From: Pecten maximus | Lineage: Eukaryota | Direction of reading: 5' to 3' | Assembly: GCF_902652985.1 (NCBI RefSeq) | Contig: NC_047028.1 | Coordinates: 10,416,001 to 10,480,000 of the forward strand | DNA: 64,000 nucleotides | Part shown: positions 1-64,000 of the stretch, piece after piece | Layout: every line of letters starts with the position of its first letter | How positions within the stretch are numbered: the stretch's first letter is position 1 | Translations under genes and position numbers: made by a program | The notes under the pieces: model-generated | What the model was told of the DNA's origin: nothing | What the model saw: the letters and a program-made list of their open reading frames with translations, nothing else | The model's database searches: none

Positions 1-3000
1 AGAGTGTAGATAAAGTGAATCGATGATGAACTAGAAAATTATTGATTATAATCAGTACAACTAAGCACAAATTTGCCTATAGAAATTAATGCACCGTATA
101 TTACATATATACACACATAATTATCATATGCTCTAAAATGAGACATTAAGAAGTTAAATGTGGTCAGTGGCACAGTAACTGGTATAAAGCTTGCAGATAA
201 ACCAAGTAATGACAAGAGTTCAAATGATTGAAAGGTTATATCACGTATGGAATAAAGCTGAAAAAGAGAGGAAAAACATACCTAATACTATAAAGTGAGA
301 TAGTATTTAAAGGAGCACTAGATTCTGCGTCTGTGAATGAGACAGATGCAAGAACTACATCCTTCTGATGGAGGTCTAATTAAGGAAACAGTGCCAATGA
401 TAAAGTGTTAAGGATGATAATTAGGTACTGGGAACGCACCCTGAAGATGTAAGAGGATAACAAGCTCCGTATGTCAACTATATCTACTAATAATAGACAA
501 AGAAAGGGTTGCAGATGTCCTAAGAAAGTCAACAAACTGGTTGCCAAGACTAAGGAACTTACATACACAGAACAGGTAGTTATAATGAACCTGCCAACAC
601 TCAAACTGATTACGATGCATAAAAGGAGATACGATTAAAGTTATAAGTACTTAATGCAATAAGGATACTGAATGTAGTACAGGGCTTATACAGCTAACTT
701 AAATAAACAAGATGTGAGTATTCCGAGAAACACCCAGAGAAGAGACTTGACTCTGTCGGACTCCAGAGAAGCAGCTTGACTCCAGGTATTTCACAGTGAA
801 GAAAGAAATTGAGTACTCAAAACTAAAGAAGGGGCTTGACTCTACTGAACAGCAGAAATACAATAAGGATACTGAATGGTGTACAGGGCTTAAACAGCTA
901 ACTTAATTTAACAAGACTTGAGTATTTGGAGAAACACCCAGAGAAGAAACTTGGCTCTGATGAACTCCAGAGAAGCAACTTGACTCCAGGTATTTCACGG
1001 TGAAGAAAGAAAATGGAGTACTCAAAACTTATAGAAGGAGCTTGACTCTACTGAACCGCAGAGAAGCAACTTGACTCTAAAATGCCTGACTTAGAGAAGA
1101 AGCTTGACTCTACTTGACAGCAGAGAAGCAACTTGACTCTAAAATGCTTGACTTAGAGAAGAAGCTTGACTCTACTTGACAGCAGAGAAGCAACTTGACT
1201 CTAAAAAGCCTGACTTAGAGAAGAAGCTTGACTCTACTTGACAGCAGAGAAGCAACTTGACTCTAAATCATTCATACTGAAAGGTCCTACTAGAGAAGAA
1301 GCTTGACCCTACTGAGCCATAGAGAAGCGACTTGACTCTAGTACCCCTGTAGTGACAAACTTGACTCCTATGTGCTACTGAGAATCCCCTTGGCTCAGAG
1401 TCGCAGTGACTCATGAGAAGAGACTTGACTCGCAGACACAGCTGAGAAGACCCTTGACTCTTGAGTTGTGATTACTCATGAGAAGAGTTTTGACTCATGA
1501 TTGGAGAAGCGATGACATGACTGCATAAACTAACGAATCAAAACACAGCGAAGTAGTAGCTGGTGGCATGACAAACTTGACTCCTAAGTGCTACTGAGAA
1601 GACCCTTGGCTCCGAGTCTCAGTGACTCGTGAGAAGAGACTTGACTCGCAGACACAGCTGAGAAGAGTTTTGACTCTGAGTGTGATTACTCATGAGAAGA
1701 GTTTTGACTCATGATTGGAGAAGCTAAGACCTGACTACGTAAGCTAACGAATCAAAACACAGCGAAGTAGTAGGTAGCTAGTGCGGGACACTCTTGACTA
1801 AGTGCTACTGAGAAGACTACATACTTTGAGTCGCAGTGACTCATGAGAAGAGACTTGACTCGCAGACACAGCTGAGAAGACCCTTGACTCTTGAGTTCTG
1901 ATTACTCATGAGAAGAGTTTTGACTCATGATTGGAGAAGCGATGACATGACTGCATAAACTAACGAATCAAAACACAGCGAAGTAGTAGCTGGTGGCATG
2001 ACAAACTTGACTCCTAAGTGCTACTGAGAAGACCCTTGGCTCTGAGTCTCAGTGACTCGTGAGAAGAAACTTGACTCGCAGACACAGCTGAGAAGACCCT
2101 TGACTTCGAGTTATGACAACTCAAGAGAAGAGTGACTTGATTGTGGTTGAAGACATGACCTGATTACCCACAAAATAAACAAATAAAACATGGCATAGGT
2201 TGGTGGCTATTGTAAGGAAAAACTTCACTTCTTATGGCTGCTGAGAAGATCCTAGACTTTAAGTTGTGATTACTCATGAGATGAGTGACTGACTCGTAAT
2301 AGAAGAGGCTTGGTCTGACTGATAACTAATTAAACCTAGTACATGATAATAACAATCTAGTAACAGACTAAATAAAGTGAGGAAGAAACATCATCTCTAT
2401 ATATATCTATGACAAAGCTCTCCTTAACAGTTGCATAATATATTCCGCACAATGTATAAACAAGAATCTGTGACAAGTACAAGGAAAACAATAATGCTAG
2501 ATACAGATAAAAGGTGTGACAGCTATGCCGTAAACCAATTATTTAGAAATATCTGTGACAAGTACATAGAAAACAGTAACGCTAGATACAGATAGAAGGT
2601 GTGAACGCGAAGATATAAATGTTTACTAGAGTAACAAGTATCGAGAATGCTCCTCTGATATCCACGCTGTAACCAAAGTCTGGTCAGGTACAACAAGTCA
2701 AAATAGACAGATTGATGAGTAATCTCACCGCTGAAAAGTCCAAGACAACTGAGTTGGAAGCATAGTAAGCTGATGCTACGATTTCCACTTTATCTGCATG
2801 TCGCTATCATCGGGAGATGGAAACGCATAATGTAGTTCGGTGAGTTTCCGAGTCGTCTGTATGTAGTTATCAAAGTTGTTCGTTGATTATCCGAGGAGTC
2901 TGCATGTCGTAATCGTCGGGAGATTGAAATTCCGACTAGTTAAGTTGTTCGGTTAGTTCCGAGTACACTGCATGTCGTAATATCGCGAGATGGAAATCTA

Positions 3001-3696
3001 GACTAATAATGTTGTACGTGTAGTTCCTTAATTATTTTTCCTTAAATCAGATAATTACCCCTACAAAATTAACCGTAAACGCCAAGAAGACGATGCAATG
3101 CCCTACAGTGTTCGACAAGACATGGGCGCTGCCATCTTGAATCCCGCACGGAATCCTGGGATCGCGCACCAAGCTGCTGGTAGTGACGCGTTCCTGACCT
3201 GCTTGGCCGCCATGTTAGATGACCCGAGAAGGTTTACAAACTGATGTCTTTCGATTTCCACTAGCACGAATAAGTCACACACAAAGTTAGATCCCGATAG
3301 CAAAGAAAACACATTGTGGTTGCAAAAAGACTGTTAGGATCCAAATAGGAAATACACAGCTCGATGACGAATGACATTCGTCAATGTAAACTAAAGGAAA
3401 TGTCCTCGACACACGTCGATAAAAATGTAAACAAACACAACACACGTGTAAATACCGTTATTGGTGTGTACTTCACTGTCGTAGGAGACGACAACTCCAG
3501 GCAAAACACTCGTAAGTTCAAAAGTCAATAGGAGTTGTTGCGACGAAAGTAAACAATAGGAGAAAATAATGATGAATAAAACACTGCTGCTACAAATAAT
3601 CACGCTGCTTGAAAATGAATGCAGGTGGCGCTATCCCCTGACGTATTTCCATTGGTCAAGAACATCACGTGATCAAAGGCGCGAGGTTAGAAACAG
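1..3696 (-). mobile_element. Degenerate repeat-rich insertion in a TPP2 intron; possibly a decayed DIRS-like retroelement
   Basis: Compositionally distinct block with a GC-richer, regulatory-looking end (3620-3696), AAGATGGC/AACATGGCG motifs on the minus strand and internal tandem repeats. There is no intact ORF and the family assignment rests only on faint resemblance. Confidence 0.3.
657..2300. repeat. Hierarchical tandem repeat built on a GAGAAG..CTTGACTC core (periods about 62, 204, 215 and 430 bp)
   Basis: CAATAAGGATACTGAATG at 657 and 861; GAGAAGCAACTTGACTCT at 1061, 1123, 1185 and 1247; about 215-bp units starting near 1352, 1569, 1787 and 1999; identical blocks 430 bp apart (1510 vs 1940). 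Confidence 0.9.
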
Positions 3697-4003
3697 ATAT
3701 TTACTAACATGAAGACTGTGATGGGGTTTTTAAATGTTGTGTACAAACAACTATTTAGTAAACAAAATATCATGGAATATTTACATAGAGAGCTATTTGA
3801 AAGCATCAATATTACTGAGACTTACCTTAAAATAAATACAGTTGTATGTATGCAAGTAATCATATCAAGACATAAATTATGGAAGGTACACAAGTTCAAT
3901 AGACATACCCTTTATTATATACCATGTACAGAAATAAGACCTGTATGTCTGATAAGAACTGGTGCCTGAATTAATGATAATGGAATTATGTAATTATCAT
4001 TAC

Positions 4004-7000
4004 CTTGGCGACTGATTGTCCCATACTGTCTCTCTTCAGCAAAGTTGGCTAAAAGTTTACAATCACCAAGATCACCCTTCTCTGTTGTATCAACACAGGC
4101 TCTGTAAGTAAAACAGTAATATTTGTCACTAGGCTCTGTAAGTAAAACATTAATATTTGTCACTATGTACAGTAAGACTAGCCCAATACATAAGGAATGT
4201 AGATCTTAATGACATATTAAGCAATTGGCTACGAACTAAAGACAATCTGATTAGCAGATTTTATTGATACAAGCATATTCTTAATCATTTCAGGTTTGCA
4301 TGTACATGTATACTCGTCCTGTATTATATGAATGTTTAAATAATTACTTCAGTTGCAATGAAGCAAATTAAACATTGACCCCACAACGTGTCTCTGATAA
4401 TTAATAACTAGAAACTGATACCACTAATTGACAGGAGCCATATAGCAAAATGGTGAAATGGAAGGAACATGATAATAATGGCACATATTTGGGGAAAATA
4501 CCAAGAGGGCTTAGAAAACCCTAAAAAACTTAAGTAGATTGTTGCACATGACCCTGTCCCTCCCAGAAAAGATTAAACATTAAACAGACAACACTTACTC
4601 ATGCATGTCAACCTCTGAAACCTCCAATGAGGGAGATCTCCCTCATTCCACATCCAAAATGAGGGAGAAAGTGCGTGAAAAAAATCGCGACATTTTTGTT
4701 GCATTTAGGTGATGTTCCTCATGAGCTTGTGCAGGTGTAAATTACCTTGGGCTACATTTGATATTAAAGTTTGACTACAATGCATATGGTTAATTGTAAG
4801 GAATAATAATAATAAAAAAAAAATTTTTTTAAAAAGATTAATTCTTTTAAAAAATGTTTTTAGAAATTTCATAGCGAGGAACTGTATTTAGTGAATTAAT
4901 AATGATGTAGTCACTTGAAATTTGCAACCAGTATACAAATGTAACTACTTATCTCCTGATTTTTTTTTTTTTTGTTCTGAAATATATCTAAATGTATTTA
5001 TCAAATTATCTCCCTTCCTTTCTCAAATAATAATTACACAGTGATTTATTAATTTTTGTTTTACTACTAGTTCCATTGTGACATGAAACAAACTTCTTAA
5101 AAAGTGTTTTTGTTTTTTTTTCTGACCCAAATTGAAATCCGGATTTTTGTGGCAGTTTACGACTTTATATTAGTATTGTCCAATTAAAGATGGCGGCAGT
5201 ACAAACGCTGGTACTGACAGCTACGATTAAGAAAGGCATTATTGGCTTTCATGTGAGTAAATCTTGTTGACAGATATTACCAGTGTTTTTTCTTAAAGAG
5301 ATGTATCCTAGTTGTAATCACAAAATTAACTGACCGTGTCAAATGAAGCCACATGGGTTATAATGTATGCCAGTCGGCAGGCACGCATGCATGGACTTGG
5401 TGACCGGTGACCAACTCCCCTCTCACCAAGCCCCAGGCCAGGGCAGCTACACAGGTGGTGGGGGTGTTTTGTTTACATAATCAGTTTAGGGTCGAAGTGT
5501 CTGAGATTTCCGGGGTTTTATGATTCTGTTCAAATCCGGGAGAAATTTAACCCCGATTCGGGAACTGTACCAAATCGGGATTTAGGGGAAATTTTAATGA
5601 TTTTCCGGGCACTTCCCGCGTAATCCGGGATGGTTGACACCTATGCTTACTAATTATTATCTGAACCATGTAAAACGATATTACATTAATTATTAAAACA
5701 CTAATTATCATTATCTAAACCACTACCTCCAGGTATTGCCATCGTGAAATACAACACAGTCAAACACTGGTCCACAGTCATGGTATTTTTTGTCTAAGCT
5801 TGTCAAGAGGTCCACTCTGGCCTGCAGGTCTTCCTTCACAAGTTTTTCTTCCTAATCACAAATCATACAATCATACAATGGAGTACATACTAATTTTATT
5901 AGCTAGTGTATCCAGATATACACAATAGTATGTAAAAATTAAACAACAATAATTGATCAGAAGTATTACACTAAAACTTCGCTATAACAAATTCCATTCC
6001 AAATGACTTGTTACAAATGAAATTCATTATAGAGTTACATGTATTTCAAATTCATTTACTTCTTAATTTACATTTTACATCTTTTTAAAGCAATCCGTGA
6101 TTTTGACATGTTTCTTTACCAATACTTCCTCAAAGTATGATTTGAATGCCAACAGGCTACTGAACAGTTCGAGTGGGGCGTTCTTGGTTGAACAAATATA
6201 TCTACGCAGAGTTTCAACACCTTGATATGCTGTTTCAGTTTTAACAGATTCATACTTAATAATGTGTTGATTGATTCCCCTTTTTGGCCCAAGGTTTCAC
6301 TTTGAAATAAACAAGGCTAAAATTGACACTTTCGGAAACATGGGCCAGGAAAACTTGTATTAGATGCAAGTATTTACTTGATGGGACCACAAAATGACTT
6401 TGTATCAAAAGAAAATCTGCTATATAGCGAATTTGTAATATGTTTCTAATGGAGTTATAAGCAAAGAGAAAAGCCAAAACCAGGGATTTGAATTTACTTC
6501 ATAACAAGGAGAAATTTGTATCAAACAGGTTCTTCTGAAGAAAGTTTTACTGTATCTTATATCTCCTGGGATATATCTGGTAGTTTACCTGGGGATACAA
6601 TTTATCCTTTGTAAAAATGTGATAAACCTGGCAAATAAGTCTACCTGACTAGGACTTGAGTTTTTAGCATCAAATTCTTCAAGTTTGCGAGAAGCCTCTG
6701 CCAGAGCAGCCCGATGAGGAGGATCCCATGACTGTTCCCTACGCTCCTTCACCACTCGGTCTTGCAGGCGTTTCGGGTACAGATCAAAGAGATTCTTGGC
6801 TCCGATGTGATACTTTCCTGAAGGGTTTGTCCAGGAAGATGGGATCTAAAATAGATAACATAGATGTCATCAATCAAAACATTAAATTTGTAGTAAAATG
6901 TACATGTGACTCTATCATAATAATGAATATTTTGTCAGTTACAAATATCTTACATATATTTTTTTTACTTTGGGATACTGTAATTAAAAGCCTATTACGA

Positions 7001-8977
7001 GGTAAATGATTCAAGAAGCAATTGACCAATGATATATCAGTTTACATAAAATGAGTACCCAGACTGGCTTCGTAATACCTTTAACTTTCGTCCTGTGACA
7101 CCAGTTATTTCCCCATCTTCTGGCTCTACCACTTTGGAAGTGTCTACGTCGCCAGAACCAGTGGCATCAATTACATCTACAATCTTTGGACTGCCATTTG
7201 TCGTAACCTGAAATGTATGGGTAAATTTTAAGCAGTGAAAACTCAGGGGTTATATATATGTATAAGGCGAGAATGGCCTAGATCATCAATTGAGAACTAA
7301 ATAAAGCAAGTGTTTCTGCTTTTTGAAAGAATTGATGTCTCAATTAGCGCTATATAAATATCATAGAAGTCAGAAAGATGTTATATATGTCAGTTTTGTA
7401 TGTACCAAAAGCTTAAGGGACAGTTACACAAAAAGTTTTTGTAACAAAATCCCATATTTTCATATATATACAATACATCATATAATGGAGCACCCTATAG
7501 CTGCAGTAGTTGCATACTAGAAATGTGGCTGTCAAATCGTCCAACATCTAGAAATGACTATTAAAGGAAATCTAATTCTAAAACTCATAAAGGTTAAGAA
7601 ATACAAATTAATCTATAGATCTTGTTCGAGACAAATTTTAAAAAGAGTGAGACTTCAAAGACAGAGACACCAAAGTTATCTACAGAAATAACCATGGAAA
7701 GGTAATGACTTGTAAGTAATTACTGGTAATTATATATATATAATAATATAACAATTCTGTGCTCCCAATTAAAACTTTTAAAAAAAAGTTTGTTTGTCTT
7801 GAATATTGAAGATAATGGACTTAAAATTGGGAGACGAGTATCACAAACTGAAGTTCATAAATTAAATCAATATCATTACAGTTCAAACAGTGTTAACACC
7901 TTAAAATAAGCCATTCTGCTCCTAATGCCTTGTAGTGGTGCATTTGAATAAAAATACAATACCTGTTGAACATAATTATCAATAAGCGATAAATCAATTA
8001 TTTTGATTGCATTTGTTGTTTTGATTTTGTTGTTGGATAAAAGATGATAAATTCAGAAAGAGGTATAGATGATACATACAGTTCGGTCAAAAAACAATCC
8101 TTCTTTACATGATTAATATCTGAAAGGACTATAAAGATCCAGTAGGATATCATATCCTCCTGTTCTAATTACTGAATCTTTTTTTAAATCTGCTATCTAC
8201 TGTCACTGCCCTAAAATCGCTCTCCGTCTCTATATAGATAATCAGTTTGGCTTTCTTGGAATCAATCAATCTCTTTCTGTTTCATAACATTATCTTCAAC
8301 AAAGTTGTTCCGTACCATCTAGAAATAGAATTAGAAGTTCGTCTATGTTTGCTAAATGTGTTGTTTTCATTTTAAATTTGCATTTGACCTTCACATTTCT
8401 AATTACAATCTGGAATTCCTTTTATGCTTTTTATAGTGTAGGCTGCCATATATTTATCAAAGGAAAGTTCAACATAACTTTTCCAGAGGTGTATAAAAAG
8501 CACGTTTTAATGATTATGGGTGTAAAGATGATGCGATTTTGATCACAACGTATGCGACTGTTTTAGGGCGAATTGACCCTCACAAAACTCGTCCCCGTTA
8601 CAACACCGAGTAATAAACACGATTACACAATACCATTCATCAGTATAAATATTGAATTAAATTTCGATGGTTTCTGAGATTATAGAAGCGATTTACGCCA
8701 ATAATTGGACAGTTTACAACCAAATAAACTGAGAAAGGGAACTAATAGAATCAGCTGATTCATGACAAGTGTGTGCTTGTGAAAATATTTGGACAATAGT
8801 TAAAAATCTTAGTACTTGTAATCCCGGAGCACCAGGATCGACTCCTGTATCGAGAATCGCAATTAGAACACCCTTTCCATCGTAATCTGGGTATTTCGTT
8901 AAGAAAGCTGCAGCCCCAGTCTCTTTCTTGGGAAGGATTCCTTCAATGGGAAAATCAGCTTCGACAGTAGACGCCAT
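4004..8977 (-). CDS. TPP2: Tripeptidyl-peptidase II, 5' part (coding exons 8977-8816, 7207-7079, 6845-6645, 5851-5727, 4101-4004; gene continues left, beyond this span)
   Basis: All introns are GT-AG with consistent phases. Spliced product reads [54 protein letters not shown] / [24 protein letters not shown]... / [15 protein letters not shown]... / [10 protein letters not shown]...[16 protein letters not shown] / [11 protein letters not shown]..., which is the recognisable TPP2 N-terminus with the subtilisin catalytic Asp in ILDTG. No further exon was found in 1-4003. Confidence 0.96.
4600..5645. mobile_element. Non-autonomous DNA transposon (hAT-like) with imperfect 14-bp TIRs and a 6-bp TSD, in TPP2 intron 4
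   Basis: Left end CATGCATGTCAACC; right end GGTTGACACCTATG (reverse complement matches 11/14). CTTACT flanks both sides (4594-4599 and 5646-5651). Subterminal CGGGA-like repeats near the right end. Confidence 0.7.
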
Positions 8978-9484
8978 GTTTCGCAGACGATTGTCTCTAA
9001 TATCACCAAAACGCTTACTTCGACGGTTCCAACATCAAGCGTTATTGTGACGGAGATTACAACAATATTAAGAAACCTTGCACCGTAGATTTAGACTCTC
9101 TACACAAGGCGACAGTCAGCTGTCCTAAAACGGGTCTCTTTTCAAAAACATATATAAATAAATCGATAAATCAGTAAATAACAAGAAAAGATGAATAAAT
9201 CAAAACTTACGTTACATGCATTTATCGAAATCATGTAGATGATCTAGTCTTATATTGCATAGAAATATAATTTTTCATGACACTAACGTTACAAAACATA
9301 TTTAAAAAGTGTTTAGTGTTGTTTCTTTGTTTAACTTGTTTGGGGAAAAATGGGCATGCGAGGTCTATGTTATTTTTGTTTTCGCACGGAAGAAAAAACA
9401 GTTCATCGGGTTGATAAATAAAATCATACTCAAATCAAATCAAATCATTTTTGTTCATTTATAGATCTAGTCAGCACATATTAA

Positions 9485-10177
9485 AACAAGAGCTATTGGA
9501 GAACAGAATAGCTCGTCTTGCAAATGTTTGTCAATAAATAATTAAATATATTAATTGGTATAGTTTCGCAAATTTCATTAATAATAATTTTATATTGTTT
9601 ACTTTATCAGATTGTGTATAATTGTGTATTCATGCAATTTTCAAACCATACCAATTTATATATATATGTGTAATTTATTTATTGGCAAACATTGGAGGGA
9701 CAAGCTATGCTGTTGTAGATTGAATAAATATATTAATAATTGCTTTTGGACCTATCGGTATTTCTGCATTTTTTGATAAAATATTAATCTAATGAGAGTT
9801 GTCTCCCTTGAAAAATGTGGACCGGTATAAATTGTCTAATGTGAGCATTTTCGCATTGGTTTTTTTTCGTTTCACTCCAAAAAGGGTTAGTGTAACTCCA
9901 GAGGGACTCTTTTACCAAATATCAGCACCCTAGTACAATTATAAAGTGATGTGTTAATAGCTTTCAACACTTCCACCAAAAACTTTTTCCAAAAAAAACT
10001 TTTAGTTTTACTCTGGGAAGGGATAGTTTAACCCCCACAGGGACCATATTACCATAAATTACTATGCCTTTTAGCAATTGCACCAAAACCTTAACATTTG
10101 AAAAACCAACGCCGACACCGACACCGACGCCGGAGTGACAAGATAAGCTCTCCCTCTTCTCAGAAGATACGAGCTAA
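9485..10177 (-). mobile_element. Non-autonomous Helentron-type element (HINE/DINE-like)
   Basis: On the minus strand it starts TTAGCTCG with a short inverted repeat, then a (GTCGGT)-type microsatellite. It ends with CGAGCTA in a GAGCTATT..AATAGCTC hairpin followed by TTGTT, in T-rich flanks with no TSD. Confidence 0.7.
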
Positions 10178-12499
10178 CAAATCAACAATAACTCTATTGA
10201 GCTGATAAAACCGACTCATACAGTAAAATACATACACAGTTACATAATAAACAAAATATAAACACATAAAAGTATGGCATATTAGGTTCAAAGTTCATGA
10301 TTTGCCCTCTATACTCAGAGACCTATAGCTACTTTGATTCTGATAATTATTTTTAGATAAAACATTCATTTAAATAAAAAAAAAAATATAATAATTCACA
10401 CTATTAAAACCTTTAGCTTACCTTACCAAAGTAAATTTATTTTAAAACATCCATATATTTATTAACTACAGCCGGAAAACTTGTTAGGGCAATCACCTGC
10501 ACTCTGGTTTGTATTCTAGCTGTGATGCTACTTTTTACATTATATTTCTGTAATTGACATATTTGTTCTCAATTCTTATAGGCTATTTTCTTATAAGGAT
10601 TGAGACTCTAACAATTTTCATAAAAAGGTGAAAAGAAAAGATAGGCCTGCGCCATGTACACTATAGGGACCTACCTAATTTGAATCCTAATCAGCGGAAT
10701 ACTTTCAGTGTGAACAGAACACGAGTCTGTACGTTTACGGTGAATACTTGCCACGCCCTGTACCACCCATTAATCGATAGATATAGAGGATATCTAACAG
10801 TGTCTTCAGTAATAGCAAATATATAGTGTGGCTAATATTTTGATATTTTTTCACGAGTGCGTAGCACGAATGAAAAATCTCAAAATAGCCTATAAGGACG
10901 AAATAACTGCATGATGTAATCAGTCTAATTCATTTTTGCTCTAATGTAACCATCTCTCAATTTGATAAAATCTCAGTATTCCAATTTAAGTAATTCTTGT
11001 AGTCCCCACCAATCTGCAACTTGGAGGACTTTACACGGTCTTTTGGACATGTTCTAGTTCTACGATAAATTCAGCCTCATTTGAATCAACACTTGGTCAA
11101 GAGGTCAAGAGGTCAAGAGAAAGGTTTTATAGTACCAACGGATATGTCAACAGTACTAGTGTGAAATCAATAAAAATGCAATTGTACTACGCACATTTCA
11201 GTTTTTGAGAGAACAAGATTTGCCCTTTGAAAATGAATAAAAGCGAGCACGCCCATTTAGCACATTGGTAGGTCTATTAAAAGAGTGATAAATCGTCACA
11301 CCTTACGTACATACCTGAGCGCAATACTGCAACACAAGCTATAAAGAACTTTAATTATTCCCTATCTTAATCATGCGGAAAAATCACTAAATAATAGGAT
11401 ATTTTTCTAAGAATATCATTATGTAAATTAAGTCACAACGACAGTTGGTCAGGTGACATTACTGATAGCGAAATAAATGAGATGTAAATAATAAAATGTG
11501 TATAAATCAATATATTACACGTCTTATATGAGGAGTAAGGTACGTCCATATTACGCTGATTATGTCTTCTATAATGCCACAGACACCGAGGAAGATATCG
11601 AAATCGTCATGTTAATTAATACATGTACGTGTTATTATCAATATTATTGTGATATAGGAGATACAGTCTGATGTTTAATGTTTTAATATTTGAATATGTA
11701 ATTTATTGGAATATCTATCAGGAAAACAAGATAATACAAACAAACCTTTAGGGACTGCCATGTTTACGTCCAAAACAAGTAGGCTATTGATAATAATGTT
11801 GTTCATTCTGTTATGTGAGAAATGCAGGAAGTATTTAGGTTCTCTACAGGATATCAATTACAACATAAGGACCAATGGAAACAATGAGTGTTCGTACTAC
11901 ATATATCTTTTAACATCAGAACAAAACAATGTATCATAATAATTTATTATATTTTGATAAAACAGAAAAATCAATCGTGAGATATTCGAGCACAATCAAA
12001 ACTGTTCTCGTTTAGAAATAACAGACATAAAAAGAAGTAAAACATATCAAACACCAGTATTTTGACATGAATGTTTTGATAGTACACGTATTTCGTTTCC
12101 TGTATTTTTTCGGTCATAGGAGCAATAGGAATAGCTGTTATGTACGGAATTCTGACATCACCCTGCTTACTGCCTACGGGTTTCTGAATTTGAACTACAT
12201 TCAACTTTCTTTCCCGCATAGTATCGATGGTATTGGAAATGATTCTGATGTGGAAAACGTACCGTCGCATGGGCGGTTATATGCCTAGAGCCAAAATATC
12301 GCCTTACTTACCCATTTCAAAAGCAGCTAACCAGGATACTAGGTAAGTCAGCAGCTGGATTCCATTGAAAAGATAACGTCAACAACACCGTAAATGACAT
12401 CACAGACGTTTACTTTTGCGGAATCTTTCTCGCGACAATTAGAACCATTTTATTGAAAAGTGTCACATTCTGGGTACCGTCACAATTTGGGTACCCTGA

Positions 12500-13130
12500 C
12501 CTTACTGCTTACTACCTACTACGTGCTGCCAGCATATAGCTCCAGTTCTTACTGCTTGCTATACATTAACAGCTTACTGCAGACCGCCTACTGCGTTCAT
12601 GACAACTTACCTTACCAAATTTGATAATGTTGTGCGATATATGAATTTGCGAAATAATCGTCCGCAGTCCGCAGTCCGCAGTAGGCAATGTAAAGTAAGC
12701 AGTAGGGTGTAATCAATCGGTAGTAAGCTGTAAGCAGCAGGCACTACGAACTAAGTAGTTGACAATAAGCAATAGAGAGTAGACAGAACATTGTACACAA
12801 TGCAAAGTAAACCATTGACAATAAGCAATAGAGTGTAGACCAGACATAGTGCCAAGTACGAAATAAGCAGTTGACATTAAGCAATAAGCAGTAAACCGTA
12901 CATAGTATACACTATCAAGTAAGCAATTGACCATAAGCAAAATGCAATTGACCGTACATGTATTACGAAGTAAGCAGTTGACAATAAGTAGCATGCAGAA
13001 AACATTAGGCAGCGTATAGCAAGCAGTCAGCAGTGGATCTATTGCTGTCATAACGCAATGTAGCTTGGTAGCATGCAGTAGGACATATGAAATGCATGTA
13101 CTTTAAATAGAGCAAGCAGTAGCCCATACA
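12500..13130. repeat. Degenerate low-complexity AAGCAGT/AAGCAAT-rich repeat
   Basis: Many imperfect TAAGCAGT / ACAATAAGCAAT motifs, with their complement (CTTACTGC) at 12500-12600. Confidence 0.6.
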
Positions 13131-13807
13131 AATCTGGACCTGCAAGGTAAATTAATGCGATGAATACCCTTATTTGCAATCATCATCGCTAAATGACACC
13201 AACAAATGCAAGCATTGACTAGCCAAGCCTAAATAACAGTTGCATGTATTATCGGATAAGCGAAGATACATAAAAACAGCAACTAACTTTACATGATTTT
13301 GGTTCTTTCATTTCGCTTAACTCCAAATCTAGATTGGTGGTTTTGTAGTTTCAAAATATTTTATTAACAATACCCATATAAAATACAGTATTGTCAAAAG
13401 AATGAGACAACAGGCTAAGCCTATATAAGTCTTCTTATGAAGATATTCTGGTTGGACGTGGCAGAAAGATGCTTTGTTCCATATTTAGATACTAAATTAA
13501 TGACATATTGCTAAAAAGGCAATATTGGTTACTGAATAGTATTAGTTATATCAAAAATAGAAATCTAGATTGGTTGGTGAATTAGCTCCACAATTCAATA
13601 ATTTTGATGTCATATAATGACATTCTGAGCCTTGTCACTATCAAAATGAATTAAACGTGGCATAAAGATCCGGCAGACCTCGATTGTCCACCAGCAATAT
13701 CGACGACCTGCAATCTCAGAGGGTTAAACGAAAGGGCCAAACCTAAAAAATAAGCACTTTTGATTACGAAATGGGGGTAAAATAAAGTAAAAGAAGAATT
13801 AATCATC

Positions 13808-14093
13808 ATACAGTTGTTCCGTCCTTCTTTGACTTCTCAGTGATGCTAGGGACATCATACAATTGTTTTATCCTTGTAGGTCTCGTCAGTGGTGCTAGGA
13901 ACATCTTATAGATGTTTCGTTCGTCTAGGGGTCGTCGGTGATGTTAGGGGCACCATACAGTTATTGCATCCTTCTATGACTCGTCAGTGACGCTAGGGAC
14001 ACCATATAGTTATTGCATCCATTTTAGGACTCGCCAGTGACGCTAGGGACATCTTACAGCTGTTCCGTTGTGTTAGAGGTCGTCAATGACGCC
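13808..14093. repeat. Degenerate tandem repeat, about 49-bp unit, 5-6 copies
   Basis: GTGA(T/C)GCTAGGGAC-like motif recurs near 13840, 13889, 13938, 13987 and 14037. Confidence 0.8.
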
Positions 14094-14278
14094 TGTGTCA
14101 GTAAAAATGTAATTTTGTTTCCTATTGGTCATTGTCACGATTAATAAGAATTATTCTACTGTGGAAACTGTTATGAAAAAAATAATTAGATATTATATTT
14201 GAGAAACAGAGCTTAAAGAATTGTTTTCGGACGGCAAACAGACTAATAAAAGCTAAAACGCCGATCTGAATTGTTCCA

Positions 14279-14303
14279 ATGATGATGATGATGATGATGA
14301 TGA

Positions 14304-14338
<35 letters not shown>
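14279..14338. repeat. Interrupted (GAT)n microsatellite
   Basis: Read directly from the sequence; it explains the poly-H/I/S ORFs in the track. Confidence 0.97.
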
Positions 14339-14339
<1 letters not shown>

Positions 14340-14878
14340 TGATCTTTTTTTTAAATGATGCGAATGATATTGCCATAGATTTCTCAAAGATAATATCAGT
14401 TTGGATGGAATAGTCCTATATCCTATATTCTGTATGAGACATTTTGTTTTGTAACACACATGTCATGAAGCCGCAAAAGATCTACCCGGATATGCTGCCA
14501 TTAACACTGGATTGTCAGCATCGCCGATATGAAATGGCGGTCATCAATTCAGACACACCGCTAATAACTGTATGGTCAACAATACAAAAATCGCTTTAAA
14601 GCAAGACGGATAAATGTATGGGAAACTGATTGCAACCAAGGAGACACCAATGATAAGAATCAATCTGAACTAAAGAGATGCTGTATCCTTGATACTGTGG
14701 GGGTTACGTTCACTGCCTCTCACTGCACACCTGAGCTGTCATAAACGTAACTCCTGGATTACTGATGACGTTGTTGTTGTGGATGCAGGAATATTAATTT
14801 CAAAAAATGGTTAGTACATGAAGGAAAATGGAGATATCCAGACTTCTCGAACAGCTTGCGGTGCGCTGATTAAATATA

Positions 14879-15715
14879 TGTAGCGTTCCACTCGGGTATA
14901 CACGAGACGCTATTAATAAAAGTTCGAGATGGAAGCTGACTACGGCAGGGACAACTATGACACCAGACTAAAGTTCACATAATTTTATTTACACATCTAT
15001 GAAGTTCAACATATCATACATTAGGTTCACATAAATCCCATTCAGACGTACACATGTACACTTCGCATCGAATATACACTGTTTCACATAATATCCACGG
15101 GTGATAACTTCCAGTAGTATTATGTATTCCATAGTGAGACTAACACACTTAGTACATCCCATAAAAGTGTAAGTTAAATCCAAGTATCAATATCTTATCA
15201 CAAGTTGCGTGGAGTATTTCCCAAAGTAAAACTTTATCTCCTTGTTTTCGTCACTTTCACCCCTTATATACCACTTTCATACTGCATTTTCATTGGCTAG
15301 CATCTGCTCCTCCGACCTATATTTGGCTCCTCTGTCGCTCCTCACTCACGCTGATTGGTTAAGACCTGCTCCTCTCGCTCCTCCGACCTACTTACAGCTC
15401 GCTCCTCACTCTCTCTGATTGGTTAAACACTAGTTATAAATAGGACCTGTTACTAAATTTACACGGGCCTTATGCAACCTGTCAATCAGGTTGGGCCCTA
15501 ATACACAGCTCCACGATGCTACAGAACGTAAACAACTCCTTATAAGGAAAACTAGCTCCCTGCTGCCCCGTATATACACACACATATATAGACCCTATAC
15601 ACACCCTATGTAATACATATACATAGCCCACTACTATATTACCCTAAACAATAATACAATTAAACTACATTTCTAATTTAATAAACATAAGCGTGAAATA
15701 TATTTCCACGCTACA
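14879..15715 (-). repeat. 3' LTR (837 bp)
   Basis: Matches 20826-21662 except for one substitution seen by eye (15300 G vs 21247 A). Minus-strand AATAAA at 14984-14989. Confidence 0.97.
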
Positions 15716-15727
15716 CTACCCCCAACT
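15716..15727 (-). other. Polypurine tract
   Basis: AGTTGGGGGTAG directly abuts the 3' LTR on the minus strand. Confidence 0.85.
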
Positions 15728-16193
15728 TTCTAAGTTTTGTCTCCGACAAAAGTTAAAGAGATAACAATCAAATCCTGTCTATTTCAGAAAAATGTTCAAT
15801 ATACATGTATAAGCATTGAAAACGGTTTACATTATCAACTCACTCGCACAATAATATTTCAATCACAAATGATTCAAATAAAATACAGCGTCAATCATAA
15901 TGTTATGAACACAAAACACGATGTAAATCCAGTGAGAAAATATCACAACTAGTAGAAAAATGTTCCACATGATGATAACGTAATGTTTGCTTTTATGGTT
16001 AAAGTCAATCGTTAACACAGTGTTTATCATATCCGGACCAAATATCGGAGAATGTACCGTTATCCAAATAAAGTTCATTATTCATGTACCAGAGTCGTTT
16101 AAATGGTCACACAATAAAATCCATTGAATGTCACGTTATTCAAAAGTCACAGAATGTCTTTTCAGCATCTAAAAGTCTCATTAATAAATCCAT

Positions 16194-16688
16194 TCAGACA
16201 TCGAATTTTGTGTATTGGCGCGTCCCCATATTGGCAAAATGTTGTGGTATTTCATCCAATGTCTCCCGTACCAATCCCGGAAAGTCGACGAACTCAGGGT
16301 CCACACCTTCCGAGTAACCAATGGATGTATCCCGTCGGACTTCCTGGACTCCATCTGTAAATGTGGTTGTGGTCCGAGTCATGGATATCATGATGGTTTG
16401 TGTACTGACATTGCACACAAACACATTACTGGTTCCGGTCATAGGTTCATGTTCCACCTCGTCCTCGCTGACGTCACTGTATGCTGGGGCTCGCTCTGCC
16501 GTCTGCTTTACCTCCACCTCTTCTTCGCTGACGTCACTGTACCCTAGATCTGCATGTAGTTGATCAGCCGGCCAACTACGGTCTGGACATTCCGGCATAC
16601 CATCACCAGAAAAACATTGTTCTGTTGGCATGGTACAGGTAGGCACGCTAAATGAGTTCCACAGTTCATCAATATCCCAATCATTCCT
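16194..16688 (-). CDS. Acidic 164-aa open stretch continuing the pol frame after a single TAA
   Basis: The codons after the pol stop read RNDWDIDELWNSFSVPTCTMP... and run without a stop into the 150-aa track ORF 16194..16646. Contains a duplicated YSDVSE(E/D)EVE motif and NVSTQT. Confidence 0.55.
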   Translation of the reverse strand, partial: RNDWDIDELWNSFSVPTCTMPTEQCFSGDGMPECPDRSWPADQLHADLGYSDVSEEEVEVKQTAERAPAYSDVSEDEVEHEPMTGTSNVFVCNVSTQTIMISMTRTTTTFTDGVQEVRRDTSIGYSEGVDPEFVDFPGLVRETLDEIPQHFANMGTRQYTKFDV

Positions 16689-19445
16689 TTAGTCAGAGCA
16701 GGGTTGGCGTGTGGGACCACAACAGTGATTTCTCTGGTGCCTCTTCAGGTTGCTGCCTCTGGAAAATGTTTTCCCACAGTCTTCACATACTTTCAAAGAT
16801 TTGGTGTTCTCTTCATGATTCCTTTTCTCCGGTTTCCTGTTACTATTCCGGTCACCGGAGTCCACACTAAATGTACTATCCACAGTCACATCCGGTTTGA
16901 AAAGTATCTTTATGCTTTCAATACTATCCACTTCCGGTTGATCGATTATGTCCGCTTCAGGTTTGTCTATTATTACTTCCGGAATGTCCTGTAATTTCGA
17001 CATATTCGTATCGATAGCCTCGGATTGTTCAATATCCAACGGCATTTGGCATTGTTTACACGTTGCGGCTTTATCATTAATTAATCTAGACATGGCGTCG
17101 GCGTTGCAGTGACGTTTCCCAGGCCTATGTTGTATCTTAAAATCAAATGGACTCAGTCGCTGTATCCACCTGCAAATCTGTCCATCTGGCTCCTTGAATT
17201 TGTACAGCCAAGTCAACGATCCATGATCCGTCCGTAACAAGAATTCACGTCCAATCAGATAGTGCCGGAAGTATTTCACAAAGAAAACTACGGCCAACAT
17301 CTCTTTCCGGGTCACACAATAATTACGCTCAGCTTTACTGAGAGACCTACTGGCGTACGCAATAACCACTTCCTGGCCTTCCTGGACTTGTGACAACACT
17401 GCTCCTATAGCGTAATTGCTGGCATCCGTGTCAAGTATGAATTTACCCCCGTTTACGTCTGGATAGCTCAAAATAGGAGTTGATGTTAACCGTTCCTTCA
17501 GCTCATTAAAAGCTGTAGAGTGTTCTTCCGTCCACATCCATGATTTACCTTTCTTGGTAAGGTCGTGTAGACACTTCGCTATTAATGCGAAGTTTTTAAC
17601 AAACTTCCTGTAATAGGACGCTAATCCTAGGAAAGTTCTTAACTCTGAAATGGTCTCTGGCGCTTTCATCTTCGATATTGCCTCTATTTTTGAAGGGTCA
17701 GTTCGGACGCCATCCTGTGACACCACATGCCCCAGGAACGTCACTTCTCTGCAGAAAAAGTGACACTTTTTGGCCTTCAACTTTAAATTGGCACCGTCAA
17801 GCCTTTCCAAGACTGCCGTCAAGTTGTCCAAATGTTGTCCGAAATCCTTTCCGTACACAATAATATCATCCAGATAAAGCACTGCAATGTTCCACTGTAA
17901 TCCACTCAGCGCTTTCTCTATTATTCTGGAGAAAGTGGCCGGGGCGTTGGTCAAACCAAACGCCATCACTTTATATTGGTACAATCCACCTCGTGGCGTA
18001 GCGAAGGCGGTCAGCTTTTTGTCGTCCTCGCACATAGGCACCTGATGATAAGCCATATTGAGATCCAGAGATGAAAACCATTTAGCTCCACTCAACGCGT
18101 CCAGATTGTCGTCAATACGACTAATGGGGTAGGCATCCTTAATAGTTTTCTCATTAAGTCGCCGGTAATCCACACACACTCTCCAGGAATTGTCCCGCTT
18201 TTGGACCAAACCAAGTTGTGAACTCCATGGACTCTCCGATCGCTCTATCAATCCTTGTTGTTCTAACTTGGCTATTTCTTCATCCAAGATTTTACGTTTG
18301 TATATAGGCACTCTCCGTGGTGCCTCCTTAAATGGTACGGGATCCTTTAATTTTATAGTATGCTCGCCCAACGTAGTTCTTCCCATCTTTCCCTTAGGAT
18401 CCGCAAATGTGGTCTGGTGTTTTATCAAGAACTGCCTGAACTGCGCACGTTCCTCAGAATTCAGGTTAGTACATCCACGTTCGTACATTTCCATCAAATA
18501 TTCCGGTAACATGTCATCGTGCTCGGCAATGTTATCAACGTCTGAAACCGTCCTGCCGATATCTTTCACCGGTACAAAAACAGCCATGTTGGTCTCTTTC
18601 TTCACTGTGACTGGCTCGTCACCAGGGTTAAATAATCTCGTATATAGCGATTTGTGTGAAGTATCAACAAGAACATTCGCTAAGGCTAATCCGTGAGAAT
18701 GAATAAACACTTTCTCAGGTACGAGAACTCCAACATGTGAGTTAGTTGTTCTGGTCAGTCTTGATCTCACCACCATTTCGTGTTTAGCAGGTATAGTTAC
18801 AGTGTCCATACTGACCACTCTGCTGCTTTTAAATCCGTTTTCGTTGACAGATTCATCTTTAGGTTTTCTGTCCGTGATGATAAACATCCAGTTGTCATAG
18901 TCCCATTGACATTTAAATTGAGTTATGAAGTCCTGGCCCAATAAATTTGTTTTAATATTGGCCACAAAAACTCTAAAGTTTACACTAATATCTCCAAAAG
19001 TCAAACACATAATAGTAGTCCCTAACACCGACAACTCGTTTCCATCGGCTGTCTCGAACTTGGAACGAGCAGGCTCCAATATAGGACGATCCTTTCCATA
19101 AATGCTATAGTAGGTATCTTCGGTGATAAAAGTCCGTCTCGCTCCGGTGTCGACTTTCCAGATTAAAGGCGTACCTTCCACCATACCACGCACTTTCATA
19201 GCAGCATCGCACTTCACTCTCACTTCGAGTAAGTTATTAATCTCTCCCTGTCTGCAGTTTCCCGCGGAAGAAATAGCACTACAAAACTCTGTTTCTGTAT
19301 CCCTGTTTTCGGCGTCACTTAGTACAATTTCTTTTTGTCTCAAGGTTCCGCTGGGTACAGTTGAATTTTGTTTCACTCCTGTATTAGGCCTCTGTTCCTG
19401 CTCGGCGGGCGCATGGCCTACTGCTCCAGCCGGGACTCGTTTAAC
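16689..19445 (-). CDS. pol: Pol in the -1 frame relative to gag: aspartic protease, reverse transcriptase, RNase H, C-terminal C2H2 zinc finger; no integrase
   Basis: VDTGA (protease); RVCVDYRRLN, LDLNMAYHQV and YLDD (RT); DTDAS, KEMLAVV, TDH and NADAMSR (RNase H); CEDCGKTFSRGSNLKRHQRNH. The frame is open from just after a TGA at 19454-19452. The track start (GTG at 19376) is probably not a real initiation site. Confidence 0.93.
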   Translation of the reverse strand, partial: VKRVPAGAVGHAPAEQEQRPNTGVKQNSTVPSGTLRQKEIVLSDAENRDTETEFCSAISSAGNCRQGEINNLLEVRVKCDAAMKVRGMVEGTPLIWKVDTGARRTFITEDTYYSIYGKDRPILEPARSKFETADGNELSVLGTTIMCLTFGDISVNFRVFVANIKTNLLGQDFITQFKCQWDYDNWMFIITDRKPKDESVNENGFKSSRVVSMDTVTIPAKHEMVVRSRLTRTTNSHVGVLVPEKVFIHSHGLALANVLVDTSHKSLYTRLFNPGDEPVTVKKETNMAVFVPVKDIGRTVSDVDNIAEHDDMLPEYLMEMYERGCTNLNSEERAQFRQFLIKHQTTFADPKGKMGRTTLGEHTIKLKDPVPFKEAPRRVPIYKRKILDEEIAKLEQQGLIERSESPWSSQLGLVQKRDNSWRVCVDYRRLNEKTIKDAYPISRIDDNLDALSGAKWFSSLDLNMAYHQVPMCEDDKKLTAFATPRGGLYQYKVMAFGLTNAPATFSRIIEKALSGLQWNIAVLYLDDIIVYGKDFGQHLDNLTAVLERLDGANLKLKAKKCHFFCREVTFLGHVVSQDGVRTDPSKIEAISKMKAPETISELRTFLGLASYYRKFVKNFALIAKCLHDLTKKGKSWMWTEEHSTAFNELKERLTSTPILSYPDVNGGKFILDTDASNYAIGAVLSQVQEGQEVVIAYASRSLSKAERNYCVTRKEMLAVVFFVKYFRHYLIGREFLLRTDHGSLTWLYKFKEPDGQICRWIQRLSPFDFKIQHRPGKRHCNADAMSRLINDKAATCKQCQMPLDIEQSEAIDTNMSKLQDIPEVIIDKPEADIIDQPEVDSIESIKILFKPDVTVDSTFSVDSGDRNSNRKPEKRNHEENTKSLKVCEDCGKTFSRGSNLKRHQRNHCCGPTRQPCSD
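19385..19445 (-). promoter_or_regulatory. Predicted programmed -1 ribosomal frameshift signal (G_UUA_AAC plus H-type pseudoknot)
   Basis: Heptamer at 19445-19439 in gag codon register; 6-nt spacer; stem 1 pairs 19432-19422 with 19413-19403; loop UAGGCC pairs with GGCCUA at 19390-19385. Confidence 0.75.
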
Positions 19446-20725
19446 GACAGTTCATTTGTTTGATTGGAGGTCGAATTTCTCTTAACATCCGGGCACTTAT
19501 TTCTCAGATGTTCTTCACTACCACACTCAAAGCACTTCAGTGGTTTCGGCGGTTTGGTGGTACGTTTCCCGGTACTTCCGTTTCCGGGTTGCTTGGCTGA
19601 CGACATAATTTGCACATTGTACACTGAGCGCTTCTGGTCCTTAGCGTTCCGTTTTTCTCCCAACAGAATACATTCCTCCTGCATGGCAAATGTCACCGCC
19701 TCCTGTAATGTCTTGGGGCGCATGCGTTTAACCGCTAAACGGAAATTATCGGAAGAATGACAGTTATTAAGGAAAGTTTTTAAACTGCTCTCCTCCACAT
19801 ATTCTCTGTTGTTGGGGTATGCTCGTCTGTACAAGTCTTCCATAGTCTGTGCGAAATCTCTGTACGATTCGTCTGTTTTCCGTTTCCTTAATTTAGCCTC
19901 CGCTACATAACTTTCTTTCATGGATCTGTGTCCAAACCGGTCGTCCATTTTATTCTTTAATGTATCCCAGTCCTGCTTAACGGTATTATTCAGACCGTAA
20001 GCATACACCTCGGCTTGACCACGCAGTACAGTGAAAAATATACGCAAAGTCCGGGCAGGTGTCCAGCCATTCAGGTCAGCTACATTTTCGAAATACCGGA
20101 TATATTCACTCCATATATCTTTACCGGTACCACTGAATGTCCGCTTCAACGGAACTTGCTGACCCCTTAAACTGATATCGTTCCGGGTGGACTGCTCTCC
20201 ATATTCACGACTGGGCGTCTCCAATACATCTAATCCCTGAGACATATTTTGCACCATGTCTATCATCATGGGATTCCGTAACAACTTCACTATGAGCGAA
20301 AATGTGATTAACAGGAGTATCACAAGAGTTCCCAAAACTATAAACTCCTTAGTGAAACAGACGATGACGTGGTTGGGGTATCTGTGGTACAGAATACCAA
20401 CACAACTTCCCAAACACACCAACACAAGAATCCATTTCAAAATAAATCCTTTGTATTGATTCCCCGTTATGCGTGAATTAGTGGTTCTCGCCTGTGAAGT
20501 AGTCTCACATCCATAACTACTCCCCGGAGTCCTTTGCCCCACATGCGGAATATCGTTCACATCCGGTGTATCCACATCTGGACTTCTTAAAGTCCGAGCC
20601 GGGCTACTTGACCCATCGCTATTCCCGACTTCACTCTCATCGAAATCAAAACTTAAATTTCGACGCACACGCGGTGAAGTAAGCCCACGCTGAGATGGTC
20701 TCCTTGGTGTGTCCGGAATATCCAT
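19418..20725 (-). CDS. gag: Gag, 435 aa: disordered N-terminus, two predicted transmembrane helices, Gypsy capsid domain, CCHC zinc knuckle
   Basis: Capsid-type motif FSGTGKDIWSEYIRYFENVADLNGW...LRGQA...RFG; knuckle CFECGSEEHLRNKC (CX2CX4HX4C); hydrophobic runs at about aa 93-113 and 128-149. Confidence 0.93.
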   Translation of the reverse strand: MDIPDTPRRPSQRGLTSPRVRRNLSFDFDESEVGNSDGSSSPARTLRSPDVDTPDVNDIPHVGQRTPGSSYGCETTSQARTTNSRITGNQYKGFILKWILVLVCLGSCVGILYHRYPNHVIVCFTKEFIVLGTLVILLLITFSLIVKLLRNPMMIDMVQNMSQGLDVLETPSREYGEQSTRNDISLRGQQVPLKRTFSGTGKDIWSEYIRYFENVADLNGWTPARTLRIFFTVLRGQAEVYAYGLNNTVKQDWDTLKNKMDDRFGHRSMKESYVAEAKLRKRKTDESYRDFAQTMEDLYRRAYPNNREYVEESSLKTFLNNCHSSDNFRLAVKRMRPKTLQEAVTFAMQEECILLGEKRNAKDQKRSVYNVQIMSSAKQPGNGSTGKRTTKPPKPLKCFECGSEEHLRNKCPDVKRNSTSNQTNELSLNESRLEQ

Positions 20726-20805
20726 TGTCGAAAATTATCACAGATGTAAAATCCAAATAGTCTTATAATGTGAAAGTCCAGCTACCGTAGTCATAAAACA
20801 TTCCA

Positions 20806-20823
20806 TCCCCATCGCTGCCACCA
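20806..20823 (-). other. Primer binding site, probably tRNA-Leu
   Basis: TGGTGGCAGCGATGGGGA lies 2 nt inside the 5' LTR and is near-complementary to the metazoan tRNA-Leu(AAG/UAG) 3' end ...AUCCCACCGCUGCCACCA. Confidence 0.85.
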
Positions 20824-20825
20824 AT

Positions 20826-21662
20826 TGTAGCGTTCCACTCGGGTATACACGAGACGCTATTAATAAAAGTTCGAGATGGAAGCTGACTACGGCAGGGACA
20901 ACTATGACACCAGACTAAAGTTCACATAATTTTATTTACACATCTATGAAGTTCAACATATCATACATTAGGTTCACATAAATCCCATTCAGACGTACAC
21001 ATGTACACTTCGCATCGAATATACACTGTTTCACATAATATCCACGGGTGATAACTTCCAGTAGTATTATGTATTCCATAGTGAGACTAACACACTTAGT
21101 ACATCCCATAAAAGTGTAAGTTAAATCCAAGTATCAATATCTTATCACAAGTTGCGTGGAGTATTTCCCAAAGTAAAACTTTATCTCCTTGTTTTCGTCA
21201 CTTTCACCCCTTATATACCACTTTCATACTGCATTTTCATTGGCTAACATCTGCTCCTCCGACCTATATTTGGCTCCTCTGTCGCTCCTCACTCACGCTG
21301 ATTGGTTAAGACCTGCTCCTCTCGCTCCTCCGACCTACTTACAGCTCGCTCCTCACTCTCTCTGATTGGTTAAACACTAGTTATAAATAGGACCTGTTAC
21401 TAAATTTACACGGGCCTTATGCAACCTGTCAATCAGGTTGGGCCCTAATACACAGCTCCACGATGCTACAGAACGTAAACAACTCCTTATAAGGAAAACT
21501 AGCTCCCTGCTGCCCCGTATATACACACACATATATAGACCCTATACACACCCTATGTAATACATATACATAGCCCACTACTATATTACCCTAAACAATA
21601 ATACAATTAAACTACATTTCTAATTTAATAAACATAAGCGTGAAATATATTTCCACGCTACA
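20826..21662 (-). repeat. 5' LTR (837 bp) with U3 promoter elements
   Basis: Minus-strand TATATAA at 21217-21211, preceded by three CCAAT boxes (ATTGG on plus near 21239, 21301 and 21365). Confidence 0.97.
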
Positions 21663-21885
21663 TATACAACACGAACGATACAGATCTGTACACCGTTTAC
21701 CTGTCAGTATTGTAACAGAGAACGACACGTAGATTACACAGTTTCATGTTTCGATATTAGGATGAGAGAATATCAAAGTCGATATATTCATGACATGCAG
21801 CATTACCAGACACGCATGCGTAATGATGGAAAGACATCAAGACAGCAGTTATATAATAAGCGGGTAGATAATATTCCACAGAAAC

Positions 21886-24800
21886 ATGGATGTCCCCGTC
21901 GTTCCAATACCTGACCCCCACCTCGCTGACTACGTCGTTATCGCCATCTTCCTCTGTGTCTGTTTGGGAATCGGCGTTTACTATGGTTACCAGACCAGCA
22001 AAAACCCTTCTGTGGAAAACTATTTCTTCGGGAACCGACGTCTGTCGATAGCACCGGTGGCTCTGTCCCTTTTTGTAACGTTTATATCCGCGATTTCGGT
22101 GATGGGTATACCAGCCGAGGTATATGCTTTTGGGATCCGGATTATCTACGGTGGAGTCTCCAATCTGTTATCCATGATTATAGCCAATTTCACTATTGTC
22201 CCTGTTCTATATCCACTGAAACTGACCAGTACATACCAGGTAAAGTTTTTCGTTAAAACATATTAATATAAGCTTGCCTGCCAAATAAGTTAAAGGAATA
22301 TTTGAAAGGTTATAATTGTACAATTCCATTACTTTTAATTTCACTTTTTTTTTATTTGTTATGGATAAGTGGTTAGACATCGCATAACGCCTATTCAGAT
22401 AACAAAATCCTTTGATACTTTAGACAATACAAACTTTTAAGACTATATTAAGTGTAACATGTACAAAATGTATTGTCTTATTACTGATTTTAACCGCACT
22501 CTACTAATAAGGGTAATGATGATTTATGTACACGTATATAAATACTGAATACCAAACTTTATAGATACACGGCGTCACAGAGGAAACTGCTGTTATTGGT
22601 ATCAAAGTGTGGTCCTCGAAGTTTTCAATGTATTACAAATAGCTAAACCGGCAATTAAAGTTCATGTAATTTTCTCAAAATACAAATGCACATACTACTT
22701 AACATTGAACTTGCCTTGTATATAAACTTGCCTTGTATATAAACTTGCCTTGTACATAAACTTGCCTTGTATATAAACTTGCGCTGTATATAAACTTGCG
22801 CTGTATATAAACTTGCCTTGTATATAAACTTGCCTTGTATATAAACTTGCGCTGTATATAAACTTGCCTTGTATATAAACTTGCCTTGTACATAAACTTG
22901 CCTTGTACATAAACTTGCCTTGTATATAAACTTGCCTTGTATATAAACTTGCCTTGTATATAAACTTGCCTTGTATATAAACTTGCCTTGTATATAAACT
23001 TGCGCTGTATATAAACTTGCCTTGTACATAAACTTGCCTTGTACATAAACTTGCCTTGTACATAAACTTGCCTTGTATATAAACTTGCCTTGTATATAAA
23101 CTTGCCTTGTATATAAACTTGCGCTGTATATAAACTTGCCTTGTATATAAACTTGCCTTGTATATAAACTTGCCTTGTATATAAACTTGCGCTGTATATA
23201 AACTTGCCTTGTATATAAACTTGCCTTGTATATAAACTTGCCTTGTATATAAACTTGCCTTGTATATAAACTTGCCTTGTATATAAACTTGCGCTGTATA
23301 TAAACTTGCCTTGTATATAAACTTGCCTTGTATATAAACTTGCCTTGTATATAAACTTGCGCTGTATATAAACTTGCCTTGTATATAAACTTGCCTTGTA
23401 TATAAACTTGCGCTGTATATAAACTTGCCTTGTATATAAACTTGCCTTGTACATAAACTTGCCTTGTATATAAACTTGCCTTGTATATAAACTTGCCTTG
23501 TATATAAACTTGCGCTGTATATAAGCTTGCGCTGTATATAAACTTGCGCTGTATATAAACTTGCGCTGTATATAAACTTGCGCTGTATATAAACTTGCCT
23601 TGTATATAAACTTGCCTTGTATATAAACTTGCCTTGTACATAAACTTGCCTTGTATATAAACTTGCCTTGTATATAAACTTGCGCTGTATATAAACTTGC
23701 GCTGTATATAAACTTGCGCTGTATATAAACTTGCGCTGTATATAAACTTGCGCTGTATATAAACTTGCGCTGTATATAAACTTGCGCTGTATATAAACTT
23801 GCGCTGTATATAAACTTGCGCTGTATATAAACTTGCCTTGTATATAAACTTGCGCTGTATATAAACTTGCCTTGTATATAAACTTGCGCTGTATATAAAC
23901 TTGCGCTGTATGTAAACTTGCCTTGTATATAAACTTGCGCTGTATATAAACTTGCCTTGTATATAAACTTGCCTTGTATATAAACTTGCGTTTTATATAA
24001 ACTTGCCTTGTATATAAACTTGCGCTGTATATAAACTTGCCTTGTATATAAACTTGCCTTGTATATAAACTTGCCTTGTATATAAACTTGCCTTGTATAT
24101 AAACTTGCGCTGTATATAAACTTGCGCTGTATATAAACTTGCGCTGTATATAAACTTGCGCTGTATATAAACTTGCGCTGTATATAAACTTGCGCTGTAT
24201 ATAAACTTGCGCTGTATATAAACTTGCCTTGTATATAAACTTGCGCTGTATATAAACTTGCCTTGTATATAAACTTGCGCTGTATATAAACTTGCGCTGT
24301 ATATAAACTTGCCTTGTATATAAACTTGCGCTGTATATAAACTTGCCTTGTATATAAACTTGCCTTGTATATAAACTTGCGTTTTATATAAACTTGCGCT
24401 GTATATAAACTTGCGCTGTATATAAACTTTCGTTGCATATAAACTTTCGTTGCATATAAACTTTCGTTGCATATAAACTATCGTTGCATATAAACTTTCG
24501 CTGTATATAAATTTTCGTTGTACATAAACTTTCTTTGTATATAAACTTTCGTTGTATATAACTTTTCGTTGTTTTCATGGTTGCTATGGAACCCAGAATA
24601 TAAATACAACAAATATTGTATCTATTATCGTTGCATCGGCTATTGGCTAACCACGAACGTATATATATACAACATTTTAAGGAACTGCAAGACGATTTAT
24701 ATACTTTATACTGAGCTAGTTAATGAAATCCATTTTGATCAAGACAATTGGATTGTCTAATTGGTGCCATCATGATCTCAACAGACACAGCTAACAGGTA

Positions 24801-27800
24801 AATGAAACAGTAATTATAACTACAAATTGTTAAAACAAAAGTAAAATATTAATTTATATGGAGACCATATCAAAAGCTCAAGGGGAATAAGAACAAGTGT
24901 TCCGTTGTGCAAGTGTCGCCTACTTCATAGACGACAACCGCCATAAAATGATAACGATGTAAGTGACAACTATACATATCAACAAGCATCGGACACGTGT
25001 CGACCATATCTTCTTCACCAACCTGCATCTCTCGAAACCTTATGTTGTTGGATATTTCCGTTAGTGGCCAACAAAGAAATCGAGTTTATGCTGATTACGC
25101 TGTAGGGTAATTCATGCTCGTAAGTGTGCCGGACGTAGCGTTCATTACCCCGTCTAACAGAATATATAAAAAGATCTACGTTACGCATAAAGTTAATGGC
25201 AAATCTGCGTTTAAATCTACATTGTATATACCGAGGTACTGTTAACGTTTTTCATAGCTTTATGTACTTTGAGGTAGAACTACGACTTCGTTTACATTTC
25301 GTGTAAGGAAAAACAACATAAGCCGATGACATCAAGAACATTTCCCTTAGTCTTCATTATCGCGCATTTCTCGTAAATCTTCATTTTCCCGTCGATATTA
25401 AAAACTATTATGGAAACGTAATATTGGTTGAAGCACGTAAATATCAACTGTATACACTTAAAGGAGGAAAGATTTTATCTTTGATTTGGGTAATAATCTT
25501 GCCTCCAACCTCTGAATGAAAGCATTGTCAACCAGAAATGCAATCATTCTCGATATTCCTTCCTCAGTATATTTCACCTAAGTCTAAGTCGGCCGTTGTC
25601 TTTGTATAACCGAAATTGTACTTTTGCTCTTGGACACGAACATCCAGAAAACAAGAATAGGAAAACGTTACTATACGGCGGTGTACAGCGTGAATAGACG
25701 GAGATAGTGGGAGAGTATATCAGCAGCCTATTTTCAAGATTGGTCAAAAGATTCTCGGAACTCAAAAGATCCTTGGAAATCAACAGTTCTCCTAATACGA
25801 CGGTAATACTGATAAGCTCTAATATAGACATAAATGTAATTAGACGGTACTTAATGAATATTTCCGTCAATTCCAGATCTCATCCTTTTTTTACTTTCTC
25901 TTCAAATATAGTACCTGCAACTGAGGTTTAACTCCAAAGGCGTTCGCACCATGGGGATGGTGATCGGGATGCTTCAAACCGTATGTGTTCAAATACCAAT
26001 TTTGTATAATACTCAAATAAATTTGAATGTACGAGTAAAGAATAAGACACTTAACGAAAACAATTTAAATAGTGTACATTTCAATTCATTGATACCAGGC
26101 CATGCTTTCTTGACAAAGTAGAGACTGACATTTGTACGTACCTAACATACACATTGATAATTGAACTTATTCAAGCAAAATTTGCAGCCAATATTTTGCT
26201 CAAATTTTACCATTTGCATTATCAACGAAAAAATGAAAATCCTCTAGAAATAATAGATCTTCATCTATAGACTCTGAAAAAACGAAAATCAAGTAAACTA
26301 GAAATATTACCACATTGTTGTGGGTTTTGTTTTACTTCACACATTTTCCATTTACAGGTGTTCCTAATGGGTATAACTCTATACGCCCCAGCGCTTGCGC
26401 TGCAAACCGGTAGGTGATACATTTCTTGGTACATGTTATAACCTTAGTTCTAAGAACACACCAGAAAGTTAAGATAATGCATAGTCTTTTAATAAAAGCC
26501 ATGATACCAGGAATATTGACAATTTTATACACCTGGGACATGAAATTCAGCTGATATGTAATGATATTTAAATTAATTTGATATGTACAATGCACTATGC
26601 AATTTTCATTGCTTATTATGTTATGATGTTGCCAAATGATTCACAAAATTTGTCATGATAGGGTCGATAGCATAACGTATATGACATGTATATCGGCTAT
26701 GGAATATGGTTGCCGGATGAAGCCATTTTCCATACATAAAGTACTCTCTCTTTTTCTGTAAAAAACTGTTACCGGTTCTGGTGTAGTTGCCGGATAGATA
26801 ACCTCTGTCGGGGTTGACAGTTTTCTTCCTTCTGTTGTAGTTGTCGGAACACCTCTTTGGCTTTCCATAGCTGTCATCGGTTTAGTTTGCACCATCTACA
26901 CTGCAATTGTATGTTTTTATATATCTACAAGTGATATTAACAGTTGAATCTATAGTAATCGTTCGCACAACCTCAAACCTGAAAGTAGGGCGTTCGGTAT
27001 GTTTTGGAGCTTCTCTGTGTCATTGCTCGGGGAAACATGAAATTTCCGGTTGTGCTATGCTGGAGTTCCGTTAATGGAAATGACACATTGACGTTTACAA
27101 TTTATATCGTTTCATGCCTGCCTACTGATGCTGATAAATGTATTTACAATAACAATAATATATTCGAGATTGACGTTTTAGTTTAGGTTTTTGTAACCGT
27201 ATGGTGATATAATTGCCATAATATGATATCGTAAACTCTCCAGAAGCAAGCATCTAGAAATGTTTTAAATTTAATTTCAGGGAGGTATTAAGAGCGTTGT
27301 CTGGACGGACGTTTTTCAGTGTCTTATCATGTTCATTGGTGTGGTAGCTGTAATCATAAAGGTATACTAAAACACAAAGGTCTTGTTAACCTTCATCAAA
27401 TTATCATAAAAGGTACAGTTAGTCCTGTTAACCTTCCCCAATGTATTATAAAGGTACAGTTAGTCTTGTTTACCTTCCCCAATGTATTATAAAGGTACAT
27501 TTAGTCCTGTTAGCCCTCCCCAATGTATTATAAAGGTACATTTAGTCCTGTTAACCTTCCCCAATGTATCATAAAGGTAAAGTTAGTCTTGTTGACCCTC
27601 CCCGATGTATTATAAAGGTACATTTAGTCTTGTTTACCTTCCCCAATGTATTATAAAGGTACAGTTAGTCCTGTTAACCTTCCCAAAAGTATTATAAAGG
27701 TACATTTAGTCCTGTTAACCTTCCCCAATGTATTATAAAGGTACATTTAGTCTTGTTAACCTTCCCCAATGTATTATAAAGGTACATTTTGTCTTGTTTA

Positions 27801-30800
27801 CCTTCCCCAATGTATTATATAGATATAGTTAGTCTTGTTGACCTTCCCCAATGTATTATACAGATCTAGTTAGTCCTGTTAACCTTCCCCAACGTATTAT
27901 AAAGATATAGTTAGTCTTGTTAACTTTCCCCGATGTATTATAAAGATAGTTAGTCTTGTTAACCTTCCCCAGTGTATTATAAAGATAGTTAGTCTTGTTA
28001 ACCTTCCCTAATGTATTATAAAGATATCGTTAGTCTTGTTAACCTCCTCCAATGTATTATAAAGGTAAAGTTATGATTAGTTATAGTTGTGTTCTCTCAT
28101 TTTGATCGCAATGGAGACAAAGTCGAGAGTGAATTGAAAGATAAGGCTATGGTGACTTGCATTTTATTTTCAATATTTCACAAGACAAGATTTGTCGCTG
28201 ACGATATCCTAATTTCGTGTTCAAAGAAAATGTTTTTTACCCATATCGATCTTCATTCCGCACTTGTAGGTGTACAATGTTCTAACTATTTATCGAATTT
28301 AATCAACCTAATAGCTATCAATCTCATCTATATAATTTCCTTTCGCCTCACAATAATGTAAATAAAGGCAATGGATGAGTTCAACGTTTTGGTGTACTCA
28401 AGTTGTTTTGACCACCTTCACCTTCATCAGATAGGGAAGATGAGTTAACAAGCTCCGTCAACCTCTCGCGTCGCTTGGTAACTGATTGCGCTCACCTCTC
28501 GCCTGATTTGCTCGGCGGAAATGAGTACAGGTGTGTTTTAGCTCAGTAAGAGTGTTAACGTTCTCAGACTATCACACAGGACTAAAACACTGGGGGGGAA
28601 AGTGGGGTTATAATCGATTTATCCAGATATTCTTATATAAAGATTAAATAATGCAGAGGCATATTAACCTATTTTCTACCACAATACTCCTGCGTTATTC
28701 AACTCTCAGACCATCAGTTAATCATTACAGCTGTTGATTAACAATCTGTTTATACCACACGTGGTATAAACTCTGTACGCATTTTGATTGGCTAACACGG
28801 TGAACTTTGACCCAAGCTGCAATTGTTATTGACGTCATCAATAATCTAATGACGTCACATCACCGGGTCCCGGACGTCACCGGTACACTTTATTTGCATA
28901 CGCGAAATTATACTTGGCCACGTTTCCCTTTGATTCAAGCCGATATTATTGTGGTAGAAACAGGTCACACGACTCGAAATTGTTGGATATGGAATTTATT
29001 TCAAACGAGTAAGTTATTTTTTAAAAGTTGCAAAAAACACTCGCTAAAGCTCGTGTCTTTTGTAACTTTTAAAAAATAACTTACTCGTGTGAAATAAATT
29101 CCATATCCAACAACCACTCGTTGTGTAACCTCTATATAACCTCTGCTCTGTATACTAAAATGTAGTACCTATAAAGTATATAATTGACCAGAGTTCACAA
29201 TTATGTTATGATAATATTTGTTGAAGCTATTTGCAAGAGGTCGATGCATACCCAGGCATTTTGACCACAACTTCAAAGTCTACACTGTTACAATAATTTA
29301 GAATATATTTTGATAATAAAATTACAAGATGGAAAGTTTTATGCAATTGCGATTTATATTTTCATCGTTAGATAATGTTGACATTTCGTATCAAATTAGC
29401 AAATGCAGATACTTTTTCTTATTCTGAATGCATTTCATCTCAAAATTTCAAAAAAAAGTTGTTTTTAAAGTAAACTTTTCTTTATACAACATGAAGACCA
29501 CGTATTAGTTTAATATTTGCCATCCACAGGGTAGCATTGTCGTTGGAACAAGACACTCAGTCATCAGGGTTGCCACAGAGGGACACAGACTGGAGTGGTT
29601 TAAGTAAAAACCATTATTGAATGATACAAAGTAACAGTTTATACGTAAAGGGTGTAGCATCCTACGTGTTGTGTTGAAATGCATAAACAACTATTAAGTT
29701 ATTTAAAATTCCTTAATTTGAGACGTCAACTCAAAAGTAAACGTTTTGTAATAAAAATCGACTGTAGTACTTTGTATGGAGTGTTATCTAGTCTATCAAT
29801 CAATAACATCACTGTTGATAATGTTGAGTTCAGAAAATGCCGAATATAGAATTCCATTTTGTTTAGGTGGTCATCTGCCATGAACATATACTTAAATAAC
29901 TTAAATACACTATATCTGTTTTCATATGACCATAACTACTTTCACTGGTTTACTTTCGGATGACCACCTTTAATAATGGCAATGCATGATAGAATATAAA
30001 GTTTTAAAAAACTCAGTAATTGGTTTTAGCTTTGACCCGGATCCAAGGGTCCGTCATACAAATTGGGGATTCCTGTTTGGCGCATTGTTTGCATTTTTAC
30101 CAAACTGGTGTAATCAAGCCGGCGTGCAGAGGTTTTCATCTCTCCGAAGTCTCGAGTCCGCGTACAGGTGAGTGATTTAGTATGGCAACGTGGCACGTGT
30201 GAAATTGTCAACGAAACATGAAACCATACATGGTGTGAATATGAAAACAATAATTTCTCCAATAGATTTGTCGCAAATCTACATTCAGATGATGTATTCA
30301 GTATTCTGATATCATAATAGTGTTGAACTCTGTTTCAAACTGTGCTTATGAACAATTGTATCTTTATTGCTTTACTGTTCCATACAAATTGATACAAAGC
30401 AAAAAAACAAATAATAAGAAAAAAACAGTTCAGTAACAGAAGGATATATCAATATTTACTGCAAGTCATGTAATGTACGTGTAAACCAATTTTACAATAA
30501 CCATACACTAACGCCCAGCAACAAACATCTAAGTAAATCCAGCATATCTATCTATAAAACAGCTGATATTTTACAGGACTTTCTGGTTGCTGATTCCCGT
30601 AGCTGTAGCGTACCATATAATCCTGGGGTATTTTGGAATCCTTATATACTCGTACTACAACATGTTGGGATGTGATCCTGTCCAAGCCGGATTAATATCC
30701 AATTTCAATCAGGTAACCGCATGTAATCTTGAATGTGAGAATGCACAAACAACGACGTAAACGTCAACTGATATCAATAACATGACAATACAATAAGGCT

Positions 30801-33800
30801 GGACTGTAGATATTTGACACTCATTTTGTACGTGTTCACTTAGCTGAGGAAAATTGGAGGGCTTAAATATGTTTAACTTATTTGGATGCTGATTGTTGGC
30901 AATTCTACACGAGATAGTATATTTATTCAGAATATGTAAAATTTAGAACCGGTTATCAGGTAAAAGGTAAATAAGATTATTGAGATACAAGAGCGTATAC
31001 GTAGCTTTTGTAGATAATGACTTGTTTTACGTAAACATATGATGTGATTTGGATTATTTTGACAATGTGTGCAGTATCAACGAGCTGATATGTTTTAAAT
31101 TTGTAGATAGTGCCCTATTTCGTGCTAGATGTATTACGATCACTCCCAGGACTTTCTGGTATCTTCATCAGCTGTTTGTTTAGTGGATCTCTTAGGTAAA
31201 TAATAATAATTTTACGTTATAAAACAGATGTTCTTCTATTTTATATTCAAATTTCCATTTTTACATCCCCAGGATTTCACTGGCTTTGAATAGTTAGAAA
31301 TTTGATCTTTTTCAAACAATCGTGTGTCGATTAGAAATAATTTACAGATGAGAGCTAGCTACAGATAATGTCACCATTTGGCCAATCTGCCGCCATTATC
31401 ACTACAAAATTACCTCTTTCCCCCATTATAAGCACAAATTTATTCTTTCCCCATTATAATTACAAATCTCCTTTTGTCCCTATTATTTAACTACAAATTA
31501 CCTACTGTTCCAATAATGACTACAGATTTACTTCAGTCCCTATCATAACTACAAATTTGTCTATGTCCCAATTATAAGTACTTTACTTATGTCCCTATCA
31601 TCAATATTACAAATTCCTGATGTCCCTATTATAACTACAAATTTGCTGATGTCCCTATCATAACTTTAAATCTCCTTCTGCCCCATTATTTCTACAAATT
31701 TGCTGATGTCCCTATCATAGCTACAAAGCTTATGTCCCTATCATTGCTACAAATTTGCTTATGTTCCTATCATACCTTAAATTACCTTCTGTCCCTATCA
31801 TAACTTAAATTATCCCTCTATCCCCGTTATAACTACAAATTATCTTCTGTTCCCGTTATTACTACAAATATACTTCTTTTCCATTATAACTACAAATCTC
31901 CTTTTGTCACCACGCACTCCCTTTCACAGGTGAACTAAGTTCCATTTTACGAGCATGAACACGTTTGTGGTTCACCAGCCCTACAACGTGGGGCTTGTCT
32001 AAATGTTACTGTTCCCTCCCGCATACAGAACACACGCAACTTTTCTATCCAAACCCGAATCTCTTTGTATATATTACTAAATGTTCATTGTTTCGGAACT
32101 ATGGTAAATTTATAAATATTTTGCCTGTCTACCACATATATGTCAGTATTTTAAAACATTTATCATTAAGTAGTCACACGAAACCAAACCATTATGCATG
32201 TTACAAAAACACTGTATTTTTCTCAGTTCCTTTTCATCTGGAATCAACGCTTTATCAGCGAACACCGTGGAGGATATCTTTGGTGGACTCATTCAGAAAT
32301 CCAAGCTAGTTTCACAAACATTCGCAGCAAAGTTATTCGGTGAGTTCTTTATATTTTTAATACCGATTATTCTGGTGACATGTCTCTTAAATCAAGGAAT
32401 AAATTCTGCAAAAGAAAGACTGCTGTTTAAATATGTTCCAATATCAAAAGTAATAAGATTTATCACATGATGTCATATAACTATGCCCGTTTCGCAACTG
32501 ATATGCCACGTGGTAAACTTCGTAAGAGTGGTTTGTTGTTTTAATTTACACATCGTAGTTTGTAACCGCTTTCAAAGCCTCCGATTGGTTGCTCTAACCG
32601 CCAACAATTCTGCTTGACTATCGTCTGACCTTTGACAACGGACTACATTTACCATCACATTTTTTTTGTTATTCATCTCTTTTTTATGTTTTATTTATTT
32701 ATTATTAATAATATTAGTTGTCGTTTGTCAACTACATGTATAGTTCGATGATGATAAGATGCGAACAGAGCATGAGCATGACGCAAACAAATATTGCCCA
32801 CCATCAAAATCATATTTACAAGATATTACAATTGATATTAGTCATTAATCTAAGATAGATGCCAAACGTTTCTTAATAACGCACTTTACTTTGTCGCATA
32901 GTGATTCGGTTAACAGAATTGAGTAGCAACGTTGGGAGAAGTTGAACTCGGTACATCTGTAGGTTATGGGATAAACATATGTTCCACAACTAATGACGGT
33001 TGTTTGACATGCTTATCTTACTCTCGTGAGTTATTTTTAAAAAAAGACAAAAGCTCGAGCGTCCTTTCTAAATTTGAGAATGAATTAACTCCAGTTAGAT
33101 AAAGATGATATAACAACCGTCAACTGTTGGGGGCCCCCTATCTCACTTAAGAAAGTAAATAATAGTGTCACTAATGTTATTTTTGTATACCTGTTTGCTA
33201 TTTTTCTGTGCGCATTGTTTAGCATTATCCTTAGATTTTATTATTATTTTCATCGGCCCTCTTTAATGCATTGTCTCTTTCTAGTCTTCGTTTACGGAAT
33301 AGCAGTCATTGGACTGGCGTACAGCATCATCTCTATGTCAGGTTCCATAACCCAGGTAGCTATTGATACTATTTGGGACATTTACAAAACAATAGATGAT
33401 ACATTGATTAGAATAGTGGTTATATCCAAATCGACATTCTACACATAAAAACAATTCTGTATATTCATTACGTAGTTTCCAGTCAAATTAAATCTTTTAT
33501 TTTATGCATTATTTACAACTTTATTGACCCAAATAGGAAAAAGCAACACAGATGTTCTTGTTATAAAAAATATATATGAGGTTACATTAGCGTTGCTCTA
33601 GTTGAATAATAAAGGTATCACGTTTAAGTTCTTTATCAGCTGTCTATACTTAAGCAGCAGCCCAGTAGAAGAATACCAATTCATTCATTTTCTCCCTGTC
33701 CATTTCCAGGGGATTCCAATGCAAATCTACTTTTTTTATTATTTCATTTTGCATTCCTTTCAACAATATATATATCGTTTATGATAATAATTATGTATGT

Positions 33801-36105
33801 CGTGCACGATTAATGTCTTTTGTGATACTAATTATGTATGCCGTGTACGATTAATGTCTTAATTCCCTTACCTAGAAGGCTGGAATCGTAGTTGGAGCGT
33901 GCGGGGGACCACTGACCGGGATCTACTTTCTCGGTGGAATGATTCCAAAGGCAAACTGGATAGTAAGGAACACTTACTGACCACTATAAATGTATTGTTT
34001 GTTAGCCCTGGTACAACAGATCCAATGTTATACTGTTTCTAGCTTTAATCTATATAACACCTAAAACAAAAGGACACTTAACTAGCAATTTATTTATTTT
34101 ATATCGACTGCACACTGTGGTACTAAAATCAATCTACTTCTTATCTGATACCAATCGATAAAACAGATATCCGCTTCACTCAGTAAACAATCCACATTAT
34201 CCACCATATCAAGCACTTCCTGAACAGTCAAACTTTGAGATAAATCTCCTTTTGTCCCAATTTATAAGTGGAAATCAATCTATGCATGCATTTATAAAAA
34301 TGCTATCGTAGTTTAGCTTTAACTAGTCCCAAATCGCTTTGTCGTCTTTAAGTATACCATGTCCCCCTACTGATTAATGAAAAGATGATAAAGGACAGGT
34401 ACAAAACTATTGAAATGTACAATATAATTTATAGGTTGACCTTTTACTATGACTCATTTCTGACGAATTGGACTAAATGAAACCTGTTCATCGTTTACTG
34501 AAGAAAATCATCGTGCTCTTTATATATAGGGTAATAGTTTATGTTTTATGTTGAGAGGGGAAACTGCAACTGATTAACTCCTTTTTGATAATATCTTGTG
34601 GAATTTTTTAATACGAATCAACCGTGACATATGATTGTATGGATCAGTAACGTTCTGCCGTTCATCACAAATCACGCTGGTTAAGGGATACAAAGGTTGA
34701 AATATTATTTGTTTACGTATATGAGAACAAATGCCAGAAATTCACTTCCTGTCTAAACCTTTGTTGCTATTTGAAAATTCGAAAAATGAAAATAACTTTT
34801 GATTTAGATTTGAGTCAGTTGAACGCTATAAATATAAACTGCATGCCGAAACAAAATAGAGGGTAATTTAGCAAACACTTATTTTATGTTGATTCTAATT
34901 CAGGGCGCAATTGTCGGCTCTGTGACGGCTGTCATCTTCAACATTTGGATAGCCTTTGGAGCCGAGATGTATGGGAAGCCGCCTGTAAAATTAGCCCCAA
35001 ATCCTACGATTGGGTGTTTCCCCAGCAACTTCACAGAAACTATGATGGAACAGCCGATGTACTCCTACAATATAACTTTGTACAATGTAACTGGACACTC
35101 CAGGACGTCACAAGACAGCCCGCTCACGTACGAATACGTACTCTACTGAGGTCATTCTTATCATTGGGTCTGGCAATTATATACCACAAACTATTTCTCA
35201 CATTGTAGGGAAAGGTGTAAGGGTCTCGTCTTTTTACGAAAAGCAGGAAATACACTTGCATGCTGTTCATGACATTTCAGATGGTCAGATAGTTTTGTAA
35301 AACTTATATTAATTAAACGAAATATAATTTGTTACAAACAATGAACCCCGCTCTAGAAACCATCAATGTATGGTTATATATTTTTTGTTGAAATCTTCTT
35401 ATAGTGTTCTGTACTACATGTTGAAATTCTAATGCAAAAAGTGCGTGAATATGTTCAAATCCTCAGTTTATTGTCTTTTATTTCTTTGTGCCATATAAGG
35501 TTAGGTGCTTTCGATGCTCAATAATTGTTCAGCTAGCGTTACCCTGGTTCTAGGTTTGATGTTATGACATAACCTAAATTTGACCTAAATCTAAATTGTA
35601 TGTATCGTCGATGCGATACATACAATTTAGATTTAGACGCTTGACCGTTTGTAATACCTGGTCGTATTTTTATGTTTTTGCGATGATTTTGTTTTGTTTT
35701 ATCGTGTTATCAACTAGTAGTTGGAAAACCTACATCAATAACAGGTCCTCTGTTTTACAGATCAGATGGAGGTTTTTTCCTCTACAACGTGTCCTACGTA
35801 TGGTACGGATTCATCGGGTTTTTCCTAACCCTGATCATTGGTACTGTCGTCAGCTTGTGTACAGGTATGGTAGATGTATTTCTTCCTGCAAACTATACCA
35901 CATACCGCCAACATTGTTTTATTGCAAGAATTCACTTTTTAGAGAGAGATATATACTATCTATGAAATTAGCAATACATGTAACGTTTCTTGTTACAGGG
36001 GGTGATCGTGGAGAGCCTGTGGACGCTCGTCTGATCTTTCCTGTCTGTAGGAGGCTGTGTGGTATCCAGCCATGTTCACATGACGGTGCTCAGATACTAT
36101 TGTAA
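21886..36105 (+). CDS. SLC5 sodium:solute symporter, SMCT/SMVT/NIS-like, paralog 1 (about 588 aa, 15 coding exons)
   Basis: Exons 21886-22239, 25912-25980, 26358-26409, 26841-26908, 27281-27361, 29530-29603, 30030-30167, 30577-30712, 31107-31195, 32227-32339, 33285-33355, 33876-33962, 34904-35127, 35761-35864, 35999-36105. All GT-AG, total 1767 nt, open frame. SSF motifs [39 protein letters not shown]. The exact 3' end is uncertain. Confidence 0.93.
22708..24570. repeat. 17-bp minisatellite AAACTTGC(CT/GC)TGTA(T/C)AT, about 110 copies, in intron 1 of paralog 1
   Basis: Read directly; it generates the spurious 17-aa-periodic ORFs on the minus strand. Confidence 0.98.
25330..25630 (-). mobile_element. 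Penelope-like retroelement RT relic
   Basis: Minus strand reads [21 protein letters not shown], resembling the Penelope RT region KY.E.DI..MLEFL.DNIF, followed by a decayed YRYIDD-like segment; stops and deletions are present. Confidence 0.55.
27380..28070. repeat. 41-bp minisatellite, about 16-17 copies, starting just after exon 5 of paralog 1
   Basis: Unit AAAGGTACAGTTAGTCCTGTTAACCTTCCCCAATGTATTAT; AGGTAC at 27411 and 27452 fixes the period. Confidence 0.95.
28749..29137. mobile_element. Non-autonomous element with a long terminal palindrome (28962-29131)
   Basis: GTTGGATATGGAATTTATTTCA..TTATTTTTTAAAAGTT pairs with AACTTTTAAAAAATAA..TGAAATAAATTCCATATCCAAC. A related copy lies in the opposite orientation at about 42575-43115. 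Confidence 0.7.
31395..31910. repeat. Degenerate tandem repeat, about 30-33-bp unit (CCCTATCATAACTACAAATT core)
   Basis: Recurring CTACAAAT and CCCTATCAT/CCCATTAT motifs. Confidence 0.75.
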
Positions 36106-36410
36106 ACATTAAATCACCAAAGTCTTAGCGTCAGTTAACGTGAATGAGACATTTATCGAGATGTAATTTGTACTCACAAACCGTGCTTCAATGCAAGCAA
36201 TTATTCGATATATTAAGATACTATCGCTACCCTTTATCCGAAAATGAAGGTCATGATGCACTAGATTTAGAACACTTATTGATACCATCACGTCACGGCA
36301 ACAGTACCATGACGTCACGTCGACAATTAAATCACGTCACGTCAACATTTCCTTTCATTGATGTAACGTCAATATTATATACATAAGATGGTAAACAGGG
36401 TAAGAGAAAA

Positions 36411-36573
36411 ATAATCATTCACCCCCATGGAAGTGAGACAGGGGAATCTCAACCCTCGGGATAAGATTATAAAGCTGCCAAACACTCGACAAGCCTCGTG
36501 TTTGGCAACTTAAGAATCCTCCCCTCGGGTTGAGATCCCCCTGTCTCACATCAAGGGAATGAAAGATTCTATT
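36411..36573. repeat. Long imperfect palindrome (MITE-like)
   Basis: GTGAGACAGGGGAATCTCAACCC..TGCCAAACAC pairs with GTGTTTGGCA..GGGTTGAGATCCCCCTGTCTCAC. Confidence 0.8.
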
Positions 36574-38939
36574 ATTCACACGAAAGAGGAAATGTAATAT
36601 CACACGAAAAATAAATTAAATTTACCAAAAGATGTTTTAGGTTAACGACGGTTACTATATTTCTATCATCCTCGTTCCAATGTCATTTTAATAGTTAATT
36701 GCAGCTTGTTCATATCATAACAAAATTCAGTCAATAATGATTTTGTTTTTAGAATCTACTTCCAATCAGACTGGTGAGTCTCAAGCGGTCATACAATGTT
36801 CAACGACTGAGCACCAGGGAACGCCACTCAATATTCAACCAACAGACAGAGACTGCAATGAACCCCTGTTGTAAAATATTTCTGTTGTGAAAAACGCAAA
36901 TTTTCATATTCATATGCTTTGGTGTAGTTTATATTGTGAATACAAGTAATGAGATATCCGTATTTAGTTCATGCACATATTTTACTTTGTTTTAGTTACG
37001 ATTTATTAAATACATATCCATGATTACCCTAGTATTTTTTTTTTTATTTTTCTCTTACACCATCTGAAATATGGTAATAAATCACATATATACTGGACAA
37101 AATAAGTTAAGGAACATGAAATATTATCATAATATGTTTTAAGATGTAAAGAATATGTTCCCCTTAAGTACACCCGTAGTTTCGCCTATGTATGCCCACG
37201 TTGGTTTCAGTGTTGTATGCACGTGCATCATGAGGGTATGCTATTCTGGTCTGGTGAACAGTGTTGGTGTCTAAAACGGACTGAACAACCACTACAGGTG
37301 AATGTGTTAAGTTATATATTCGTTGATCTTCTGTTGGTTGTTCGGTCACCATGACCCCTGTTCTTATTATACGTGGATTGGACAGAGATGTTTGTCGCCG
37401 AGGAAACGGAAACTGCATACAATTTTGAAACACCTGGAAATATATCAAATAAAATTATTTGTTTAGATTTAAGTTAAGATCATAGATTGCCTTCCACGTA
37501 TGCTGTTTTATTGAGATGTTTAACTGTTTTATAAATCTATAAGTCAATAACGCATGCATTTACCTCCTGTATCTTAAAATACATTTAACATACTGTAGTA
37601 GGTGATCAAAACATATCTGTTTGATAGAATTAGTCAACACCCGCAGCTTCTGGGCCACCTGCATTTATAGCTACTATAGGGATCACGCTGAAACATAATT
37701 GTAAAATGCAAAACACTGCGAGCATCCAGTCACCGGTAGTCATTAGAAATAGTATGAGGTGACTATGGTGGAATTTTTACTACATCAACCGATTATTTCC
37801 TCCGCACAATGGACCTGAAGTCAACAGAAAGAGTTGAAAATGATACCGTATGTTGATTGTTGAGCCAACTTACAACAGTTTAAATGATAACTTTTTAACC
37901 TAATGATGTACTTCTCTGTGGTTTTAATCAGGTTCAAAACTTGTTTTCTAAGGATTTAAAAAAAAATATGGTCAGTCTTAGCAAATATTAGTATAGACGT
38001 CTATTGTTTATAGAACTTGTTTCAATTGTAGCAAGCTCATTTCTGCTATACAACTTTGTAGTGTTCAATATAATGAAAACGATTTAAAACAATGTCGGAA
38101 ATTATATATTTGAGACATTTTTTGGTGTAACTTAAGCACTTTAAATGTCTGACCCCGAAATTGTCTAAAATTGCCTTATAATAAGGTAAAAAAGGGAAGC
38201 AAACAGACCTCCCAATTTAAGGATGGTTTGAAAGTTTTACTGTTTTCATTTGATATGCTCGATTTCTTAAACAGTTCAAGTTCAGGACTTTATATTAAGC
38301 GTTAATTCTTTAACAGTTAGTGAAAATGAGTTTTTTGCCATTAAAAGTTTCGGGGTAGAGGTAACATTAATTGTTAAATGAACAGGTTAGAAAATTAAAC
38401 CTCCATAATATAAACAAAAATACCATTTTTGTCAGTTCTGCAAGCGTCCATACATATCTGACAACACATATAGAAGGCATTGTATAAATTTGTCTTGTAA
38501 AAGGTTAAAATAGCAAAATTCACTTAAAATCACATGTCAAATGACAAATTAGTATCTTTGACCTGTCAAAGCAAAACATCAAAAACACGGGCACACGGGA
38601 AAAAGAGTTGCATATAGAGGTGTACATCCTTAACAACTATAGAATCATGTCAGTCGGCTTTCCCATTTCCATTTCCTTTTGTTGACATATTGTGTATAAT
38701 TTATATTTGTGCCCTCGTGCCCATGCTTCTTTTACCTGATTTTCAAGATGCTGTCGCCACAGTTCCAGTTAGGCTTAAATATAGACATTTTTAGTTGTCG
38801 ACCGATGACTACAACGGAAATTGAGATAATGGAAGCAGGTCCTTGAAATTCGAATGTTGCAGTCCGATTTTATATTATTTAACAACATATCAACACATTA
38901 CGAACTACATCCCCTTTGTAAGAGATGAATGCACGTGAT

Positions 38940-39265
38940 GAGTGTGTTTTTGGAGGTTGACGTTTGTTCGTGTTTGTCATTTTTATAGTGTCACTTTACT
39001 GAAACTGCAAAAGACTCTTAGTAGGACACCACATCAGGTCACATTTCACTGTAACGGAAATGGACTAGGCTTAATGCTGGTGGTCAGTGAGTATATCTAA
39101 AGACTGGTGGTCCCAGGTTCAAGTCCTGGTCTTCGTGCACTTTTCTTCTCCTGCTACTACTAAAAACGGAAGAACCACTCGTCTCACTCCCAAAATACTT
39201 AGCGCTAAGCAGTAGTAGTAACAACCAATTTAATATACTGGTTTGTCTCGGCTAGAGGACAGCCT
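38940..39265 (-). mobile_element. Decayed mollusc-type SINE interrupted by a short insert carrying a Pol III B-box (39050-39157)
   Basis: GGTCACATT...ACGGAAGAACCACTCGTCTCACTCC...AGCGCTAAGCAG resembles the reverse complement of common bivalve SINE cores (recalled from memory, not searched). The insert starts TGTAAC and contains GGTTCAAGTCC. Confidence 0.45.
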
Positions 39266-39764
39266 TACTGACAGGAATGAAATATCATCTGAAGACTACA
39301 AGTTAATCACTGTTTTTCAATTACTGACTATACTCGAAAAAAAAGGAAACTCATAATTGATTTATGCAATCAATAACTTATGATCGTTTGGAATGTACAA
39401 AATTGATATCAATATAAAGGAACAAGTCTACTCTTAATAATAGTATAAACAAAAAGTTTTCTAGTATGCCTCCCAAGCCCATCCAAATGATAAAGAATAA
39501 AATAGAAATAATTAAGAAATGTTGGAGCTACGTAAAGCTTATTATGTTAGGGCTCTTTGGAGACTATGCTAGAGGCTGGGTAACGTTTGCTGTTAGAAAA
39601 TCACGTCAAGTCGAACAACTACCTCCCTGTAAAATGAGGTTATGATGTCTAAGAAATGGAAGGGTATGTGGTTTGAGGATCCAGCCTCTATATCTGACGG
39701 CATTGATGTTTTTATGAAGAGCCACTAAGGGGAATTTCAGTCTATATTAATAGTATAGGAGATT

Positions 39765-40260
39765 ATTTAATCTTTCCTGTTGTATCTAAGATTTGAATAA
39801 TGAAATATTCTTAAATGAAATGAAAATGATAAGCATAATGATTTCATTTCCCTGTTGTTAATTTCCGATTTCTTGATAGTAACATCCCTGCTACTCCTTT
39901 CTCCTACCGACCGTTGAAAATATCCCGTTACCAATATCATGATTCCAGTTAAAGTTGCGGACTACATGTCAAAAAGCATACGATACAAGATTTCATGAAA
40001 TGCAGTTTGACGACGACATGTGCAAGGTTTATGGTCAGCATCATGACATCAGTGGTCAATATTATATGTCCTTGCTCAATATGAAGTCAAAAATGGTCAA
40101 TGCTGATCTGAGTCCTCATTTGGACTGCTAGGTTTCGCCGATGAAACAGTGACCGCTTTCCCCTTTGAATCACCTGGTTCTGTCCCCTTTGTTTTGAATG
40201 TATGTCTATGTAAATCTATATTTATCGTTTTCTAGCTAAAGTTACGGCTTTGTTTACCTA
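39765..40260 (+). mobile_element. Penelope-like retroelement relic (RT C-terminal region and 3' end)
   Basis: Frameshifted DKHNDF.FPVVNFP.LDSNIPA, resembling the conserved DKRDDFNFPIVNFPFL.SNIP motif. Confidence 0.55.
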
Positions 40261-41270
40261 TCAGTTTTCTCTGCTCCAGATTTCAACAAACATAGATCGA
40301 AACTTTATGTGAGTATTTGTGATTCTGAATTTTGTAAGTGCACTGCTGAAGTATGCATGTCACAATACACTTGTAAATGTGATTAAATGTAATTTGAATG
40401 TTAGAAGTACATAAAATGCTATATAGTTAAGTTTCCAGGCGCTAATCTTTCCAGTCAGACCTAGTTCGCGTGCCTTACTTTTCGTACAACCATGCTTTGT
40501 AAAAATATAAATATTCGCCAAGCAATTATTTTCCCATTATATCTAATTACCAGGAATATAGCGAAATTAAATTTTCCGCGAATATTTAAAATCATACAGT
40601 AGCTTGACGGAACAACCAGTCATGTAATTGTTTATAAGACTAATATTTCCTTACGTGTTGCTTACACTTACCACCACCCATCTCCCACCCCACCCCCTTG
40701 AAAGGAAGCCCGGGGGCCGGGAATAAAGCACATTGTATCCCACTGCATAAAACAATCGGGATCTAAGAGCTTGTTTTTCCTCCTCGCTGCTCTATCTTTC
40801 TGTGTGTCCTTTATAGGTGTCTTCTTACCACCCGTCCTTATATGACTTTGGCAGTGAGGATATTAAACCCCCAAAACCTAATTGTCAGCAACCTCTTAGT
40901 TAGACTTGGAAGCCTATCTGATCCTTTAAGTTCAGAATACAATGCAAATGACGCCTGTCTGTATATCAACAACTGGATAGTTGGTTTTCTGAAATGTAGG
41001 GTATATACGTATTTACATAAATACATGAGTATGTATGAGCGATGAATTAAGTCAATATTTTTATTATTTGGTAACAGGATGACCATCTACTTACATATAC
41101 ATCTTAATAACGATACAAAATGATATACACACTTTAATATAGGCAAACGCCCGATGTTCTATTCAACTGTTCAAACAATAAAAGATGTTGAAATAAAATA
41201 ATGATACACATCTTCAGCTGTTGTCATCGAGTTAATACTTAGTACAGTGCCCGACCTACCGGAGGCAAAG

Positions 41271-44200
41271 ATGGATGTCACCTTCGTTCCTATACCTGGT
41301 CTACACATCGCTGACTACGTCATTATAGCCATCTTCCTTTGTATCTGTATGGGCATAGGCGTTTACTATGGTTACCAGACCAACAAAAACCCTTCTCTGG
41401 AAAACTACTTCTTCGGTAACCGACGTCTTATGATAGCTCCGGTGACTCTGTCACTCTTTGTAACGTTTATATCTGCGATCGCGATAATGGGTATACCGGC
41501 TGACATATATAAGTACGGTATTCCAATTATCTTCGGTGGAGCAGCATATAGTTTGTCCATAATTATAGCCAGTCTTACTATAGTCCCTCTTCTGTATCCA
41601 CTCAAACTGACCAGCACATACGAGGTAAGAATTTTTATCTTATTTCTATAGCCATATAATTATATTTGCTTGTCATTAAACAATATGCGGTATAAACGTA
41701 TATCTGAATTCTGATATAAATGATATCAGTCAAAAACTAAGATATATTCTGTATCTCCCAAATTCTTTTTTGAGCTAAAGTACATGTACATAGGTTACTT
41801 CGATATTGAACGTGTAACAAAAAACGCTAGACAATAGGCCAAGGAAGAAGATGTTTACATTTTAAGTAAGGCTTGGTTACGATCTTTGGCCGCTTTCGAT
41901 TTAGATCTATAAAAAAGAAACTAACTCTAGTGATATTTGATATGTCTTATATTTATTTTTGAACCATGATATATATACTGTATATATATATTTATTTCGA
42001 TCTCCCCATCAAACAGTACCTGCAACTAAGGTTTGATTCTAAAGGCGTTCGCACAATGGGGACGGTGATTGGTATGCTTCACACGGTAATTTGTTTTATT
42101 ATTTTAGTAAGGCATTTTTAAGAGAGTAAGACACTATAATATAAAAATCACACACAGGCACATACCCCACACAAGTAAGCACACCCCAACTCCTACATAC
42201 AAACACGAATATTTTATCGGAATAAGATATATACAAACTATAAAAAGTGACATCAAAATAAGAAAATAAAACTTTTTTGATTTATGTTAAAATGAAGCAT
42301 CCACTTCCCAAATACATAAGAACTAACCAATCGCGCTGATTCTCTATTTACAGGTCTTCTATATGGGTATTGCACTATTTGCCCCAGCATTGGCGCTTCA
42401 AACTGGTAGGTAACTTCACTATCGTCATTCCGTAATAAAAGTTCATCTGAATAAAACAAAACCTATTGCTGGAATATGACAGAAAGAACGGAAAATCTCA
42501 ATATTCCAACTTTGAAAAATAATAAATCTCACTGGGATATTATATTAATACATTTGAACATTTATTACATAAGAGATAGCACAGGATGTGGTTGTTTTAT
42601 AAGGTATTTTTTCATTCCTGCTTGTTATTTTTCAAAAGTTGCAAAAACTCGAGCTTGAGTGAGTGCTTTTGTAACAACCACGAGTTTGTGTGACCTCTTT
42701 CTACCACAAAAAAAGGGATATTTTGAGGATGAATTGACCTGTTTTTGTGTCAAGGTGTTTTCTTTTCACAAATCAGTTTGGTAATAAGCATATGACCTAC
42801 AGTGAAATGCGCTAATTAGTAGGCAAAACTGACAATATAGAAAGGGTGTGAAATATTTCCATTTATTACAAATCATATAAAAGAATAAGCAAGTTTATTA
42901 TCTTCACAGCACCAAATAAAAAGAAATCTACAATTTCGTTCAAAATATATGACAAAAACAACTACTTCTTATACGTTATCCTATCCGGGACCTTGTGAAG
43001 CGGCCTTCTAGTGTTAGCCAATCAAAATGCATTGACCAACGTGATTAAAAAAGTCAAAGGGCTCCTTGTCAACCAATCAAAACGTATTTAGATTTAATTC
43101 CACGTGTGGTATAAACTAAATGTTATTCAACTGATTATTTCATGCCTCCTTAGGAGATTGAAAAACGTCCACCTACAATAATACCTAAAGACGTACATTA
43201 GATTGTATAAATCCATTTAGGTTATATCATTTTTCTATTGATTTATTATTATTATTATTATTGTTATTTTTTTGTTAAAAAAGAAACTAATTTGCATGGA
43301 TGAAAGGAAACAATAGTTGCTGCTGAAATGCATTATTTAGATTTCCGAAATGTAAGATGGCTTTTATATTAACCGTCTAAAATTAAATATGGCCATGACG
43401 ACTTTCTGTTGTAGTGGCTGGGATACCTCTGTGGCTTTCGATCGTTGTTATCGGACTTGTTTGTACCATATACACTGCAATCGTATGTATATGTTAATGA
43501 TATATCAACTAACTTTTACTTTACATGTTATTTATCATTTCCGTGCTGATTCAATCACCAATATCTATTTCACTCAACAGCAGACATAACAGTAACAAAC
43601 GATTTTGTTTTACTATAGTAAACTTAAAATGGGTAACCTTATATGGTTGTAAACTTTTATTTTACAACAATAGCAAATCGAAACCCATAGTAATCGTAGA
43701 CACATCTCGTTAATACTTTGAACACTCAATAACCGTTTTACTTAATATTTGTTAGGTAATCCGTGAAGAATGTCTTACATATGGAATTGTCTTGTGTTTC
43801 AGGGAGGAATTAGGAGCGTTGTGTGGACGGACGTATTTCAATGTCTGATCGTGTTCACAGGGATATTAGCTGTAATTATAAAGGTAATGTCAGTTCAACC
43901 GCAAGAGTAATACATATATACTGTAACTGTAATACATATATACTGTAACTGTAATACATATATACTGTAACTGTAATACATATATACTGCAACTGTAATA
44001 CATATATACTGTAACTGTAATACATATATACTGTAACTGTAATACATATATACTTATTTACTGTATATACTGTACCTGTTCAATGAGTAATATACACATT
44101 TCATACATTGACATTAACTAGCCAAGTTGTATATTTATTTTTTGCAATCTGCAGAATATCATCTTTTCTAAAACATATCAGTTCGATTTCCTTGTTTCAT

Positions 44201-47200
44201 TTTATCCCCATCTAGTGTGTAGATGATGTTTAATTATGTATGAGTTTAAGTAGAACATATACAGACAAAAGCAGTGAGACTACCTTATGATGGAATTCCT
44301 CATTTACCATCCACAGGGCAGAACTTTACTAGGAACACGTCAATCTATCACAGAGATCGCGACAGAGGGACACAGACTTGATTTCTTTGAGTATAAAGCA
44401 ATCCAATCATTACTTCAAAATAGTCATTTTTACGACTTAATAATTTTCTGTAAATGTAATATCAAAATAACGTAATAAACGTATAATTTCAATAATATTC
44501 GAAAAAGAGAAGACTTTTTCCTGTTATATCATTTTGCAATTATCAGCATTGCATAAACCAAATTTCTTCTTAGTTTCAAAAGTATTACATATTTTCTACA
44601 TACTATCTTTAGCATGATTAAGCATAGATGAAGCAAAACAGAAAAATGGAAATACTCTAAACGCTGTTCTATGTGTTGCCCGAATACAGCCACCAATCTG
44701 CCTGTTCATATCCGTCTGTTATGAAAAGAAAAATGTCAGATATTACAACATACTAGAATTAAAAAAAAAAATATTCATAACAAAGCACTATTTATCGGTT
44801 CAACTGCAAAGCTGTCAATCTACGGGTTTATAATTAGTCTCCTGTGTGGAGTACTTGGGTGACGATACACTTTTTTCCTGGCGAGGCCACATGAACAAAA
44901 TAGAGTTTTCTTTCTTTTTCTTTCCATTAAATGTGAGCAGTAAGCTGTGTGTAAGATTTGATCTAGTATATAGTCATACCTTTTAGTGCAATGTCTATGT
45001 GCGTTATTGAACTGATAAATTTGAATAGATTACGTTACCGTAGCCGTCCACTCATAACCTTAGCCACCTACTCGTAACCGTATAGCCGTCCACTCATAAC
45101 GTTAGTAAACTACTCGTAACCGTAGTCATTCACTAGTAATAGTTTATCCGAGGCTTTCGTCACAGCAAGACGTCGATTATTTTTTTTATTCAAAGCTTCA
45201 CATTAGCTGCATCAGGGGTTTGAACACGGGTACATGTAACTTCCTTTCTGTATGTTGTTTTCGGGGACAACTCTTACCGGAAAATTTTCTCTTGTCACAG
45301 CAGAAGGCTATGAATAGATAGATTGGTGGCTTGGACAAGGTACCTTATTTCACAGGGAAAAAACACAAGCATACCATATCAATTGGAATTTCAGTTTACA
45401 ACTTGACAATAGTTGAATTTCTAAATCAATGATAGCAATCCCTAATCAAAGGTCATATTCTGAATATGTGTTTTTTTATTTGTACAGCTTTGACCCAAGC
45501 CCAATGGTTCGCCATACTACCTGGGGTTTAACGATAGGAATGACGTTTGTTATGCTTCCAAACTGGTGTAATCAAGCAAGTGTCCAGAGATTTTCATCTC
45601 TCCGAAGTCTTAATTCAGCTTACAAGTGAGTGATTTACTATATTGACTTTACGTAGTATGATTGATAGGATAAAAGAAAAAAACAAATCTATACCCTTAT
45701 TGAACTACATCATAAATCAATCGTCAAGATCGGAGTGACGTTTGGTTTATCTACCTATTTCAACAGCCCAATTCAACAAGCGTGAACTTATTGTTTGCTA
45801 GAGTTATTCGAGTTTATAGTCTACCGAAATCTCGTAGAGCAACAGAATCCTCCTTTAGCAAACTCATTCCCTTCAATATTGTTTTACTGATGATACACAC
45901 AAAGCTTTGTAAATGATTATGCCACATTACATTCATTGGCTGGTAATTACATGTATGTAACGATTGTGGATATCGACACTATGCTGTGTATCAGTTAATG
46001 ACAGTTCCATCTATGTATATTAACAACAATCCAAACCCGGCACATACAATAATTGTATACATGCATCTTATTCACCGTGTTTGTTTGTTTTAGGGCGTTT
46101 TGTTTGTTGATACCCGTTATAGTGGTTTTCCATGTAATCATTGGATATTTAGGAATCCTTATTTACTCGTACTACAACACGTTGAGATGTGATCCTGTCA
46201 CAGGCGGATTCATATCCAACTTCAATCAGGTAACCTCCCTAAATCTCGTGGTCTAAAACAATGTTATCTCGAAGCTTTGTTTTTCCTCTCTTTTTTTGTG
46301 AATGCACCATACATCTACTAACAATGTCTAATAGCAACAGTTGTATGTATATGAAATCCAACGCAAAAATAGCATTTTTCAAGGCTTCGAGAAGGAGATA
46401 GCCAAAACATAGCATTGAATAGGATTAATAGCAATAATTAGCACAAGTGTTCATTTCTATCATAAATGTTTATGGAATATACATGAGTTTGAAAGCTATT
46501 TCACCAAGTGATTTTTCCATTAATGAAAAATGTTAATTGGGCCAGCTATGTAAACAATGACCTGTATTATGTTCTGTGAGATTATAGTATGACTCGTGTA
46601 GCTTCGTTTATATATAATTGTATATTGTATATTTACTTGAAGATAGTACCCTATTTCGTGCTGGATGTGTTGCGATCTCTCCCTGGACTTTCTGGTGTCT
46701 TCATCAGCTGTTTGTTTAGTGGAGCACTCAGGTAGATATTATTTGACGTCAAAGTTTACTTCTGTGCTAAAATTGTTTTTAGTTTCCGCATTTCGACATA
46801 TAAAATGTTGTGGTCTCCTCCTAGACCAAGTGGGTTTTCGCCATTGTGTCTCACATGTTTTCATTGTTATTTCAGGATTTATACAGTTGTTTACTGTATG
46901 TAGTATACCGGTATGTGAATCTAATAGATTTAAATCAAAATAAAGAATGTAGCGATTTGAATAGTTATTTGCCCCTCACAACTTTTAGATGATAAATTTT
47001 GGTTGAAATATCATTTAAAAATATGAAGGTTTATAGTTATAGAACAGACCACATTATTTTGTGATATATATGATAATGGACATTGTTTACTATCTCTAGA
47101 CTATGCAAGCGAATGCTCAATTCTTACATGAACTAACAATTGAATACAACACGAGAACGAAGCTGTTATCTTTACAGCTTGAAATAAATGAAAGGAATAC

Positions 47201-50200
47201 TAAGTATACATTTATTGACAAGAAATCTCTTCTCACCATACGACTGACTTGCGGGCTATCTTATCACCATTCCCATTGCAGTCATGTAAATGTCATACTT
47301 TATCATATTTATTTTGGTGTCTGGTTCATGCACGTCCCAATATTAGTTAATCAGGGATTAGAAACATCATTTGACCACATTTAGTGCATATCGCGTAACA
47401 TATGATGTTTTTGTCGAGGGTATTGGTCAAATATGTTTTAGTAAAATCTAAACACAGGTATCATTGTAATGTTAAAATGCTTTCTACTCATTAGTACTCT
47501 TTCCTCTGGCATCAACGCTTTATCAGCCAACACCGTTGAGGATATCCTTGGCGACTATGTAAAAAAGTCGAAACTTATATCACAAACGTTGGTAGCAAAA
47601 CTATTTGGTAAGTTGTGTATGGATGTAATCACCAATTATCGTGTTGATATCAAATTATATTTCAAATTTAACTTTGGTCAAATGAAAATATTCCGTAATG
47701 AATTCCATCTGGTCATTGCTGACTATTTATAGGCTGATCATTTCTCCTTTAAATATCAAAATTGAAGCAGTTGTAAGCATGTACTGAAATCAATGAAAAT
47801 CACTGTCAACGGCAAAACCACTTGTCGATTTCTTATTTTCCTAATAAATGATGTAATCGATCAAAGGATGACTACAGAGTCCTTGATATAACCAATGTTT
47901 AAATTAGTAATGACTTACCTAATCAGTGTATCCAATTTAAATATGTTTGTCCAGCTCTGATTACCTGAAGTAACTAGTATACATCCTGTTAGGTAATATC
48001 ATGAATGGCATACCTATGCGTTCCCCTTCATTCAGTATTGGTGGTTTTGTTTCGAAGATGCAAGGAAAACATATGCCGTGATTCTGAAAATTTTATTAAT
48101 TGTTATATTGCAGACTCTGTTATTCTTAACAAATACCTGGAAGTAATATGTCCATAGGTATTCATACCTTATGAAGTAAGAAATCAAGTTGAATCTTTTC
48201 TTTCTACTTATATGTTCCTACTGCAGTCATTACTTACGGACTGCTGGTTATTGGACTGGCGTACGGCATCAACTCAATGTCGGGTTCCATAATTCAGGTA
48301 ACTTGCTACAACCAACTAAACTTTTTTTTTTTTTTTTTTTTCTATCCAAAAAGCAATGCAAATGATTTGTATTTCGTGTATAATTTATAGTAGATGGAAA
48401 TACATGATAAATGTTCAAACAACTTAATTGACGTATAAGCTAAACAAGAAAGTGTCATATACAATAAGGTTTCTGCAATTTGTATCCAAAAATTCAACTA
48501 CTTGCTCAGTCAAAAATATAAGTTATATGATATATAAGGCGAGATGGCTCATTTTGGCTTGCTCCATTTCTTTCTCCGTCAGCCTTGCTTTTGTCAGAGG
48601 TTTCCGTCATAATTCAGGGTGTTCAGAATTCAGAGTTCTCAACATATAAGGAAATGTCAAATTGTTTGTTATGACGGAATATTTTAAATTATATGTGCTT
48701 TACGGTTAGCTTCACATACAATTGATTCCAAGTCTTTAAACAATTCCTGAAAAGCCTGCATTTTGTTTTAATTTAGATGGCGGGGGTCGTGTTTGGAGCG
48801 TGCGGCGGACCGTTATTGGGACTTTACTTCCTAGGGAGAATGATACCTAAAGCAAATTCGACGGTAAGTGACTGCCGTTCATCTTAGCTGTATGTGTAAT
48901 ATACGATATATGGAGGATATTCTGATTTTGCATTCTATAGCAAAATATACAGAGGCAACTCAATATCTCCCAGAATTCATTGTGGTCCCCTGTCAATGCC
49001 TCACAAATTTAAGCCAAATCGTGACGTTATATTATATTCTATTATGCATTATGACGTAATATAACATGACAGAGAGCTATATGCAAATCTGAATTTTCCC
49101 CATTGTCGTTTGAAAGCAGTGTTCTTATTAGACAAACAGAGAAAATGATATTTTCACTTTTGAAAAATATCTCAAAAAGTTTTATGTTTTACTAGTGAAA
49201 AATATCACTTTTCTGGAATGAATAATTTTCGATATTTCACTGGTAAAAATGTAATGAATGATTATATTTCCTGTCTGCTTATACAACTGATTCTGAGCTT
49301 GGCCTCAAAACATTTTGCGCATGCCTGCATATTAAATAAAAAACGAAATCGATGCGCCATGTATCGGTCGTTATATTGATAGCAGTATAGTTACAGTAAT
49401 AATCATCGTTATTCGAGCGGATGGTGGTTATATTGATAGCAGTATAGTTACAATAATAATCATCGTTATTCGAGCGGATGGTGGTTATATTGATAGCAGT
49501 ATAGTTATAATAATAATCATCGTTATTCGAGCGGATGGCGGTTATATTGATAGCAGTATAGTTACAATAATAATCATCGTTATTCGAGCGGATGGTGGTT
49601 ATATTGATAGCAGTATAGTTACAATAATAATCATCGTTATTCGAGCGGATGGTGGTTATATTGATAGTAGTATAGTTACAATAATAATCATCGTTATTCG
49701 AGCGGATGACGGTTATATTTATAGCAGTATAGTTACAATAATAATCATCGTTATTCGAGCGGATGGTGGTTATATTGATAGCAGTATAGTTACAATAATA
49801 ATCATCGTTATTCGAGCGGATGGCGGTTATATTGGTCACAAATCAACTTTTGTTCAACAAATTACGTTGTATTCCGGTAAAGAATCTAGCGTGTCTGTAA
49901 CGTCCTTGATATACTCCTTTCCTATTACATCCATGCCAATCTCAAATAACTTTATCTTACCACCAGTTACCTTAATGCATACCGTTATATATATAAGATT
50001 TTAACAATTTCGAATTACATAGTAAACAAGCTGTATATGTGTGTTGTGTTTCAGGGAGCCATCGTCGGCACCATGACGGCTCTCATCTTTAACATGTGGA
50101 TAGCTGTAGGGACCCAAATATACGGAAAACGACCTGTAACGTTACCGCCAAACCCAACGAATGGATGTCCCAGTAACTTCACGGAAACTATGGAGGACCA

Positions 50201-52372
50201 GTCGATATATAACACAACTTTATACAATGTAACAACTGGATACTCCAGTATGGCACCAGACATCCCGCTCACGTAAGGATAAGTGGTCTGAGTACTGTGG
50301 TATTCAAAATTTATAAGCTCAATAAAATGGAAATATGTATAGTAGGATTAGCGTATAATTTAAGCATGGTCATGTTTTCATGTAGTTGGGTAAATAATTA
50401 TGTCTGTCGTTCATTTTTGCTGGTACAGCAATCTTGGTGATGATCATTAAGATACATGTATTAGCTGTGCTTTAGTCCTGATTGATGTAATGGAATAGTT
50501 TCAAAGTACATGTATGATATATGTCATCTTTAGATATATATGCGCTCTTAGATTCCGATGTCGGACTTCTAACCTGGGACACTTACATTTTATCCGAGGC
50601 CAATGATATTATATTATGTTGTTGCATTATATATTAGATTGATGTATTGTCTGACATTCCATTGTTACTTATGTTACTGTCAATGAAAAAAAACAGTAAT
50701 TGTGAAGAGCATTTAATAACAAATGATTTCCTGGTAAACAAAGAAGTATGGTCAATTCTGATGCAAAACTGAGTGAGTGTTTAAATTTACAGATCAGAAG
50801 GAGGTTTTTCCCTATACAATGTGTCCTACATATGGTACGGATTCATCGGGTTCTTCCTAACCTTGTCCATCGGTACCGTCGTCAGTCTGTGTACAGGTAT
50901 GTTTATTTAGACGATATGATGCTGTAAATTCGTTTCTTGTTGATGACCAGTCTTGTAAGCACTAATTGTGCCTAGATCTGATTGTAAGCTGAATGTATCA
51001 AGAAAGATTTTGAAGCGTGTATGATTGAACACTTAAGAGTGACCGTCTTTGTCCTTTTGTTGCTTATATACTATTTTCTGATGAATTGTGAAACTTTCGA
51101 AATAAAATTGAATTGAATTGGACTATTATACTGATAATATCGTTTTCTTACATTGTCTCTACGTTTTATTGACAAAATACAACCTAAACTATCCAGGAAT
51201 TTATTAGAAAGCTTTCAAATGCTTTACAATGTCTTGGCTAATACATAGGATATATCATCATGTGTCGAGCCCGAGAGTAACAAACACAAATGATGGTTCG
51301 CATAACAGTTGTGTTTTGTTACAGGCGGTGACCATGGCAGGCCTGTAGAAGCACGTCTCATCTTTCCTGTCTCCAGGAAACTTTTTGGTGTACAAAGATC
51401 TACATATGATGTAGCTCAAACGGAGGACAAAGTAAGTAAAACATAGCTTAACATATCAAATTCATAGTTGGCTATCGAATAGCCCTTACTTGCAGTTGTA
51501 TATAACAATCTACACCGCGCGCAGTGTTTTACCATATAAAGACTATTCTAATGCCAATACTGAAAAATAATAATATGTGATAACTAAAATGCATTGGTCA
51601 GATTAAAGGAAGCTAAAATTAGCATTTTGTATTGTTATGATAACCAAAATGCAATATTTACATTTGCTCCGCATTTCCCCATTGACAAAATGCTAAGAGG
51701 CAGTTGCCACCATACGCCTTTAACACCCAGTGCCTCAGGCTATAACACCCAGTGGGTCATGTGACATTAAAAAAGGCGGGATTTTTTTGTGTTGGTTTAG
51801 TTTTTTTTTCAAAGTTGACGAAAATGGTAAAACAATGTAAATATAAGTATTGAACAGTGGTTATAATGTTGTTATAGTCGATATGGCAGCAAGATGTATG
51901 GTGGGCAAATGTAGCATGAAAACCCTAACGGGTTCCCATGCCATTTGCCCACCATACATCTTACTGCTATATCGACTATAACAACATTAAAACCACTGTT
52001 CATTACTTAATTGGTCAGATAACAGGAAGCTAAAATTAGCATTTTATATTGTTTTCTAGCTATTTGCGTTTCTGTTTTGTCGGAGTAAACCTATATGTGC
52101 ATGACCTTTGTTTCCAAAATCATGGAAATTCACAGAGTATTATGCATTACAGTACTAACGGCATTGGACGTTTATGACACGTAACAGGTACATCACCATA
52201 ACAACTTCATTTAATGTCGCATTTAAATAGCAATCGTATAAATATGCTATCTGTTATGGTGCCTAACTTTTGTTCTCTTTTGTAGAATTTTCCACTGGTC
52301 ACCCATGACAAGTCTTACGAAGACAAACTACCAGGTCTTCTCGAGCATCAAGGAATGTCAACCTATCCGTAA
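41271..52372 (+). CDS. SLC5 sodium:solute symporter, SMCT/SMVT/NIS-like, paralog 2 (about 615 aa, 16 coding exons)
   Basis: Exons 41271-41624, 42017-42085, 42354-42405, 43415-43482, 43803-43883, 44317-44390, 45488-45625, 46094-46229, 46643-46731, 47495-47607, 48227-48297, 48777-48863, 50055-50272, 50793-50896, 51325-51431, 52286-52372. All GT-AG, total 1848 nt. Exon sizes match paralog 1 except exon 13 (218 vs 224 nt) and the extra last exon. Confidence 0.94.
42575..43115. mobile_element. Diverged inverted copy of the palindrome-bearing element at 28749-29137
   Basis: Ends CCACGTGTGGTATAAA (reverse complement of 28749-28764) and shares GTTAGCCAATCAAAATGC and GTGTGACCT..TTCTACCACAA blocks. 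Confidence 0.65.
43907..44055. repeat. 22-bp minisatellite GTAATACATATATACTGTAACT, about 6.7 copies
   Basis: Read directly; lies in intron 5 of paralog 2. Confidence 0.95.
49370..49833. repeat. 57-bp minisatellite, about 8 copies
   Basis: GTTATATTGATAGCAGTATAGTTAC at 49370, 49427 and onward; explains the 19-aa-periodic ORF 49279..49839. Confidence 0.96.
51844..52009. repeat. 166-bp near-perfect palindrome (MITE-like)
   Basis: TAAGTATTGAACAGTGGTT..GATGTATGGTGGGCAAATG pairs with CATTTGCCCACCATACATC..AACCACTGTTCATTACTTA. Confidence 0.9.
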
Positions 52373-54789
52373 TCAACTGTCGAGAATTGGATTACATCAC
52401 TGTAGCTTATTTAAACCATTCAAGTCAATATCGTGATTACATGTGCCTGCATATGTTATATACGGATACAAATATGTTTATTAAATTATTGAGCCATTAA
52501 ATATATACATAAAATGCGTGCATTTATATTTTATATTGAATTATTTTCTTTCAAAAAATGCATAAATACCCAGACTTATTTGATTTACGATACAGCATCA
52601 CATGTAAACTTTTCTTGGCTGATCGGTTGATGCACAATTTTCATGTCAGGGAAGACTTCGTCAACGATGGAAATGGATACGGAATACATTGGTATATACA
52701 AAATGTATAGAGGATATGCTATAACTATGTATGATATAATCAATTAGTATGTTTTAATCGGTACACAATGAATTATATATCATGATGTATGTGATATAGG
52801 CCGATAATATGTCTTCTGTATACTGTAAACTTTTATTGTTTTATTCTCCTGCATGGACCAAACTTTTGATTAAAGTCAAATTATCTGCGAGTAAACGTCA
52901 AATATCAACAAAGTATATGTGTTCGTGCTTTTTATTTCAAAAATACACATCCTGGAATACATTGTAAAAATCATTCGTCAACAATGGCAGCTGTCTGATC
53001 ATGGCTTTCCACATTTCCCAAAACCAATTAGGTTGTATATAAAGATAAACTTGACAAAAACATATAATATATGGATATGAATGATAAAACTACATCGTAC
53101 AGTAGTTAAATGTCGGACTAGGAGCATTCATCCATTGGCGCATGGGAGTAAATGTGACAAAGGGTAGGGACATGGGACATAGAAAAAATTTAACTGGGTC
53201 GAAATAGATGTTAAACTGTAGAATATATACTTCCCTAATTTGGGCAATTTGTGAGAAACTTTGTACATCAGATTATGTTAAACGAATGTCTGTGTACTAA
53301 AATGTTAGTAACATTCTCTAATAATTTAATTACGCTATAAAGGTAAAGAAGTGTTTGCTTTTACTACAGAATGTTAACAAGGGGTTGTTGTGTCGCAAAT
53401 TTAATACCTGCAAACTATATACTAAGACAACCACGAAATACTTGCCCCGCGAAATTTAACAATTATACAGTTATTTAAACCTGTATCATATTATTATCCA
53501 TAAACAGCTTAACCTTGCATGCAGAGTAACGTCAAATCGCGGGGCTATAACGATCACTTACTAAATAGATTATTTAAAAAGAAGAAAAGTCACTGCGGAC
53601 AACAGCATATATACTTCCACAAAATCGTAAAATAATGAAACGACAAAAATACTATGCGAGACAAAATTTGTTAAAAACTTCAGCTGATGCAGATACTTCA
53701 GTGAAATGTTTACTTTATCACGGCAATAATACATGTGGCACTGTATATCAGCAGAAAGGCCTGTACTTACAAAAACGCGTGGTTCCGTTTTAAAACCTTA
53801 TTGATTTTAAATTCGTCTCCGAATCGAATGCGTGTAACCTACAGAATTTTGATTTTAGTGTTTTCATAATCGAATATAATAGAATTCTTCGGCGAGTTGC
53901 ATCGCCCAAAATGTCGAACGTAAGCATATGTGCCACAACTGTAGGACCGTTATAGCATTTTAGGACATTCCAAATCAAACTAAAACTTCTATCATGGTCT
54001 GGGTTCAGATCATTACAAAGATGATAAATCAACAACAACGAAAAAAGGCTGAGAAAACCAAAAATCAAACGACGTGGGATATTTATAAATATTTAACATA
54101 TGGCAAAATTATAAAACTGTAAAAGGAGCGGCTTTTCACCTCAAACCGACACCTTTAAAATATTTATACCCAGGTTCGGTGATCTTGGGTCCGTCAGGGT
54201 CTTACATTCTGGGTCATAATTTGTACGTGAAGTCTGGCAAATAAACAATTCTGTCTCACACTCAACACACACATACTATATGACATCATGACAGTAGTTT
54301 AGTAAACTAGCGGCTACATGGCCATACTATAACGATAGTACACAAAACTACTGACAGTGAGTGTTACCATAACATAACGATGATTAGTCAGGGAGAGCTG
54401 AGCCAGGCAGTCCTATAGAGACTTTCTATCTGACTGGCTAACTACACAGGTGTACCGGCTTATATAGACAACCGCGGCAACCGCACGTGCAATATTCGCG
54501 CCAAATTACCTGTACTCGGAACACTTCGCGTTCAAATACAGCCGGTATATCGAACAATACAGTGGTAACTTGTAAGCAGACAGTCACCATATAATCTACT
54601 CAATAAAGTTTATAAATTCCTCAACTTTTACAAAACAATGGAATACATGGTCAAATGAGACTATGGAAAAGTTAAACTTAATAATGGAATATCTCAAATA
54701 TAATAATGGAATAAACCAAAAATAACAATGGAATGGCTCATATATATATAAATACGCAACAAATCCAATGCGAAAAGAGAATTTGATAA

Positions 54790-54862
54790 AGTTCCGGATT
54801 TGCCGACACAGAATTAGTCACCCACTCCTAGTTCCGGTGTGTGAGATCAAAGATGGCGACTT
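54790..54862 (+). promoter_or_regulatory. Housekeeping-type core promoter of ZC3H13 (ETS and YY1 motifs)
   Basis: TTCCGG twice (about 54793 and 54833) and AAGATGGCG at 54850-54858, within 130 bp of the start codon. Confidence 0.5.
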
Positions 54863-54918
54863 ACATGCGTCTGTTGTTGTTGTAGAAATGAACTTTGTCG
54901 ATTATTGCATCGCGCATA

Positions 54919-56174
54919 ATGAGTAAAGCTAAGCGCAAGGTTACAGTGGATGCAGGGAAGCCTGTACCAGACGAAGGCGAGAGACGAAAGCCGAGTGTGT
55001 TCGAAAGATTGGGGCCTGGTGCAGCAAGAAAACCGGCGTACAGCGAAGAACCTGATGTGAGAACAGTTTTTTTTTTTTTTTTTTTTAAATATTAAGTTAG
55101 CTAAAAAAAAGATAGATGTCTAGTAGATTTTATATTTAGAACAGTTTAAATTTATTTTTTAAGGGAAAGTGAAAAGTTATATAATTTTAAAGTTACGCCC
55201 ATAGTACTAGTGCTTTCAACATTAGTCTTACATATATATATGTGATTATTTTGTTTAAATTTTATTTCGCAGACTGTATAATATTTCATATTTAACTTGC
55301 ATATATGTTGCCAGAGAAGAGACAGGTACTATTCGAGTACTCAGGAAAAATGTCGGTACTGGTTACAAAATGAGGAATGTCCATTTGGCCCAAAGTGTAA
55401 ATTTGCCCATGGGTCATTCAAGAAAGGGAAATCATCAAAGTAAGTAATTTCAGATGTTGCAATAAACCATAACCCCATTCAGTAATATAATAATCACACT
55501 TTCAATGAAGAAAATTTGGTTTAATTTAGTCATTTCAGATGTTGCAATAAACCATAACCTCAGTCATGACAGCAATATCATAATTATCACACATTTCATT
55601 GAAGAAAATTGGGTTTAATTTAGACACCCAACTTTAAAAAAAATCATTGAATATAATCATATGTAAACATAGTAAAATCTGCTGTTACTTGTCCTTGTAC
55701 TAGAAAATCTGTAACTGATTTGGCTGTCTATATTCAACTATATGCCGTTAATGATGAGAATGTGCATATTATTAATCGCATGTAGACCGGAAGCCTGGGT
55801 TAAGCAAAGCTTTGTAGATTTTCGCCTTATTGATTAATTAAACATGTTGCATTTTTAATTGGAGGATAGAAAAACTAAATTATAAATTAAATTAAGAAGA
55901 AGTGTTAAATAATTAGCCATTTCATTCATGTAATTATTTCTAAGGAGAGATGATGACAGTTCTGATGAGCCGAGGTCAAGGGGTAAAAGTCGTCGGGAAA
56001 GATCAAGCGACCATAGTGACAATGAGTCTGTGGAGAGGAAAAAACGAAGTAAATCCAAAAAGGAGAAAGAGGCTCGCATAAAGTCTGCCATCGTCAAAGC
56101 ATCCCGTGGAGGTGATAGTGACCTTGAAAGTGACAGTTCAAACTCCTGGGTTCAAGAAGGAGAGACTTTATCCG
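54919..56174 (+). CDS. ZC3H13: Zinc finger CCCH domain-containing protein 13, 5' part (exons 54919-55056, 55315-55439, 55945-56174; gene continues right, beyond this span)
   Basis: MSKAKRKVTV...RRKPSVFERLGP matches the ZC3H13 N-terminus (human MSKIRRKVTV...RRPSVFERLGP). Exon 2 encodes CRYWLQNEECPFGPKCKFAH (CX8CX5CX3H); exon 3 is R/S/D/E-rich. Splice phases are consistent. Confidence 0.9.
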
Positions 56175-56979
56175 GTGAGTATTTGTTTTGGTAACGTGTA
56201 ACAGGGCCGGTGCAGGGGTTTCCACTACTCCTATAGTATATGAGGTCTTATTCCACCTGATTACTAGTGCTGTAACGATATATTGATACGTATCGATATA
56301 TGTTCGTTTTGTGCCGCGACACGATACATCGATACAGTCATCCCTGTATCGTAATATCGCCGGCATGGGTGCGGGTCCATGTAACACATTTGATACAGCG
56401 AATCGAGCGCGCCGAAGCGCACCGTCAGTAAAACGCTTGTAACCTGATTGTATGAAGTCGCCAATGCAGAGCGCCTTGATGATTGCGAATAAATATGGAC
56501 AATGGCTAACGCTGACAGCCATGTGTAATTCCGTTTAACTTTATCTCTATCTATATCTATATCTTAGTACTAAACCTCCTCCGACTTGTAAATCAAAGAT
56601 ATTCGTTGACATGAAACAAGTCAAAGGTCCACGGCACATGGAACTTACCTATCGAAGTAGAGTATTCAGTATTGCCGTATTCACAGCAAGATAAGCATTG
56701 AAAACCGAAAACCGTGGACAGGTTTAACACAAATAAAGCCGAAAACCACTATGTTTAAAAGCTGATAGCAAACATGCTACATGATGTATCGATAACCAGT
56801 TTATAATAAATGATCTGCGCCCTTTTCGGCAGTGGAAATGAATGTTTCCGTGAGTTGTAACTTGTTGCTTGTTGTTGACCCAAGGTATAACATTCAGAGT
56901 CGACAATGTTTATATTTGACATTTATTTAGATCTGTTTAATTCTACTGTTTTTATTAAAAATGTGTTCAATGAGTGTCA

Positions 56980-58276
56980 TTATCCCCTCGCGACGAAAGT
57001 CGGGGAGGGGATATAGCGTTCCGTTCGTACGTACGTACGTATGTTCACTTTTTGTCAGCGCTCTTGCGACTTCATTTTTGAACGGATTCTGACCAAACTT
57101 CATATATGGGTCCAGCATGGGAATACCTCGAACGAGTTCGTGTTTCAGGGTGCCAAGGTCAAGGTCACTGTAACTATTTATAGAAAATCTTTGTCAGCGC
57201 TCTTGCGACTTCATTTCTGAACGGATCCTGACCAAACTTCATATATGGGTCCAGCATGGGAATACCTCGAACGAGTTCGTGTTTCAGGGTGCCAAGGTCA
57301 AGGTCACTGTTACTATTTATAGAAAATCTTTGTCAGCACTCTTGCAACTTCATTTTTTAACAGATCCTGACCAAACTTCATATATTGGTCCAGCATGGGA
57401 ATACCTCGAACGAGTTTGTGTTTCAGGGTGCCAAGGTCAAGGTCAACGTTACTATTTATAGAAATTCTTTGTCAGCACTCTTGCAACTTTATTTCTGAAC
57501 GGATCCTGACCAAACTTCATATATGGGTCCAGCATGGGAATACCTGGAACGAGTTCGTGTTTCAGGGTGCCAAGGTCAAGGTCAGCGTTACTATTTATAG
57601 AAAATCTTTGTCAGCGCTCTTGCGACTTCATTTTTGAACGGATCCTGACCAAACTTCATATATGGGTTCAGCATGGGAATACCTCGATGAGTTTGTGTTT
57701 CAGGGTGCCAAGGTCAAGGTCACAATTACTATTTATAGAAAATCTTTGTCAGCACTCTTACAACTTCATTTCTGAACAAATCCTGACCAAACTTCATATA
57801 TGGGTCCAGCATGGGAATACCTTGAACGAGTTCGTGTTTCAGGGGGCCAAGGTCAAGGTCAGCGTTACTATTTATAGAAAATCTTTGTCAGCACTCTTGC
57901 GACTTCATTTCTGAACAAATCCTGACCAAACTTCATATATGGGTCCAGCATGGGAATACCTTGAACGAGTTCGTGTTTCAGGGTGCCAAGGTCAAGGTCA
58001 GCGTTACTATTTATAGAAAATCTTTGTCAGCACTCTTGCGACTTCATTTCTGAACAGATCCTGACCAAACTTCATATATTGGTCCAGCATGGGAATACCT
58101 CGAACGAGTTCGTGTTTCAGGGTGCCAAGGTCAAGGTTAAGGTCATGTCTATTGCAGTTCAGTGCAAATGACAACTGATGTTATTTCAATGTCCTGCAAT
58201 AACCCCACCCCCCATTTTGCGTCAGAGTTCATGTGTTAGCACGCGAGGGGATTTGTATTGTTTGCGATGCCTTGTT
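56980..58276 (+). mobile_element. Helentron-type non-autonomous element carrying a 139-bp satellite array, nested in the hAT element
   Basis: Subterminal inverted repeat ATCCCCTCGCG (56982) / CGCGAGGGGAT (58242); 5' hairpin; (GTAC)n microsatellite; ends CTTGTT. Confidence 0.8.
57051..58145. repeat. 139-bp tandem repeat, about 7.8 copies
   Basis: TTTGTCAGC at 57051, 57190, 57329, 57468, 57607, 57745, 57884 and 58023. Confidence 0.97.
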
Positions 58277-59489
58277 AAAACTTCAGATTGAACGTTAAAT
58301 ATTGTTTGATTTGTTTCAATTTATGACAATTTCACGTATACGCGATACGTATAGTATCGTGATGTTTGTATCGCAATACGTATCGTATCGTGACATTGTT
58401 GCCGATACACAGCACTACTGATTACATTGGTGGATATTACAACCTCATATCCCATCAGCGTGTGTTTCTTGTAGCTCCCAGCGCCCGATTCAGGGGTGCA
58501 ATAAAAAAAGTGTCATAACCATCTAAAACGATAATTCATGTTAACAACTATGTGTACACATATGCACAAACTTTATGGACACCTCTTAAATATAATCAAA
58601 TCCACAATAATTCACTTCTAACCTACTGTGTTCAAATATTGGGTCACTAAAACAACTTTGCGTTTCCAGTTATTATAAAATACGGAACACAAATGAAACA
58701 GATAGAGTAACGTAATATTTTCACAGCATTTTGTTTGTTTCGTCTATTTCAACTCCAAATTTAGATTAACCGGATATAACCCCGAGAGGTCACAATCAAA
58801 ACAAGTATGGCGGTATATAAATGGGGCCTACGCTTAAACAACAAGAAAGGCTAATAATCACTGATTTTGGATATAGATATGGACACAATATTGTAATTGT
58901 GTTTATTTATCATAGCTTAATTAGAATAATGTAAGTCACATCGTATAATATGTGAGTTATTATAACTTTTAAACGACTTTGATTAGAGGTGTCACAGCAA
59001 CAGGTTCTACGTGCAGTGATGATTAGAGGTCACATGACAACCTGTCAAAAGTTTCCTGTCGTGTTAACCTTTAATATTATTGGAGTAGGGTTTCCACATG
59101 TTTGAATGGGGTGCAAATCTTTGAATATTTCTTGAATAATCTTTTATATTTTAAACAAAAATATCCTGGTAGGCCATATTAACTCGGTAACTTACATTAT
59201 AATTAACAGTGTTCCAGCTAGGTCGGGTTAGCAGGGCGCGGCGCCCTGCCCCTAATTCAAAGTTAGAAATTCGCCCCGCCCCTTTTCCTGTAGTACTGCC
59301 CTTTTTCTAAGTGTCATTGATGCTCATTTTGCCTCGTATACTCTACATGTAGATCCGATTTGCTGAAGCCATGCAATATACAGTCAGTCAGTCACTAATT
59401 GGCCACCTGTAACACTAGTCCCCTTACCTGTAGACCCTTATCCACGGTACTGATGGACGCTGCCCGACGGTGTACCTAATGAGTGACCA

Positions 59490-60790
59490 GGGAGTGTCCA
59501 GGGACATTTTGCACGCCCAGGAATTCGTTATTGGAGATTTTTTGATTATTTTTTCTGTAACATACTTATGAGACCATTATCTAACACCGTGCAAAATTTC
59601 ACTTCGATCAAATGATTTAATAATACGGAAATGCACCTCTGAAGTTGCAGTGCAGCGTGCACTCGGGTGTCGAGGGACATTTTGCACGCCCAGGAATTCG
59701 TTAATGAAGATTTTTTGATAATTTTTTCTGTAACATATTAATGACATCATTATCTAACACCATGCAAAATTTCACTTCGATCAAATGATTTTATAATACG
59801 AAAATGCACCACTAAATGTGCATTATAGCGTGCATTTGAGTGTCCAGGGCGTATTTTACACGCCCAGGAAGCCGTTAATGAATATTTTTTGGTTATTTTT
59901 TCTGTAACATACAGATTATACCTTTATCTAATATCATGCAAAATTTCACTTCGATCAGACGAGTGCATAATACTAAATTTTACCATTAAATATTACGATG
60001 TTACGATGAAGTTGCCCTGTAATATGGCTGCGGTTGGCACATGAGTGTCCAGGGAGGTTTTTACACGCCCAGGAAGTCGTTGATTTATATTTTTTGATTA
60101 TTTTTTCTGTAACATACAGATTATACCTTTATCTAATATCATGCAAAATTTCACTTCGATCAGACGAGTGCATAATACTAAATTTTACCATTAAATATTA
60201 CGATGTTACGATGAAGTTGCCCTGTAATATGGCTGCGGTTGGCACATGAGTGTCCAGGGAGGTTTTTACACGCCCAGGAAGTCGTTGATTTATATTTTTT
60301 GATTATTTTTTCTGTAACATACAGATTATACCTTTATCTAATATCATGCAAAATTTCATTTCGATCAGACGAGTACATAATACTAAATTTTACCATTAAA
60401 TCTTACGAAGTTACGATGAAGTTGTCCTGTATTACGGCTGCGGTTGGCACATGAGTGTCCAGGGAAGTTTTTACACGCCCAGGAAGCCGTTAATTGATAT
60501 TTTTTGATTATTTTTTCTGTTACATACATATTATACCTTTATCTAACATCATGCAAAATTTCACTTCGATCAGACGAGTGCATAATACTAATTTTTACCA
60601 TTAAATCTTACGAAGTTACATGGAAGTTGCCCTGTATTACGGCTGCCGTTGGCACATGAGTGTCCCGGGAGGTTTTTACACGCCCAGGAAGCCGTTAATT
60701 TATATTTCTTTATTATTTTTTCTGTAACATACAGATTATATATTTATCTAACACCATGCAAAATTTCACTTCGATCGGACGAGTGTATAT
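59490..60790. repeat. Satellite array with two related monomer lengths (173/174 bp x2, then 205 bp x about 4.5)
   Basis: CACGCCCAGG at 59512, 59685, 59859, 60064, 60269, 60474 and 60679. Confidence 0.93.
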
Positions 60791-61469
60791 TATTGTATTT
60801 TGTTACTGAATCCAGCCTTCGATGATCACTTCATTGTCCAGGCCATTTTATATCTACCTGTGATCTGACAAGGTAGCCCGTAGCGCCGCCCACCTGCGGT
60901 GTGACCGGTAATTGTATTGGTTTACATAACAACTTGACATGTCCCTGTTAAATTGATCAATATAACATATTGCAACCCGGAATAAAATACAACTAAAAAC
61001 TTACTATTTCATCAGTTACGATTATTCTTTCAGTTTCAGTTCCGTAATTAGAACGTTTAATAACATCGTAAACTTTGAGTTCTAAAATGAATACGAAAAT
61101 CATACATTCCAAGTTAAATACAAACATTATGTTTTACAATATAAATAGTTTTAATGAGTGGCAAACCCGCGTGTTCGGCTAATCTAGCTAGACACTAGCT
61201 AGATAACGTACAATCAGAGGCAAAAATATATTGTTTTAGTATTCTAGTACAATTAACGACTTAAAAATAAATATAGCAATTATTTATTAATCTCCTGCAA
61301 ATCAAATAGAATATAACACATTATGACAGAATTAATTGTAACGTTATAACTCCGTTGCCATACCTGATAAATGTATTAAAATCGGCTATGGACTAATTTA
61401 ACATGCCCGTATTCTGGTTCGCCCAATAGGAGAAAGTCGGAGGTTTGATTTTTGCGGAAAGGTTATAAC

Positions 61470-61960
61470 AATGTAAATTGTAAATAGAAAAACAACCAAG
61501 GACCTTTAAGGGTCGTTCAAGGATTACCACACATATAATCAGGAGAATTAATTTTAAAATTTGCTCTGAAAAGGTCATAGTTAAGAGAGCTAGCACGGTT
61601 CTTCAAACGGCTTTGCAGTATTTTTAACATGCGGGAGCCACACACCAAGATGCCTTTATTACTGGACACTTCCTAGGTATATTTCTTTTAATGAACTTCT
61701 AAGTAGACGAATCCTTTAATATCTGGATCGTTCCAGTTTGATGGACGACGGAAAGAAGGAAATACGCATATTTTCTAATCGAAAGTTAGGTTGTCTCAGA
61801 TGATGGGAATATAAAATATTACGGATTTCTGCTAATCTTTCTGGCATGATGTCACAAAAAACATTTATATCTATACTATTTTTGGTAGAGAAGAATAAAG
61901 ACATTCTCTGCGTTTCTTCTACAAATCGGCAAAAGTTCCAGCCTGCGTTTCTTCTATAAA
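61470..61960 (-). mobile_element. CR1/L2-clade LINE, decayed 3' fragment of ORF2
   Basis: Minus strand reads ...RISFFPSSIKL... then GSRMLKILQSRLKNRASSLNYDLFRANF..., resembling the SFFPST.RLWN / H.RLR...SSLN.DLF C-terminus of these LINEs; disrupted by stops. Confidence 0.65.
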
Positions 61961-61989
61961 TCGGCAAAAGTTCCAGCCTATCACAAGGA

Positions 61990-62128
61990 GACTTAACACG
62001 AACACACCGCAGCCTCCCAAAACACACATACGCACTCACCCCACGCATGCATGTCGCACGCACGGGAGGCTGTCCTTAAATGATCTTAGCTGTTAATAGG
62101 ACGTTAAACAAAATAAATCAAACCAAAT
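61990..62128 (+). mobile_element. SINE 3' fragment
   Basis: GGGAGGCTGTCCTTAAATGATCTTAGCTGTTAATAGGACGTTAAAC followed by an (A)AAC-type tail, resembling bivalve SINE ends (from memory). Confidence 0.5.
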
Positions 62129-64000
62129 TATGTACACGTCTCTAATATGTCAATTGTGGAATTCCAAATCTGAAACCTGAAATAAAATACTTATAAAACG
62201 TATTATTTCATCAAAACCATGAATACATTCTTGCAATTTCGAAGTGATCAATAAATGCATTAATATTTTATAAAACAATAATTGACCGAGTCAAGTGAAA
62301 AAGATCATCTATCGGTGACTCCGCCCACCTGCGGTGTAGTCTAATTGGATTAGTTTATATAACTTTGGCGCCTGTCTAGCTGTCAACTAACCCGCGTCTC
62401 CGCCTCACTTGTGTTCAATGGAAGACGAGTGACAGGTGACGAAAGCCATCAGTAGGCGGAGTCACGTAACTCCCTCACCATCAGTTTGCTTATTTCTATT
62501 CTAATATAAAAAGAATATTTTGTTGCTACCAGAAACATGAAAAAATAAAGTCATTTTATTACCAAATGTAATTTTCTGCATCTTGTACTGCTGCAACAAC
62601 ACGTGTACAAAAATGACCGTTTGTTGCCCGAGTGAATAATCATCAATTACTCTTATTGATGACTACGTAATACCACCAATTGGCTTTTTGAAGTGTAAGT
62701 TCTATCGATTTAAGTTGTGCATTTTCGAGATTTTTTTAACACATTTCGTGAAGGGATCGACTTTGAAAAGGGCCGTTTTTAGAGGTACTGATCGTTTATT
62801 GTCGGAACAATGTGGTAGGGTAGGGTTTATCTAGATCCCAAGAAGATGGTTCTTATCACACTAGGTATCAGCCCAATATGGTCGGATAAAAAATAAAATC
62901 AGTGGCCTTTTTATTTTGGATATAAGGGACTTAAGATTTTTAATTGATCTGTCCTTGGTTAAACAAATGTAGGAGTATAGTATGTCCCTGCATGTACAAA
63001 CTTGTACACATTTATCTTCCCGAAATGGCACGAATTATCACTTTTTATTTCAGTTAAAATCCATCGACCGTTTTTTCTATTATTTGATACGAATCTCGTA
63101 TCATGATTCACAATTTGGTTGCAGACTCTAACTTTGAAATACTGCAATACATTTTGACAGATTATAATATTTTTTACACGCGGACTCCTCTGTACACTCC
63201 ATGTAAAACATTTATTTCATACAGTTTTCGATGCCATTTCACATTCTTATCCCATATGCACGTTCTTTTTATCATTATATCAACAAGTTTTTATCAGTAT
63301 TTCATTTCGAGTTTCAAACTTTGAAATAGATTTTGAAGAACTGTTGGATATAGGACAGTTTCCAATGCCAGTTGACTGTTTTAATTGTATTTCATTTCAG
63401 ATTTCAAACTCTCTAAGTTATATGATTATAATATACACGCATTTCAAAAGAATCATATGTTAGATATGATTTTTTTTCTTCCTTTAATTTCTCTTAAAAG
63501 TCTGTTGTCTAATACCTTTATTTAATATATTACTGTATCATTTTCTATGTTATACTACTTGTACTTATACTTTCTTGCTGTGTTAACAATCAATGTTTGA
63601 AATGAGAAAAACAATAAATAATATACTTACACAAAAGAAACATCTACATATGTGTACATGTATTTGTTTTAATTTACTTGTATACTTTAATTCTTACCAC
63701 GTTGAAACAGAATCCCATTTTTTAGGCAAATATATCTTTTATAACCAAGAACATCAAAAACTTTATAATCATGACAAAACAGTGAATGCTGAATTTCTAA
63801 ATTACTGTTATGATTCTAAATTTTATTTCTTAATGACAAAGGAGGAAGTACAGCTGGTTTTAGCTAGCACAATATTTAACCTTTTAAAGAAGAGACAGGA
63901 CAGGAAAAAGGGTAAGAAATGCCAAGACAACTGCCAAAAAAATAAAAGTTTAGGATACTCTAAAAGTAAAATTTGTTTTTTTCAAAAGGTTTCATACAAA

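Follow-up and report, generated by a model that had tools for sequence, protein, structure and literature searches.

On balance, we favour the reading that a conserved pair of helices in the Gag of a Ty3/Gypsy element, predicted from its sequence to be an integral membrane hairpin, likely replaces the retroviral matrix domain, and that the particles assemble on the endoplasmic reticulum (ER) or the nuclear envelope. The element lies on the minus strand of a 64-kb stretch of DNA, which as a whole is referred to here as the window (Table 1).

Table 1. Features of the element, in window coordinates and in element order
Feature	Position	Strand	Remarks
TSD TATA, 4 bp	21663..21666	-	partner copy 14875-14878
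5' LTR, TG...CA	20826..21662	-	837 nt; 1 mismatch to 3' LTR
Primer-binding site, TGGTGGCAGCG type	20808..20823	-	directly adjoins LTR
gag ORF, 435 aa	19418..20725	-	unbroken; start context ACAATGG
Disordered N-tail, aa 1-88, S/T-P-rich, with RRNLSF motif	20462..20725	-	pLDDT about 40-53
Predicted TM helix 1, aa 94-112	20390..20446	-	Kyte-Doolittle 2.45
Short inter-helix loop (aa 113-127) with Y/F-P...T-K-E pattern; predicted luminal	20345..20389	-	conserved columns and charge
Predicted TM helix 2, aa 128-149	20279..20344	-	Kyte-Doolittle 2.97
Variable linker, aa 150-190	20156..20278	-	7% mean identity; 24-323 aa among relatives
Capsid domain, aa 191-364	19634..20155	-	pLDDT >90; Foldseek matches PNMA2/Arc/dArc
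CCHC zinc knuckle, aa 397-412	19490..19537	-	Pfam zf-CCHC E 0.004, below curated cut-off
Candidate -1 slippery site G TTA AAC	19439..19445	-	within gag/pol overlap
pol of window copy, with protease, RT and RNase H but lacking integrase	16689..19451	-	integrase lost through deletion
Joint of 1,739-nt internal deletion	16798..16821	-	defined against full-length copy L024
Second C2H2 finger of ORF3	16725..16790	-	Pfam zf-C2H2; put into pol frame by deletion
Acidic ORF3 remainder	16194..16688	-	severed by in-frame stop in window copy
Polypurine tract	15716..15731	-	upstream of 3' LTR on element strand
3' LTR	14879..15715	-	paired with 5' LTR

Layout of the element and of its Gag

The window element is a young Ty3/Gypsy LTR retrotransposon. 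It carries the hallmarks of such elements, namely direct TG...CA LTRs (mismatched at 1/837 nt), a target site duplication, a primer-binding site and a polypurine tract, and the top PDB match of its Pol is Ty3 Gag-Pol (E 3e-117). Duplications of 4 bp also flank all eight of the other two-LTR copies checked. The start of the primer-binding site, which is presumably that of tRNA-Leu, is identical in other hairpin families, and the geometry of the gag/pol overlap, together with a GTTAAAC or TTTAAAC motif, is common to families A-D; we infer -1 frameshifting at G TTA AAC.

The first-pass annotation had described two hydrophobic segments in frame with a capsid domain and a CCHC knuckle, a description borne out by the unbroken ORF, by hydropathy and by the capsid fold. 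The top 19-aa Kyte-Doolittle windows of Gag cover aa 94-112 (2.45) and aa 128-146 (2.97), with position-independent biological-scale sums of -0.73 and -4.65, respectively, and two such windows were present in 4 of 2000 shuffled Gags. AlphaFold2, proposed at the outset as a check, models helices at aa 89-115 and 120-150 (pLDDT about 70-84). The concern that no transmembrane (TM) helices would be predicted is thus answered by hydropathy, which recovers two. On the basis of hydropathy, conservation and charge bias, the pair is predicted to be transmembrane; the signature of an integral N-in/C-in hairpin, that is, two hydrophobic helices of ~19-22 aa with positive-inside flanks, is read here purely from hydropathy and charge. 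Downstream, Gag has a two-lobed retroelement capsid fold, shared with PNMA2 (Foldseek E 3.7e-4) and Arc (E 4.8e-4), followed by the CCHC knuckle, which zf-CCHC matched in 21/52 relatives.

The same annotation had singled out an integrase-less, zinc-finger-capped Pol as part of a new system. As a description of the window copy this holds; as a new system it does not, since the arrangement results from an internal deletion of 1,739 nt in an element with a normal integrase. The deletion removed the integrase and the beginning of ORF3, and an identical joint is present in one sequencing-run contig. Full-length copies, which make up 3 of the 12 close copies read in the genome G000, rule out an integrase-less lineage: two of them, L024 and L034, have the order PR-RT-RH-IN with a Pfam integrase in both, and the ORF downstream of the integrase encodes two C2H2 fingers (246 codons in L034), a module that sets the hairpin element apart from Ty3/Gypsy elements, whose LTR-PBS-gag-pol-PPT-LTR plan and Pol domain order (Metaviridae) it otherwise follows. 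Splicing was rejected as their origin, since none of the four long joints listed that skip pol has GT..AG ends. The window copy would need integrase in trans.

Distribution, conservation and selection of the helix pair

Judged by sequence comparison, the helix pair is a trait of a clade and wider in distribution than first reported. It was found in 74 of 92 first matches, and all 12 without a TM segment begin fewer than 100 aa ahead of the capsid. Among proteins with at least 130 aa before the capsid, the pair is carried by 83/90 close relatives, 7/11 sister-group members and 0/13 library outgroup proteins, counts in which carriers are favoured because the library samples were drawn with hairpin-containing queries. 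Capsid and TM segments are thus kept together across a clade, a point on which the first-pass annotation had asked for a check. In G000 itself, a capsid-only search recovered other families that have the pair at 50-69% capsid identity, while the predicted two-helix anchor that marks the hairpin Gag is absent from all 27 outgroup Gags of this genome. The named clade members come from mussels and scallop. Viral contigs yielded no relative, metagenome contigs one near-identical locus, and the ESM Atlas search generic Gag clusters only.

In trees that contain no reference elements of the named mollusc Gypsy groups (MolGy1-16, C-clade, CsRN1, Cigr-1; PMC6238403), six carriers split from 22 others on RT (support 100/100), and 27 carriers plus one non-carrier split from 30 others on the capsid alone (100/99). 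Monophyly of the 27 carriers to the exclusion of P0166 gave a p-AU of 0.05, because this hairpin-less Gag nests among them. P0100 and P0101 are likewise hairpin-less members of the clade, so the hairpin can be lost. The hairpins of the close and sister groups showed no sequence homology to each other (hhalign probability 4.5% vs 2.8% for the reversed control).

Within the hairpin the gap fraction is 0.00, as against 0.31 and 0.26 in the flanking regions, and a mean Kyte-Doolittle value of 2.3 is retained despite 28-29% identity. Among 52 aligned rows, the flanking W91 and W98 columns of helix 1 hold W in 49, P117 and E127 of the loop are kept in 46 and 39, and K147 of helix 2 in 43. The density of K/R is 0.105 in the loop and 0.18-0.20 in the flanks, the flanks being denser in 54 of 65 non-redundant carriers. 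This charge pattern fits an N-in/C-in topology with both ends cytosolic, in agreement with the earlier proposal that the N-terminus and the capsid lie on one side. As for dN/dS on the TM segment, also suggested beforehand, the hairpin gives a pN/pS of 0.36 (family A vs B) and a dN/dS of about 0.43-0.46 (C vs D); one close pair gave 1.70 on few changes and a second close pair 0.67. The capsid, with a pN/pS of 0.12-0.26, is under stronger constraint, and the values for the hairpin suggest moderate purifying selection.

These observations bear on the notion that the segment is hydrophobic by mere chance or is a host fragment captured a single time. T-rich DNA does favour hydrophobic codons, and weak Pfam matches to membrane families are scattered among the relatives, each in 1-2 of 52 members. 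The pair is, however, clade-wide, indel-free and at the same position, and no host family is matched consistently; a captured host TM family was rejected on the Pfam results and on a PDB sequence search that returned weak knuckle matches only. Conservation across families at 50-60% capsid identity refutes this explanation, which we regard as scarcely credible, and with it the one-off fragment that the annotation had feared.

Another reading makes the membrane-bound Gag an accessory or regulatory product, similar to glyco-Gag or acting as a sink that limits Gag, with shells built from soluble Gag begun at a downstream Met. Such residues lie directly behind TM2 in the window family (Met 153, 154 and 157), the leader contains upstream ATGs (four ahead of the gag ATG in the window copy), and in-clade Gags without a hairpin exist. 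Against this, 38 of the 65 non-redundant carriers have a Met anywhere in the linker and 27 lack one in the stretch from TM2 to the capsid, the first ATG is preceded by A at -3 and followed by G at +4 in 4/4 families examined, and no hairpin-skipping joint occurs among those listed from four runs (contigs whose RNA nature is guessed). We give this reading little credence, and initiation at the MMIDM methionines, raised as a threat to the hairpin, is made unlikely by their lack of conservation and by the strong context of the first ATG.

Proposed assembly on internal membranes and competing destinations

The conserved predicted helices ahead of the shell domain lead us to propose that the particles are probably put together while anchored in an internal membrane, with no envelope gene involved. 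TM1 would serve as internal signal-anchor and TM2 would stop the transfer, so that both the N-tail and CA-NC stay in the cytosol, and -1 frameshifting would yield Gag-Pol bearing the same anchor. Anchored Gag would then collect element RNA at the membrane. As every subunit would be integral, a closed shell would have to be either wrapped by membrane, budding into a cisterna as IAP does, or cut free; the element protease may cleave the variable linker, a likely release site, and so liberate the core. More speculatively, the S/T-P-rich N-tail may time the route of the cDNA to chromatin with the cell cycle.

Alternatively, anchored Gag might reach multivesicular bodies or the plasma membrane and bud there as an env-less enveloped particle that passes between cells. 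An integral anchor on each subunit would by geometry give an enveloped particle, and in 48/65 the amphipathicity of the loop exceeds that of its own shuffles. Moreover, transfer from soma to germline without env has been reported for the MDG1 group of Drosophila, Gypsy elements which, like the hairpin elements, lack env and encode a transmembrane protein, sORF2, a separate, short, single-TM, N-out and often myristoylated FAST-like protein (10.1101/2025.03.14.642691). The hairpin elements, however, differ from these in that both helices belong to Gag itself, which begins MDIP, and have no separate 60-210 aa ORF with one TM segment, N-out orientation and MGxxxS/T. The loop is merely about 14-25 aa long, and PPxY, PTAP or YPxL motifs occur in 1/60 N-tails and 1/60 linkers, the two regions scanned, no more than in shuffles. 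The absence of env, claimed earlier for the window copy, extends to six family elements. Apart from Gag, the one long TM ORF in these six, the scan showed only short hydrophobic ORFs (40-71 aa), and no separate TM ORF is conserved among them; what follows pol is a C2H2/acidic ORF without a TM window, not the env ORF, with its ectodomain and TM segment, that errantiviruses carry in this place (PMC13524379). With no env and no enrichment of late-domain motifs, cell-to-cell spread is unsupported, and we consider budding unlikely. A bolder version, in which a deep Gypsy lineage would possess a self-enveloping capsid, a single polyprotein providing shell, membrane anchor and possibly fusion element so that env-less enveloped particles exit the cell, seems doubtful.

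The hairpin may also be a nuclear-envelope address by which Gag or the pre-integration complex reaches chromatin, perhaps when the ER rewraps it after mitosis, with the N-tail under cyclin/CDK control. Two-TM proteins of the inner nuclear membrane provide the analogy, their layout being alike: a disordered N-tail, two TM segments and a soluble C-terminal part. At least two S/T-P sites are present in 56/60 tails (shuffled mean 28), a full CDK motif in 21/60 (shuffled 8.9) and R[RKN]xL[FLSM], which we take to be a putative cyclin docking site, in 23/60 (shuffled 0.8) as compared with 0/22 outgroup regions, although these counts are not independent because the tails are related by descent. Basic NLS-like motifs, on the other hand, are not enriched (3/60 vs 2.7), and we hold this address to be improbable.

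Precedents and implications

For the preferred reading, assembly fixed to an internal membrane, mouse IAP is the best working model. The leader of IAP Gag is a single signal-like hydrophobic segment at the extreme N-terminus, whereas the anchor of the hairpin Gag is internal, paired and placed behind about 90 polar residues; IAP, furthermore, is a retrovirus derivative. A change in N-terminal Gag is reported to direct IAP particles to the membrane of the ER, with no need for env (PMC2791754). A second precedent for an ER-directed Gag is yeast Ty1, in which SRP-dependent delivery to the ER during translation seeds the assembly of particles; Ty1 Gag enters the lumen and then returns, the abstract describing no membrane anchor (PMC3945221), and Ty1 is Copia-type whereas the hairpin element is Gypsy. 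In ASPRV1/SASPase, too, a hydrophobic segment precedes a Gag-like domain and is freed by self-proteolysis, but this is a domesticated host gene with one segment, in which its authors report that DeepTMHMM calls no TM, and with the capsid CTD only (PMC11402058). Plant Athila/Tat Gypsy elements are described as having additional ORFs for predicted TM proteins of unknown role (PMC11728184, PMC4408406), which are separate and unfused to the capsid, unlike the hairpin.

To our knowledge, retroelement capsids are generally taken to be soluble or lipid-anchored. No description of a TM hairpin in a Gypsy Gag was found in the literature searched, Repbase Reports, GyDB and subscription journals aside, and the word 'transmembrane' has 0 occurrences in the main text, supplements apart, of mollusc and annelid LTR surveys. 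Hairpin Gags would account for many of the 'hypothetical proteins' of membrane-like appearance that stand unnamed in data from bivalves. If true, a self-enveloping capsid would give retroelements a third means of becoming infectious, next to Env and sORF2, and would be a candidate carrier of horizontal transfer between animals that feed by filtering. A clade with an integral-membrane Gag would imply another way of placing, wrapping and maturing a particle, in which a shell whose subunits are anchored can close only if it is enveloped by membrane or cut loose by proteolysis at the right time. It would offer a simple natural system, based on Gag alone and controlled by the soluble outgroup Gags of that genome, that bears on how env-less elements assembling on internal membranes, such as IAP, reach the nucleus or other cells.

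The hydrophobic pair of the window Gag

The minus-strand element in the window belongs to Ty3/Gypsy by all features tested. The first-pass annotation had claimed an in-frame hydrophobic pair in its intact Gag, and this claim was upheld: 19-aa windows at aa 94–112 and 128–146 reach KD 2.45 and 2.97, two windows above 1.6 KD occurred in only 4 of 2000 shuffled versions of the protein, and AlphaFold2, supplied with a 52-sequence alignment, yielded a disordered N-terminal tail, helices at 89–115 and 120–150 (pLDDT about 70–84) and a capsid with pLDDT above 90. That the pair is a product of chance seems to us extremely improbable. The capsid fold resembles those of PNMA2, Arc and dArc (Foldseek). 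In five relatives (P0003, P0009, P0030, P0035 and P0095) an open, hydrophobic in-frame stretch lies upstream of the likely start Met; T-rich DNA may have produced it by chance, or it may be a third helix of an extended form. Since an SSF exon stands back to back with the 5′ LTR, the insertion may affect the SSF promoter.

Features of the window element, its surroundings and related elements
Feature	Location	Strand	Remarks
gag ORF	19418–20725	minus	435 aa, unbroken
LTRs	21662–20826 and 15715–14879	minus	837 nt each; one base differs between the two
Target-site duplication (TATA), PBS, PPT	window element		all present
Leader	20726–20825		four uATGs; short in-frame uORF, its stop 6 codons upstream of gag
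N-terminal tail	20462–20725, and relatives		S/T-P sites and RRNL-type motif enriched
Two-C2H2 + acidic module	window 16194–16790; L034:6911–7648; L093, L094
Two-C2H2 module fused to Pol	P0389, P0393, P0394, P0401, P0404, P0405, P0409, P0410
SSF (sodium:solute symporter) coding exon	21886–22266	plus	~224 nt from 5′ LTR
Minisatellite	22555–24700		17-bp unit, more than 100 units
Tandem repeat	13800–14090		49-bp
Inverted repeat	28955–29138		91 nt, 84% complementary, 2-nt spacer
Gag-only LTR elements	L096:1107–6012; L097		~4.9 kb; hairpin kept; Gag at least 590 aa

Distribution, constraint and predicted topology of the hairpin

Among 92 homologues, 74 have at least two TM windows before the capsid, six have one and 12 have none, all of the latter beginning less than 100 aa ahead of the capsid. 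When homologues and profile-search matches were pooled and limited to proteins whose capsid is preceded by 130 aa or more, the pair was found in 83 of 90 close relatives (window protein and near-duplicates counted; named sources of this tier are Mytilus species and Mizuhopecten yessoensis), in 7 of 11 members of a more distant sister tier (at least one window in 10 of 11) and in none of 13 outgroups. Because these library samples were drawn with hairpin-containing queries, a capsid-only search of G000, the genome that holds the window itself, served as an unbiased check; it recovered further families with the pair at 50–69% capsid identity. The pair was absent from all 27 outgroup Gags there (29 loci, two left out for a truncated N-terminus), one of which has a single TM window, upstream of its first Met. 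An RT tree built from 28 G000 elements sets its six carriers apart from the rest by a branch with 100/100 support. A second tree, of 58 proteins, used the capsid alone and was rooted at midpoint only; here the 27 carriers and the hairpin-less P0166 share one side of a 100/99 branch, and this side divides into close and sister tiers. P0100 and P0101 are further in-clade Gags without the hairpin. The conservation of TM segments plus capsid within a clade, proposed earlier as a check, is thus borne out, and by these sequence comparisons the hairpin is a clade trait, not a one-off. Within the close tier, hhalign shows homology between hairpins with short and with long loops (95.6%; reversed control 0.95%). 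The sister-tier hairpin matches them in layout, with no detectable sequence homology (4.5%; reversed 2.8%). In the portions of the literature consulted, which included PMC6238403, PMC8556966, PMC13524379, PMC12786077, PMC9412291, PMC11402058, PMC11728184 and PMC4408406 but not Repbase or GyDB, no Gypsy Gag with an internal TM hairpin was found described. The clade-wide hairpin Gag is a real architecture and apparently an undescribed one.

In a hand-chosen alignment of 52 mostly full-length rows (the window protein and 51 of the 92 homologues), the hairpin is free of gaps and retains a mean KD of 2.3 at 28–29% identity, with W91, W98, P117, E127 and K147 strongly conserved; gaps make up 31% of the N-terminal tail and 26% of the linker between second helix and capsid. 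In the dN/dS check suggested for the TM segment, the ratios between families lie below one (pN/pS 0.36 for A versus B, where dS is saturated; dN/dS about 0.43–0.46 for C versus D), with weaker constraint than on the capsid; three closer pairs gave pN/pS of 1.70, on few changes, 0.67 and 0.34.

By the positive-inside rule, positively charged residues mark the cytosolic side of a membrane protein. K/R density in 65 non-redundant carriers is 0.18 ahead of the first helix and 0.20 behind the second, as against 0.105 in the loop, and the flanks are richer than the loop in 54 of them; together with the polar tail of ~90 aa, this pattern fits a predicted N-in/C-in hairpin. The first-pass annotation had raised a start at a downstream Met cluster. 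Only 38 of the 65 have a Met between second helix and capsid, and in four families the first gag ATG is flanked by A at −3 and by G at +4, so that a universal soluble isoform appears unlikely. That the membrane form is itself an accessory isoform we consider quite improbable.

N-terminal tails may also be exchanged: the capsids of L093 and L095, and of L094 and L097, are only 71–72% identical, their tails 89–92%, which suggests module swapping between families. The Gags of L096 (LTRs 100% identical) and L097 have a CxxC...H motif between second helix and capsid. DSG motifs, which presumably recall a phosphodegron, are enriched in carrier tails (20 of 60); enrichment extends to outgroup Gags (DSGxxS/T in 8 of 22).

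Integrase loss and the zinc-finger module

Twelve of 22 gag matches in G000, window included, are near-identical and uninterrupted (94–100%). The 11 others than the window comprise five indel-free copies, one of which lacks the first ATG, one with an in-frame indel only and five with frameshifting indels. Of 12 close copies examined over 10 kb each, three are full-length (L024, L025 and L034; 8.5–8.6 kb). Pfam scans of L024 and L034 identified PR-RT-RH-IN in both, and in L034 pol is followed by a 246-codon ORF with two C2H2 fingers. Relative to these, 1,739 nt are missing from the window copy, a loss that removed the integrase and put the second finger into the pol frame. The 'integrase-less, zinc-finger-capped Pol', once put forward as part of a candidate new system, is therefore an ordinary non-autonomous derivative. 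A different integrase-removing deletion of the same region is common to L023, L027, L032 and L033; a similar joint occurs in three sequencing runs (X1–X3), of which X2 and X3, only guessed to be RNA, have no cover across the integrase region. The two-C2H2 module is a clade feature: it forms a separate ORF in two further G000 families, and among 120 library Pol matches 8 have it fused behind an integrase. Together with its acidic part, it could serve in targeting or transactivation.

Two records deserve mention. Run X13, under another organism code, contains 55% of gag words and many contigs of at least 99% identity; its source may be closely related, the run may be mislabelled, or the element may have been transferred. 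The Pol P0414 shares 67% identity with that of the window family; its entry bears the name of a bacterial symbiont MAG, and it is probably host DNA in that bin.

A possible role at membranes

Gag directed to the ER has precedents in Ty1 (PMC3945221) and IAP (PMC2791754). An anchored Gag might leave the cell and spread from cell to cell, but we think this unlikely, as no env was found in the elements scanned, no sORF2-like gene by the criteria of 10.1101/2025.03.14.642691, and late-domain motifs are not enriched. A nuclear-envelope address under cell-cycle control, somewhat less likely still, would accord with the enrichment of S/T-P and RxL-like motifs in the tails, but NLS motifs are not enriched. 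We lean, with modest confidence, towards hairpin-anchored Gag and Gag-Pol on the ER or nuclear envelope, a model all of whose steps we infer. The first helix would act as signal-anchor and the second as stop-transfer; a −1 frameshift at G/T TTA AAC, present in the gag/pol overlap of four families, would yield Gag-Pol; both proteins would sit in that membrane with CA-NC on the cytosolic side, and RNA would be packaged there. Integral subunits would then form a closed shell, which would have to be either wrapped by the membrane or freed by the protease through a cut in the variable linker.

What the first reader, a model, noticed from the sequence alone, without database searches (positions are those of the whole stretch)
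16689..17105. Pol lacks integrase and ends in a C2H2 zinc finger, yet the element is freshly and precisely integrated
Seen: after the RNase H end (NADAMSRL, about 17105-17083) come CKQC, an acidic linker and a classical finger CEDC-X12-HQRNH (16787-16725), then a stop. No HHCC, DD35E or GPY/F motif was seen here or between PR and RT, so this is not a Gmr1-type domain order. The LTRs are 836/837 identical with TG..CA ends and a 4-bp TSD. Known: such ends and TSDs are made by a DDE integrase. Inference: either an in-frame deletion occurred soon after insertion, or this is a semi-autonomous lineage that makes its own particles and cDNA and borrows integrase from a helper, with the zinc finger possibly acting as a nucleic-acid or chromatin tether.
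Basis: partly seen in the sequence, partly recalled or inferred. Interest (0 to 1): 0.8.

Follow-up and report, generated by a model that had tools for sequence, protein, structure and literature searches.

The report
Integrase-deleted copy of a scallop retrotransposon
This is a one-off internal-deletion copy of an ordinary integrase-bearing Ty3/gypsy retrotransposon of the king scallop. The "zinc finger at the end of Pol" is a piece of the element's own third gene, fused on by the deletion, so it is not a new integrase-less design.

Summary
The 6,784-bp element (LTRs 14879-15715 and 20826-21662, 836/837 identical, TG..CA ends, TATA duplication) encodes Gag and an 895-aa Pol with PR, RT and RNase H. 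It has no integrase, and Pol ends in one C2H2 finger.

The genome is Pecten maximus, by exact assembly size. It holds three 8.5-kb copies of the same family, 98-99% identical. Their Pol continues into a normal integrase (H2C2, rve, SH3/GPY-F). A separate 235-aa ORF3 follows, with two C2H2 fingers and an acidic tail.

The window copy lacks about 1.72 kb between two GAAAC microhomologies. That joins the RNase H-integrase linker in frame to ORF3 just before finger 2. A private GAA>TAA change then ends the frame.

This junction occurs once in the assembly. Contigs of two runs contain it; two other runs show only the full-length form. So it is a private deletion derivative, not a finger-bearing lineage.

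Two side results are more interesting:
- A different integrase deletion is shared by at least 6 insertions; three of these are complete and each has its own target-site duplication. That sublineage was mobilised in trans.
- ORF3 is a conserved accessory gene (dN/dS 0.15) and is also found in related elements outside this genome.

The parts
14875..14878 (.). Target-site duplication TATA (left)
   Evidence: The same 4 bases lie at 21663-21666.
14879..15715 (-). 3' LTR (element runs on the minus strand), 837 bp, TG..CA ends
   Evidence: There is 1 mismatch to the other LTR.
15716..15731 (-). Putative polypurine tract abutting the 3' LTR
   Evidence: Read from the sequence. Assigned by position only.
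16194..16688 (-). Distal two thirds of ORF3 (acidic YSDVSE repeats and the conserved C-terminal domain), in frame behind the private TAA
   Evidence: It aligns to ORF3 of L033 and L032, which read GAA (Glu) where the window has TAA.
16689..16691 (-). Private nonsense codon TAA (GAA in other copies)
   Evidence: In one search, contigs of runs X5 and X6 read C at 16691, while X1 and X2 match the window.
16725..16787 (-). C2H2 zinc finger = finger 2 of ORF3
   Evidence: Pfam zf-C2H2. ORF3 of the full-length copies has two fingers.
16817..16821 (-). Deletion junction. Both parental sites read GAAAC; the window reads GAATC.
   Evidence: About 1,717 bp of the full-length element (L031 element coordinates about 4866-6583) are missing here.
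16822..17081 (-). Acidic RNase H-integrase linker retained from Pol (includes CKQC at 17049-17060)
   Evidence: Alignment A1. It is identical to the full-length Pol up to ..NRKPEKR.
17145..17534 (-). RNase H domain
   Evidence: Pfam RT_RNaseH and RT_RNaseH_2, aa 615-744.
17724..18206 (-). Reverse transcriptase domain
   Evidence: Pfam RVT_1, aa 391-551, E 5e-35.
18921..19190 (-). Aspartic protease domain
   Evidence: Pfam gag-asp_proteas, aa 63-152.
16689..19376 (-). Chimeric pol-ORF3 reading frame, 895 aa
19418..20725 (-). gag, 435 aa, open
   Evidence: The CCHC knuckle is weak (E 0.004).
20806..20823 (-). Putative primer-binding site (TGG... starting 2 nt inside the 5' LTR boundary)
   Evidence: Sequence. 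The cognate tRNA was not identified.
20826..21662 (-). 5' LTR
21663..21666 (.). Target-site duplication TATA (right)

Best explanation
The element is a singleton internal-deletion derivative of an 8.5-kb Ty3/gypsy family of Pecten maximus. The family's layout is LTR-gag-pol(PR-RT-RH-IN)-ORF3-LTR.

About 1.72 kb was lost between two copies of the pentamer GAAAC. One copy sits in the RH-IN linker and the other between the two fingers of ORF3. The loss covers all of integrase, the pol stop and the first 29 codons of ORF3, including finger 1.

The break happens to be in frame, so Pol now reads into ORF3 finger 2. A private GAA>TAA change stops it 9 codons after the finger.

The clean ends and the TATA duplication were made by a DDE integrase that this copy does not encode. 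Most likely (inferred, about 2:1) the deletion arose by template switching during reverse transcription, in a particle built by a complete relative, and the deleted cDNA was integrated by that particle's integrase. Less likely it is a genomic deletion after insertion. The fused finger has no evolved role in this copy.
For: - Three copies 98-99% identical to the window copy (L031, L032, L033) are 8,529-8,611 bp. Their Pol has 1,394-1,400 aa with Integrase_H2C2 (about 1e-16), rve (about 2e-12) and Integrase_p58_C/SH3. A downstream ORF carries two zf-C2H2.
- The window aligns to them colinearly except for one gap, element coordinates about 4866-6583. Both parental sites share GAAAC.
- ORF3 in L033 and L032 reads ...PCSDERNDW... 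where the window reads PCSD*RNDW.
- A genome-wide search with 801 bp across the junction found only the window locus contiguous; all 24 candidates were scored.
- A 307-nt contig in runs X1 and X2 spans 16630-16936 with no difference. Contigs of X5 and X6 break at 16819/16821 and continue into full-length sequence on both sides.
- Trans-mobilisation operates in this family. A different deletion (element 4802-6737) with one identical junction occurs at 6 loci. The three complete copies have different flanks and their own 4-bp duplications. This joint is present in all four runs laid.
- Two further independent integrase deletions also have microhomology at the joint (L038; the L024-L026 subfamily). 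This is the pattern attributed to aberrant strand transfer in retroviral proviruses (PMC12657518, abstract only).
Against: - Nothing here dates the deletion relative to integration. A post-insertion microhomology-mediated deletion gives the same sequence.
- The junction carries one base (T) found in neither parent, which fits either route.
- X1 and X2 may come from the individual used for the assembly, so they are not independent proof.
- The assembly (918 Mb) is smaller than the estimated genome (PMC7191990), so further copies with this junction could be unassembled.
Confidence: 0.9

Rival explanations
1. Post-insertion deletion. A complete 8.5-kb copy integrated here with its own integrase, then lost 1.72 kb in the genome through replication slippage or end joining at GAAAC. 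This shares the derivative reading of the main explanation and differs only in timing.
For: There is microhomology at the joint, plus one untemplated or mutated base. The junction is unique to one locus. No helper is needed.
Against: The insertion is very young (1 LTR mismatch in 837). That leaves little time for a 1.7-kb genomic deletion. In contrast, four independent integrase deletions exist in this small family. One of them clearly transposed after the deletion, and a second occurs at three loci not checked for independence.
Confidence: 0.3
2. One reading: a semi-autonomous integrase-less lineage whose Pol carries a C-terminal C2H2 finger as a nucleic-acid or chromatin tether and borrows integrase from a helper.
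For: gag is open, and pol is open up to the private TAA that ends the fused frame. The insertion is fresh. Integrase-less relatives are mobilised in this genome.
Against: The junction occurs once. The finger is half of a two-finger ORF3 that is separate from pol in all full-length copies and in relatives from other samples. The frame ends at a private nonsense codon. The integrase-less class that did multiply has lost both fingers.
Confidence: 0.03
3. Assembly artefact: a collapse or mis-join between the RH end and ORF3 of a full-length copy.
For: The family is repetitive. Contigs of X5 and X6 show only the full-length form at both sides of the joint.
Against: Contigs of X1 and X2 carry the joint together with the private TAA, with no mismatch over 307 nt. 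The assembly was built from long PacBio reads (PMC7191990). The LTRs and the target-site duplication are coherent.
Confidence: 0.03

Closest known systems
Ty3/gypsy (Metaviridae) LTR retrotransposons of marine invertebrates
   Same: Full-length copies have gag, then PR-RT-RH-IN with H2C2, rve and a GPY/F-type SH3. LTRs end in TG..CA and insertions have 4-bp duplications. The best database relatives, 56-59% identical, are unnamed Pol proteins from environmental and invertebrate assemblies; named hits include an oyster protein.
   Different: The window copy lacks integrase. The family carries an extra two-finger ORF3. The clade (for example Mag A/B/C) was not assigned because no reference set was at hand.
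Deletion-derivative, trans-mobilised LTR elements such as mouse IAP I-delta-1, ETn/MusD, HERV-K(HML-2) type 1 and barley BARE2 (recalled from memory, not checked here)
   Same: They share LTRs and cis signals with an autonomous partner. An internal deletion can create a fusion reading frame. They are mobilised by the partner's proteins. The 6-copy deletion class of this family behaves this way.
   Different: The window's own junction is a singleton, so mobilisation after the deletion is not shown for it. Here the part lost is integrase, while gag, PR and RT-RH are kept.
Defective retroviral proviruses with single internal deletions from aberrant strand transfer (PMC12657518)
   Same: One internal deletion with short homology at the joint, inside an otherwise intact, properly integrated provirus.
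   Different: That work concerns HIV-1. No mechanism was tested here.
CERV of the C. elegans Ty3/gypsy element Cer1 (PMC10309623)
   Same: An element-encoded accessory protein is specified downstream of pol, where env would lie. CERV has a Cys-rich, possibly zinc-binding loop and acts on the element's own RNA.
   Different: No sequence similarity was detected, though no direct comparison was made. ORF3 has classical C2H2 fingers plus an acidic tail. Its expression route and function are unknown.

Membership tests
Ty3/gypsy LTR retrotransposon | Pol domain order PR-RT-RH-IN | tested here: met
   Met for the family: L031, L032 and L033 Pol have RVT_1, RT_RNaseH, Integrase_H2C2, rve and Integrase_p58_C in that order. 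The window copy keeps PR-RT-RH only.
Ty3/gypsy LTR retrotransposon | LTRs with TG..CA ends and a short target-site duplication | tested here: met
   All 8 complete copies have 4-bp duplications.
Ty3/gypsy LTR retrotransposon | Gag with CCHC nucleocapsid knuckle | tested here: inconclusive
   zf-CCHC scores E 0.004 at 17.6 bits, below the cutoff of 20.8. The motif CFECGSEEHLRNKC is visible in the sequence.
Autonomous element | Encodes its own DDE integrase | tested here: not met
   No rve or H2C2 hit by Pfam. tblastn with the family's integrase finds nothing in the window.
Propagating non-autonomous (deletion-derivative) lineage | Several independent insertions share the same deletion junction | tested here: not met
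   The window junction is present once. The feature is met for another class, deletion 4802-6737, found at 6 loci.
Gmr1-type gypsy (integrase upstream of RT) | Integrase between PR and RT | tested here: not met
   There is no integrase anywhere in the window copy. In full-length copies it follows RNase H.
Chromovirus | Chromodomain at the integrase C-terminus | tested here: not met
   No chromodomain hit in the full-length Pol at E up to 0.1.
Errantivirus / env-bearing gypsy | Third ORF encodes an envelope glycoprotein | tested here: not met
   ORF3 matches only C2H2-type finger families. The AlphaFold2 model shows two fingers, a long disordered acidic stretch and a small low-confidence beta/helix domain.
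Rev/CERV-like accessory regulator | Element-encoded nucleic-acid-binding protein needed for the element's own expression | not testable with these tools
   Only the position, the finger domains and purifying selection are shown (dN/dS 0.15).

The most novel reading that the evidence does not exclude
The finger comes from a previously undescribed, clade-wide accessory gene of a marine-invertebrate Ty3/gypsy lineage. ORF3 encodes two C2H2 fingers, acidic Ser-rich YSD[VI]SE[DE]E repeats and a small C-terminal domain. That is a transcription-factor-like layout, so it could activate the element's LTR, handle its RNA or guide integration.

In the scallop this family is now carried mostly by integrase-less derivatives (9 of about 12 internal copies) that parasitise three integrase-bearing copies.
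Probability: 0.45. Interest if true: 0.55.

Novelty: new member of a known kind. Interest (0 to 1): 0.33.

Why it matters
For the question asked, the result is deflationary. No new way of integrating without integrase is needed, and the Pol-finger fusion is an accident of one deletion.

What remains useful:
- It is a clean, datable example of how defective but well-integrated LTR copies arise and then spread in trans within a small, recently active family. LTR pairs differ at 0-5 of about 840 positions (plus one gap in L033).
- It points to a conserved zinc-finger accessory gene in a group of invertebrate gypsy elements. Surveys based on RT/RNase H do not mention it (PMC6238403 has no 'zinc finger' or 'ORF3').
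- It is a warning for annotation: gene callers would report this chimeric ORF as a novel RT-zinc-finger protein.

Tried and rejected
- **Splicing as the cause of the deletions:** rejected. None of the four joints has GT..AG borders.
- **A 24-nt direct repeat at the window joint**, suggested by BLAST overlap: on inspection only GAAAC is shared.
- **Database relatives of ORF3:** the word-index search gave one weak finger-only hit and the ESM Atlas gave nothing. Relatives were found only by walking from Pol homologues to their contigs.
- **AlphaFold2 of ORF3:** mean pLDDT 48. Only the fingers are modelled with any confidence, so no fold search was run.
- **tRNA for the primer-binding site:** the 14-mer occurs only in copies of the element and at one non-tRNA locus.
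- **Host origin of the fingers:** only generic C2H2 matches were found (E 1e-5 or worse), so no donor was identified.
- **Contigs of three Pol relatives from sample ERZ26168041:** these could not be read because the sample's file was too large. P0003 was not on record.
- **Not built:** L031 served only as a coordinate ruler.
Full report
**1. What is in the window**

The element lies on the minus strand.
- The two LTRs (14879-15715 and 20826-21662) are 837 bp and differ at one position. They begin TG and end CA, and they are flanked by TATA on both sides.
- gag (20725-19418, 435 aa) is open.
- The pol frame (19376-16689, 895 aa) has protease, RVT_1 (5e-35) and RT_RNaseH/RT_RNaseH_2 (about 1e-34). 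It has one zf-C2H2 at aa 863-884 (27.4 bits, above the Pfam cutoff) and no integrase family.
- tblastn with the integrase of this same family finds nothing in the 64-kb window.

**2. The genome and the family**

The window's assembly has 918,306,378 bases in 3,983 sequences. These are exactly the figures of the king scallop Pecten maximus assembly (PMC7191990).
- A search of that genome with 801 bp spanning the RNase H end and the finger found only the window locus contiguous.
- At three loci (C18:14.88 Mb, C16:34.7 Mb, C2:45.9 Mb) the two halves of the query lie about 1.72 kb apart.
- At six loci a stretch of the query itself is missing.
- The LTR has at least 40 near-identical copies.

**3. 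The full-length relatives**

The three long copies (L031, L032, L033; 8,529-8,611 bp between LTRs) are 98-99% identical to the window copy.
- Their pol frames have 1,394-1,400 aa. After the same PR-RT-RH they carry Integrase_H2C2 (about 1e-16), rve (about 2e-12) and Integrase_p58_C/SH3_Tf2-1.
- Alignment A1 shows the window Pol identical to them up to ...NSNRKPEKR, where it departs.
- About 27 nt after the pol stop, a separate frame starts. I call it ORF3. It is 235 aa from MDNHEH and is open in L033 at 6788-7495.
- ORF3 has two C2H2 fingers (zf-C2H2, about 1e-10), an acidic region with a duplicated YSDVSE[ED]EVE motif, and a C-terminal segment.

**4. What happened to the window copy**

In L031 element coordinates the window lacks about 4866-6583.
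- The upstream parent site reads ..AAAAGGAAACGTGGG.. (pol linker) and the downstream one ..GTGAGAAACATGAAG.. (ORF3, between the fingers).
- The window reads ..AAAAGGAATCATGAAG...
- The exchange therefore lies in the shared pentamer GAAAC. One base there (T) matches neither parent.
- The joint keeps the frame, which has a one-in-three chance. Pol continues as NHEENTKSLKV-CEDCGKTFSRGSNLKRHQRNH, which is ORF3 finger 2.
- Where L032 and L033 read PCSDERNDW, the window reads PCSD*RNDW: a GAA>TAA change. The rest of ORF3 follows in frame, 16688-16194.

So the 'Pol ending in a finger, then a stop' is a chimera of two genes, closed by a private nonsense mutation.

**5. Is the joint real?**

Logan contigs of four public runs of the same species label were laid on 15900-17700.
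- In X1 and X2 a 307-nt contig covers 16630-16936 without a difference. It carries the joint and the TAA.
- In X5 and X6 (other studies) contigs stop at 16819 and 16821. Their loose ends continue into the full-length pol linker and into ORF3 upstream sequence respectively. They read C at 16691, which gives GAA.
- X1 and X2 look like one data set filed twice and may be from the assembled animal. The result therefore shows that the joint exists in reads, not that it is widespread.
- Contigs cannot show absence.

**6. Other integrase-less copies**

The integrase probe finds only the three long copies plus one fragment; all 15 candidates were scored. Nine other copies with internal sequence lack integrase.

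| Class | Loci | Deletion (L031 element coordinates) | Joint |
|---|---|---|---|
| Window copy | 1 | about 4866-6583 | GAAAC microhomology |
| Shared class | 6 (L034-L037, L039, L040) | 4802-6737 | ..CCGGATATGAACTGT.., formed at GGAT within a 24-nt stretch about 80% alike |
| L038 | 1 | 4537-6140 | TAAGAT.CAACA |
| Diverged subfamily | 3 (L024-L026; 89% identical in RT) | about 4537-6503 | CAAC |

- One further copy, C3721, is cut by its contig end, so its class is unknown.
- In the shared class, the three complete copies have different flanks and their own duplications (TACA, AATA, TTTA). Their LTR pairs differ at 5, 4 and 0 positions.
- The shared-class joint is also present in all four runs laid. 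It has lost both fingers.
- That class is a single deletion that then multiplied, so it was mobilised in trans.
- None of the four joints has intron-like borders.
- Pairwise differences in a 1.2-kb pol segment are 1-8 among most copies, a star-like pattern of recent activity.
- None of the three integrase-bearing copies has gag, pol and ORF3 all open.

**7. How the window copy was integrated**

What is shown: it has integrase-made ends and does not encode integrase. Complete relatives exist, and integrase-less relatives are mobilised in this genome.

What is inferred: the deletion most likely arose by template switching during reverse transcription, inside a particle made by a complete copy. 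That is the route described for singly deleted HIV-1 proviruses (PMC12657518, abstract). Alternatively it came from a deleted parent not in the assembly, or by genomic deletion after insertion. I put pre-integration against post-integration at about 2:1. The reasons are that the insertion is very young and that the family shows repeated deletions of this kind, at least one of which demonstrably transposed. No data here settle the point.

**8. ORF3**

ORF3 is the real source of the finger and the most interesting by-product.
- Between the main family and the L024 subfamily it is 66% identical in protein. dN is 0.18, dS is 1.15 and dN/dS is 0.15, so it is under purifying selection.
- A sister family in the same genome (L042; Pol 62% identical) has a 172-aa ORF3 without fingers but with the same C-terminal motif (E 3e-5 in a single comparison).
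- Outside this genome, related elements (Pol 56-59% identical) show the same gene:
  - L045, from two Logan runs, has an ORF starting 10 nt after pol with two C2H2 fingers.
  - L047, from an ENA assembly, has the whole architecture of two fingers, YSDISEDEE and the C-terminal motif. It lies upstream of gag-pol.
  - Two contigs of another sample have 249- and 313-aa ORFs after pol with faint C2H2 hits.
- In the scallop genome, ORF3-like sequence is confined to these elements. Host genes match only as generic fingers.
- Direct protein searches found no named relative.
- The AlphaFold2 model is confident only for the fingers.
- Two fingers followed by an acidic tail is the layout of a small transcription factor. 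Activation of the LTR, RNA handling as for CERV of Cer1 (PMC10309623), or target choice are all possible. None was tested.
- I found no description of such a gene in two mollusc or metazoan gypsy surveys or by keyword search. That is a limited search.

**9. Verdict**

The finding is a correct reading of an accidental chimera. It is an ordinary defective derivative of a known kind of element and not an integrase-less design. The family around it has a multiplying integrase-less class and a conserved zinc-finger ORF3, and these deserve a modest follow-up.

Its proposed LC8-type TQT site was not tested. The TQT is kept in the close subfamily but not in the distant relatives.

Noticed in passing
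L033:6788-7495 (ORF3); window 16194-16816 holds its remnant: The family encodes a third gene. It has two C2H2 fingers, duplicated acidic YSDVSE[ED]EVE motifs and a conserved C-terminal segment. It is under purifying selection (dN/dS 0.15) and is present in related elements from other samples (L045, L047).
   Followed up: partly
L034, L035, L036, L037, L039, L040 (G000 C13, C5, C3687, C11, C18, C12): Six insertions share one identical integrase-and-finger deletion junction. Three complete ones have their own 4-bp duplications. This is a trans-mobilised sublineage that outnumbers the three integrase-bearing copies.
   Followed up: yes
L024, L025, L026 (G000 C8:45.43 Mb, C333, C8:45.36 Mb): A diverged subfamily (89% identical in RT, 70% in ORF3) has the RNase H end joined to the ORF3 start codon with only 8 bp between. 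No integrase-bearing copy of it turned up in the assembly.
   Followed up: partly
L042 (G000 C3573:3000-12999): A sister family with LTRs about 8 kb apart has gag, PR-RT-RH and integrase in separate frames. It also has a 172-aa ORF3 that lacks fingers but keeps the C-terminal motif of ORF3.
   Followed up: partly
window 16402-16968: One contig of run X5 joins 16402 to 16968 (skips 565 bases). This suggests yet another deletion variant in another animal. The support is a single contig with a 26-nt side.
   Followed up: no
window 17049-17060 and L042 Pol: The CKQC motif after RNase H is conserved between families that are only 62% identical (CKQCKLPLD). It belongs to the RH-IN linker, and its role is unknown.
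   Followed up: no
window 22640-23000: There is a tandem array of a 17-bp unit just outside the element.
   Followed up: no
window 19418-20725: Gag has a hydrophobic stretch (..ILKWILVLVCLGSCVGILY.. and ..IVLGTLVILLLITFSLIV..), which another note of this scan (s1-786398) flagged. It was not examined here.
   Followed up: no
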